Part shown: positions 1 through 35,969 of the stretch, piece after piece
Layout of the letters: each line of letters begins with the position of its first letter
Position numbering within the stretch: the first letter of the stretch is position 1
Source of the DNA: Actinomycetota bacterium
Lineage (GTDB): Bacteria; Actinomycetota; Actinomycetes; Propionibacteriales; Propionibacteriaceae
Length of the DNA stretch: 35,969 nt
Assembly (NCBI GenBank): GCA_016213595.1
Contig: JACRAA010000041.1
Coordinates: forward strand, 1-35,969
Reading direction: 5' to 3'
Program-made: the position numbers and the translations under genes
The notes under the pieces: model-generated
The model's input: only the letters and a program-made list of their open reading frames with translations
Database searches by the model: none
Told to the model about the DNA's origin: nothing

Positions 1-212
1 AGCTGCTCGAGCTCAAGGCCGAGGGCCAGACGATCCTGCTCGTCGAGCACAAGCTGGACCTCGTCATGACCGTGTCCGACCGGATCATCGTCATGGACGG
101 CGGCCGGGTCATCGCGGTCGGGACTCCGGAGGCTGTACGGAGCGACCCGGCCGTCATCGAGGCCTACCTCGGCCGCCGCCGGGGAGCCGAGGAAGGTGCT
201 TCCCATGACTGA
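1..212 (+). CDS. ABC transporter ATP-binding protein, LivG-like, 3' fragment (5' end outside window)
   Basis: Frame 3 reads LLELKAEGQTILLVEHKLDLVMTVSDRIIVMDGGRVIAVGTPEAVRSDPAVIEAYLG, ending at TGA 210-212. This is a typical ABC D-loop/H-loop and branched-chain C-terminus. The stop overlaps the start of the next gene. Confidence 0.8.
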   Translation, partial: LLELKAEGQTILLVEHKLDLVMTVSDRIIVMDGGRVIAVGTPEAVRSDPAVIEAYLGRRRGAEEGASHD

Positions 213-933
213 CCTGCTCGTCCTCGACGACGTCCACGTCTACTACGGCCCGTTCCACGCCCTCCGGGGGAACACCCTCACCGTGGGGGAGGGCGAGATC
301 GTCTCGCTGCTCGGCGGCAACGCCAGCGGGAAGTCGACGACGATGAAGACGATCCTCGGGCTCGTCAAGGTCCGCTCGGGCACCGTCCAGCTCGCCGGCA
401 GGGACATCACGCACGCCTCGACGAGGGCGCGGGTCCAGTCGGGCATCGCGTCGGTGCCCGAAGCCCGGCGCGTGTTCCCCCAGATGACGGTGGACGAGAA
501 CCTGTTGGCGGGTGCGTACACGCGTCGCGATAAGGCGGGCGTCGCGGAGGACCTCGAGCGCATGCGCGACCACTTCCCGCGCCTCGCCGAACGGCGGCGC
601 CAGGAGGCGGGCACCCTGTCCGGCGGGGAGCAGCAGATGCTCGCCTTCGCGCGCGCCCTCATGAGCAGGCCCAAGCTCGTCTGCATGGACGAGCCGACGA
701 TGGGCCTGGCGCCCAAGCTCGTCGACCAGGTCCTCGACGAGATCGCCCGGATCAACGCGGAGCTGGGCGTCGCCGTGCTGCTCGTCGAGCAGCAGGCCGA
801 GCTCGCGCTGTCCATCGCATCCCGGGGGTACGTCCTCGCGACCGGCGAGATCGTGCTGCAGGGCCAGGCGCAGGAGCTGCTCGACGACCCGCAGATCCGG
901 GAGGCCTACCTCGGCAAGGGAGTCGCGAGCTGA
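205..933 (+). CDS. ABC transporter ATP-binding protein, LivF-like (branched-chain amino acid type)
   Basis: Walker A GGNASGKST, signature LSGGEQQML, Walker B LVCMDEPTMGLAP. ATG at 205 overlaps the upstream stop (ATGACTGA). The track start at GTG 196 is also possible. Confidence 0.85.
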   Translation: MTDLLVLDDVHVYYGPFHALRGNTLTVGEGEIVSLLGGNASGKSTTMKTILGLVKVRSGTVQLAGRDITHASTRARVQSGIASVPEARRVFPQMTVDENLLAGAYTRRDKAGVAEDLERMRDHFPRLAERRRQEAGTLSGGEQQMLAFARALMSRPKLVCMDEPTMGLAPKLVDQVLDEIARINAELGVAVLLVEQQAELALSIASRGYVLATGEIVLQGQAQELLDDPQIREAYLGKGVAS

Positions 934-969
934 GTGTCCTCGTACAGGCCGGTGTCGTAGGATCCCAAC

Positions 970-1989
970 GTGGCGGCCGACGATGACGAGAACGAGCTGG
1001 GACGGCCGGCGACGATCTATGAGGTGGCCGAGGCCGCGGGCGTGAGCCCGTCGACCGTGTCTCGGACGTTCTCGCGGCCGGGACGGGTCTCCGTACGGAC
1101 CGCTGACCACGTGCGTGAGGTCGCCGCGCAGCTCGGCTACCGGGTCGACGGCGTCTTCCGGCCCACGTCCCCGCAGCAGACCAAGCTCATCGCGATGGCG
1201 ACCGCGGATGTGACGAACCCGTTCTACTTCGGCATCCTGCGCGGCGCCGAGTGGGCCGCCGCTCGCGCCGGGTACACCTTGCTGCTCATCGACGCCCAGG
1301 AGTCCGAGACGATCGAGCGGCAGAACCTGCAGCGGGTGCTGCCCCTGGTCGCCGGCATGGTCATCGCCTCGACCCGCACCTCCGACACCGTCCTGCGGAG
1401 CGTCTCGAAGAGCACTCCCGTGGTCGTGCTGAACCGCCAGGTGGGCGGCCTCGCCTGCGTCATCCCCGACTCGCCCCGCGGCATGCGTCGTGCCATCGAG
1501 CACCTCGCCACGCTCGGCCATCGCCACATCCACTACCTGCCGGGCCCGGAGGCGTCCTGGATGAACGGGATCCGGTGGCTCGCCATGCGCGAGGCGGCGG
1601 CGGAGCTCGGCCTGCGCGAGACGCGGCTGACGCCGGCGATCCCGACCGTGGAGGGCGGCCACCATGCCGCGGACGAGGTCGTGGCCAAGGGTGTCCGCGC
1701 CGTGGTCTGCTACAACGACGTCATGGCCATGGGCCTGATGCGCGGCCTCCGCGCACGGGGCATCCGGGTGCCGCAGGACATCAGCGTCGTCGGCTTCGAC
1801 AACACGTTCGCATCAGACCTCGTCACGCCTCGGTTGACGACGGTCGCGGCTCCGCTGACGACGATCGGCGAGACCGCGATCCGGCAGGTGCTCGCGATGA
1901 TCGGCGGCGCGAGGCCGCGGGGGGACGCGCCGACCCTCGTGCCCGTACGGCTCATCGTCCGCGAGTCGACCGGCGCGCCGCGGGCCTGA
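970..1989 (+). CDS. LacI family transcriptional regulator
   Basis: N-terminal HTH ATIYEVAEAAGVSPSTVSRTFSRPGRVS followed by a periplasmic-binding-protein-like sugar-binding core (VVCYNDVMAMGLMRGL, ISVVGFDN). Confidence 0.9.
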   Translation: MAADDDENELGRPATIYEVAEAAGVSPSTVSRTFSRPGRVSVRTADHVREVAAQLGYRVDGVFRPTSPQQTKLIAMATADVTNPFYFGILRGAEWAAARAGYTLLLIDAQESETIERQNLQRVLPLVAGMVIASTRTSDTVLRSVSKSTPVVVLNRQVGGLACVIPDSPRGMRRAIEHLATLGHRHIHYLPGPEASWMNGIRWLAMREAAAELGLRETRLTPAIPTVEGGHHAADEVVAKGVRAVVCYNDVMAMGLMRGLRARGIRVPQDISVVGFDNTFASDLVTPRLTTVAAPLTTIGETAIRQVLAMIGGARPRGDAPTLVPVRLIVRESTGAPRA

Positions 1990-1996
1990 CGGCTCG

Positions 1997-3265
1997 TCAG
2001 CGCAGCCGGTACAGCACCTCGCCGGCGTTCTCGACGACGATCGTGTCCGGGTCGGCCTTCCAGGCCTCGACGTCGATGCTCGCCGGGTCCAGGTAGCCGA
2101 GGTTGACGCTCTCGCAGACCTCGCGCGAGATGCCGGTCGCGAGCGTGACCCGGATCCGGTTCGTCTCCACGCGCGACACCGGGTCGTACGTCCCGGCGCC
2201 GCGGACGTGTGTCGAGTGCGCGAGCACGCCCTTCGGCACGTCCTGGAACCGGTCCCACTGGCTCGTGAAGTACTCGATGCAGTGGTAGCCGATGTCGTAG
2301 ATCTCGTGGTGGGTCTCGGACACCTCGGTCACATGTGGCGCGTAGATGACCACCTCACCACCGTCGGCCATGGCCGGCTGCGCCTTGTAGCAGCCCTTCG
2401 CCGCGGTCCAGATGTCCTCGTAGCGGGTGGGCATCATCGCGAGCATCCGCTGGAACGGGGTGTCGGTGTAGACGATGTGGCTCTCGGCGGCGATCTCGGC
2501 GGTGGCCGTCCAGGCGTCCTCGGAGGTGCCGAACGCCGCAGCCTCGAGCAGCCCGCTGCCCGACTCGACGACGAGGCACAGCGCGAGCCGTTCGGTCGGG
2601 ATGAGCTGCGCCCCGGCGTTGATGATCGCCCGTACCGGCGTGACCCCGGTGACCCCGATCATCTTCTCGACGCCGATCAGCGCACCGACCCAGTGCGACA
2701 GGTCGATGATGTCGTGCGTCGCGCAGCCCGGGATGAAGTACTTGTTGCCCCCGGAGATCCCGGCCACCTCGTGGGGGAACACCGGGCCGATGACGATGGC
2801 GTAGTCGCTCTCGACCACCCGGCGGTTGATCTCGACCTCGACGGCCTCGCTCATCGCGCCCAGGCTGAGCTCGGAGATCTGCTCTGCGCTGAGCCGGCCC
2901 ACGGACACGATCTGGCTGGACCGCGCCCACTCGTGGTTGACGATCTCCAGCCCTGGGTACAGCGCGTCCAGCCCACCCGGCTCCGCGCCGAACATCCGCT
3001 CGATCTCATGCGGCTCCATGTAGGAGTGGGTCCCGAGCGCGATGATCGCGGTCAGCTTCCCGACCCGACCGATGAGAGCCTTGTGGACGATCCCCATGAC
3101 GAGCGGCATCGGCATGCTCCGGGTCCCGTCCGGCACCACGAGCACCACGTCCTTGCCGTCGAGCGGCAGGGGAGCGAGGTTGCGGTTCACGAAGTCGGCG
3201 AGCTCGGCGTCCGACAGGTGCTCGTGCGCTCCGCCGATGACCTCTAGCGGAATCTGTGTCGTCAC
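1997..3265 (-). CDS. LarA-like nickel-dependent racemase/epimerase family protein (DUF2088 / Lar_N domain)
   Basis: The translation carries LarA-type motifs: VLVVPDGTRSMP, IALGTHS, PHEVAGISGGNKYFIPG, THDIIDLSH. Start placed at GTG 3265, preceded by AGGAGGA (reverse complement of tcctcct at 3269-3275). The 51 upstream codons of the track ORF have no support. Confidence 0.75.
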   Translation of the reverse strand: MTTQIPLEVIGGAHEHLSDAELADFVNRNLAPLPLDGKDVVLVVPDGTRSMPMPLVMGIVHKALIGRVGKLTAIIALGTHSYMEPHEIERMFGAEPGGLDALYPGLEIVNHEWARSSQIVSVGRLSAEQISELSLGAMSEAVEVEINRRVVESDYAIVIGPVFPHEVAGISGGNKYFIPGCATHDIIDLSHWVGALIGVEKMIGVTGVTPVRAIINAGAQLIPTERLALCLVVESGSGLLEAAAFGTSEDAWTATAEIAAESHIVYTDTPFQRMLAMMPTRYEDIWTAAKGCYKAQPAMADGGEVVIYAPHVTEVSETHHEIYDIGYHCIEYFTSQWDRFQDVPKGVLAHSTHVRGAGTYDPVSRVETNRIRVTLATGISREVCESVNLGYLDPASIDVEAWKADPDTIVVENAGEVLYRLR

Positions 3266-3306
3266 TGGTCCTCCTGTGTCGCCTTGACCGTACAACGGGC
3301 AATCTT

Positions 3307-3320
3307 CTGCAAGGTTGCCG
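3307..3320. promoter_or_regulatory. Imperfect palindrome CTGCAAGGTTGCCG in the larA-like/uxaC divergent intergenic region; possible LacI-type operator
   Basis: GCAA/TTGC arms around a 2-nt centre, inside an 86-bp divergent promoter region next to a LacI gene. The palindrome is imperfect and the call is by eye only. Confidence 0.25.
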
Positions 3321-3351
3321 CCGCCGTGTGTTGCCAGGCGAGGATTGCGAC

Positions 3352-4770
3352 ATGCCCGCGCTGACGCTGCATCCCGACAGGCTCTTCCCCGCTGAGACGA
3401 CGACGCGCGATGTCGCACGCCGCCTGTACGAGACAGTCAAGGACCTGCCGATCATCTCGCCGCACGGTCACGTCCCGCCGCAGTGGATCGCGGACAACAC
3501 GCCGTGGACCGACCCGACGAGCCTGCTGCTGAGCCCGGACCACTACATCAACCGGCTGCTCCACGCGCACGGCGTCGAGCTGTCGAGCCTCGGCGTCCCG
3601 CCGGGCAAGGTGACCCTGAGCGACGACGAGGCGCGGGCGGCCTGGCGGACCTTCTGCACCCACTGGCCGGTCTTCCGCGGGACCCCCGTGCGCTACTGGA
3701 TGGAAGCCGAGCTCGTCGAGATCTTCGGGGTGGACGTGCGCCCCTCGGCCGAGACCGCCGACGCCATCTACGACCAGATCTCCGCCACGCTGGCCCAGCC
3801 CGACTTCCGGCCCCGGCAGCTCATGGACCGCTTCCACATCGAGTTCATGGCCACGACCGACGACCCCTGCGACGACCTGCACTACCACCAGCAGCTCGCG
3901 GCGGACAGCTCCTTCACCCACCGTGTAGCCCCCACCTTCCGCCCGGACCGCTACCTCGAGCCGGCGCGCGACGGCTGGACTGCACTCGTCGACACCCTGG
4001 CCACTGTGTCGGGCATCGACACGGAGTCGTACGACGGCTGGGTCAAGGCGATGGAGAACCGCCGCGCGTACTTCAAGGCCAACGGCGCCGTCTCCAGCGA
4101 CCACGCCCACCTCGACCTCGACACCACGCCGCTGCCGGCCGGTGAGGCGAGCCGCCTGTACCGGAAGGCGCGCGCCGGCCAGATCACGACGGAGGAGGGC
4201 GACGCCCTGCGCCGCACCATGCTGTTCGAGATGGCGCGCATGGCGAGCGAGGACGGCCTCGTGATGACGCTCCACCCGGCCGCCTTCAGGAACCACCACA
4301 CCGAGACCTTCGAGACGTACGGACCGGACGTGGGCGCTGACGTGCCGATGGCGGTCGAGGCCACTCGCGCCCTGCGGCCGATGCTCGACGCGTTCGGCAC
4401 CAACCCGACCTTCCGGCTCGTCGTGTTCACCATGGACGAGGCGATCTACGGCCGTGAGCTCGGCCCGCTGGCCGGGTTCTACCCGTCGATGTTCGTCGGG
4501 GTGCCGTGGTGGTTCATCGACGCCCCCGACGCGATCAAGCGGTTCCGCAAGGCGCTCACCGAGCCGGCGGGCTTCACGAAGACGTCCGGCTTCATCGACG
4601 ACACGCGGGCGTTCCTGTCGATCCCCGCCCGCCACGACATGTCCCGCCGCATCGACAGCGTCCACCTCGCCGATCTCGTCGTCGACCACCGGCTCGAGGA
4701 GGACGAGGCGCTCGAGGTCATCCACGACCTCGTGGCCGTACAGCCCAAGGAGGTGTTCCGCCTTGGCTGA
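3352..4770 (+). CDS. uxaC: Glucuronate (uronate) isomerase
   Basis: MPALTLHPDRLFPAETTTRDVARRLYETVKDLPIISPHGHVPPQW is the classic UxaC N-terminus. Length is about 472 aa. ATG 3352 was chosen over the track start at 3256. Confidence 0.9.
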   Translation: MPALTLHPDRLFPAETTTRDVARRLYETVKDLPIISPHGHVPPQWIADNTPWTDPTSLLLSPDHYINRLLHAHGVELSSLGVPPGKVTLSDDEARAAWRTFCTHWPVFRGTPVRYWMEAELVEIFGVDVRPSAETADAIYDQISATLAQPDFRPRQLMDRFHIEFMATTDDPCDDLHYHQQLAADSSFTHRVAPTFRPDRYLEPARDGWTALVDTLATVSGIDTESYDGWVKAMENRRAYFKANGAVSSDHAHLDLDTTPLPAGEASRLYRKARAGQITTEEGDALRRTMLFEMARMASEDGLVMTLHPAAFRNHHTETFETYGPDVGADVPMAVEATRALRPMLDAFGTNPTFRLVVFTMDEAIYGRELGPLAGFYPSMFVGVPWWFIDAPDAIKRFRKALTEPAGFTKTSGFIDDTRAFLSIPARHDMSRRIDSVHLADLVVDHRLEEDEALEVIHDLVAVQPKEVFRLG

Positions 4771-6127
4771 GCACACGCTGTCCCGCGAGGCGTACGGGAG
4801 GCCCCGGAGCACCGTCCGTACCGTCCACCTCGGTCTCGGCAACTTCTTCCGGGCGCACAGCGCCTGGTACACCGAGCACAGCTCAGCGGACTGGGGCATT
4901 GCCGCGTTCTCGGGTCGCAGCGACACCCACGTCGCAGAGCTCTCCGCCCAGGACTGCCTGTACACGCTCGTCGAGCAGGGCAAGGAGCTCCACACCGAGG
5001 TCATCTCCTCCCTGTCGGCCGTCCACACCGGCCATGACCTGGACGCCTGGCGCGGCTACTTCGCGTCGCCCGACGTGACCGTCGTGACGCTGACGATCAC
5101 CGAGGCCGGCTACGTCCGGGACTCGTCGGGTGCCCTCGACGTCGCCAACGACGCCGTCCGCGACGACATCGCCGCGCTGAAGGAGTCGCCCCTCACGGGC
5201 ACAGTGACCACCGCTCCCGGCAAGCTCGTCGCAGGGCTGCTGGCCCGCCGCGATGCCGGCGCCGGACCCATCACCCTCGGTCCCTGCGACAACCTGGTGA
5301 AGAGCGGAGAGATCACGCGTCGGGTCGTCGAGGAGCTCGCTGCTCAGGTCGACGAGTCGCTGCAGGGCTGGATCGACGCCAACGTCGGCATCGTGACGAC
5401 GATGGTCGACCGGATCACGCCGCGTCCGACCGAGGCCGACATGGCCACCGTCGCCGAGATCACCGGCGTCAGCGATCGCGCACCTGTCGTCACGGAGCCG
5501 TTCACGGAGTGGGTCATCGAGGGCGACTTCGTCGCCGCACGTCCCGCCTGGGAAGAGGCCGGGGCCACGTTCGTCGACGACATCGTCCCGTTCGAGCACC
5601 GCAAGCTGTGGCTGCTCAACGGCTCCCACTCGCTCATGGCCTACGCCGGACCGATCATGGGCCGGGAGACCGTCTACGAGGCGATCACCGACCCCACCCT
5701 CCGCAGCTGGGTCGAGGAGTGGTGGGACGCGGCGGTCAAGTACCTTCCGCTGCCCGCTGACCAGCTCAGCGCGTACCGGAAGGCGCTCGTCGAGCGCTTC
5801 GAGAACCCGTCGATCCGCCACCTGCTCAGCCAGATCGCCGCCGACGGGTCGCAGAAGATCCCCATCCGGTTCGTCCCGACGCTGAAGGCCGAGCTGGAGA
5901 ACGGGGTCGTCAACCCGGGCGCGACGAGGCCGATCGCCGCATGGGTGCTGCACCTTCGTGGGTACGGCCCTGTCCCGGTCACGGACTTCCGCGGGGACGA
6001 GGTGAAGGGGCTCGTGGTCGAGGACGAGGCGAAGACCGTCCAGAACGTCCTGAAGTGGCTGGGCATCGACAACGACCAGGTGGCCGAGACAGTCCTCCGC
6101 CAGCTGCACGAGATCCTCGAGGCGTGA
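4763..6127 (+). CDS. Mannitol dehydrogenase family oxidoreductase (fructuronate/tagaturonate reductase-like)
   Basis: VHLGLGNFFRAHSAWY dinucleotide-binding N-terminus, then TMVDRITPR and NGSHSLMAY motifs. TTG 4763 is the only start candidate after AAGGAGG (4747-4753) and overlaps the uxaC stop, which suggests coupling. Confidence 0.8.
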   Translation: MAEHTLSREAYGRPRSTVRTVHLGLGNFFRAHSAWYTEHSSADWGIAAFSGRSDTHVAELSAQDCLYTLVEQGKELHTEVISSLSAVHTGHDLDAWRGYFASPDVTVVTLTITEAGYVRDSSGALDVANDAVRDDIAALKESPLTGTVTTAPGKLVAGLLARRDAGAGPITLGPCDNLVKSGEITRRVVEELAAQVDESLQGWIDANVGIVTTMVDRITPRPTEADMATVAEITGVSDRAPVVTEPFTEWVIEGDFVAARPAWEEAGATFVDDIVPFEHRKLWLLNGSHSLMAYAGPIMGRETVYEAITDPTLRSWVEEWWDAAVKYLPLPADQLSAYRKALVERFENPSIRHLLSQIAADGSQKIPIRFVPTLKAELENGVVNPGATRPIAAWVLHLRGYGPVPVTDFRGDEVKGLVVEDEAKTVQNVLKWLGIDNDQVAETVLRQLHEILEA

Positions 6128-6169
6128 CGGAAAAGCGTGACAAGAGGCGTGACGGAAGAGGTGTGACGG
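6122..6169. repeat. Four direct copies of G(C/T)GTGAC(G/A)(G/A) at 12-14 nt spacing in a purine-rich tract
   Basis: GCGTGACGG at 6122, GCGTGACAA at 6135, GCGTGACGG at 6147, GTGTGACGG at 6161. A fifth GCGTGACGC lies at 6690, just after the osmC stop. Confidence 0.7.
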
Positions 6170-6260
6170 AATAGGAGCCGTACGGGCCCGGTTGCCGAAG
6201 ACATCCACAGTCGAGGCACCTCTCGTGCCGCGACGCGTCCACTCTCGAAGGGAAACCGTG

Positions 6261-6689
6261 ATGGCCACCACCAGCACCGCCCGTACCACCTGGCAGGGAT
6301 CACTCACCGAGGGGTCGGGCGAGACCACCCTCGTCACGTCCGGAGCCGGCACCTTCGGAATGACCTGGCAGAAGCGGGCCGAGTCGGGATCCGGCGGCAC
6401 GAACCCCGAAGAGCTGCTCGCTGCCGCGCTCGCCACCTGCTACTCGATGGCACTGTCGAACGCGCTCTCGAAAGCAGGCACTCCGCCGACGAGCCTGGAC
6501 ACGACCGTTGACATGACGTTCCAGCCCGGTACCGGCATCACCGGCGCCAAGATCACCGTTTCCGGGGCGGTCCCCGGGATCACGTCCGAGACGTTCACCG
6601 AGGCCGCGGAGAAGACGAAGACGGACTGCCCGGTCTCCCAGGCGCTGTCCGGCGTCGACAAGACGCTCGAGGTGTCGTTCCAGGGCTGA
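6261..6689 (+). CDS. osmC: OsmC family peroxiredoxin
   Basis: TTWQGSL...GTNPEELLAAALATCYSMALS...CPVSQAL carries the two conserved OsmC cysteines. ATG 6261 was chosen; GTG 6258 is an alternative. Confidence 0.85.
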   Translation: MATTSTARTTWQGSLTEGSGETTLVTSGAGTFGMTWQKRAESGSGGTNPEELLAAALATCYSMALSNALSKAGTPPTSLDTTVDMTFQPGTGITGAKITVSGAVPGITSETFTEAAEKTKTDCPVSQALSGVDKTLEVSFQG

Positions 6690-6851
6690 GGCGTGACGCG
6701 ATCCGGACAGCAGACGGTCGGGGACACCCTGTAGCGGGCCGGTGGAGGGATCTGGCGCGCAGATCGAGTCGGTGCTCCCTGCGGGGGAGCCCGGCAGGGG
6801 TGCGAGCATGCGCGCTGGTAGTTTGTCCGACAGCCACGACTGGAGGACCTG

Positions 6852-7892
6852 ATGACCGACGGCCCCGCGCTCCCCGCTTTCGGACCGGGACGACACCTGC
6901 TCTCGGTGAGCCAGTTCGACCGCGAGGGGCTTGACCGGCTGTTCGGCCTCGCCGAGTTCGTCACGCCGATCGCGGAGCGCAAGAGCGTCTGTACCGTCCT
7001 CGACGGCGCCGTGCTGTGCAGCCTGTTCTTCGAGCCCAGCACCCGGACGCGCCTGAGCTTCGAGTCGGCCTTCCTGCGCCTCGGCGGGGAAGTCACGACC
7101 ACGACAGGTTTCACGTTCTCGTCGATGGCCAAGGGCGAGTCGATCGCGGACACCTCCAGGGTGGTCTCGGGCTACACCGACGTCCTCGTCGTCCGTCACC
7201 CCGACGAGGGCTCGGTCGCGGAGTTCGCCGCGGCCTCGCTGGTGCCGGTCCTCAACGCCGGCGACGGTGCGGGGGAGCACCCTTCCCAGGCGCTGCTCGA
7301 CATCTACACGCTGCGCCGGGAGCTGGGCGCTCGCGGCAAGGCCATCGACGGCTGCACGATCGCCATCGTGGGCGACCTGCGCTTCGGCCGTACGGTCCAC
7401 TCGCTCATGAAGCTGATGGCCATCTTCTCGGCCATCACCTTCCGGTTGTTCTCGCCGCCGAGCCTCGAGCTGCCGGACGCGATCGCCCGGCTGGTCAGGG
7501 AGCGGGGCCACGCCGTGGTCCACTGCGACTCCGTGGTCGAGGCGGTCGCGGGCGCCGACGTGGTCTACGCGACCCGTGTCCAGCGCGAGCGCCTCACCGA
7601 GGAGCTGCCCCCGTCGCTGCGCGGCAGCCTCCTCAACCGCGCCATGTTGCAGGAGGCCGGCGCGATGGACATCGTCATCATGCATCCGCTGCCGCGCGAC
7701 TCCCGCAGTGACTCGTACGACCTGTCACCCAGCGTCGACGACCTGTCGGGGCTCGCGATCTTCCACCAGACGGACAACGGCATCCCTGTCCGCATGGCGC
7801 TCTTCCTCACGGCGCTCGGCGTCTCCGCAGAGGCCGTACAGATGACACTGCGCCAGCGGCCGTGGAACGCCCGGCTGCGCTGGGAGAGCTGA
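6852..7892 (+). CDS. pyrB: Aspartate carbamoyltransferase catalytic chain-like protein (orphan, with extended C-terminus)
   Basis: FFEPSTRTRLSFE, VVRHP, HPSQALLD, GDLRFGRTVHS, YATRVQRER and HPLPR all match ATCase rather than OTCase signatures. The product is 346 aa, with about 25 extra C-terminal residues. No pyrR, pyrC or carAB is nearby. Confidence 0.8.
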   Translation: MTDGPALPAFGPGRHLLSVSQFDREGLDRLFGLAEFVTPIAERKSVCTVLDGAVLCSLFFEPSTRTRLSFESAFLRLGGEVTTTTGFTFSSMAKGESIADTSRVVSGYTDVLVVRHPDEGSVAEFAAASLVPVLNAGDGAGEHPSQALLDIYTLRRELGARGKAIDGCTIAIVGDLRFGRTVHSLMKLMAIFSAITFRLFSPPSLELPDAIARLVRERGHAVVHCDSVVEAVAGADVVYATRVQRERLTEELPPSLRGSLLNRAMLQEAGAMDIVIMHPLPRDSRSDSYDLSPSVDDLSGLAIFHQTDNGIPVRMALFLTALGVSAEAVQMTLRQRPWNARLRWES

Positions 7893-7940
7893 GGAGGCGC
7901 CGGAGAGCTGAGGAGGCGCCGGACAGCTGAGGAGGCTTGT
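7884..7940. repeat. 19-bp tandem repeat, 2 perfect units plus 1 degenerate, spanning the pyrB-like stop codon
   Basis: GAGAGCTGAGGAGGCGCCG at 7884-7902 and at 7903-7921; GACAGCTGAGGAGGCTTGT at 7922-7940. Each unit contains TGAGGAGG. Confidence 0.85.
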
Positions 7941-7964
7941 GGCGCGCGGGCTACCATTCCCCGC

Positions 7965-8156
7965 ATGACATTGCCTCTGCTCATGCCACTGGAGTGGCCG
8001 GTCCAGCACCCGTCGGCCATCGCCTACATCGTGCTGCTGCTGGTCCTGCCCATGAGCGTCGGGGTGATCGTGGCGCTGCTGGCCTTCGTGCCTCACTGGC
8101 GCCGCAGCCTTGACGCTCCCGAGCCTGCCGCTCAGGTGGTCCGCCGCGACTCCTGA
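7965..8156 (+). CDS. Small hypothetical membrane protein (63 aa)
   Basis: One clear hydrophobic helix ([25 protein letters not shown]) and high third-position GC. No obvious SD sequence. Confidence 0.45.
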
Positions 8157-8187
8157 GAGGTCGGTCGTCCGTGGCAGAGTGGGCGCC

Positions 8188-8793
8188 ATGACGACTGATG
8201 TGGACTTCTGGTTCGACCCGCTCTGCCCCTGGGCCTGGATGGCCTCGCGGTGGATGCTCGAGGTCGAGAAGGTGCGGGATGTCTCCACCACCTTCCATGT
8301 CATGAGCCTCGCTGTGCTGAACTCCGGGCGGGACCTGTCCGACGACTACGTGCGGATGCTCGAGACCGAGGGCTGGATCGGGGTGAGGGCGTGCATCGCC
8401 GTCGAGCAGAGGTACGGCTCCGGCGCGCTGCGTGACTTCTACACCGCGCTGGGAACCCGCTACCACCTCGGCAAGGAGCCACGGAACGCGGAGACCGTAC
8501 GGGCAGCGCTGGCCGAGCTCGACCTCGACCCCGGGATCGCCGACGAAGCGCAGACCGACCAGTACGACGAAGCCGTCACTGCCTCACACCACGAAGGCAT
8601 GGGCCCGGTGGGGATGGATGTCGGCACCCCCGTCGTCCGCGTCAACGGGATGAGCCTCTTCGGGCCGGTCATCTCACCGGCACCCAAGGGCGAGGCCGCC
8701 GGCGACCTGTTCGACGGCTTCGTCAAGGTCACGGCGTACCCCGGGTTCTTCGAGCTCAAGCGGACCCGTACGGCAGACCCGATCTTCGACTGA
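8188..8793 (+). CDS. DsbA-like thioredoxin-fold protein, Rv2466c (mycoredoxin-2 / mycothiol-dependent nitroreductase) homologue
   Basis: [26 protein letters not shown]...[10 protein letters not shown]...GTPVVRVNG...FFELKRTRT aligns along its length with my recollection of Rv2466c. The active site reads CPWA instead of CPWC. Confidence 0.8.
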
Positions 8794-8849
8794 CTCGCGG
8801 CGTCTGGGGCCGGCCCGGAGGTAGCGGGGCGTGGGCCAGATCGATTATG

Positions 8850-8865
8850 TTGTGGACGTCACCAA
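8850..8865. promoter_or_regulatory. Imperfect 16-bp palindrome TTGTGGACGTCACCAA upstream of xylA; candidate operator
   Basis: 6 of 8 symmetric pairs around a GACGTC core, in the only AT-enriched patch of the intergenic region, 34 nt upstream of the xylA ATG. Confidence 0.3.
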
Positions 8866-8898
8866 TTTACGGCCGTCACTCAACGAAGGAGCCACGGG

Positions 8899-10086
8899 AT
8901 GCCCACTGCTACCCACGAGGACAAGTTCAGCTTCGGTCTGTGGACCGTCGGGTGGGAGGCAGCGGACCCCTTCGGGCCGACGACGCGTCCCCATCTCGAC
9001 CCGATCGAGAGCGTGTACAAGCTGGCCGAGATCGGCGCGTACGGCGTGACGTTCCACGACGACGACCTCGTCCCGTTCGGCACGCCGGCCGCCGAGCGCG
9101 ACCAGATCATCGCCGCGTTCCGGAAGGCGCTGGACGAGACCGGTCTCATCGTCCCGATGGTCACGACCAACACGTTCTCGCACCCCGTCTTCAAGGACGG
9201 CGCGTTCACCTCGAACCGCCGTGAGGTCCGTCGGTACGGGCTGCGCAAGGTCATCCGCCAGGTCGACCTGGCCGCCGAGCTCGGCGCCACGACGTTCGTC
9301 ATGTGGGGCGGGCGCGAAGGCGCCGAGTACGACGGCGCGAAGGACCACGCGGCGATGCTCGACCGCTACCGCGAGGGCATCGACACGGTCGCGGCGTACA
9401 TCAAGGAGAAGGGCTACGACCTCCGCATCGCCATCGAGCCCAAGCCCAACGAGCCGCGCGGCGACATCCTGCTGCCGACGGTCGGCCACGCGCTGGGGTT
9501 CATCGCCACGCTGGAGCACGGTGACATCGTCGGGCTCAACCCCGAGGTCGGCCACGAGCAGATGGCGGGCCTCAACTACACCGCGGGCATCGCCCAGGCG
9601 CTGTGGTCGGGCAAGCTGTTCCACATCGACCTGAACGGCCAGCACGGACCCAAGTACGACCAGGACCTGGTGTTCGGGCACGGCGACCTCACCTCGGCCT
9701 TCTTCACGGTCGACCTGCTGGAGAACGGGTTCCCCAACGGCGGCCCGACCTACACGGGCCCGCGGCACTTCGACTACAAGCCCTCTCGCACCGAGGACGT
9801 CGAGGGCGTGTGGGTCTCCGCCGCCGCGAACATCCAGACGTACCTGCTGCTGAAGGAGCGGGCCCTCGCGTTCCGCGCCGACCCCGAGGTCCAGGAGGCG
9901 ATGGCTGCCTCCGGCATCTTCGAGCTCGGCGAGCCCACACTGGGCGAGGGTGAGACGGTCGCCGACCTCATCGCCTCCGGTCCCCAGGACTTCGCCGACA
10001 TCGACGTCACCGAGCTCGGCGAGAAGGGGTACGGGCACGTCCGCCTGAACCAGCTGGCCATCGAGCACATCCTCGGCGCTCGCTGA
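8899..10086 (+). CDS. xylA: Xylose isomerase (actinobacterial class I, about 395 aa)
   Basis: [11 protein letters not shown]...[10 protein letters not shown]...[10 protein letters not shown] motifs. SD GAAGGAG lies upstream. Confidence 0.95.
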
Positions 10087-11510
10087 TGCCTCTCGTCGCC
10101 GGGGTGGACACGTCCACCCAGTCCTGCAAGGTCGTCGTCTGCGACGCCGAGACGGGTGAGGTGGTGCGGCAGGGCCGTGCGACCCACCCGGACGGGACGG
10201 AGGTCGCCCCGGCGCACTGGTGGCACGCCCTGCAGTCGGCGCTCGCGGAGGCGGGAGGCCTGGACGACGTCGCGGCGGTCTCCGTCGGAGGCCAGCAGCA
10301 CGGCATGGTGGCGCTCGACGAGAAGGGCGAGGTCGTCCGCGACGCGCTGCTCTGGAACGACACCCGTTCGGCCGCAGCCGCCGCGGAGCTGGTCTCCGAG
10401 CTCGGCCCCGACCACTGGGCCGCGGTGACCGGGTCGGTCCCCGTCGCCTCGTACACCGTGACCAAGCTGCGCTGGCTGCGCGACGCCGAGCCGACCCACG
10501 CCTCCCGGGTGGCGGCGGTCGCCCTGCCGCATGACTGGGTCTCCTGGCGTCTCGCCGGCTACGGCCCGGCGGCCGACTCTCCGCTCGGTCCGGACCTCGC
10601 CGCGCTCGCCACCGACCGGTCGGACGCCTCCGGGACCGGGTACTTCGACGCGACGACGAACACGTACGACCGTGACCTGCTCGTCCGTGCGCTCGGTCAC
10701 GACGTCGTGCTGCCCCGCGTCGCCTCGCCGGCGGAGGTCATCGGCACCGTCTACGGAACGGCCTGCCCGATCGGCCCTGGCGCCGGGGACAACGCCGCGG
10801 CCGCGCTCGGGCTGGGTCTCGGGGTGGGCGACGTCTCGCTGTCGCTCGGCACCTCCGGTGTGGTCGCCGCGGTGACGGCCGTACAGAGCCACGACCGGTC
10901 CGGCCTCGTCAGCGGCTTCGCGGACGCGACCGGCCACTTCCTGCCCCTCGCGTGCACGCTCAACGCCGCGAGGGTCCTCGATGCGGCCGCCGAGCTCCTC
11001 GACGTCGACCTTGACGAGCTGTCCGACCTCGCGCTGTCGGCCCCCTCAGGTGCGGGCGGGCTCGTGCTCGTCCCGTACCTGGAGGGCGAGCGGACGCCGA
11101 ACCTGCCCGACGCGACCGGCTCACTGCACGGGCTCCGGCTCGAGACGGCCTCTCGCGCGTACCTGGCGCGGGCGTTCGTCGAGGGGCTGCTGTGCGGACA
11201 GGCGGACGGGCTCGCGGCGCTCGAGAGCCAGGGGCTCGTGGCGACCCGGGTCCTCCTCGTGGGCGGGGCCGCGAAGTCGCGCGCCGTGCGCGAGATCGCG
11301 CCCCGGGTGCTCGGCGTCCCGGTGGTCGTGCCGTCGCCCGGCGAGTACGTCGCGCTAGGCGCGGCGAGGCAGGCCGCCTGGGTTCTCGCGGGAACGGCCG
11401 AGCCTCCCTCGTGGCGGCGGGCGGAGGAGGAACACTACGACGGAGCGATCGACCAGGCGCTGCGCAGCCGCTACGCCTCGGCGCGCAGCTCCTTCCTCGC
11501 CCGACCCTGA
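10086..11510 (+). CDS. xylB: Xylulokinase
   Basis: FGGY kinase N-terminus [18 protein letters not shown], then GGQQHGMV and [11 protein letters not shown]. The ATG overlaps the xylA stop (TGATG). Confidence 0.9.
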
Positions 11511-11520
11511 AGGGACCGCC

Positions 11521-12462
11521 ATGGAGAAGGTGCGCATCGGCACCGGTGCTGTGACCGCCGAGATCTGGACGCTGGGAGCTGCTCTCAACGCCGTCTGGGT
11601 CCCGGACCGGGACGGCACGCCTGCCGATGTCGTGCTCGGACATGCCGACGAGGCGGCACGGCGGGCCGGGACGGCCTACCTGGGCGAGGTGGTCGGCCCG
11701 TACGGGAACCGCATCCGCGATGCGCGGTTCACGCTCGACGGACGGTCGTACCAGCTGGAGCAGAACTTCCTCGGGAGGCACTCGCTGCACTCGGGCAGCG
11801 CAGGCTTCCACCGTCAGGAGTGGACACTGGCCGATGTCGCTCCCGACCAGGTACGCCTCGAGCTCACCTGGTCCGACGTGACCGGCGAGCACCCAGGTCC
11901 GGTCCACGCAGCCGTCACCTACACGGCGGCGGGCGACACCCTGGCGTACGACATCGACGTGACCACCGACGTACCGACGGTCGTCAACGTCATCGCCCAC
12001 CCCTACGTCAACCTTGCCGGGGGCGGCACAGTCGAGGACCACGTGCTGAGCATCGACGCCGACGCGTACCTCCCTGTCGACGACGAGCTCATCCCCACCA
12101 CCGAGGCGCCTGCCCCGGTCGCGGGCAGGTTCGACCTTCGCCGGGGCCGGACAGTCGCCGACATCGTCGCCCAGGGCGGCCTCGACCACTGCTTCGTCCT
12201 CAACGGGACGGGACTGCGCCACGTCGCCTCGCTGGTGGACCCCTCGTCGGGGCGGCGCCTGGACATCGCCACCGACGAGCCGGGACTGCAGGTCTTCGAC
12301 GGCAGGGGACTCGACGCCGTCGGTCACCGTGCGTACGGCGGACTGGCCATGGAGACCCAGCAGTTCCCCGACGCCCCGAACCGTCCGGACTTCCCCAGCA
12401 CCGTGCTGCGGCCCGGCGAGCGCCGCACGTCGCACACGCTCTGGACCTTCTCCGCCGGCTGA
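11521..12462 (+). CDS. galM: Aldose 1-epimerase (galactose mutarotase family)
   Basis: GNRIRDARFTLDGRSYQLEQN, HSGSAGFHRQEW, HPYVNL, LDHCF and AMETQQFPDAPN are typical mutarotase motifs. Confidence 0.85.
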   Translation: MEKVRIGTGAVTAEIWTLGAALNAVWVPDRDGTPADVVLGHADEAARRAGTAYLGEVVGPYGNRIRDARFTLDGRSYQLEQNFLGRHSLHSGSAGFHRQEWTLADVAPDQVRLELTWSDVTGEHPGPVHAAVTYTAAGDTLAYDIDVTTDVPTVVNVIAHPYVNLAGGGTVEDHVLSIDADAYLPVDDELIPTTEAPAPVAGRFDLRRGRTVADIVAQGGLDHCFVLNGTGLRHVASLVDPSSGRRLDIATDEPGLQVFDGRGLDAVGHRAYGGLAMETQQFPDAPNRPDFPSTVLRPGERRTSHTLWTFSAG

Positions 12463-12517
12463 CGACTCCTGCCCGGACCAGGTGCAGCGGACAGCCCCAC
12501 CTGACAGGATGTGACGC

Positions 12518-12982
12518 ATGCGCGTACACATCGCTACCGATCACGCCGCCTTCGAAACCAAGCAGTTCCTCGTGGAGTCGCTGCGGGCCAAGGGCTACGA
12601 GATCGTCGACCACGGCGCGGCCACCCTGGACCCTGATGACGACTACCCGGCCACGGTCATCCCGTGCGCGGAGGCTGTACGGGACGACCCGGGCTCGCTC
12701 GGCGTCGTCCTGGGCGGGTCCGGCAACGGCGAGCAGATGGCCGCGAACAAGGTCAAGGGGATCCGGGCCGCGCTCGCGTACGACGTGACGACCGCACAGC
12801 TCGCCCGTGAGCACAACGACGCCCATGTCGTCGCCCTCGGCGGCCGGATGCACACGCTGCCGGAGGCGCTCGGCATCGTGCTGGTGTTCCTCGAGACGCC
12901 GTTCTCGCAGGACGCTCGCCACCAGCGCCGGATCGACCTCATCTCCGGCTACGAGAGCAGCGGCGAGGTCAGGCCTGTGTGA
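12518..12982 (+). CDS. rpiB: Ribose-5-phosphate isomerase B
   Basis: MRVHIATDHAAFE...GGSGNGEQMAANKVKGIRAAL...EHNDAHVVALGGR matches the RpiB/LacAB family. 154 aa. Confidence 0.9.
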   Translation: MRVHIATDHAAFETKQFLVESLRAKGYEIVDHGAATLDPDDDYPATVIPCAEAVRDDPGSLGVVLGGSGNGEQMAANKVKGIRAALAYDVTTAQLAREHNDAHVVALGGRMHTLPEALGIVLVFLETPFSQDARHQRRIDLISGYESSGEVRPV

Positions 12983-13148
12983 CCCGTCCGATCCGACGAC
13001 GGACGATCTTGGCAGCCAGCTGAGCGGCTCGGGCAAGCTGTTCAGGGTCAGGACGTGAGACGTCGCGGGCACGGACGGCCCGGCCCATGGACACCAGTCC
13101 CGAGATGCCGTCGCGGCCGAAGCGCTGCTCCGGCTCCTGGGCTGACAT
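12969..13148 (-). CDS. Possible small ORF (59 aa), below the ORF-track cutoff, between rpiB and nei
   Basis: By hand the reverse strand translates as MSAQEPEQRFGRDGISGLVSMGRAVRARDVSRPDPEQLARAAQLAAKIVRRRIGRVTQA. GC3 is about 72%, high in the first half. There is no clear SD, and the 3' end overlaps the rpiB stop region by 14 nt. Confidence 0.25.
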   Translation of the reverse strand: MSAQEPEQRFGRDGISGLVSMGRAVRARDVSRPDPEQLARAAQLAAKIVRRRIGRVTQA

Positions 13149-13209
13149 GGCTGAGAGCGTACGTCCCTGTGGGCCCGGACGCCTAGGCTGGCGCCGGAAA
13201 GGGGGCAGC

Positions 13210-14097
13210 GTGCCGGAGGGACATCACATCCACCGTCTCGCGCTCGACCTCGAGAGGGCGTACGGAGCGCGTCCGGTGCGGGTGTCGAGCCCGCAGGGAC
13301 GGTTCGCCGAGGCAGCGGAGCTGCTCGACGGCGCGGTCCTCGAGAGGGCCTGGGCGGTGGGGAAGCACCTGTTCATCCAGTTCACCGGCGACCGCGTCGT
13401 CCACGTCCACCTCGGCCTGATCGGCAAGCTTCGCCCCTTCCCCTGGCCCGGCGGTCCCGGACAGGTGCGGCTGCGTGTCGGGACGCCCGACGCCGGTGTC
13501 CACGACCTGTCCGGCCCGCAGACCTGCGAGCTCATCTCCCCGGAGGAAGCCGCGGCCGTCGCCGCCGCCTCGGGTCCCGACCCGCTCGACCCGGCGTCCG
13601 ACCGGGAACGCGCGTGGGCCCGCCTGCACCGGTCGAGCAAGACAGTGGCGGCACTGCTCATGGACCAGTCGATCTTCGCGGGCGTCGGCAACATCTACCG
13701 CGCGGAGGTGCTGTTCCGCGCCGGCGTCGACCCGTTCCTCCCCGGAAGGCGGCTGCCGCGTCCGACGTTCGACGCCATGTGGTCCGACCTCGTCGCGCTC
13801 ATGCCCCAGGGGGTCATCGACGACCGGATCGACACGGTACGGTTCGAGCACAGCCCTGAGGCCACGGGCCGGGCGCCCCGGGTCGACCGGCACGGCGGCG
13901 AGGTCTACGTGTACCGCCGGCACGAGCAGGGGTGCCTCGTGTGCGGAACGCCGGTTCGCCTCGAGCTCCACGCCGCGCGCAACCTGTACTGGTGCCCCCG
14001 CTGCCAGCCGGCCGGGGCCGACGGGACGACGAGACGCCGCCCGCGGTCGAGGAAGGTGGCCCCACAGCAGGCCTCCGGCGGGACCACCCGGAGCTGA
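13210..14097 (+). CDS. nei: Fpg/Nei family DNA glycosylase (endonuclease VIII-like)
   Basis: Start set at GTG 13210, so the protein begins (M)PEGHHIHR, the catalytic N-terminal Pro-Glu of the family. H2TH region GVGNIYRAEVLF. C-terminal zinc finger CLVCGTPV...CPRCQ. Confidence 0.85.
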   Translation: MPEGHHIHRLALDLERAYGARPVRVSSPQGRFAEAAELLDGAVLERAWAVGKHLFIQFTGDRVVHVHLGLIGKLRPFPWPGGPGQVRLRVGTPDAGVHDLSGPQTCELISPEEAAAVAAASGPDPLDPASDRERAWARLHRSSKTVAALLMDQSIFAGVGNIYRAEVLFRAGVDPFLPGRRLPRPTFDAMWSDLVALMPQGVIDDRIDTVRFEHSPEATGRAPRVDRHGGEVYVYRRHEQGCLVCGTPVRLELHAARNLYWCPRCQPAGADGTTRRRPRSRKVAPQQASGGTTRS

Positions 14098-14172
14098 CCG
14101 ACTTCACCTCGTCACTCGTCAACACCTGGCTCGTCCGGGACGGATCCCGGGTGGCGCGGCTAGCGTGGCCTC

Positions 14173-15000
14173 ATGACACTTGACGCCGCGCGCGAGGTCC
14201 GTACAGCCCGGTCTGTCGCCGAGGTGTACGACTACGGCGCCCACGTGTGGTCCTGGCAGCTGGACGGGCAGCCGGTGCTGTGGACCAGTGCCGAGTCCAT
14301 GTCCGAGCCGGGCAAGCCGCTGCGCGGCGGCGTCCCCATCTGCTGGCCGTGGTTCGGCCCCGGTCGCAGCGGCGACCGCACCCCGGCCCACGGGTTGGCG
14401 AGGATCAACACCTGGACCTTCACTCGTCTGCAGGAGACGTCCCAGGGGACTCTCCTGAGCTACCGGCTCACTGCCCAGGACGTGCCGAACGCATTGCCCG
14501 GCAGCGACTGGGTGGCCACGTACGAGGTCACTGTCGCCGACCACCTCGAGCTCGCGCTCACTATCGAGAACACCGGCTCGACGCCGTTCTCGTACGAGGT
14601 CGCGCTGCACACCTACCTCACCGTCGGCGACGTGCGGCAGGTCACTGTGGCCGGGCTCGACGGCGCGTCGTACCTGGACAAGGTCACCGGGCGGCATGAG
14701 CAGCAGGGCGGCGACATCACCATCACGGGGGAGACCGACCGGGTGTACGACCACGGTGGGGAGATCGTCGTGAGCGACCCTCTCCTGGGCCGTCGACTCC
14801 TTATCCGCGCCGAGGGTGCCGCCAACACGGTCGTCTGGAACCCCTGGGTGGCCAAGTCCGCAGCCATGCCCGACTTCGGCGACGACGAGTGGACGGGCAT
14901 GCTCTGCGTCGAGGCCGGGAACGTGCTGGAGCATGCTGTCACCCTGCCCGTCGGAGCGTCGGCAACCGTCCGGTACCGTCTGTCCACGGAGACCTCGTAA
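14173..15000 (+). CDS. D-hexose-6-phosphate mutarotase (YeaD-like aldose epimerase family)
   Basis: PLRGGVPICWPWFGP, HGLARINTW, ALHTYL, DRVY and NPW motifs. Confidence 0.8.
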   Translation: MTLDAAREVRTARSVAEVYDYGAHVWSWQLDGQPVLWTSAESMSEPGKPLRGGVPICWPWFGPGRSGDRTPAHGLARINTWTFTRLQETSQGTLLSYRLTAQDVPNALPGSDWVATYEVTVADHLELALTIENTGSTPFSYEVALHTYLTVGDVRQVTVAGLDGASYLDKVTGRHEQQGGDITITGETDRVYDHGGEIVVSDPLLGRRLLIRAEGAANTVVWNPWVAKSAAMPDFGDDEWTGMLCVEAGNVLEHAVTLPVGASATVRYRLSTETS

Positions 15001-15038
15001 TCGTTTTCATCGTTTCGGTAACAATTCATGCACGATCC

Positions 15039-15054
15039 TGGCAAGCGCTTGCAA
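15039..15054. promoter_or_regulatory. Candidate LacI-family operator TGGCAAGCGCTTGCAA (perfect 12-bp palindrome GCAAGCGCTTGC)
   Basis: The perfect palindrome lies at 15041-15052 in an AT-enriched intergenic region, 74 nt upstream of the solute-binding protein start. It has the CG-centred TTGC/GCAA shape typical of LacI/GalR operators. Confidence 0.5.
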
Positions 15055-15127
15055 AGCGTGGTCCAGGGCGAATTCACCTCGTACTATCTGCCCCGAAGGG
15101 GTACCTCGAACATCACACGGAGGATCA

Positions 15128-16432
15128 ATGACGACCCGCAGAACCTTCATAGCAGGAGCCGCCGCCACTGCGTCCGCTGCCGCCTTGGCCGCATGCAGCT
15201 CCAAGGCCGGCCCCGCTGCCGCACCGACCGCGGATGACACCAGCCCTGTCACCCTGCGCTTCGCGTGGTGGGGCAACGATGTCCGCAACAAGAACACCGC
15301 CCAGGTCATCTCGGACTACATGAAGCTCCACCCGAACGTCACGATCACGGGCGAGCCGGGCGTCTGGACGAGCTACTGGGACAAGCTGTCGACCCAGGTC
15401 GCCGGCAACACCGCTCCCGACATCGTCCAGATGGACGAGCAGTACATCCGCGACTACTCCAAGAAGGGTGTGCTCGCCGACCTCAGCAAGCTCCCCATCG
15501 ACACGAGCAAGTTCGCCAAGGGCCTCATCGCCACCGGGACCATCGACAACAAGGTGACGGCGCTCTGCGCGGGCGTCAACGCCCTGTCGCTCGTCGCGAA
15601 CCCCGCCCTGTTCCAGAAGGCAGGCGTCGCACTCCCCGACGACAAGACCTGGACCTGGGACTCGCTGCAGTCGCTGGCCTCGGACCTCACCAACAAGCTG
15701 GGCGCCGGCCACTACGGCATCAACGGCGGTCTCTTCGGCGACTCCGTGGCCCGCGCGTGGATGTTCCAGAAGGGCAAGACGCTCTTCACGGAGACCGGCT
15801 TCGGCTGGCAGCCGGCGGACATGCAGTCGTTCTTCGAGCTCATGGTCAAGTACCAGTCGGCGAAGGCGATCCCGTCCGCAGCCGAGAACGCGCAGGACTA
15901 CAGCACCGCTCTGGCCCAGCAGATGTTCGGCACCGGCAAGGTCGCCATGGTTCTCACGTGGTCCAACCAGATCGCAGCCCAGCAGGCCGCGGTCGGCCAG
16001 GACTGCAAGATCCTGCGGCTGCCGTCCCAGACCGGCAAGGCCAAGGACGCCGACCTCTGGTACAAGTCGGGCCAGTACCAGTCGATCACCACGAAGTCGA
16101 AGAACCAGGTCGCTGCCGCGAAGTTCCTGGACTACTACTTCAACAACATGGATGCCGGCAAGGTCATGCTGGCCGAGCGCGGTCTGCCGCCGAACACGGA
16201 CATCCTCAACGCGATCAAGCCCCAGCTGGGTAACGCCGACCAGAAGGCCGCCACGTACATGAGCGACATCGCCGGAGAGCTCCACGACCCGCCGGTACCG
16301 CCGCCCCCGGGCGCCTCGACGTTCCAGACGATCATGGAGCGGTACGTGGAGAACGTGCAGTTCGGTCGTCAGTCGCCGGCCGAGGCTGCGCAGAAGCTGT
16401 ACGACGAGGCGAAGGGCCAGCTCAAGTCCTGA
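15128..16432 (+). CDS. ABC transporter sugar-binding lipoprotein (extracellular solute-binding family 1)
   Basis: MTTRRTFIAGAAATASAAALAACSS gives a Tat-like motif plus a lipobox. SD GGAGGA lies at 15119-15124. No permease or ATPase gene is adjacent. Confidence 0.85.
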   Translation: MTTRRTFIAGAAATASAAALAACSSKAGPAAAPTADDTSPVTLRFAWWGNDVRNKNTAQVISDYMKLHPNVTITGEPGVWTSYWDKLSTQVAGNTAPDIVQMDEQYIRDYSKKGVLADLSKLPIDTSKFAKGLIATGTIDNKVTALCAGVNALSLVANPALFQKAGVALPDDKTWTWDSLQSLASDLTNKLGAGHYGINGGLFGDSVARAWMFQKGKTLFTETGFGWQPADMQSFFELMVKYQSAKAIPSAAENAQDYSTALAQQMFGTGKVAMVLTWSNQIAAQQAAVGQDCKILRLPSQTGKAKDADLWYKSGQYQSITTKSKNQVAAAKFLDYYFNNMDAGKVMLAERGLPPNTDILNAIKPQLGNADQKAATYMSDIAGELHDPPVPPPPGASTFQTIMERYVENVQFGRQSPAEAAQKLYDEAKGQLKS

Positions 16433-16454
16433 CCCCTGGTCCGAGTGTCGTGTG

Positions 16455-16486
16455 AAGGCGTGGGGCTTCGGCTCCACGCCTTTACG
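16455..16486 (+). terminator. Rho-independent terminator of the solute-binding protein gene
   Basis: AAGGCGTGG (16455-16463) pairs with CCACGCCTT (16475-16483). There are inner GC pairs and a TTCG loop, and the stem runs into TTT (16481-16483) followed by A. Confidence 0.75.
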
Positions 16487-16605
16487 CTGTCCGGACAGGG
16501 AGGGTCAGGACAGGGGAGGGTGAGACGATAGCTTCGCTACATCCGGGGTCGGCGGCCGACGGGCCGGTACGGCCGGACCACGTCGCCCCATGGGTCGACG
16601 TCCTG

Positions 16606-17979
16606 TTGCCGCAGCATGCCCTCGCCCCCGACGGCTCCGACCCCCTCGAGTGGGAGTCGCGGACGACGAGTGACGAGGACGAGGTCGAGACCGAGTACTG
16701 GGCCGGACCGCTCCGCGCGGTCGTACAGCACTCCGTCTCGGAGACGACGTGGCGGGTGCGGGCCAGCGTCGTGAACACGGGCACGGAGCCCGTCTCGGTG
16801 TCGGGAGCGCGTCTCACGGTCGCCCCGGGCGAGGGCCAGGCCTGGGCCTGGGCTGCGGGGGCGGCAGGCCTGCTCGCCGTGGATCCGGGCAGCGCCGGAG
16901 TGTGGGCGCTGTCGCTACGCCGCGGCTCGCTCACCCGCTCGGGGAACGAGGTGGTGTGGCTCCCGGCAGGGACGACCGTCCAACCCGCCCGGCGGGTCAC
17001 CGTCGAGCTTGCCGGTCGCAGGTGTGGCGGCTGGCGCGAGGTGGCCTCGATGCTTCCCGCCTGGGTTCCGGTGCTCGCTGTACGTGGTGACGAGCCGGTC
17101 GACCTCGCGCTCCCGGACGCCGGTGTCGTCGCTCCTGGGTGCGCGATCGCGGAGGCGCCGGACGGGACCGAGATCCGCGGCTCGGGCATGCAGCGGGTCA
17201 GCGTGCGGGGCGCCTTCGGCGAGGTACGGCTCGAGCTCGCCTTCGCCCCGACGATGGGCGACGCCGTCGACGGCGCAGTACGCCAGATCGTCGGGCTCCT
17301 TCAGGAGGAGACCGGCGACCCGGAGCCGGTCGCCCGGGCAGATCCGGCTGGAGCCTCTGCCGACCTCGACCGTACGGCCCGACGTCTCCTCGTGCTGCAG
17401 GCGGGACACGCTCACGACGCCGCGGATGTCGTCGCGGCCCGGCTCGTCCCGGACGTCATCGACCTCGTCCGGACGGGTGGTGGCGCCGGCCCCTTCGTGG
17501 TCGCCGCGCTTGCCGGCGAGGTGCAGCGGCGGGACGACCCGCGCGCGCTGCAGGCACTGGTCGACGCCCTCCACCAGCTGGGTGGCGGGCCCGGCGTGGT
17601 CGTGGCGCTGACGCGGGTCTGGGCGGCGCTGTGGGGACTCGGGCGGGACCCTGAGCCCGTACGCCAGGCACTCGCCCGCGTGTCCGCCCTCCCCGCGCTC
17701 ACGAGACTGGAAGTCATCGAGCGCTCGCTGCTGACCGGTGACCGGGACGCGGTCGCGCGCCTGCACGCCGCCCTCGGTGGTGGGCTGCCGGGTGAGGCGC
17801 TCCCGGCCTGGGAGCCGTGGGAGGCCGCCTACGCGGTCGCCCTGACGTCGCTGCTCGCCGACGAGGACTCTGCCGCACCCGCTGTCGCACAGGCCGGGGA
17901 GCTCGTCGCCCGACGGCTCACCGCCGCGCACGCCGACGACCCGGACGTGCTCGCGTGGCTGCTGCTAGGGGAGCGGTAA
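16606..17979 (+). CDS. Hypothetical protein (457 aa), no family recognised
   Basis: Strong GC3 bias in this frame. The N-terminal half looks beta-rich (VVNTGTEPVSVSGARLTVAPGEG) and the C-terminal half is Ala/Leu-rich and helical. The TTG start is uncertain. The 3' end overlaps the convergent GNAT gene by 15 nt. Confidence 0.55.
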   Translation: MPQHALAPDGSDPLEWESRTTSDEDEVETEYWAGPLRAVVQHSVSETTWRVRASVVNTGTEPVSVSGARLTVAPGEGQAWAWAAGAAGLLAVDPGSAGVWALSLRRGSLTRSGNEVVWLPAGTTVQPARRVTVELAGRRCGGWREVASMLPAWVPVLAVRGDEPVDLALPDAGVVAPGCAIAEAPDGTEIRGSGMQRVSVRGAFGEVRLELAFAPTMGDAVDGAVRQIVGLLQEETGDPEPVARADPAGASADLDRTARRLLVLQAGHAHDAADVVAARLVPDVIDLVRTGGGAGPFVVAALAGEVQRRDDPRALQALVDALHQLGGGPGVVVALTRVWAALWGLGRDPEPVRQALARVSALPALTRLEVIERSLLTGDRDAVARLHAALGGGLPGEALPAWEPWEAAYAVALTSLLADEDSAAPAVAQAGELVARRLTAAHADDPDVLAWLLLGER

Positions 17980-18765
17980 GGCCGTGCGGCGCCACACGTA
18001 CGGCACGGTGGTCGTGATGGCGATCATCCCGCAGGCGGCCAGGATGGACCGGCTCATGACGGTGCAGTCCGCGTACAGGAACTTCACGCCCGCTGCCCGT
18101 GCCTCGCGTGCCCGTGCCTGGGTCAGCGCCCGGTAGACGCCGCGGTGGCGCCAGTCCTCCCGGATCGCGCCGCCCCACAGGCCGGCGAAGTCGGTGCCCG
18201 GCACACGATCGAGGCGGCCGCTGCCGACCACCTCACCGCTCGCTTCGGCGAACCACAGCGTGACCGAGGGGTTCCTGAGCCGACGCATCGTCATGTCGAC
18301 CATCCGGGGGATCTCGCCGAACACGCGGTTCTGGAAGGCGACCACACGCTCCACGTCGGCCAGCAGGTCTCCGTCGTCTCCCGCGCGGTGGATCGCGACG
18401 CCCTCCGGAACCGGGTCCTCACCCGCCAGGCCCGCGATCCGTCCCGCCATCACCGTCTCCCGCTCCTGAGGTCGCAGGGCGTGGGCGACGAGCAGGGAGC
18501 CGAGGTTCGCGGGCCCGTCGTGGTCGCGCGTCTTCCACTCGAACTCCTCGATGGACGGGTCGGAGACGAAGCTCTCGACCGTACGCGTGATGAGGGCCGA
18601 CAGCTCGTCAGCGGTGAGGCCGTTGAGGCTGCGGTACGTGACGAACCCGCGGCTCGGCATCCGCGCGACCCACAACGGTCCGTCGGTCCGGACGTCGTCG
18701 AAGTCCGAGGTTTCGACCGCCTCGCGCAGCTGGGCGTCATAGGCGGCCAGGAGACCGTGCCGCAT
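17965..18765 (-). CDS. GNAT family N-acetyltransferase with N-terminal extra domain
   Basis: C-terminal GNAT core: EVVGSGRL...IREDWRHRGVYRALTQARAREARAAGVKFLY. ATG 18765 was chosen; TTG 18795 is possible. Confidence 0.7.
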   Translation of the reverse strand: MRHGLLAAYDAQLREAVETSDFDDVRTDGPLWVARMPSRGFVTYRSLNGLTADELSALITRTVESFVSDPSIEEFEWKTRDHDGPANLGSLLVAHALRPQERETVMAGRIAGLAGEDPVPEGVAIHRAGDDGDLLADVERVVAFQNRVFGEIPRMVDMTMRRLRNPSVTLWFAEASGEVVGSGRLDRVPGTDFAGLWGGAIREDWRHRGVYRALTQARAREARAAGVKFLYADCTVMSRSILAACGMIAITTTVPYVWRRTALPLP

Positions 18766-18816
18766 GGCGGGCACTCTAGCCAACCGCGCTGTCAACGGAC
18801 GGCGGCAGGCCGACGC

Positions 18817-19263
18817 TCACGAGGGTTCAGCGGCGACCGCGCCGCCCGAGGAGCCGTCGAAGCGCCGGCCCAGCACGACGCAGTCCTGCTCCGCATAGCC
18901 GAGGGCCGCGTAGAAGCCCACGACTGCCGTGTTCGTACGGCGCACCATCAGCTGGATCTTCGGCATGCCGCGCTCCTCGACCCAGCGCTCGACTGCGGCC
19001 ACGAGGGCGAGGCCGATCCCTTCGCCACGCCGCGCAGGGTGCGCGGCGAGGTAGTAGACCCACCCGCGATGGCCGTCGACGCCGACCATGGCGGTACCCA
19101 CCAGCGTCTCGCCGTCGTACAGGCCGAGGACTGCCGAGGAGGGGCCGGCGACGGCGCGCGCGAAGTCGCCGTACGGGTCGTTCCAGGGCCGGGTGAGGTC
19201 GCTGGCGGTCCAGAGGTCCACCGCTGCGTCGGCCGCTTCGGTGCCGAGCTCGACGATCGTCAT
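18817..19263 (-). CDS. GNAT family N-acetyltransferase (YpeA-like, about 148 aa)
   Basis: LVGTAMVGVDGHRGWVYYLAAHPARRGEGIGLALVAAVERW...GFYAALGY. Start at ATG 19263 (MTIVEL). Confidence 0.8.
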   Translation of the reverse strand: MTIVELGTEAADAAVDLWTASDLTRPWNDPYGDFARAVAGPSSAVLGLYDGETLVGTAMVGVDGHRGWVYYLAAHPARRGEGIGLALVAAVERWVEERGMPKIQLMVRRTNTAVVGFYAALGYAEQDCVVLGRRFDGSSGGAVAAEPS

Positions 19264-19273
19264 GCCGGGGATG

Positions 19274-20158
19274 CTAGCGATGCTTGTCGGCCCGCCGGTG
19301 CTTGCGACGCTCCTCGGTGGCGTCACCGAGCAGCTCGGCGAGCGACAGGGGTCGTCGCCCGGTGAGGCGTTCGACGGCGTCGGTCACCGCAGACAGCTCG
19401 CCGGAGGCGATGGCGCTGTACGTGCTGACCCAGGCGTCGAGCTGCCACTGGGGCGCGCCGTACGACGCGCGAGACGCGTAGGCAGCCTCGAGGGTCTCGT
19501 TCTCGAACCGGTACGGACGGCCGGTGACGCGTCTCATGACCTCCGTGGCCTCGGCGAGGGTGAGCGCCTCCGGGCCGGTCAGGTCGTACGTGGCAGCGAC
19601 GTGGTCCTGGGGCGAGCGGAGCACCTCCGAGGCGACGCGGGCGACGTCCGCCCGTGCGACGCCGCCGAACCGGCCGTCGCCGGCGGGACCCCGGATGACG
19701 CCGCGCTCGTCGGCGAACAGCGGGAGGAAGTCGAGGTACAGGGAGTCGCGCAGGAACGTCCACCCCATGCCCGACAAGCGCAGCAGCTGCTCCGTGTGCC
19801 AGTGGTCGCGCGCGAGCGTGAACGTGGCGTCCGGGGCCGCGCCGAGGAACGACGTGTAGACGACGTGTCCGACTCCGGCGTCCGTGGCCGCCTGGACGAA
19901 CGTGCGGTGCTGTACGAGACGGTCGGCGCTCTCGGCGCCGGACACCATGAAGAGCAGGTCGACGCCCTCGAGGGCCTTCCGGGCGGACGGGCCATCTCCG
20001 TACGACGCCTGGACGACGTCACCCTCGAGGCCTGCCGGGAGCCTGGCGGGATCGCGGACCACGAGCCGAAGGGCTTGACCGGCGTCCTGCAGAGCGCGGG
20101 CGACGAGTCCGCCCACATGTCCTGTCGCGCCGGTGACGGCGATGAGTGTTCGCGCCAT
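19274..20158 (-). CDS. NmrA-like / SDR-family NAD(P)H-binding protein
   Basis: MARTLIAVTGATGHVGGLVARAL Rossmann motif. SD GAGGAG lies upstream. Confidence 0.8.
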   Translation of the reverse strand: MARTLIAVTGATGHVGGLVARALQDAGQALRLVVRDPARLPAGLEGDVVQASYGDGPSARKALEGVDLLFMVSGAESADRLVQHRTFVQAATDAGVGHVVYTSFLGAAPDATFTLARDHWHTEQLLRLSGMGWTFLRDSLYLDFLPLFADERGVIRGPAGDGRFGGVARADVARVASEVLRSPQDHVAATYDLTGPEALTLAEATEVMRRVTGRPYRFENETLEAAYASRASYGAPQWQLDAWVSTYSAIASGELSAVTDAVERLTGRRPLSLAELLGDATEERRKHRRADKHR

Positions 20159-20192
20159 GGAGGTCTCCTCGCCGGCCTTCAGCTGGCCGGGG

Positions 20193-20263
20193 AGCGGATG
20201 ACGGGAATCGAACCCGCAGGGCCAGCTTGGACGGCTGGGGCTCTGCCATTGAGCTCCATCCGC
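20193..20263 (-). tRNA. tRNA-Gly(UCC)-like gene with non-canonical G8 and G33; CCA not encoded
   Basis: Reverse strand: GCGGATG GA GCTC AATGGCA GAGC C CCAGC CGTCCAA GCTGG CCCT GCGGG TTCGATT CCCGT CATCCGC T. The cloverleaf is complete. The anticodon loop is C-G-TCC-A-A. Confidence 0.75.
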
Positions 20264-20522
20264 GCGGCCCGAGGGGCCGGGACGACTGTACCGGACGAAG
20301 ACGCCCCGCCACGAGACAGGTCCGCCGGGGATGGATGGCTCCCCGACCGCTCATCGGCACGGATGAGGGGCTTGTCAAGGGTCCAGTGAGGACCGGCGGG
20401 CATGCGTGAAGCGTGCGACCAGGGTTCCTGCCAGCCCATCCTGGACTCGCCCCTGGACGCACGCTCCACTCCAGCAGAGGTGCTCCGTGCTACTGGGTCA
20501 CGGTGTTCTCACTGCAGGCCGA

Positions 20523-21083
20523 CTAGAGCCCGAGCAGCTGGTTGAGCAGGTTGGCGAGGCCGTTCACGCCACCGTTGTTGTCGAGAAGCCCGGCCACGCT
20601 GCACAGAAGGTTGCCGAGCAGGTTCCCGTTGCCGGACTGTGCCGTGATGTTGAGGTGGACCGCGCTGAGATCCACGACCAGGCCGAGGAGGTCGAGGTGA
20701 AGCGGGCCCAGGTCCAGCGTGAGGATCTTGCAGGAGCCGCTGGGCGTCAGGTTACCGATCAGGGACGTCACCGTCTGGGTGATCGGGATCACCGTCCCGC
20801 TGACAGTTGTCAGGCTGCCCTGGAAGATGCCCTGCAGGCCGAGCTGGCCGTTCTGGTTGACGAACTGCGTCGGCGTGAACGTACCGGTCAAGGTTCCGAC
20901 CCCGGCGATGACCTGGTTGATCGGGATGACGGTCTGCGAGAGCGTCGCCTGCGTGGATGGTGCGGCTGCCGGAGCCACGGCTGCCTCGGAGATGGGCGCC
21001 GCCGAAGCAGGTAAGGCGCTGAGGCCCATGGAGAGCCCGAGTACTGCGGATGCCGCCAGGGAAATGACGCGTACTGGTCGCAT
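20523..21083 (-). CDS. Secreted hypothetical protein (186 aa), Leu/Gly/Asn/Thr-rich
   Basis: Start at ATG 21083 after GAGGAAGG. Signal peptide MRPVRVISLAASAVLGLSMGLSALPASA. Internal repeat TVIPINQ.../TVIPITQ.... C-terminal LDLGPLHLDLLGLVVDL...GNLLGNLLCSVAGLL. Confidence 0.7.
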   Translation of the reverse strand: MRPVRVISLAASAVLGLSMGLSALPASAAPISEAAVAPAAAPSTQATLSQTVIPINQVIAGVGTLTGTFTPTQFVNQNGQLGLQGIFQGSLTTVSGTVIPITQTVTSLIGNLTPSGSCKILTLDLGPLHLDLLGLVVDLSAVHLNITAQSGNGNLLGNLLCSVAGLLDNNGGVNGLANLLNQLLGL

Positions 21084-21285
21084 TGTGATGCCTTCCTCTC
21101 TGCGTCCCGGATCGGTCTGACCCGGTATTGGGTGCCCGTACCCACCGATCCTGAGCACAAACCCACAGTGACTAGGTCTGGCGTCTGTCCGCCATGCCCT
21201 CTCGAGAGCCGCTCGAGCGACCGTCTGGATAGCCACTACCGTGAGATCCGGCTACCAACATCGGGACGAACATGGGGGTCGTGGA

Positions 21286-22059
21286 GTGACGGGATCACGT
21301 CTGTTCGACGTCGCGGGGCGCCTGGCCCTGGTGACAGGCTCGAACCGGGGGCTGGGCCACACCCTTGCCCGGGGGCTCGTGGCGGCTGGGGCACACGTGG
21401 TCGTCCACGGGCGGGACGAGGCCGCCGTGGCCGCGGCCGCCGAGGAGCTGCGCGGGCAGGGCGACGGGCAGGTCTCCACGGTGACCTTCGACGTCACGGA
21501 CGCGAGCGCTGTGGCCGCTGCGATCGGCGACCTCATCGAGCGGCTCGGCGTCCCCGACATCCTGGTCAACAACGCCGGCGTCCAACGCCGCGCCCCGTTC
21601 ACCGAGTTCGACCCGGCGGACTGGGACCTCGTCCTGTCCACCAACCTCTCGAGCGTGTTCTACGTCTCCAAGGCGGTCGCGGCGGCCATGACGGCTCGGG
21701 GCTCCGGGAAGATCATCAACATCGGCTCCGTACAGTCGCAGCTGGCCCGGCAGACGATCGCGCCCTACTCGGCGTCCAAGGGCGGGGTGGCGATGCTCAC
21801 CAAAGGCATGGCCGCCGACCTCTCCCGGTCCGGGATCCAGGTCAACACGATCTCGCCCGGCTACTTCGCCACCGAGATGAACGAAGCGCTGTGGTCGGAT
21901 CCGGCGTTCGACGACTGGGTGAAGAAGCGCACGCCCGCCCAGCGCTGGGGCAAGCTCGACGAGCTGGTCGGGACTCTGCTCTTCCTGGCCTCGGACGCTT
22001 CGAGCTTCGTCACCGGGCAGAACATCTTCGTCGACGGCGGCATGACGGCGGTCGTCTGA
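21286..22059 (+). CDS. SDR family oxidoreductase (gluconate 5-dehydrogenase / KduD-like)
   Basis: LVTGSNRGLG, NNAG and YSASKGG catalytic motifs, plus PGYFATEM. GTG 21286 was chosen; the track start at 21241 is possible. Confidence 0.8.
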   Translation: MTGSRLFDVAGRLALVTGSNRGLGHTLARGLVAAGAHVVVHGRDEAAVAAAAEELRGQGDGQVSTVTFDVTDASAVAAAIGDLIERLGVPDILVNNAGVQRRAPFTEFDPADWDLVLSTNLSSVFYVSKAVAAAMTARGSGKIINIGSVQSQLARQTIAPYSASKGGVAMLTKGMAADLSRSGIQVNTISPGYFATEMNEALWSDPAFDDWVKKRTPAQRWGKLDELVGTLLFLASDASSFVTGQNIFVDGGMTAVV

Positions 22060-22095
22060 GAGGCCCTGGCCAGCGGACTCGAGGGCAGCGCTCCC

Positions 22096-22216
22096 GCTGA
22101 CTCCCGCGCCGGAGTGGTCATGGACGCTTCGCTCGCCGTCCCGGCGGCTGACTCCCGTGAGCTGGTGGTTCTCAGCCCTGTCCAGCGCCTCATAACCACT
22201 GCGGCACGGGAGTCAG
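22096..22216. repeat. Intergenic direct plus inverted repeat set built on GCTGACTCCCG
   Basis: GCTGACTCCCG occurs at 22096-22106 and 22147-22157. The 12-bp sequence CTGACTCCCGTG (22148-22159) is a perfect inverted match to CACGGGAGTCAG (22205-22216). Confidence 0.7.
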
Positions 22217-22251
22217 GCTTCGCACGCCGCCGACTCCCCCGGACACGCCTC

Positions 22252-23700
22252 CTAGCCCGGCGGGCCGTACCGGGGGATGATGATGCCCGCCAGGGCCAGC
22301 CACGTGGCGAAGACGAACCACGCGCAGAGGACGGCGAAGACCGCGATCCGTACGTTCGGGTTCGGGAAGGTACGTGTGGCCAGCTGCTCGAAGCCGCGTG
22401 CAACGAAGTAGGCGACGGGGAGCAGCATCGGCAGGACATATCGACCCTGCGGCTGGAAGTCCTGCGTGTACGAGTGGTAGATGCTCAACGCGACAGGGAT
22501 GGGGATCGCGACGAGCAGCACGCCGTGGAGCAGCCCCTGGTCCCAGGACGTCAGCCCGGGCGCGGAGAGCTCCAGATCCTCGGCGCCGGACGTGCCCTGC
22601 TCACCGGCCTTCGTCCCGCGCCGTGCACCCCACCTCACCACGCCGGGGACCAGCGCGCCCATCCCGGCGACCGTGATGGCGGCGTAGCCGCCGTAGATCG
22701 CCGCCGGCAGGCGCACCGTCTTGTAGCCGAACAGGCCGACGGAGCTCATGCCGGTGATGACGATCCAGCCGTGGTGAACGAGCATGTCCCAGAGGCCCCA
22801 GCCCTTGGCGAGCGCGGACGAGGCGCCCGGCTTGGCGAAGTCCCGGCCGTACAGCATCCCCTGCTCGCCGGACGTCCTGAGCCCCAGGAAGTCCCCGTTG
22901 TACAGGTAGGCGTTCCGGATGAACCACCAGCCGGCCAGGACGAGCACGACGGCGCAGATCATCCCCAGCTGGACCAGGGTCTGCCGCAGGTGCGCGGGGC
23001 GTTCGCCGACGGGAGCGCGGCGCCAGGCGCGGAGGCGGTCGGCCAGGTAGACGACGACGCTGAGAAGCACGAACCCGTACGCCGTGAAGTAGGACAGGAG
23101 GCACACGGAGATCGCCAGCCCCAGCAGCAGGACGTTCCCCGTCCCCCACCCGTCACGGAGCCCTCGCAGCCAGGCGTAGATGATCAGCGCGGCCGAGAAG
23201 ATCGCCAGGGAGTCGCTGTTGAGGTAGCAGCTGAGGAAGGCCAACTGGGGCAGAAGCGCGATGAAGGCGACGAAGAACCAGCGCCAGATCCCGTGGAGCA
23301 GCCTGCGGGAGATGAGGATGCTCAGCGCCACCGTGCCGGTCCCGAAGATCACGGAGGCGAACCGTGATGCCAGGTACAGGACGTGACCGTCCGTGCTGAA
23401 CAGGCTCGCGATGGAACGCAGCAACGCCGCGACGAGCGCCGCCAGGATCGGCTCGAAGGCGTACGAGGTGCCCCAGATCGCGTCGCGGGTCGCGGGATCC
23501 GTGCCCGACGGGATGACGTGGCGCTCCGAGATGTACCGCACGAGGCGGTACCGCATGTTCTCGTCCGGGGCCGCGTCGAACGGGACAGTCCAGGCCCAGG
23601 TGGTGTAGAGCACGAAGCAGGCGACGATGAAGGTCACCGGGAGCAGCCGCTCGACGGACGAGGCGAGCCGTTCGGAGCCCCTCGTCGCTCCGGTCGTCAC
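22252..23700 (-). CDS. GT-C fold glycosyltransferase, ArnT/PMT_2-like (family 39/83-like), polytopic membrane protein
   Basis: There are many TM segments. The first extracytoplasmic loop carries PDENMRYRL, an ArnT-type DExRY motif. GTG 23700 overlaps the gtrA-like stop (GTGA). The 779-aa track ORF is an in-frame artefact upstream of this start. Confidence 0.75.
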   Translation of the reverse strand: MTTGATRGSERLASSVERLLPVTFIVACFVLYTTWAWTVPFDAAPDENMRYRLVRYISERHVIPSGTDPATRDAIWGTSYAFEPILAALVAALLRSIASLFSTDGHVLYLASRFASVIFGTGTVALSILISRRLLHGIWRWFFVAFIALLPQLAFLSCYLNSDSLAIFSAALIIYAWLRGLRDGWGTGNVLLLGLAISVCLLSYFTAYGFVLLSVVVYLADRLRAWRRAPVGERPAHLRQTLVQLGMICAVVLVLAGWWFIRNAYLYNGDFLGLRTSGEQGMLYGRDFAKPGASSALAKGWGLWDMLVHHGWIVITGMSSVGLFGYKTVRLPAAIYGGYAAITVAGMGALVPGVVRWGARRGTKAGEQGTSGAEDLELSAPGLTSWDQGLLHGVLLVAIPIPVALSIYHSYTQDFQPQGRYVLPMLLPVAYFVARGFEQLATRTFPNPNVRIAVFAVLCAWFVFATWLALAGIIIPRYGPPG

Positions 23701-24134
23701 CCCCGCCTCGTCGTCGTCGGCGTTCGCGTCGCGGCGCGCCGGAAGGAGAAGAACCTGTGTCCGAGGAAGCTGCCGATCGCGACCACGACGGTGATGACGA
23801 CCTGCGCGAGCACGGGGTTCATCCGGAGCCCCTCGACGAACAGCGGGGCGGCGGCGATGGGGGCGATCATGCCCGAGCCCCACACGACCATGAACCGGAG
23901 CAGGTCTCCGCGGAGCGACCCGGTCGAGTGGAAGACGAAGCGCCGGTACAGCGGGAAGGCGACGGGTATCGGCGCGACCTGGGAGAACACCGTCGCCAGC
24001 ATGTAGTGCCAGCCGAGGCGCAGGCCCAGCGCGACCATCGCCCAGCTCAGGACGGAGACCCCGCCAGCGGCCATCAGGTACCGCACCTCTGTGCGCCGGA
24101 GGACCGAGGCAGCCTGGTCCAGGCGCATGTTCAT
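23697..24134 (-). CDS. GtrA family protein (putative lipid-linked sugar translocase)
   Basis: About 145 aa with four hydrophobic segments. RYLMAAGGVSVLSW...FPLYRRFVFH...GSFLGHRFFSF is typical of GtrA. Confidence 0.75.
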   Translation of the reverse strand: MNMRLDQAASVLRRTEVRYLMAAGGVSVLSWAMVALGLRLGWHYMLATVFSQVAPIPVAFPLYRRFVFHSTGSLRGDLLRFMVVWGSGMIAPIAAAPLFVEGLRMNPVLAQVVITVVVAIGSFLGHRFFSFRRAATRTPTTTRRG

Positions 24135-24211
24135 GTGTAGAGCGTAACTGCCGGCTGAGGCCCGGCTGTGACTGCTGGCTTCGGTCGGCCCGGCGGGTAA
24201 GGTCTCCACCC

Positions 24212-25351
24212 GTGGCCCGCCTGCTGTTCTCCGTCCCGTACGTCACCGGATCCGAGTCGACGTACGTCGCCCAGGCGATGGCCTCCGACCATTGGCAGGG
24301 CGACGGACCCTTCACGAGACGCGCCGTGGCCCTGCTGCAGCAGCTCACCGCCGCGAGGGGAGTCATCCTCACGACCTCCTGTACGCACGCGCTCGAGCTC
24401 GCGGCCGTCCTCGTCGGGTTGAAGCCCGGCGACGAGGTGATCTGCCCGAGCTTCACGTTCTCGTCGACCGCGACCGCGATCGTCTCCAGGGGCGCCGTGC
24501 CCGTCTTCGTCGACATCGAGCCACGCACCCTGAACATCGACCCGGCAGCCGCGGAGGCCGCGATCACGCTGAGGACGAAGGCGATGTTCATCCTCCACTA
24601 CGGAGGCGTGGCCGCTGACCTCGACCAGCTCCTCGCGATCGCGGACCGGTACGGGCTGGCGCTCGTGGAGGACAACGCCCACGGGCTGGGCGCGAGGTTC
24701 CGTGGCCGTCACCTCGGCACGTTCGGCACGTTGGGGACGCAGAGCTTCCACGAGACGAAGAACGTCGCGATGGGGGAGGGCGGCGCGTTGCTCGTCCAGG
24801 ATCCCGAGCTCCTGGCTCGCGCTGAGATCGTGCGCGACAAGGGTACGAACCGCGCGCGGTTCTGGCGGGGCGAGATCGACAAGTACACGTGGGTGGACGA
24901 AGGCTCGTCGTACCTGCCGAGCGACATCCTGGCGGCGGTGCTCTGCGCGCAGCTCGAGGGGTTCGACGACATCCAGGCGAAGCGGATGCACGTCTGGGAC
25001 CGCTACGACACGGAGCTCGCCGACTGGGCGGGCCGGTCGGGCGTCGACCAGATGTACGTCCCGCCGGAACGTTCCCAGCCGGCGCACCTGTACGTCCTGA
25101 TGATGCCCTCCGCCGAGGACCAGCACGGGCTGATCCAGCACCTGCGCGAACGCGACGTCGTCGCGACGTTCCACTACCAGCCGCTCGACCAGTCGCCCGC
25201 CGGCCTGGCCTTCGGGCGCGCCCCCGAGCCGTGCACGGTCACGTACGACCGGGCCGCCCGGCTGGTCAGGCTGCCGGTCTACGCGAGGATGACGGACGCC
25301 GACATCGACCGCGTCATCGAGGGCGTGACCTCGTACACCCCGTGCTGCTGA
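24212..25351 (+). CDS. DegT/DnrJ/EryC1/StrS aminotransferase, WecE-like (dTDP-4-amino-4,6-dideoxyhexose transaminase)
   Basis: It aligns by eye along its whole length with E. coli WecE: GDGPFTRR, PSFTFSSTA, FHETKN (the PLP lysine), REKGTNR-like RDKGTNRARFWRGEIDKYTWVDEGSSYLPSD, and FHYQPL. Confidence 0.85.
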   Translation: MARLLFSVPYVTGSESTYVAQAMASDHWQGDGPFTRRAVALLQQLTAARGVILTTSCTHALELAAVLVGLKPGDEVICPSFTFSSTATAIVSRGAVPVFVDIEPRTLNIDPAAAEAAITLRTKAMFILHYGGVAADLDQLLAIADRYGLALVEDNAHGLGARFRGRHLGTFGTLGTQSFHETKNVAMGEGGALLVQDPELLARAEIVRDKGTNRARFWRGEIDKYTWVDEGSSYLPSDILAAVLCAQLEGFDDIQAKRMHVWDRYDTELADWAGRSGVDQMYVPPERSQPAHLYVLMMPSAEDQHGLIQHLRERDVVATFHYQPLDQSPAGLAFGRAPEPCTVTYDRAARLVRLPVYARMTDADIDRVIEGVTSYTPCC

Positions 25352-25361
25352 CAGCCATGTA

Positions 25362-25377
25362 GGGCCGGCGCCGGCCC
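25362..25377. terminator. GC-rich palindrome GGGCCGGCGCCGGCCC between convergent genes; candidate bidirectional terminator
   Basis: Perfect 16-bp palindrome in the 46-bp gap between the wecE-like and GT2 stops. No U-tract. Confidence 0.45.
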
Positions 25378-25397
25378 CGGAGGATGCGCCGCCGTGG

Positions 25398-26417
25398 TCA
25401 CTGCGAGTCGGCCTGGCGTCTCCGCTGGGCGGCCGCCACAGCGTCGCGCTCAGCCTCGGAGCTGCTCGCCACCGCGGGTGCCGACGGAAGACCGACCTGG
25501 CGTCCTGTGTCCCCCTGGATCCGTACCACGTAGGTAGGGCGGTTCTGCGAGCTCATGTACAGCCGGCCCACGTAGTTGCCGATCACGCCCAGGCTCAGCA
25601 TCGTCAGGCCGGAGAAGAGCGACGTCATGGCGGCCTGGGAGGCCCAGCCGGCAGGGGTCGGGTCGGAGACGAAGTAGCTGATGATCACGTAGACGAACAG
25701 CCCGAGCCCCAGGAGGCAGGCGAAGTACCCGGCGACCGTCACGAACCGCAGCGCCTGGGTGGTGCCGGTGGTCATGTCCCAGGCGAGGCGTACCAGGGAG
25801 GACCAGGTGTAGCCCGAGCGGCCGTGGGTGCGTGTGTCCATCTTCACCGGCACGGCGATGACGCCGTTCGTCGACCATCCCAGCAGGACGTCGATGTACG
25901 CGGCGCCCGCCACCGAGCCGAACCCCTCCCGGAGGTCGGTGCGCATCGCGACGAACGACGAGAACAGCCGCGCGTTGGCGAGGCCCATCCGCTCCATGAC
26001 CCGCTTCACGCCCTGGCTCGTCGCGTTGCGCCACACGTTGTGCTCCTCGTCGACGGCGTTGCCGTAGACGACGTCGACGAGCGGGTCCGCCAGCGGCTCC
26101 AGCAGGAGGTGGATCTCCTCCGGGCGGTGCTGGAGGTCGTCGTCCATGAGGACGGTCACCTCGTACCGCGCGCGGTCGATGCCGGCGAGGCTGGCGTGGT
26201 GCTGTCCGTAGTTGCGCCGGAGGAGGACGGCCGTCACGCGGGGGTCCTCGATCTCGAGGCTCCGTGCGACGGCGTACGTGTCGTCCGGCGAGCCGTCGAC
26301 GATGAGCAGGATCTCGTACGCCTCCGCCACGTCGGCCAGTGACGCGTGCAACCTGGCGACGAGCTCGGGCAGACTGTCGCGGGAGCGGTAGCAGGGGATG
26401 ACGACGGAGACGTTCAC
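25398..26417 (-). CDS. Family 2 glycosyltransferase, polyprenyl-phosphate sugar synthase type (ArnC/GtrB/PpgS-like)
   Basis: VSVVIPCYRS...LLIVDGSPDDT...RNYGQHHA...MDDDLQHRPEE plus two C-terminal TM helices. GTG start at 26417. Confidence 0.85.
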   Translation of the reverse strand: MNVSVVIPCYRSRDSLPELVARLHASLADVAEAYEILLIVDGSPDDTYAVARSLEIEDPRVTAVLLRRNYGQHHASLAGIDRARYEVTVLMDDDLQHRPEEIHLLLEPLADPLVDVVYGNAVDEEHNVWRNATSQGVKRVMERMGLANARLFSSFVAMRTDLREGFGSVAGAAYIDVLLGWSTNGVIAVPVKMDTRTHGRSGYTWSSLVRLAWDMTTGTTQALRFVTVAGYFACLLGLGLFVYVIISYFVSDPTPAGWASQAAMTSLFSGLTMLSLGVIGNYVGRLYMSSQNRPTYVVRIQGDTGRQVGLPSAPAVASSSEAERDAVAAAQRRRQADSQ

Positions 26418-26452
26418 AGCTAGGGATTATCCCCGACGGTCTCCTGTCCGTC

Positions 26453-26674
26453 ATGCACCTGGCTGGTCGAGCGGGCACGAGCCGCGTCGACCGGCGTCCC
26501 CTCACCGAGGCGTACGCCTCGCCGTCCGTCTTCACCGGCACCTACCAGGTACCGCAGGCGAGCTACTTCCTCCTGGGGGACAACCGCGACGTCTCCAGCG
26601 ACGGCAGGAGTGGCGTGAGCCGTACGTGGGCGGGGCTGCGGTACGAGGACGCCTCCTCGGCGCACGCGCACTGA
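26453..26674 (+). pseudogene. Signal peptidase I (LepB) C-terminal relic
   Basis: VDRRPLTEAYASPSVFTGTYQVPQASYFLLGDNRDVSSDGR matches the LepB box E region (VP.G.YF.LGDNR..S.DSR). The N-terminal catalytic Ser/Lys boxes are absent, because that space is occupied by the GT2 gene on the other strand. Confidence 0.55.
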
Positions 26675-26682
26675 GCCCTCGC

Positions 26683-27609
26683 TCAGAGTCCCCTGCTCGC
26701 GGCGCGCCGGATGCGCCCGTCGCCGTACCGCACCCCGCCGGCGGCTCGCTGGGCTATCGCCGGCCAGACGCAGACCGCCCGTTCGAGGACCCAGAGGGGA
26801 GCCCAGAGGGCTGCGGTGACGGGGAAGACGCGCCCGCCTCCAGCACGGCGCCGGCCGACCTCGGCGAGCCCGATAGCGACCAGCGCCAGCAGGCCGAGCG
26901 CTCGCGGTCTGTGCCGCAAGCCCACGATGACGGGAAGCAGCGCAGCCTCGACGACCAGGCGTGACGGTTGGGCGAAGTCGTCGTAGGCCTGCCGGACGCG
27001 CTGGCTGACGAAGTGAGCAGCAGTGGGCGGCCGCCGGCCGACGTACAGGTCGTCGGCCAGCTCCACGACACCGCCGCGCGCCCCGACCGTACGGATGAGC
27101 TCCAGGTTCTCGAACAGCACGTCCCCGTCGTACCCCTCCGGCAGGACGATGCCCCTGCGGACGATCAGGGTGCCCGGGTAGTCGCTGCCGAGAGCCCGGT
27201 TGAGCAGCTGCCGGCCGGTGTCCCAGCGCGCATGCCACGGCCAGTCCGTGAACACGTTCTGCGGCGCGACGAGGTCGGCCTGCTCCAGCCGCCGGAGACC
27301 CTCTGCGAGCGCGTCCCGCTCGTACCGCACGTCGTCGTCGGCGATCACGACAGCCTCATGCCGGGCGAGAGTGAGACCCGTCATCACTCCTTTGACCTTG
27401 CCGTTGCGTCCAGGCCAGTCCCCAGGCGGGAGGACGCGAGCGTACGGGGACCACACCTGGAGGTGCTGGGCGAACAGGTCCGCCGGGGAGCCGTCGACGA
27501 CGGTCACGTCGACGAGGCCGGCGAGCCCGCGCAGGTAGTCCGTGAGGTCGTCGAGGTCGGCGTCGTCCTGCCACCGGGGCGGCAGGACGTACTCGGCCGT
27601 CGCCGTCAT
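26683..27609 (-). CDS. GT-A fold (family 2-like) glycosyltransferase with C-terminal membrane helices
   Basis: VTVVDGSP, VIADDDV (DXD motif) and C-terminal hydrophobic segments. ATG 27609 overlaps the DUF1989 stop (ATGA). The track ORF upstream of that point is unsupported. Confidence 0.7.
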   Translation of the reverse strand: MTATAEYVLPPRWQDDADLDDLTDYLRGLAGLVDVTVVDGSPADLFAQHLQVWSPYARVLPPGDWPGRNGKVKGVMTGLTLARHEAVVIADDDVRYERDALAEGLRRLEQADLVAPQNVFTDWPWHARWDTGRQLLNRALGSDYPGTLIVRRGIVLPEGYDGDVLFENLELIRTVGARGGVVELADDLYVGRRPPTAAHFVSQRVRQAYDDFAQPSRLVVEAALLPVIVGLRHRPRALGLLALVAIGLAEVGRRRAGGGRVFPVTAALWAPLWVLERAVCVWPAIAQRAAGGVRYGDGRIRRAASRGL

Positions 27610-28214
27610 GTCGAAGGACCGTCCTCCTGTCGGGGCACGATCGCGTAGTCGACAGGCTTGCAGATCCCGCCGTTTGACTTCTCTGCGGAACAGGCCGTGA
27701 GGGCTACGAAGAGGTCCATCTGCGCCTCGACGACGAACCGGTCTCCTGGCTTCGACCGGGGTGGGTCGATGTGCATGATCCCGTTGTCGTCCGTCCAGAC
27801 GTTCATGAAGATGTTGAACGAGGTGCCGATCTGGTCGTCGGTGACACCGTACGGAGCCAGCCCTGTCGCGAGGTTCTCCAGGCAGCTGGGGTGCCGCTCC
27901 CCGTGGAGCTCCGGGTAGAGGAGGTCGAACGTCTGCTGGCTGCACGGTGTGAGCGTGAAGTCGTGCCGGCCGCAGTCGTCCTCGATGATCCGGAACATCG
28001 GGCGCGACCTGTTGCTGTACAGCAGGTCGTTGGTCGTCTGGTAGATGCAGTTGGCGTAGTCGATCGTCCTGCCGCTGGACAGCCATTCACGGGTGTCGTC
28101 CGCGCTCACGGCGAACAGGTCGCTGACCTGGCCACCGGTCGTGTCGACGACGACGAGGAGGTCACCCTCCTTCAGCTCGAACCCCGCGCCGGTCTGCGGT
28201 TCCAGCCTGTTCAT
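27606..28214 (-). CDS. DUF1989 (urea carboxylase-associated / YcgI-like) family protein
   Basis: GGQVSDLFAV...LYSNRSRPMFRIIEDDCGRHDF...HPSCLENL...FNIFMNV...KPGD...ACSAEKSNGG is the DUF1989 pattern as I recall it. The ATG overlaps the upstream stop (ATGA at 28211-28214). Confidence 0.75.
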   Translation of the reverse strand: MNRLEPQTGAGFELKEGDLLVVVDTTGGQVSDLFAVSADDTREWLSSGRTIDYANCIYQTTNDLLYSNRSRPMFRIIEDDCGRHDFTLTPCSQQTFDLLYPELHGERHPSCLENLATGLAPYGVTDDQIGTSFNIFMNVWTDDNGIMHIDPPRSKPGDRFVVEAQMDLFVALTACSAEKSNGGICKPVDYAIVPRQEDGPST

Positions 28215-28957
28215 GCAGCCTCGTTTCCTGGTGGCGGATCATCAGAGGTGGTCAGGTCGACAGGAGGCTGCCAGCCGTCCGGGACAGCCCGGCCCGAGTA
28301 CTGCCGCGCCTCGGAGATGGAGCCGTGGTCGGCCACCATGGGGTTCACATACCCCTGGAGACGTACGTCGCGGCGACGGATGGTGTCGCGCATCCTCTCG
28401 TACCGTCCGGACGCTCGCAGGGCCTCGAACTGCCGGTGCAGGTTGAAGACCAGGACCGGCCAGGGGGTGCGGCGGGCGATGCGCGAGGCCTGCGGATGCA
28501 TCCCGATGACGAAGAAGGCGACCCCGGCCAGGCTGAACGCGAAGTGCGGGTTCGACGGGTCGGCCGAGACGCTCGTATCCCACTCCTGGGACTCGCCCTG
28601 GTCCAGGTCATGGAGCAGGCTGAGCTGGCGCCACAGCAGCGCCTCGAACTCCGCCTCGGAGGAGACGACCGGGCCGCGGAACACCGCCACGAACGAGACG
28701 AAGGTGTCGTCGTCGGCCTCCAGCCCCGTGGTCCTCGCGTACGAGGCGAGCGCCTCGTACAGCTGCGTACTGTCCGGGTCGGCGAGCTCGTCGACCATCT
28801 CGATGTGTGCGGACCGACGGGTGAACACCGAGCGCGCGCCCAGGCAGGGGTAGTCGTCTCTGAGCACCAACGCGCGCAGAGACTCCGCCATGTGCTCGGG
28901 AGTGAGGGCAGGCGTGGTCACGTCGCGCTCATTGCCTGACGCGAATGTGCGATTCAC
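28211..28957 (-). CDS. YqcI/YcgG family protein (family of heme-dependent N-hydroxylase GntA)
   Basis: DYPCLGARSVF, FVSFVAVF, FEALLWRQL, NPHFAFSLAGVAFFVIGMHPQASRIARR, LVFNLHRQF, IRRRD and SEARQYSG. Start at GTG 28957 after GGGAGGAGG. Confidence 0.8.
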   Translation of the reverse strand: MNRTFASGNERDVTTPALTPEHMAESLRALVLRDDYPCLGARSVFTRRSAHIEMVDELADPDSTQLYEALASYARTTGLEADDDTFVSFVAVFRGPVVSSEAEFEALLWRQLSLLHDLDQGESQEWDTSVSADPSNPHFAFSLAGVAFFVIGMHPQASRIARRTPWPVLVFNLHRQFEALRASGRYERMRDTIRRRDVRLQGYVNPMVADHGSISEARQYSGRAVPDGWQPPVDLTTSDDPPPGNEAA

Positions 28958-29129
28958 CCGCCCTCCTCCCTTTCCTGGAACATCTCCGGCTAGCCCCCAG
29001 ATACCCCCACCCCTTCCCAGCAAAACGGTTTCGGGCGCTGCGTCGGGGCCTGCACGACCGTGAAGGGGCGTTCAGCGGAGAGCGCTCACACGGGACATCA
29101 CGAGGGCTTGGGGATGGGAGAGGTGGGTA

Positions 29130-30851
29130 TTGAAGGCCGTGCACACATCGAAGGAGCCTCGGCCCGAGCCGAGCGAAGAAGCCGCTGTCTCCGTGAAGGA
29201 GCTGCGCCGCATCGCGACCGATGACTTCGGGATCGCCGACCTGCGTCAAGGCCAGGTCGACGCGATGGTCGCAGCGACGCAGGGCCGGGACGTGCTCGCC
29301 GTCATGCCCACCGGGTACGGCAAGTCGGCGATCTACGAGGTGCTCGGAGCCAGCGAGGAGGCCCTGACGCTCGTGATCTCGCCCCTGATCGCGCTGCAGC
29401 GCGACCAGGTACGCGCCCTGGGTGAGGCGCCCGGCGCTCAGCGAGCCGTAGCCCTCAACTCGTCCTTGGGCGTCACAGCTGAGGAGCAGCTGTGGCAGGA
29501 CGCCACGGCCCAGCAGGTCAGCTACCTGTTCCTGTCGCCCGAGCAGCTCGCCAACGACGCCGTACTGGACCGTCTGCGAGCTCTGAAGATCGGCCGGGTG
29601 GCAGTCGACGAGGCCCACTGCGTCTCGGCCTGGGGCCATGACTTCCGGCCCGACTACCTCGCCATCGGCTCGGTCGTCGAGCAGCTGGGCCATCCGGTGG
29701 TGATCGCTCTGACAGCCACGGCTGCTCCGCCCGTACGGGAGGAGATCATCGCGCGCCTGGGCCTGCGTGATCCCGTCGTGGTCGTCCGGGGCTTCGACCG
29801 GCCGAACCTCGAGCTCGCTGTCCACCGCTACACCAGCGGGCAGGAGAAGGAGGCCGCACTCCTGCGCGAGGCCGTCGAGCGAGCTCAGGCCGCGGCCGGC
29901 TCGGGAGTCGGGCTGGTGTACGTCGCTCGTCGTCGGCAGACGGAGGACTACGCCGCAGCCCTTCGGGACCAGGGGGTTCGGGCGTACGCCTATCACGCAG
30001 GCTTGCCGACGAAGGAGCGCAACGGCGCGCAGAAGGCGTTCGACGACGGCGAGCTGGACGTCGTCGTCGCGACGAGCGCCTTCGGCATGGGCATCGACCA
30101 CCCACACGTCCGGTTCGTCCTGCACGACTCGCCGCCGGGCTCCGTGGACGACTACTACCAGGAGATCGGCCGGGCGGGCAGGGATGGGGAGCCGGCCGCT
30201 GTGACCCTCCACTACCGCCCGGAGGACCTGTCGCTCCGCAGGTTCTTCTCGTCGAAGAAACTGCCGGAGGAGGACCTGCGTGCCTGCCTGCAGGCGCTGG
30301 GGTCGGGCGCCGACACCCTCGCCGCGGTCCGTCGCGTGACGGGTCTCGGACCACGCGCGGCCTCCGCCGCCGTCAACCTGCTGGTCCTCACCGGCGCCCT
30401 GAACCGTCAGGCAGGGAAGCTGCACCCCATCGGCAGCCGCGATCCGCGGCAGGTGCTCGCCGAGGCCTCTCGTCTCGTGGACGCGCGCGAACGGATAGAG
30501 CGGTCCCGCGTGGAGATGATGCGAGGGTACGCGGAGACTCAGGGCTGCCGTCGGGAGTTCCTCCTCAGCTACTTCGGGGAGGACTTCGCGGGGCCGTGCG
30601 GCAGCTGCGACAACTGCCTCTCGGGCGCGACCAAGGCGCACCAGAGCAGCGTCAGCTCCCCGTCGAGCGCCGGTGAGGACGGCTTCACTCCGGGAGCGCA
30701 GGTCGTGCACGAGAAGTGGGCCGAGGGCACCGTGATGCGCGTCGAGGACGACCGGATCACCGTCTTCTTCGAGGAGCAGGGCTATCGCACGCTCGACCGC
30801 GAGCTAGTGGCCGACAGGGGGATCGTTGCTGTTCGAGAGCCGGGCGAGTGA
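29130..30851 (+). CDS. RecQ family ATP-dependent DNA helicase with C-terminal Tudor-like tail
   Basis: MPTGYGKS, DEAHCVSAWGHDFRPDY, ATSAFGMGIDHP, QEIGRAGRDG and the Zn-binding CRREFLLSYFGE...CGSCDNC. The TTG start is uncertain. Confidence 0.85.
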   Translation: MKAVHTSKEPRPEPSEEAAVSVKELRRIATDDFGIADLRQGQVDAMVAATQGRDVLAVMPTGYGKSAIYEVLGASEEALTLVISPLIALQRDQVRALGEAPGAQRAVALNSSLGVTAEEQLWQDATAQQVSYLFLSPEQLANDAVLDRLRALKIGRVAVDEAHCVSAWGHDFRPDYLAIGSVVEQLGHPVVIALTATAAPPVREEIIARLGLRDPVVVVRGFDRPNLELAVHRYTSGQEKEAALLREAVERAQAAAGSGVGLVYVARRRQTEDYAAALRDQGVRAYAYHAGLPTKERNGAQKAFDDGELDVVVATSAFGMGIDHPHVRFVLHDSPPGSVDDYYQEIGRAGRDGEPAAVTLHYRPEDLSLRRFFSSKKLPEEDLRACLQALGSGADTLAAVRRVTGLGPRAASAAVNLLVLTGALNRQAGKLHPIGSRDPRQVLAEASRLVDARERIERSRVEMMRGYAETQGCRREFLLSYFGEDFAGPCGSCDNCLSGATKAHQSSVSSPSSAGEDGFTPGAQVVHEKWAEGTVMRVEDDRITVFFEEQGYRTLDRELVADRGIVAVREPGE

Positions 30852-30914
30852 GACCGCTCACCGCTCGTGCCGCCCGCGGCGCTCCCGTCGCAGATTCCCT
30901 GGCAGGCAGGCGCT

Positions 30915-30931
30915 CTCGCAGGCCCTGCGAG
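30915..30931 (+). terminator. Hairpin CTCGCAG-GCC-CTGCGAG downstream of the recQ-like gene
   Basis: Perfect 7-bp stem with a 3-nt loop. No U-tract, so it would be an I-shaped, actinobacterial-type terminator if functional. Confidence 0.3.
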
Positions 30932-31025
30932 GTACGGTTGGCTCGTGTAAAGCAAGCAGATGGGTCTCCCACGAGGACCCTTCATGTCCGTCTCGTCGTA
31001 CCGGCGGCTGAGGGTAAGGAGCAGG

Positions 31026-31751
31026 ATGTCGCAGCATCCCCTTTCTGAGCGTGGCGCGATGACTCTGTCCGAGTTCGCTCGCCAGGCGAACGGTCCGAGC
31101 CTCGAGTCCACGCGGCTCGAGCTGGGCCTGAGCCTTGTCGTGGAGCTGGTGGACGGGTGCGACCAAGCGGGCGTGATGACGATGACGCGACAGGGCCCGC
31201 AGACGACCACGGCAACCTCAGACCTCGTCTACCGGTCCGACCGGCTGCAGTACGAGCTGGAGGAGGGACCGGCCCTCGACTCCTTCCGGCTGCTGTCCAC
31301 GGTGATGAGTGGTGCCATCGGGCGGGACCGGCGCTGGCCGCGCTGGGGACCCGCCGTTGCTGGGCGTTACGGCGTGGGTTCCGTCCTGTCCGTCGTGCTC
31401 TCGGGCCGGGGAGCTCCCTTCGGCGTGCTGAACCTGTACGGAGTCCGCGGTGACGCCTTCAACGACTCCGAGATCCTGGTCGCCGAGTCGCTGGCCGGTC
31501 TCCTCGCCGTCGTCCTGGCTGAAGGTCGGGACATCGACAACCTGGAGCGCGCGGTGGCCAGCCGGACAGCGATCGGACAGGCCGAAGGCATCCTCATGGA
31601 GCGCCACAAGCTGAGCGCCGAGGAAGCCTTCGATGTCCTGCGTCGCGCCTCGCAGAGCAGGAATGTGAAGCTCGTCACCGTTGCGGAGGAGCTCATCACT
31701 ACTGGGCAGCTGAACGCCAGGCCGACACGGCAACAGCTTCGGGGGCTGTGA
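31026..31751 (+). CDS. GAF domain + ANTAR domain RNA-binding regulator
   Basis: GAF-like LQYELEEGPALDS...GSVLSVVL...GVLNLY. The ANTAR domain IGQAEGILMERHKLSAEEAFDVLRRASQSRNVKLVTVAEELI is canonical. ATG follows AAGGAGCAGG. Confidence 0.85.
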   Translation: MSQHPLSERGAMTLSEFARQANGPSLESTRLELGLSLVVELVDGCDQAGVMTMTRQGPQTTTATSDLVYRSDRLQYELEEGPALDSFRLLSTVMSGAIGRDRRWPRWGPAVAGRYGVGSVLSVVLSGRGAPFGVLNLYGVRGDAFNDSEILVAESLAGLLAVVLAEGRDIDNLERAVASRTAIGQAEGILMERHKLSAEEAFDVLRRASQSRNVKLVTVAEELITTGQLNARPTRQQLRGL

Positions 31752-32001
31752 CGCGTCCTCTGACGACGTCCCACCGAGCCTGGCGCTGACGATGTCTGCA
31801 TGCCGTTTCCCGCTGCGTCACCGCTGATCCCCGTGCCCTGATGTCGGGTAGGTTGGGAAGCGCCGGATCTTCTGGCCGGTGATGCAGGTGTGGTCTGTGT
31901 GGAAGTCGGCCAGTCCTAAGGCGGACCGGCCACCGGGGGTACGCCCTCATCGCAAGTGTCGTGCTGCGGTTGGAAGAACGTGGAGGGTGCCCGTGAGCGC
32001 C

Positions 32002-32715
32002 ATGGATACCGGGATCGACCAGCTGACCATCGCTGTCGCGAGCATGAGCGGCCTGCTCGTGAGCCACGAAGCGGCGGCGGCAGCCGTCGAGAAGCTCGCT
32101 CAGGTCGCGCGGGACATGGTCCCGTCGGCGGTCGGGGCGGGGGCTTCCTTGATGGACGACAAGGGCAGCAGAATCAGCACCGCGACCACCGACCGGATCG
32201 CCATGATCGCTGACGAGCTGCAGTACGAGCTGGGCCAGGGGCCGTGCATCAGCGCGTGGGCCACAAGCTCTGTGCAGAGGCTGGACGACACCGAGTCCGA
32301 CACGATCTGGTCGCGCTGGTCCAGCGGGGCCCGAGATCTGGGGATCCGCTCCGTGCTGAGCGCCCCACTGGTCTTCCGAGGCGACGTCATCGGTGCCCTC
32401 AAGGTCTACAGCACGTCCGTCTCCGCGTTCGACGAGGACGATGAGCGCCGGCTGGTCCTTCTGTCCGCCGCGGCAGCGACGTTGCTCGGCGTGGCGAGCG
32501 GACCCGAGGCTCCCCGCAAGCTCTCGGAGACCCTTGCCGCCGCCCTGTCCGCCCGGAACGCTGTGGAGACCGCAACGGGCATCCTCATGGAGCGTCACCA
32601 GATGGATCTGGAGGCCGCACGGTACAGGCTCATCGAGCTGTCGAGGACCAGCGCTGAACCCCTGGCCGATGTCGCTCGGAGCGTACTCGACCGGTCATCG
32701 GACACCTCACGCTAG
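32002..32715 (+). CDS. GAF domain + ANTAR domain regulator (diverged paralogue)
   Basis: ELQYELGQGPCISAW, SVLSAPL and GALKVYS in the GAF part. The ANTAR part is VETATGILMERHQMDLEAARYRLIELSRTSAEPLADVARSVL. GTG 31993 is an alternative start. Confidence 0.8.
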   Translation: MDTGIDQLTIAVASMSGLLVSHEAAAAAVEKLAQVARDMVPSAVGAGASLMDDKGSRISTATTDRIAMIADELQYELGQGPCISAWATSSVQRLDDTESDTIWSRWSSGARDLGIRSVLSAPLVFRGDVIGALKVYSTSVSAFDEDDERRLVLLSAAAATLLGVASGPEAPRKLSETLAAALSARNAVETATGILMERHQMDLEAARYRLIELSRTSAEPLADVARSVLDRSSDTSR

Positions 32716-32724
32716 GGAGGGGGG

Positions 32725-33033
32725 GTGGACGACGCCGACATCGGCCGGGAACAGGCACGGCTCGTACGACTGGCCATCGTCCGTGCCCACCTGGAGCTGG
32801 AGGACGTGTGGCTGCACTTCTTCAGCCTGGGCGGAGATGTGGGAGCGATGGAGGTGGAGGCCTACCTGCATCATGCCTTCGTCCTGCCCAGGCTGCAGCG
32901 TGACCTGCTCGCCCACGCGGTCAACGAGCTGATCGACCACAGGCCCAGCATGAAGGCCCCCTACGCGACCGACATCTCAGAGGCAGAGACCTCGTCGAAC
33001 CCGGCCGGCGACGACGACGCGCAGGAGTCGTGA
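32725..33033 (+). CDS. Small acidic hypothetical protein (102 aa) downstream of the ANTAR pair
   Basis: GTG follows GGGAGGGGGG, 10 nt after the upstream stop. High GC3. No family recognised. Confidence 0.6.
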   Translation: MDDADIGREQARLVRLAIVRAHLELEDVWLHFFSLGGDVGAMEVEAYLHHAFVLPRLQRDLLAHAVNELIDHRPSMKAPYATDISEAETSSNPAGDDDAQES

Positions 33034-33048
33034 GGCCTGCTCGGTCAA

Positions 33049-33079
33049 GGGCAGGGGGCTTCCAGCCTCGTACCTGCCC
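33049..33079. terminator. Hairpin between convergent genes (GGGCAGG ... CCTGCCC)
   Basis: 7-bp perfect stem with an inner GGCT/AGCC pairing. It lies in the 63-bp convergent gap. No U-tract. Confidence 0.4.
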
Positions 33080-33096
33080 CAAAGACCAGGTGGTCG

Positions 33097-34464
33097 CTAC
33101 GTGGCCTCGCTGTGCTCGTCGCCGACGCGCCCCACATGGCCGTACAGGTCGGGCAGGACTCCGAGCGGGTCGAGTCTCGACTTCGCCTTCTGCCAGTTCG
33201 GGCGGTTGTAGATCGTCCAGAACCGCTCCGGGGTGTAGCTGTTGCGCCCGATCAGGGTCTTGAGGCCCGCCAGCTCGTACACCTCCTGCTCGAGGAGCTT
33301 CGCGTAGTCCCTGTCAGGCTCGTTGTTGTCCCGTCCGTAGATGGCGCAGTCGATGTACAGGTCGTCGCGTGAGGAGTCCATGAAGTCGGGCGCGATCCAG
33401 GGGTAGTCGCGGGGAGGGCGGTACGGCACCACCCACAGCGGGAAGAACCTGAACTCGTCGCGGTACCAGTCGAAGAACTCCTGGAAGCGCCGCGAGGGGA
33501 TGAAGACGTCGCAGACGACGTCCGGGCGCTTCTTCCGCGACACCTTCGACTCCAGCCGGCTCATCCGGATGAGGTTCGTCGAGCCGAGCAGCCGTGGTCC
33601 CGCCAAGGCCCGGACGGGCGCCCACTGCAGCGGGGGGACCTTCCGCGTCAGCCAGTGGCAGTCGGTGTCGTAGCGGAAGCAGTAGTCCGCGGTGGTGAGG
33701 TAGTCCTCCTCGCGGCTGGCTGTGCTCGCGTAGTAGACCTTCGACCGCGAGTAGTCGCTCACGTACGGCGCCTCGTCCACGAGCTCGCCCAGGCACAGGA
33801 CGAACCGGTGCGGGGAGTGCACGATCCCGTCGATGAAGTCGACCCTGTCGGCGGCGACCTCGCCTCGCATCGCGGCATGGAAGGAGTCGGCCGTCGTGAA
33901 CGTGCGGTACGTCAGGTGGACGTACGGCGCCGCCGGGATCAGCTCGAACGTCAGCCTCGTGAGCAGCGCCAGGGTGCCGTACGAGCCGTGGACCATCTCG
34001 AAGATGTCCGGGTCGCTCTCACGCGAGCACGTGACGACCTCGCCGGTGCCCGTCACCAGCTCGTACTCCAGGCAGCTGTCGTGGAACCCGCCGTACCGGA
34101 ACGACATCGACTCGACGGAGCAGCCCACGACCGCACCACCAAGGGTGATCCCCTTCAGCTCCGGGACCACCTTGGGCAGCAGTCCGTACGCCAGGGTCGC
34201 CTCGACGACGTCCGAGAACGTGACGGCTGACTCCGCCACGCAGATGCGGCGCTCGGCGTCGATCTGGATGATCTCGTCGAGGTCTCGCATGTTGAGTGGG
34301 GCATGCCGGTACCGCGCAGCGCCGTGCAGCGGCACGACGTGCTTGACCGCGCCCTTGTCGACGTTGTCGACGATCTCGCCGCGCTCGGCGCGCTCGCGCA
34401 TCGTGGCGGCGATCGTACGCACCTTCGTCTCGTGATCTACCTGGGTGACCCCTGCCAGCGTCAT
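33097..34464 (-). CDS. FAD-binding (PCMH-type) oxidoreductase, DHCR24/DIMINUTO-like
   Basis: The FAD-binding region is ITLGGAVVGCSVESMSFRYGGFHD...HGSYGTLALLT. The long C-terminal domain with CFRYDTDCHWL resembles delta(24)-sterol reductase-type flavoproteins. Confidence 0.7.
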   Translation of the reverse strand: MTLAGVTQVDHETKVRTIAATMRERAERGEIVDNVDKGAVKHVVPLHGAARYRHAPLNMRDLDEIIQIDAERRICVAESAVTFSDVVEATLAYGLLPKVVPELKGITLGGAVVGCSVESMSFRYGGFHDSCLEYELVTGTGEVVTCSRESDPDIFEMVHGSYGTLALLTRLTFELIPAAPYVHLTYRTFTTADSFHAAMRGEVAADRVDFIDGIVHSPHRFVLCLGELVDEAPYVSDYSRSKVYYASTASREEDYLTTADYCFRYDTDCHWLTRKVPPLQWAPVRALAGPRLLGSTNLIRMSRLESKVSRKKRPDVVCDVFIPSRRFQEFFDWYRDEFRFFPLWVVPYRPPRDYPWIAPDFMDSSRDDLYIDCAIYGRDNNEPDRDYAKLLEQEVYELAGLKTLIGRNSYTPERFWTIYNRPNWQKAKSRLDPLGVLPDLYGHVGRVGDEHSEAT

Positions 34465-34661
34465 GCGGGAAGAAGTACCCGGGAGGTCGGGTGGTCAATC
34501 AGGCGGGCAGAGATCGCGCCGCGGCGCAAGGTGGCGACGGTTTTGCTAAGACACTTTCCTGAATCTCTTGCCGCCTCTCCGGCCCGGCTGGTACGAAAGG
34601 ACAGAGGCCACTCCCTCACCCCGTTGGAGCTGGCCCTGCCCAAGAACAAAGGAGTTCGGCA

Positions 34662-35918
34662 ATGCCAAACCTGACCCGTCGCGGACTGCTCGTCGGTGGC
34701 GCCACCGTTGCTGTAGTCGCCCTCACCCCCCAGGCAGCCCACGCGGCGACTGAGACCGCGAGCGTCCCCTTCACCCTGAATGCCACCGTCCTGGACGGGG
34801 GTGAGCAGGTCTCCTCGCTGACGCTCGACACGAGCGCCCTCGGCCCGATCGACCCGTCCAGCCTGACGACCTCCACGTTCACGGTCCACGCGAAGTCTCT
34901 TGTTCCCTGGTCCACCACCGACCTCGTCTTCACGCAGTACGACGCCGACCGTCCGGTCACGAAGGCGTACCTGGACCACGGGAAGATCGTGCTCGACCTG
35001 CAGACGATCGACCAGAAGACTCTCGGCGGCACCCTCGGCTACCTGGCGCGCGCCGGTCGCAACGTGCTGCTCGACCTCACGTACACGATCACGCAGGCCG
35101 TTCCGCTCACGCTGCTGAACCACCGCTCGCTCGTGCTTCCCGGCGTCACGCAGGGCAAGCTCGTCGACCCCGAGGTCGACGCGTACAGCTACCACAAGCA
35201 CGCCAACGGGATGAACTACCGCCTGTTCTCGCCCACCCAGGGCGGCGGGGCGGAGCGGTCCGTGGGTGAGGGCAAGCGACCGCTCGTCGTGTGGCTGCAC
35301 GGCGGCGGCGAGGGAGGTCTGCTGTCGCAGAACTACTACGACAACGAGCCCACCCTCCGCGCCAACCGCGGCGCCCTCGGCTTCTCCACGGCAGAGGCCC
35401 AGAGGATCTTCAAGGGCGCGTACGTCGTCGCCCCGCAGGCGGAGACCGCATGGATGGCGGACGGACCGGGGTACGCCCCTCGGGTCAAGGCCATCATCGA
35501 CGACCTCGTCGCCCGGGACCCGATCGACGCGAGCCGGATCCTCGTCGTCGGGTGCAGCAACGGCGGCTACATGTCGCTGTACATGTCGTGGGCCTACCAG
35601 GGGTTCTTCGCCGGCTCCGTGCCGATCTGCCCTGGGGCGAGCACGAGGTACTTCACCGACGAGCAGCTGAAGTCCATCACGACTCCGACGTGGATCGTGC
35701 AGGCTGCCAACGACACGACGCTGCCGCCTCCCGTCAACGGCCTGCGGGCCCATGCCCTGGTCCCCGGCTCGCTGATGTCGTTCTACGACAACGTCACGTG
35801 GAACGGGATCTCGTACCCGGGTCACTGGTCGTGGATCTACGTCGCCCGCAACGACCCGTCCCTCAACGGCCAGCACATCTGGCAGTGGATGGCGTCGCAG
35901 CAGCTCCCCACGGGGTAG
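34662..35918 (+). CDS. Tat-secreted alpha/beta hydrolase (prolyl oligopeptidase/esterase-type)
   Basis: Tat signal LTRRGLLVGGATVAVVALTPQAAHA. Oxyanion region VVWLHGGGEGG and nucleophile elbow GCSNGG. ANDTT and GHW are plausible Asp and His positions. SD AAAGGAG. Confidence 0.8.
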   Translation: MPNLTRRGLLVGGATVAVVALTPQAAHAATETASVPFTLNATVLDGGEQVSSLTLDTSALGPIDPSSLTTSTFTVHAKSLVPWSTTDLVFTQYDADRPVTKAYLDHGKIVLDLQTIDQKTLGGTLGYLARAGRNVLLDLTYTITQAVPLTLLNHRSLVLPGVTQGKLVDPEVDAYSYHKHANGMNYRLFSPTQGGGAERSVGEGKRPLVVWLHGGGEGGLLSQNYYDNEPTLRANRGALGFSTAEAQRIFKGAYVVAPQAETAWMADGPGYAPRVKAIIDDLVARDPIDASRILVVGCSNGGYMSLYMSWAYQGFFAGSVPICPGASTRYFTDEQLKSITTPTWIVQAANDTTLPPPVNGLRAHALVPGSLMSFYDNVTWNGISYPGHWSWIYVARNDPSLNGQHIWQWMASQQLPTG

Positions 35919-35969
35919 CCGAGGGTCTCCTGCCCCCACCCACGAAGGCCGTCCGGTGCTCCGGGCGGC

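What the first reader, a model, noticed from the sequence alone, without database searches (positions are those of the whole stretch)
22252..26417. Arn-like three-component module predicted to decorate an extracytoplasmic polymer with a free 4-amino-4,6-dideoxyhexose
Seen: four gene products sit together. One is a WecE-like aminotransferase (24212-25351). One is a polyprenyl-phosphate-type GT2 with C-terminal TM helices (25398-26417). The third is a GtrA-like protein whose stop overlaps the start of the fourth (GTGA at 23697-23700). The fourth is a GT-C enzyme carrying an ArnT-type DExRY loop motif (PDENMRY). Established: GT2 + flippase + GT-C is the generic three-component route for modifying glycoconjugates outside the membrane, as in ArnC/ArnEF/ArnT, GtrB/GtrA/GtrC and CsbB/GtcA/YfhO. 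ArnB, the aminotransferase of the Arn system, belongs to the same DegT family. Inference: the donor would be a dTDP-4-amino-4,6-dideoxyhexose loaded onto polyprenyl phosphate. I recognise no N-acetyl or N-formyl transferase within the module itself. The two GNAT genes elsewhere in the window (17965-19263) are 3 kb away, beyond an unrelated NmrA-like gene, a tRNA, a secreted-protein gene and an SDR gene. The amine may therefore stay free and cationic, as with L-Ara4N on lipid A. In an actinobacterium this would be a charge-modifying decoration of arabinogalactan, teichoic-type polymers, lipoglycans or glycoproteins.
Basis: partly seen in the sequence, partly recalled or inferred. Interest (0 to 1): 0.62.

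Follow-up and report, generated by a model that had tools for sequence, protein, structure and literature searches.

The report
Minimal amino-sugar wall-decoration gene cassette
A Propionibacteriaceae-type actinobacterium carries a rare, self-contained four-gene cassette that most likely makes a 4-amino-6-deoxy sugar, loads it on a membrane lipid, flips it and attaches it to a cell-surface polymer. It is a stripped-down version of an uncharacterised cassette common in gut Clostridia, and whether the amine stays free and positively charged is still open.

Summary
Four intact genes sit at 22252-26417:
- a GT-C-fold membrane glycosyltransferase, with no Pfam or NCBIfam hit but a confident AlphaFold model whose PDB matches are GT-C enzymes;
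- a GtrA flippase whose stop overlaps the GT-C start (GTGA);
- a true WecE-type dTDP-4-keto-6-deoxyglucose aminotransferase;
- an ArnC-like polyprenyl-phosphate GT2.

The link between them is not chance. The same four genes, in the same order, occur in six further actinobacterial loci with at least four other, unrelated sets of flanking genes. A GtrA–GT-C fusion exists. In 80 Clostridia loci holding this GT-C family, a WecE homologue lies within 10 kb in 56 and directly adjacent in 44.

The own genome has RmlA, RmlB and RmlC-RmlD to supply the substrate. It has no WecD and no cassette-type ATP-grasp.

The "free cationic amine" idea is only partly supported. No acyltransferase travels with the actinobacterial cassette. 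However, ArnC, the nearest solved relative of the GT2, rejects unformylated donor. Most Clostridial cassettes also add an amino-acid-ligase-like ATP-grasp, sometimes fused to WecE.

The cassette is rare in its family (4 of 201 genomes) and was absent from 400 other Actinomycetota. I found no paper describing it. I rate it a new variant of a known kind, of moderate interest.

The parts
22252..23700 (-). GT-C-fold polytopic glycosyltransferase (482 aa). It belongs to an unnamed family at the edge of Pfam PMT_2/DUF2142 and is the predicted extracytoplasmic transferase that takes the sugar from polyprenyl phosphate.
   Evidence: AlphaFold2 pLDDT 93.5. The Foldseek PDB matches are GT-C enzymes. P45, D46 and E47 are invariant; R113, R262, D270 and the QPQGRY block at 416-421 are conserved. 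There are 430 clusters (50% identity) at E<=1e-30 among 1.84 billion representatives.
23697..24134 (-). GtrA-type small membrane protein (145 aa from ATG 24134; the longest ORF runs to 24209). It is the predicted flippase for the lipid-linked sugar. Its TGA overlaps the GT-C GTG.
   Evidence: PF04138 at 9e-15. The start comes from the orthologue alignment. The GTGA at 23700-23697 is read from the sequence. Fused to the GT-C in P0019, 613 aa.
24135..24211 (.). 77-bp divergent intergenic region between gtrA and wecE; presumed promoter region.
   Evidence: Start-site correction. The L091 orthologue has a gap of the same length. No sigma-70 consensus match was found here.
24212..25351 (+). WecE-type PLP aminotransferase: dTDP-4-keto-6-deoxy-D-glucose to dTDP-4-amino-4,6-dideoxy-D-galactose (Fuc4N). 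The C4 configuration is inferred from orthology.
   Evidence: NF008687 scores 484.8 bits against a cut-off of 375. PDB 4piw and 6blg match at 1e-99. In a tree it groups with E. coli WecE and the Clostridial cassette WecEs, on a branch of 2.9 changes per column away from another DegT of the same genome.
25398..26417 (-). ArnC/GtrB/DPMS-type polyprenyl-phosphate glycosyltransferase (GT2, 339 aa) with a C-terminal membrane region.
   Evidence: PF00535. ArnC NF007986 matches full-length at 150 bits, below its cut-off of 529. ArnC structures match at 1e-37. The equivalents of ArnC D48, N77, D100xD102xQ104, R137 and R205 are conserved, but R128 is Ala and R131 is Glu in all six actinobacterial copies.
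26426..26454 (-). Promoter-like site just upstream of the GT2 start (ATGACG-17-GATAAT).
   Evidence: Consensus scan only: 1 site found against 0.1 expected.

Best explanation
This is a self-contained, horizontally mobile four-gene cassette for extracytoplasmic glycosylation with a 4-amino-4,6-dideoxyhexose.

Proposed steps:
1. RmlA and RmlB, encoded elsewhere in the genome, make dTDP-4-keto-6-deoxy-D-glucose.
2. The cassette's WecE orthologue aminates it to dTDP-Fuc4N.
3. The ArnC-like GT2 transfers the sugar to polyprenyl phosphate on the cytoplasmic face.
4. GtrA flips the lipid-linked sugar.
5. The GT-C enzyme, using the invariant Asp46/Glu47 of its first outer loop, transfers it to an envelope acceptor. 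That acceptor is most likely a cell-wall polysaccharide.

Shown here: gene identities, folds, the conserved linkage, the fusions and the availability of the precursor pathway.

Inferred: the donor identity, the C4 configuration, the lipid carrier and the acceptor.

Whether the amine is left free in this actinobacterial form is unresolved. If free, the decoration would be cationic and the route would be shorter than any characterised one. I put that at roughly 40-50%, given that the general mechanism is right.
For: **Gene identities.**
- WecE passes its equivalog cut-off.
- The GT2 is closest to ArnC, then GtrB, then DPMS, over its full length.
- GtrA matches PF04138.
- The GT-C fold comes from a pLDDT 93.5 model with GT-C PDB matches.

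**Linkage.**
- Seven actinobacterial loci (window, L091, L089, L096, L098, L105, L106) keep these genes in the same order and orientation. L105 ends inside wecE, so its GT2 gene is not seen.
- The flanks are unrelated: SDR/YqcI operon, leuS/ABC transporter, narGHJI and CitMHS. L096 and L106 share the narGHJI neighbourhood.
- A GtrA–GT-C fusion exists.
- Of 80 Clostridial loci with this GT-C family, 56 have a WecE homologue within 10 kb, 44 have it adjacent and 53 have an ArnC-like GT2.

**Precursor supply.** RmlA, RmlB and RmlC-RmlD lie on contig C476.

**Points bearing on a free amine.**
- No acyl- or formyl-transferase and no deacylase lies in or beside any actinobacterial copy.
- The genome has no WecD: the best match is 18 bits against a cut-off of 195.
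- The genome has no homologue of the Clostridial ATP-grasp.
- The genome's other DegT gene does sit next to a hexapeptide acetyltransferase.
- All six actinobacterial GT2s replace the ArnC R128/R131 equivalents by Ala/Glu. The loop charge is about -3, against about 0 to +1 in ArnC and 52 Clostridial GT2s.

**Acceptor hint.**
- In Clostridia the family often sits among rhamnose, Wzm/Wzt, LCP and phosphoglycosyltransferase genes.
- The own genome has a Wzm/Wzt pair and a large GT2.
Against: - There is no biochemical evidence for any step.
- The genome is a draft, 87% complete in 487 contigs. An unlinked acyltransferase or ATP-grasp could therefore be missed.
- ArnC, the closest solved relative of the GT2, does not accept the unacylated donor (PMC12690121). 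As far as I know, no characterised system loads a free-amine sugar directly.
- The conserved residues of the GT-C are nearly the same in the actinobacterial and the ATP-grasp-associated Clostridial proteins. Only four group-specific columns differ. That argues for a similar donor head-group in both.
- The GT2 charge reversal is a single evolutionary event, because the actinobacterial clade is monophyletic. The few Clostridial loci without an ATP-grasp nearby keep Arg/Lys at that position.
- The acceptor is unknown.
Confidence: 0.7

Rival explanations
1. The pathway is the same, but an enzyme encoded outside the cassette N-acylates the amine before lipid loading. A housekeeping GNAT, hexapeptide acetyltransferase or formyltransferase would do this. 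The decoration would then be a neutral Fuc4NAc-like residue.
For: ArnC requires the N-formyl donor. Mycobacterial PpgS loads GalNAc. Most Clostridial cassettes carry an ATP-grasp ligase, twice fused to WecE. The GT-C pocket residues are almost identical in both lineages. The genome is incomplete and encodes GNATs and a hexapeptide acetyltransferase elsewhere.
Against: No acyltransferase is co-inherited with the cassette in any actinobacterial context. The genome has no WecD orthologue and no ATP-grasp homologue. A cassette that moves between genomes and depends on an unlinked specific enzyme is less parsimonious.
Confidence: 0.25
2. The GT2/GtrA/GT-C trio transfers an ordinary sugar such as Glc, GlcNAc or Man, and the aminotransferase is merely a neighbour serving another pathway.
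For: Many three-component systems use common UDP-sugars. 24 of the 80 Clostridial GT-C loci have no WecE within 10 kb.
Against: WecE is adjacent to the GT-C in 44 of 80 Clostridial loci and sits inside every actinobacterial cassette. The own genome has no other pathway that uses dTDP-Fuc4N: no WecD and no ECA-type genes were found. WecE-negative GT-Cs are scattered among WecE-positive ones in the tree rather than forming a separate clade.
Confidence: 0.04
3. The acceptor is a secreted or membrane protein (PMT-like O-glycosylation) or a membrane glycolipid/lipoglycan, not a wall polysaccharide.
For: The fold matches PMT and oligosaccharyltransferases as well as it matches ArnT. The actinobacterial cassettes are not embedded in polysaccharide loci. 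The protein has almost no soluble outer domain.
Against: 40 of the 80 Clostridial loci have Rml, Wzm/Wzt, LCP, phosphoglycosyltransferase or large-GT2 genes within 10 kb. Pfam DUF2142 proteins are reported inside streptococcal rhamnose-polysaccharide loci (PMC9746298).
Confidence: 0.2

Closest known systems
Arn (PmrHFIJKLM) pathway: ArnB, ArnA, ArnC, ArnD, ArnE/F, ArnT (L-Ara4N on lipid A)
   Same: The logic matches: a DegT-class 4-aminotransferase makes a nucleotide 4-amino sugar, an ArnC-type GT2 loads it on polyprenyl phosphate, a small membrane flippase moves it, and a GT-C enzyme transfers it outside. ArnC is the closest solved relative of the GT2 and ArnT is among the fold matches.
   Different: The aminotransferase is a WecE orthologue acting on a dTDP-hexose, not ArnB (194 bits against a cut-off of 631). 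There is no ArnA and no ArnD. GtrA replaces ArnE/F. The GT-C has no detectable sequence similarity to ArnT. The host is Gram-positive, so lipid A cannot be the acceptor. Arn loads the N-formyl sugar and deformylates it later.
Three-component transmembrane glycosylation systems of Gram-positives and O-antigen modification (CsbB/GtcA/YfhO, GtlA/GtlB, GacI/J/K/L, GtrA/GtrB/GtrC)
   Same: It has the same three parts, a Pre-P GT2, a GtrA-family flippase and a GT-C transferase, and the same predicted topology of the reaction (PMC8035078 and PMC11127046, listed).
   Different: A dedicated nucleotide-sugar aminotransferase is part of the unit. The GT-C is from a different, uncharacterised family. The predicted sugar is a 4-amino-4,6-dideoxyhexose rather than Glc, GlcNAc or Gal.
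Uncharacterised Clostridial cassette: GT2, GT-C, WecE, ATP-grasp and two half-size EamA proteins
   Same: The GT-C is homologous (32-39% identity), WecE is homologous (42-49%) and the GT2 is ArnC-like.
   Different: The actinobacterial form lacks the L-amino-acid-ligase-like ATP-grasp. It uses one GtrA instead of the ArnE/F-like EamA pair. Its GT2 has an acidic loop where the others have Arg/Lys.
Mycobacterial/corynebacterial GalN decoration of arabinogalactan (PpgS, Rv3632, Rv3779)
   Same: It is an actinobacterial polyprenyl-P route that ends in a free-amine sugar on a wall polysaccharide, and it uses a GT2, a small membrane protein and a GT-C (PMC9671496).
   Different: That route starts from UDP-GalNAc and needs a still unidentified deacetylation. 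It has no aminotransferase. The PpgS model scores only 22 bits on this GT2. The wall type is different.
Enterobacterial common antigen branch WecE/WecD (dTDP-Fuc4NAc)
   Same: The aminotransferase is orthologous, so the first product is probably the same, dTDP-Fuc4N.
   Different: WecD is absent from the genome. The sugar is predicted to go onto polyprenyl monophosphate as a single residue, not into a cytoplasmically built repeat unit.

Membership tests
Three-component (Pre-P GT2 / flippase / GT-C) extracytoplasmic glycosylation systems | Polyprenyl-phosphate GT2 with a GT-A domain, a DXD motif and C-terminal membrane helices | tested here: met
   PF00535. Full-length matches to ArnC, GtrB and DPMS structures. 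DDDLQ motif and a hydrophobic region at 222-285.
Three-component (Pre-P GT2 / flippase / GT-C) extracytoplasmic glycosylation systems | Small GtrA-family (or equivalent) membrane protein linked to the transferases | tested here: met
   PF04138 at 9e-15. Stop/start overlap with the GT-C. Fused to the GT-C in P0019.
Three-component (Pre-P GT2 / flippase / GT-C) extracytoplasmic glycosylation systems | GT-C-fold transferase with a conserved acidic residue in the first outer loop | tested here: met
   Model pLDDT 93.5. GT-C PDB matches. D46 and E47 invariant after the first helix.
Three-component (Pre-P GT2 / flippase / GT-C) extracytoplasmic glycosylation systems | Demonstrated lipid-linked monosaccharide intermediate and transfer to an envelope polymer | not testable with these tools
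   Needs biochemistry.
Arn pathway | ArnB (UDP-4-keto-pentose aminotransferase) | tested here: not met
   NF008658 scores 194.5 bits against a cut-off of 631. The WecE equivalog is passed instead.
Arn pathway | ArnA formyltransferase/decarboxylase and ArnD deformylase | tested here: not met
   No such gene lies in or beside the cassette in any of the actinobacterial loci. I did not search the rest of the genome specifically for ArnA or ArnD.
Arn pathway | ArnC equivalog | tested here: not met
   NF007986 scores 150 bits against a cut-off of 529. The R128/R131 equivalents are Ala/Glu.
Arn pathway | ArnT (GT83, Pfam PMT/PMT_2) acting on lipid A | tested here: not met
   No Pfam hit for the window protein. 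No sequence match to any PDB chain, even with a profile. Fold similarity only, TM about 0.5.
WecE (dTDP-4-amino-4,6-dideoxygalactose transaminase, NF008687) | Score above the curated equivalog cut-off, full-length, with the PLP lysine | tested here: met
   484.8 bits against 375 over residues 5-375. The HETKN lysine aligns with E. coli WecE. It groups with E. coli WecE in a tree.
Enterobacterial common antigen pathway | WecD acetyltransferase accompanying WecE | tested here: not met
   The best TIGR02382 match in the genome is 18 bits against a cut-off of 195.1.
Pfam PMT_2 (PF13231) / DUF2142 (PF09913) | Score above the gathering threshold | tested here: inconclusive
   The window protein has no hit at E<=0.01. 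Relatives at 33-40% identity do pass PMT_2 and/or DUF2142.

The most novel reading that the evidence does not exclude
The actinobacterial cassette loads an unacylated dTDP-4-amino-4,6-dideoxyhexose directly onto polyprenyl phosphate. It would use a GT2 whose lipid/sugar-binding loop has switched from basic to acidic. This would give a cationic wall decoration in four genes, without the acylate-then-deacylate detour seen in Arn and in the mycobacterial GalN pathway and, as far as I recall, in the Francisella GalN and Bordetella GlcN pathways too.
Probability: 0.35. Interest if true: 0.7.

Novelty: new variant of a known kind. Interest (0 to 1): 0.5.

Why it matters
**An uncharacterised gene set.** The general logic of GT2, flippase and GT-C is textbook. 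This particular set is not:
- The GT-C family has 430 clusters (50% identity) at E<=1e-30 and no characterised member that I could find.
- It is tied to a WecE aminotransferase in hundreds of gut Clostridia.

**The simplest version to test.** The actinobacterial form has four genes, no ligase and one flippase. That makes it the most tractable version for working out what the family does.

**If the amine is free.** It would be a new, shorter route to a positively charged wall decoration in Gram-positives. That could affect resistance to cationic peptides, ion binding and phage adsorption. It would also show that an ArnC-type enzyme can take a free-amine donor.

**Distribution.** The cassette is patchy: 4 of 201 genomes in the family and none of 400 others in the phylum. 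That pattern fits a horizontally acquired surface-variation module.

Tried and rejected
- **Pfam, NCBIfam and PDB profile searches on the GT-C** gave nothing. Only structure prediction placed it.
- **Literature searches** found no description of this cassette. I searched DUF2142; WecE/GtrA/GT-C; three-component + aminotransferase; Fuc4N/viosamine + ATP-grasp; and DEXRYAE.
- **GNATs at 17965-19326 as the missing acyltransferase: rejected.** One is a generic NF002959 GNAT and the other matches nothing. WecD models score about 21 bits. The cassette occurs without them in the other contexts.
- **The neighbouring GT2 (26683-27609) as part of the module: rejected.** It belongs to the YqcI/DUF1989 operon and is absent next to the other cassettes.
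- **Residue differences between actinobacterial and ATP-grasp-linked GT-Cs** as a clue to the donor. Only four columns differ (T78/I, A115/V, G292/S, Q413/S) and none involves a charge. This is uninformative.
- **The GT2 loop charge reversal** is suggestive. It is one evolutionary event, and Clostridial loci without an ATP-grasp do not show it.
- **A pseudogene or frameshift reading of 26420-27600** was considered. It resolved into a normal GT2 gene plus a 265-bp gap.

Full report
**What is there**

The window is about 69-70% G+C and is contig C281 of a draft genome of 3.1 Mb, 487 contigs and 87% completeness. The closest named relatives of its proteins are Propionibacteriaceae MAGs.

Third-position G+C and ORF analysis give four genes at the reported place:
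- GT-C at 22252-23700 (-);
- gtrA at 23697-24134 (-);
- wecE at 24212-25351 (+);
- GT2 at 25398-26417 (-).

The GTGA stop/start overlap at 23700-23697 is real. The gtrA start should move to ATG 24134, based on an alignment with four orthologues. That leaves a 77-bp divergent gap to wecE. A promoter-like hexamer pair lies just upstream of the GT2 gene (consensus only).

**Gene identities**

*WecE*
- It passes the curated NCBIfam equivalog NF008687 for dTDP-4-amino-4,6-dideoxygalactose transaminase (484.8 bits, cut-off 375). It is far from the ArnB, PseC and DesI models.
- In the PDB, E. coli WecE (4piw) and 6blg score about 1e-99 over the full length, with the PLP-lysine motif SFHETKN aligned. 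The best ArnB chain scores 5.5e-48.
- In a tree, the actinobacterial cassette WecEs, the Clostridial cassette WecEs and E. coli WecE form one group. A long branch separates them from another DegT of the same genome.

*GT2*
- It matches ArnC structures over residues 2-299 (1e-37), then GtrB, then DPMS.
- It keeps the equivalents of ArnC D48, N77, D100xD102xQ104, R137 and R205, and has a hydrophobic C-terminal region.

*GtrA*
- It matches PF04138.

*GT-C*
- It has no Pfam, NCBIfam or PDB sequence match.
- A model built on 56 homologues has mean pLDDT 93.5.
- Its PDB matches are GT-C enzymes, including AglB/STT3, Pmt, ArnT, ALG9, DPY19, AftB and Emb.
- P45-D46-E47, just after the first helix, are invariant. 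So are R113, R262, D270 and a QPQGRY block.
- Relatives pass Pfam PMT_2 and/or DUF2142.

**The four genes are a unit**

Six further actinobacterial loci (65-70% G+C) carry the same genes in the same order and orientation. L105 ends inside wecE, so its GT2 gene is not seen. The flanks differ:
- one locus is syntenic with the window (L091, 87% GT-C identity);
- one lies between leuS/ABC-transporter genes and esterase-like genes (L088-L090);
- two lie next to narGHJI (L096, L106);
- one lies next to a CitMHS transporter, and there GtrA and the GT-C are one 613-aa protein (L098);
- L105 lies at a contig end, past an aldo/keto reductase gene.

Nothing else is shared among these neighbourhoods.

Within the cassette, the GT2 and WecE are 61-67% identical between lineages and the GT-C is 44-46% identical.

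**The wider family**

A scan of one genome per species found at least 482 confirmed relatives of the GT-C. The best 80 are all Bacillota, mostly gut Clostridia such as Blautia, Lachnospiraceae and Christensenella.

In those 80 loci:
- a WecE homologue (42-49% identity) lies within 10 kb in 56 and within 500 bp in 44;
- an ArnC-like GT2 lies within 10 kb in 53.

Clustering all ORFs shows a recurrent six-gene cassette: GT2, GT-C, WecE, ATP-grasp and two small proteins of about 113 and 122 aa.
- The small proteins are half-size EamA proteins, the architecture of ArnE/ArnF.
- The ATP-grasp is closest to the L-amino-acid ligases BL00235 and BacD.
- In two loci the ATP-grasp is fused to WecE in one 744-aa protein.

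In Clostridia, therefore, the amine is very probably acylated, perhaps aminoacylated, before lipid loading.

Forty of the 80 loci have rhamnose-synthesis, Wzm/Wzt, LCP, phosphoglycosyltransferase or large-GT2 genes within 10 kb. This points to a wall polysaccharide as acceptor. DUF2142 proteins inside streptococcal rhamnose-polysaccharide loci are noted in PMC9746298.

An exhaustive HMMER search finds 430 clusters (50% identity) at E<=1e-30.

Earlier notes of this scan describe the ATP-grasp version repeatedly. I reached the same picture independently from the loci above.

**Position of the actinobacterial form**

- The twelve high-scoring non-Clostridial GT-Cs form one clade, with SH-aLRT 98, among the WecE-linked Clostridial branches. 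They include every one traced to a high-G+C locus or named Propionibacteriaceae.
- The cassette is rare. It is in 4 of 201 genomes sampled from the same family, 2 of 14 from the same genus, and none of 400 other genomes sampled across the phylum.
- This fits a single old acquisition followed by patchy spread or loss. The direction of transfer is not proven because the tree is unrooted.

**Precursor supply and the acylation question**

What the genome has and lacks:
- The own genome encodes RmlA, RmlB and a fused RmlC-RmlD on contig C476. dTDP-4-keto-6-deoxyglucose is therefore available.
- It has no WecD.
- It has no homologue of the Clostridial ATP-grasp or of the EamA pair.
- The two GNATs 3 kb away are generic or unassignable and do not travel with the cassette.
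- The genome's other DegT gene, on C139, sits between a Wzx-type flippase and a hexapeptide acetyltransferase. Where this organism N-acetylates an amino sugar, the acetyltransferase is linked.

These points favour a free amine, but they are negative evidence from an incomplete genome.

Against a free amine:
- ArnC cannot use UDP-Ara4N, only the formylated donor (PMC12690121).
- The mycobacterial GalN pathway loads GalNAc and deacetylates later (PMC9671496).
- The GT-C pocket residues barely differ between the two lineages.

One positive hint:
- At the positions of ArnC R128 and R131, which that paper assigns to Und-P coordination, all six actinobacterial GT2s have Ala and Glu within an acidic DEE patch.
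- At the R131 position, ArnC has Arg and 50 of the 52 Clostridial cassette GT2s have Arg or Lys. The remaining two have Tyr.
- The loop charge is about -3 against about 0 to +1.
- A cationic donor could compensate for this change. However, it is one evolutionary event, and the few Clostridial loci lacking an ATP-grasp nearby do not share it.

**Verdict**

The three-component reading with a WecE-made 4-amino-4,6-dideoxyhexose donor is well supported (about 0.7). The free-amine claim stays open, at about 0.4-0.5 given the mechanism.

The system works like Arn and like the Gram-positive three-component systems. It is a member of the latter class by architecture, but it is not an Arn pathway. ArnB, ArnA, ArnD, ArnE/F and ArnT membership all fail, and ArnC is only the nearest relative.

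I found no publication on this cassette. It is a new variant of a known kind. Its main value is as the simplest experimentally tractable form of a widespread uncharacterised GT-C/WecE module.

Noticed in passing
L019 and L069 (about 11279-13513 in L069): In two Clostridial loci WecE and the ATP-grasp ligase are fused in one 744-aa protein. This ties the ligase to the aminotransferase product.
   Followed up: partly
L098:3011-4852: GtrA and the GT-C are fused into one 613-aa protein in an actinobacterial relative (P0019).
   Followed up: partly
window 26485/26486 versus L091:5521-7214: Compared with an 87-90% identical relative, the window lacks about 1.7 kb. The missing stretch holds a Crp-family regulator, a DUF6448 gene and most of a signal peptidase I gene, and lies directly upstream of the GT2 gene. 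The cassette itself is 90% identical in DNA against 85-87% for the flanks.
   Followed up: partly
window 25398-26417, residues 119-126 of the GT2: All six actinobacterial cassette GT2s have an acidic patch (NAVDEEH). ArnC and 52 Clostridial homologues have Arg/Lys at those positions (ArnC R128/R131).
   Followed up: partly
own genome contigs C139 (L095) and C77 (L094): A second amino-sugar locus holds a Wzx-type flippase, a DegT and a hexapeptide acetyltransferase on C139. On C77 there is a phosphoglycosyltransferase C-terminus, a GFO/IDH/MocA oxidoreductase, a dehydratase-like SDR and another DegT. This looks like a di-N-acetylated sugar pathway.
   Followed up: partly
P0095, P0107, P0134, P0145, P0172 and others: Many members of the GT-C family are 620-815 aa long, with an N-terminal extension of 200-390 residues that has no Pfam match.
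   Followed up: partly
window 26683-29023: An adjacent operon encodes a YqcI/YcgG protein (GntA-like heme N-hydroxylase model, 280 bits), a DUF1989 protein and a membrane GT2. It is syntenic in L091 but absent beside the other cassettes, so it is not part of this module.
   Followed up: no
own genome contigs C386 and C383: A Wzm/Wzt-type ABC exporter pair and a large multi-domain GT2 resemble those next to Clostridial GT-C genes. They may make the acceptor polysaccharide.
   Followed up: no

Follow-up and report, generated by a model that had tools for sequence, protein, structure and literature searches.

Three co-directional minus-strand genes in the 35,969-nucleotide stretch of DNA analyzed here (the window) encode a predicted YqcI/YcgG heme protein (gene A), a YcgI-type DUF1989 metalloprotein (gene B) and a GT-A glycosyltransferase (gene C). 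The explanation we favor, to which as a whole we give an even chance of being right, is that they form one operon of a Propionibacteriaceae-like actinobacterium and act in a single pathway, in which A and B constitute a two-enzyme unit and the glycosyltransferase (GT) acts on a compound that this unit consumes or makes. What is new here is that the same GT family alternates between two cassettes, YcgG plus DUF1989, as in the window, and an HDO oxygenase plus a CDGSH protein.

As described in the initial annotation, the three genes are chained by ATGA stop/start overlaps and preceded by a strong Shine-Dalgarno-like sequence (Table 1). The closest relatives of the locus (L001, L002, L169 and L170) have the same 4-nt overlaps, and short gaps take their place in L006 and L007. 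The longest open reading frame of gene A starts at TTG 29023, but GTG 28957 is supported as the start because orthologues are 247-248 aa in length and because of the position of the Shine-Dalgarno sequence. A scan of the sequence inside the trio found neither promoter-like nor terminator-like sites. The sole promoter-like match between 26300 and 29250, where shuffled sequences gave an expectation of 0.0, lies upstream of the next gene, encoding an ArnC-like GT2 protein, and suggests that this gene is transcribed on its own.

Table 1. Coordinates of the three-gene locus, its expression signals and the promoter-like site that follows it.
Feature	Position	Strand	Basis
Gene A, YqcI/YcgG-family thiolate-heme monooxygenase (predicted), 248 aa, GTG start	28211..28957	-	Pfam, NCBIfam, Cys ligand, fold
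Gene B, YcgI-type DUF1989 metalloprotein, 202 aa	27606..28214	-	Pfam, PDB profile matches, metal-site residues
Gene C, GT-A glycosyltransferase (GT2/GT21-like), discrete actinobacterial family, 308 aa	26683..27609	-	Pfam, AF2, Foldseek, invariant motifs
Shine-Dalgarno-like GGGAGGAGG	28962..28970	-	4 nt 5' of GTG 28957; read from sequence
ATGA overlap, gene A stop / gene B start	28211..28214	-	Sequence; also in L001, L002, L169, L170
ATGA overlap, gene B stop / gene C start	27606..27609	-	Sequence; also in L001, L002, L169, L170
Promoter-like site 5' of next gene (ArnC-like GT2, 25398-26417)	26426..26454	-	Consensus match only

Profile searches with the YqcI_YcgG, DUF1989 and Glycos_transf_2 models upheld the family assignments that had been made by eye from the translations, although the GT match was barely over threshold. 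Gene A matched PF08892 (YqcI_YcgG) with 175.9 bits (1.2e-51; gathering score 27). Its C38, in a YPC motif, aligns with the heme ligand Cys44 of AglA and is at least 95% conserved among 61 DUF1989-paired homologues. Identity to AglA is ~20% (31 bits), and the AF2 model, of moderate quality (pLDDT 66.8, pTM 0.69), has the AglA-type "sandwich" fold, with five significant Foldseek matches that are all AglA (prob 1.0, TM 0.52-0.58). Among the window genes scanned, none encoding a ferredoxin or reductase to serve the heme enzyme was found. Gene A also scored 280.1 bits against the NCBIfam GntA equivalog NF041366 (cut-off 145), and PGAP names its orthologues GntA, "guanitoxin biosynthesis." We rejected gene A as a true GntA of the guanitoxin pathway: the score passes, but no other gnt genes lie nearby. 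Among the scanned window genes, no guanitoxin-pathway gene other than GntA exceeded its cut-off, the only GntC match being a WecE-like transaminase with 30 bits against a cut-off of 415, and related loci also show neighbors other than guanitoxin genes. The GntA name is over-propagated among these orthologues, a systematic mis-annotation by PGAP.

Gene B matched PF09347 (DUF1989) with 170.9 bits (2.5e-50; gathering score 27), and its PDB profile matches were 3oru (5e-25) and the trimethylamine N-oxide (TMAO) demethylase Tdm (9q59, 9e-23). Residues C91, C111 and C175 align with the Zn cysteines C263, C279 and C343 of Tdm, and H108 and E178 with the proposed Fe ligands H276 and D346; a 64-residue spacing of metal-site residues is common to both proteins. 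All five residues, together with C81, H84, D85 and C185, are invariant in 20 gene B homologues. The five residues aligned with Tdm make up a complete Tdm-like metal site, with predicted Zn(Cys3) and His/Glu ligands, which fits Tdm at least as well as it fits the carboxyguanidine-deiminase type. The score against the Tdm NCBIfam model was 83.7 bits, with a cut-off of 1100. Gene B had earlier been linked to carboxyguanidine deiminase subunits, an assignment that we rejected. Its scores fall under both NCBIfam cut-offs for urea amidolyase associated proteins (UAAP2, 99 against 284.7; UAAP1, 73.1 against 205.95), and it is present in single copy, neither a paralogous DUF1989 partner nor a carboxylase having been found among the scanned window genes. 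Neighbor clustering of 82 loci likewise revealed no second DUF1989.

Gene C matches to Pfam were marginal: 26.7 bits for Glyco_transf_21 (cut-off 21.7) and 24.9 bits for Glycos_transf_2 (cut-off 23.3). A confident AF2 model (pLDDT 92.9), matched by Foldseek at prob 1.0 to BcsA, HAS, PcManGT, ArnC and DPMS, confirmed at the level of predicted structure the GT-A fold proposed for the third gene. Its invariant residues are N69-G-K71, D91-D92-D93 (the DxD motif), E167 (in FENLEL; the predicted catalytic acid) and Q203-R-V-R-Q207. Of the curated families, HpnI came closest for 25 of 26 gene C family members (best E-value 3.5e-8). Gene C as HpnI, a bacteriohopanetetrol GlcNAc transferase, was nevertheless rejected, with 15.2 bits lying far under the equivalog cut-off of 310. 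The family is discrete and sharply bounded: 290 clusters at 50% identity reached E<=1e-30 in a search of 1.84 billion representatives. The C-terminal membrane helices attributed to this protein in the initial annotation call for a caveat. Three helices are predicted (215-230, 235-255 and 266-289), but they are amphipathic or weakly hydrophobic, with a best 19-residue Kyte-Doolittle mean of 1.37 (homologues, 1.3 to ~2.1, maximum 2.08); membrane association is likely.

YcgG and YcgI-type DUF1989, for which these COG names occur in source annotations, are an almost obligate pair. As in the window, YcgG lies directly upstream of YcgI-type DUF1989 in 59 of the 61 assessable metagenome loci, and in 74 of the 80 DUF1989-anchored loci it precedes DUF1989 on the same strand; the pair was also seen in L086, L087 and L168. 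The GT was the only recurrent neighbor of the pair to form a large cluster in neighbor clustering. To count as a module GT, a protein had to belong to the PWHARWD/QRVRQAYD family and its gene to lie no more than ~0.5 kb from the pair, which is the arrangement in about a quarter of loci; the GT was near the pair in 20 of the 80 DUF1989-anchored loci, and in 8 of the 28 with both flanks of at least 1.3 kb. The trio was found in L001, L002, L006, L007, L055, L068, L169 and L170, and is not confined to one genome; no published description of the YcgG-DUF1989-GT arrangement was found in the literature searched, as the initial annotation had supposed. Gaps between pair and GT in the DUF1989-anchored loci are mostly 41-220 bp, compared with the 4-nt overlap in the window. 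The orientation of the GT to the pair varies: among the 20 loci it is convergent in 11 and divergent in 4, and on the same strand it lies downstream in 3 and upstream in 2. The adjacency spans lineages with 34-56% GT identity. On P0378/L171 a single 602-aa reading frame encodes a GT::YcgG fusion, through the linker of which codon bias continues, and the DUF1989 gene follows with an 8-nt overlap; this fusion, found on one contig, could in principle be an assembly error. Because the neighborhood is kept in several gene orders and the fusion exists, these comparisons support a functional tie among the three genes, which probably make up a real conserved module.

Around the GT family itself another partner predominates. 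The PF14518 HDO protein, a SznF-like diiron oxygenase of the heme-oxygenase-like type, occurs in 48 of 80 GT-anchored genome loci, in 44 of these adjacent and on the same strand, and 43 of the 48 also have a CDGSH iron-sulfur protein; YcgG plus DUF1989 occurs in 4 of the 80. The two cassettes were together in no locus examined, and HDO-type and YcgG-type GTs interleave both on a neighbor-joining tree (drawn without support values) and in pairwise identities. This mutual exclusivity and interleaving suggest that the gene C-family GT can be served by either of two interchangeable oxygenase cassettes, of which the YcgG-YcgI pair is one. The HDO proteins retain every Glu, His and Asp aligned with the SznF metal motifs, and in the PDB they match by sequence the N-oxygenases SznF, RohS and HrmI and nothing else; the fatty-acid enzyme UndA is absent. 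Because the commoner GT partner thus resembles N-oxygenases, the idea that gene A acts on nitrogen gains indirect support. The alternation of HDO and YcgG beside the GT has a published counterpart in ChmN, which takes the place of the SznF HDO domain (bioRxiv 10.1101/2024.01.24.577118). The parallel between HDO plus CDGSH and YcgG plus DUF1989 also raises the idea that DUF1989 could be a redox or metal partner, not a second catalyst.

Two counts stand against the favored explanation. About 70% of the YcgG-YcgI pairs in the DUF1989-anchored loci are without a gene C-family GT within the flank, and both cassettes are missing within 7 kb in 28 of the 80 GT loci, 23 of them with full flanks. In such cassette-free loci the partners may lie elsewhere in the genome or may not be needed. 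The weak hydrophobicity of the gene C helices, the negative scan for a ferredoxin or reductase among the window genes and the possible redox or metal role of DUF1989 also weigh against it.

The characterized YqcI/YcgG enzymes all N-hydroxylate guanidines (PMC12866846). In the one-pathway explanation, gene A is envisaged as a thiolate-heme monooxygenase whose substrate is most likely a guanidino or amino compound, hydroxylated at an N-H, after which gene B would catalyze C-N cleavage or rearrangement of the N-oxygenated group, a step parallel to that of Tdm on an N-oxide or of carboxyguanidine deiminase on the guanidine carbon. Gene C, with its C-terminal helices as a membrane anchor, would draw on a sugar donor to glycosylate the substrate or product of the A-B unit, or would join it to a lipid acceptor. 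The GT family in most other actinobacteria would be served instead by the SznF-like diiron HDO and the CDGSH [2Fe-2S] protein. A group II PLP amino-acid decarboxylase adjoins the GT in 9 loci that have both pair and GT; hydroxamate siderophore pathways open with a decarboxylase and an N-hydroxylase. More tentatively, and with the odds against it, we propose an undescribed actinobacterial pathway in which a compound derived from an amino acid would be oxygenated on nitrogen and its product coupled to a membrane GT, with two unrelated cassettes repeatedly supplying the oxygenation. Such a pathway would yield an N-oxygenated glycoconjugate or glycolipid, or else a reactive N-oxide species that triggers a change in the envelope.

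Oxygenation of carbon in place of nitrogen is an unlikely reading, though one with several observations behind it: the heme enzyme, like HDO and CYP152, would hydroxylate a lipid or fatty-acid carbon and the GT would glycosylate the hydroxyl to give a glycolipid, DUF1989 being the dedicated metal or redox partner of YcgG, just as CDGSH would be that of the HDO. A gene for a CYP152-type fatty-acid peroxygenase-like P450 (528 bits; cut-off 600) adjoins the GT in 14 loci (10 Micromonospora, 3 Leifsonia and L007), and both cassettes consist of an oxygenase and a small Cys-rich metalloprotein. Gene C has a fold like that of membrane GT2 enzymes, and lipid hydroxyls are the acceptors of the two families closest to it, HpnI and GT21 ceramide glucosyltransferase. 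This feature, with CYP152 beside the GT, counts against the favored explanation and points to C-hydroxylated lipid acceptors. However, CYP152 accompanies both cassettes and does not replace them, and the sequence matches of HDO, UndA not being among them, are with N-oxygenases. The characterized members of the other two families also argue for nitrogen chemistry, as YqcI/YcgG enzymes are guanidine N-hydroxylases and the DUF1989 proteins Tdm and CgdAB are catalysts, not electron carriers.

Separation of the GT from the pair is a distinctly unlikely reading, according to which YcgG-YcgI would degrade or scavenge a guanidine-type compound on its own, with the GT a frequent but functionally separate neighbor. 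The GT-free pair loci (e.g., L086 and L087) are consistent with such a catabolic or detoxifying role, as are the catabolic functions of the DUF1989 relatives CgdAB and Tdm and the mostly convergent, hence not co-transcribed, GTs. It is harder to reconcile with adjacency in four arrangements at short distances and across divergent GTs, which is far above chance for a roughly single-copy gene, with the GT::YcgG fusion, or with the recruitment of a second, unrelated oxygenase cassette by the same GT family; nor did neighbor clustering reveal a conserved transporter or carboxylase around the pair.

An improbable reading makes the pair the source, or the sink, of a reactive N-oxide-type signal (e.g., NO/HNO from N-hydroxyarginine) sensed by a GAF-ANTAR antiterminator that controls envelope glycosyltransferases. 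In Pedococcus dokdonensis genes for Hemerythrin, YcgG, DUF1989 and GAF-ANTAR are translationally coupled in that order, and several GT genes come in a row after them; a hemerythrin gene is upstream of the pair in five further loci, and GAF-ANTAR genes lie near the pair or GT in the window and in L001, L002, L026, L054, L068, L072, L087, L102, L169 and L170. The next Foldseek matches to the gene A model after AglA were NOS heme domains, but these were non-significant (E 0.2-1.3, TM ~0.2). GAF-ANTAR occurs in only ~6% of loci, a search of the leader for known RNA elements found none, and nothing ties a GT2-type enzyme to regulation.

The initial annotation had also linked the trio to the adjacent lipid-linked amino-sugar module (ArnC-like/GtrA/WecE-like), but it is very improbable that the two cooperate to decorate the envelope with an N-oxygenated or guanidino sugar: they are 265 bp apart in the window and 2 kb apart, with three other genes between, in the 90%-identical L169, yet none of the three module proteins was matched in any of the 167 related loci compared, L001 (85%) and L006 (81%) lack the module and carry other genes downstream of the trio, and the promoter-like site precedes the ArnC-like gene. 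The module is a neighbor specific to this lineage, and nothing in these comparisons links it to the trio. The trend for co-occurrence of trio and module beyond the window lineage is already negative.

So far, YqcI/YcgG enzymes are known from six antibiotic and toxin pathways and nowhere else. Most of the family, the Bacillus namesakes among them, lacks a known role, as do stand-alone DUF1989 proteins. A large branch of each family can now be regarded as part of a near-obligate pair, and three "hypothetical" annotations become one testable pathway, for which cultured hosts exist (Pedococcus dokdonensis, Raineyella antarctica, Leifsonia and Micromonospora). Should N-oxygenation be coupled to membrane glycosylation, as the one-pathway explanation proposes, the envelope or a small molecule would be modified in a way of a new type, heme and diiron N-oxygenases would be interchanged in a second natural case, and the YqcI/YcgG and DUF1989 families would gain a first physiological role for their large "housekeeping" branch.

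Compared with known systems, gene A shares with AglA, GntA, ChmN, DcsA, AmbT and Mhr24 the Pfam family, the AglA fold and the thiolate Cys in an (F/Y)PC motif. Unlike these characterized enzymes, it is not in a natural-product cluster, is accompanied by no other guanitoxin genes and belongs to a group nearly always paired with DUF1989, a pairing reported for no characterized member. Gene B has the fold family, Zn cysteines, His/acid pair and spacing of Tdm, but is a single 202-aa domain, whereas Tdm (~760 aa) joins DUF1989 to a C-terminal GCV_T domain. It differs from the DUF1989 heteromer CgdAB in having no paralogous partner and no urea or guanidine carboxylase among the scanned window genes, and from both in its additional invariant C81, H84 and C185. 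Tdm and CgdAB both act by breaking C-N bonds, their substrates being small molecules that are N-rich or N-oxygenated. Gene C resembles HpnI, GT21 ceramide glucosyltransferase, DPMS, GtrB, ArnC and PcManGT in its GT-A fold, DxD motif and post-catalytic C-terminal helices, and its Q-R-x-R-Q motif occupies the QxxRW position of membrane GT2 enzymes; it differs from them in its HpnI score (15 against 310), in forming its own family and in its weakly hydrophobic helices.

The pair as a whole resembles DcsA-DcsB of D-cycloserine biosynthesis and DesA-DesB, in which an N-hydroxylase is followed by an enzyme acting on the N-hydroxy product, and the decarboxylase beside the module in 9 loci is a further likeness to hydroxamate siderophore pathways. 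The second enzyme here is DUF1989, however, not an arginase or acyltransferase, and siderophore synthetase and cycloserine genes are absent. The cassettes differ from SznF and ChmN in having no cupin domain, NRPS or N-nitrosation context, and the HDO is stand-alone with its own CDGSH protein; their constant partner is a glycosyltransferase. The likeness lies in the chalkophomycin/graminine clusters, where a diiron HDO and a YqcI/YcgG enzyme share one pathway position across organisms; here the two cassettes alternate beside one GT family.

The YqcI/YcgG gene (gene A), the YcgI-type DUF1989 gene (gene B) and the glycosyltransferase gene (GT; gene C) form a single operon in the window, and this trio is linked well beyond the window genome, as indicated by conserved neighbourhoods and by a GT::YcgG fusion with an adjoining DUF1989 gene. 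The three minus-strand ORFs show the codon-position G+C bias typical of real genes (window G+C, 69.5%), and are chained by ATGA overlaps, as the initial annotation had read them. Identical 4-nt overlaps recur in the closest relatives (L001, L002, L169 and L170; 85-90% identity), and the more distant trios L006 and L007 have short gaps in their place. The mechanical ORF of gene A starts at TTG 29023, and because orthologues are 247-248 aa long we place the start at GTG 28957. A consensus scan detected no promoter-like or terminator-like sites within the trio. The gene A leader was searched against Rfam for a known RNA element or ANTAR target, with no match reaching the gathering threshold and nothing above noise at E≤10, and no inverted repeats were found in it.

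Coordinates of the trio and of neighbouring features in the window
Feature	Position	Strand	Basis or remark
Gene A	28957 (GTG) to 28211	-	ORF and codon-position G+C bias
Gene B	28214 to 27606	-	ORF and codon-position G+C bias
Gene C	27609 to 26683	-	ORF and codon-position G+C bias
ATGA overlap A/B	28211-28214	-	sequence
ATGA overlap B/C	27606-27609	-	sequence
GGGAGGAGG	28962-28970	-	4 nt ahead of gene A GTG, from sequence
Promoter-like site	26454-26426	-	consensus scan; just 5' of next gene downstream of trio
ArnC-like GT2	25398-26417		downstream of trio
WecE-type transaminase	24212-25351		passes dTDP-4-amino-4,6-dideoxygalactose transaminase cut-off
GtrA-like protein	23697-24209
Large ORF without family match	22252-about 23700		membrane-like by sequence reading
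GAF-ANTAR regulators	30960-31751 and 31879-32715	+	beyond divergent RecQ gene, upstream of trio

Profile searches placed gene A in the YqcI/YcgG family (175.9 bits against PF08892) and gene B in the DUF1989 family (170.9 bits against PF09347), both as first annotated. The heme ligand is intact in gene A: C38 of its YPC motif aligned to Cys44 of AglA, a characterised YqcI/YcgG heme enzyme in which this residue is the heme thiolate ligand (AglA structure paper, PMC12866846), and it is conserved in at least 95% of 61 gene A homologues adjoining a DUF1989 gene. The AF2 model of gene A was of moderate quality (pLDDT 66.8), and the only PDB matches to it that reached significance were the five AglA structures (TM 0.52-0.58); below them in the Foldseek results, nitric oxide synthase heme domains dominated at non-significant scores (E 0.2-1.3, TM about 0.2). 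Gene A also scored 280 bits against the NCBIfam GntA model (cut-off 145), and PGAP labels its orthologues "guanitoxin biosynthesis ... GntA". No other guanitoxin-pathway gene was found among the window genes scanned, so we consider the GntA name over-propagated, and a guanitoxin role for gene A was rejected. Six stand-alone actinobacterial YcgG orthologues (P0243, P0269, P0317, P0325, P0333 and P0356) carry the same NCBI name, and the equivalog cut-off of 145 bits appears too permissive.

Gene B retains an intact metal site like that of the TMAO demethylase Tdm, which has a DUF1989 domain. A profile built from 20 gene B homologues matched PDB 3oru (5e-25) and, at about 1e-22, two structures of the TMAO demethylase, 9q59 and 9q5a. 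The three cysteines of Tdm that bind Zn (C263, C279 and C343) aligned to C91, C111 and C175 of gene B, and the proposed Fe ligands of Tdm (H276 and D346; roles from PMC12560246) to H108 and E178, with an identical 64-residue spacing. All five residues are invariant in gene B homologues, as are C81, H84, D85 and C185. Gene B fell below the cut-offs for Tdm itself (84 vs 1100) and for the urea amidolyase associated proteins UAAP1 (73 vs 206) and UAAP2 (99 vs 285). Because only one DUF1989 gene was found, with no paralogue, and no urea or guanidine carboxylase was present among the window genes scanned, we rejected a role for gene B as a carboxyguanidine deiminase subunit of the CgdAB type.

Gene C had been described as a GT-A fold glycosyltransferase with C-terminal membrane helices, and of this the fold was borne out, while the three predicted helices proved only weakly hydrophobic. 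The protein lies barely above the GT21 and GT2 Pfam thresholds, and a fold search was needed because sequence comparison with the PDB gave marginal matches only (E>0.06). A confident model (pLDDT 92.9) has the GT-A fold and matched BcsA, hyaluronan synthases, PcManGT, ArnC, GtrB and DPMS, all with probability 1.0. The catalytic motifs are intact: N69-G-K71, D91-D92-D93, E167 (in FENLEL) and Q203-R-V-R-Q207 are invariant, in line with the NGK / DxD / acid / QxxRW-like pattern typical of GT2/GT21 enzymes. HpnI is the nearest curated family, matched by 25 of 26 members, far under its cut-off. The gene C family is sharply bounded, with 290 clusters (50% identity) at E≤1e-30 and just 968 at E≤1e-3 among 1.84 billion representatives.

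A census of gene neighbourhoods confirmed that the arrangement is not limited to one genome. Families were counted at loci by tblastn rather than by ORF clustering; the small CDGSH iron-sulfur protein genes fell under the clustering length filter. In 80 metagenome loci anchored on the DUF1989 subfamily of gene B, YcgG lay directly upstream of DUF1989 in 59 of the 61 with sufficient upstream sequence, making the YcgG-DUF1989 pair near-obligate. The GT was found at 20 of these 80 loci (8 of the 28 where both sides were at least 1.3 kb), usually 41-220 bp from the pair and in four arrangements (convergent 11, divergent 4, downstream 3, upstream on the same strand 2). When all flanking ORFs were clustered, the GT was the sole recurrent neighbour of the pair forming a large cluster. 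The next commonest was a group II PLP amino-acid decarboxylase adjoining the GT at 9 of the 20 metagenome loci with pair and GT (L166 5582-7042, L140 2457-3917, L134 354-1847 and 6 further); it is DABA-decarboxylase-like, far under the cut-off. A profile search also recovered P0378, a 602-aa protein encoded at L171 1281-3089 (JGI 3300049006, Ga0494392_0007175), with a GT of this family at residues 11-326 and a YqcI/YcgG domain with an FPC motif at 393-593; codon bias is unbroken across the linker, and a DUF1989 gene follows directly with an 8-nt overlap.

Anchoring on the GT in 80 genome loci from species representatives, each actinobacterial by title or by G+C, recovered YcgG and DUF1989 beside it in four (L006, L007, L055 and L068), and revealed that an unrelated oxygenase cassette occupies the same place. 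An SznF-like diiron heme-oxygenase-like oxygenase (HDO; PF14518) occurred at 48 of the 80 (L006-L085), adjacent and co-directional in 44, and was accompanied by a CDGSH protein in 43 of the 48. The usual order is HDO > GT > CDGSH with overlapping genes; L003 (8926-11168) and L004 (10001-12275) also carry the three genes together. In L003 (Raineyella antarctica), the HDO > GT > CDGSH run is succeeded at 11193-12418, on the same strand and after short gaps, by genes for O6-alkylguanine-DNA alkyltransferase and 3-methyladenine glycosylase; seen at this locus only, the arrangement may be due to chance or may point to an alkylating product. Neither cassette was present at 28 loci (23 with full flanks), and none of the loci examined had both. 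One GT-anchored contig, L075 (WNZI01000017.1), is titled Vibrio cholerae strain 35D; its 70.5% G+C and its GT, of actinobacterial type and 57% identical, mark it almost certainly as contamination of that assembly. In a neighbour-joining tree of 102 GTs, drawn without branch support values, YcgG-type GTs formed four or more groups with HDO-type GTs interspersed between them, and for several of them an HDO-type GT was as close a match as any YcgG-type GT from outside their own group. An apparent HDO::GT fusion, P0375, was set aside, as its Arg-rich linker resembles a frameshift.

The GT-associated HDO matched only SznF (8e-7), RohS and HrmI in PDB sequence searches. SznF and HrmI are N-oxygenases, and alignment showed that every Glu, His and Asp of the SznF motifs SEAS, DEYG...H, TE and EH..D..H, presumably the diiron ligands, is retained. 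RohS is an N-oxygenase as well (PMC13133933).

The following chemistry is proposed for the trio. Gene A would hydroxylate an N-H group in a guanidino or amino compound, gene B would then act on the resulting N-oxygenated group, through C-N cleavage or a rearrangement, and the GT, probably membrane-associated, would glycosylate substrate or product, or attach it to a lipid; we give this general scheme an even chance of being right. Lipid C-hydroxylation in a glycolipid scheme, with DUF1989 as metal or redox partner, seems rather unlikely beside the N-oxygenase matches of the HDO. A CYP152-type fatty-acid peroxygenase-like P450 (528 bits vs an NCBIfam cut-off of 600) lies beside or near the GT in Micromonospora, in some Leifsonia and in L007 (L065 3697-4944, L011 5742-6977, L007 2777-3976 and 11 further loci), without HDO in Micromonospora, with HDO in Leifsonia and with YcgG and DUF1989 in Propionicimonas; a class I methyltransferase and an FdhA-like Zn-dehydrogenase are also recurrent near the GT. 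It is unlikely that the pair is an autonomous catabolic unit and the GT an unrelated neighbour: in favour of this, most DUF1989-anchored loci yielded the pair and fewer the GT; against it, the GT is tied to the pair by both neighbourhood and fusion.

At about ten loci a GAF-ANTAR gene recurs in the vicinity of the pair or the GT, and a signal-generating module read by such regulators is improbable, no ANTAR target RNA having been identified in the leader by the Rfam and inverted-repeat searches. The two GAF-ANTAR genes of the window and a 105-aa ORF (32716-33033) keep their synteny with the trio in L001, L002, L169 and L170, and GAF-ANTAR genes occur near the pair or GT also in L026, L054, L068, L072, L087 and L102. 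In Pedococcus dokdonensis (LT629711; L168 7500-14349), Hemerythrin > YcgG > DUF1989 > GAF-ANTAR are translationally coupled by overlaps, and GT4, GT4, GT28-like and GT7C-like genes run on after them; a hemerythrin gene is upstream of the pair also in L086, L092, L098, L099 and L102.

Window positions 22252-26417 plausibly encode a lipid-linked amino-sugar transfer module. The functional link to the trio drawn in the initial annotation is very improbable and was rejected, as a search of the 167 related loci retrieved by then gave no match to any module protein, three other genes separate trio from module in the 90%-identical L169, and L001 and L006 are without the module; the adjacency is lineage-specific. 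Elsewhere in the window, the mechanical ORF 19274-20350 has a tRNA gene (20193-20263, minus strand; Rfam 51.7 bits) within its 5' portion, so the start of the NmrA-like gene there must lie downstream of the tRNA.

All three proteins belong to known families, as new members. What seems new is the combination of families and the way in which two oxygenase cassettes alternate beside a single GT family: in agreement with the novelty first claimed for the operon, the literature searched nowhere connected YqcI/YcgG with DUF1989, nor HDO with CDGSH or a GT, and had no description of the HDO/GT/CDGSH trio. The system is conserved, is open to tests in strains that can be cultured, and is relevant to what two widespread families do physiologically. 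A parallel is known from chalkophomycin biosynthesis, where ChmN, a YqcI/YcgG enzyme, assumes the role of the SznF HDO domain (bioRxiv 10.1101/2024.01.24.577118); the same kind of interchange between YqcI/YcgG and HDO is seen here around a glycosyltransferase.
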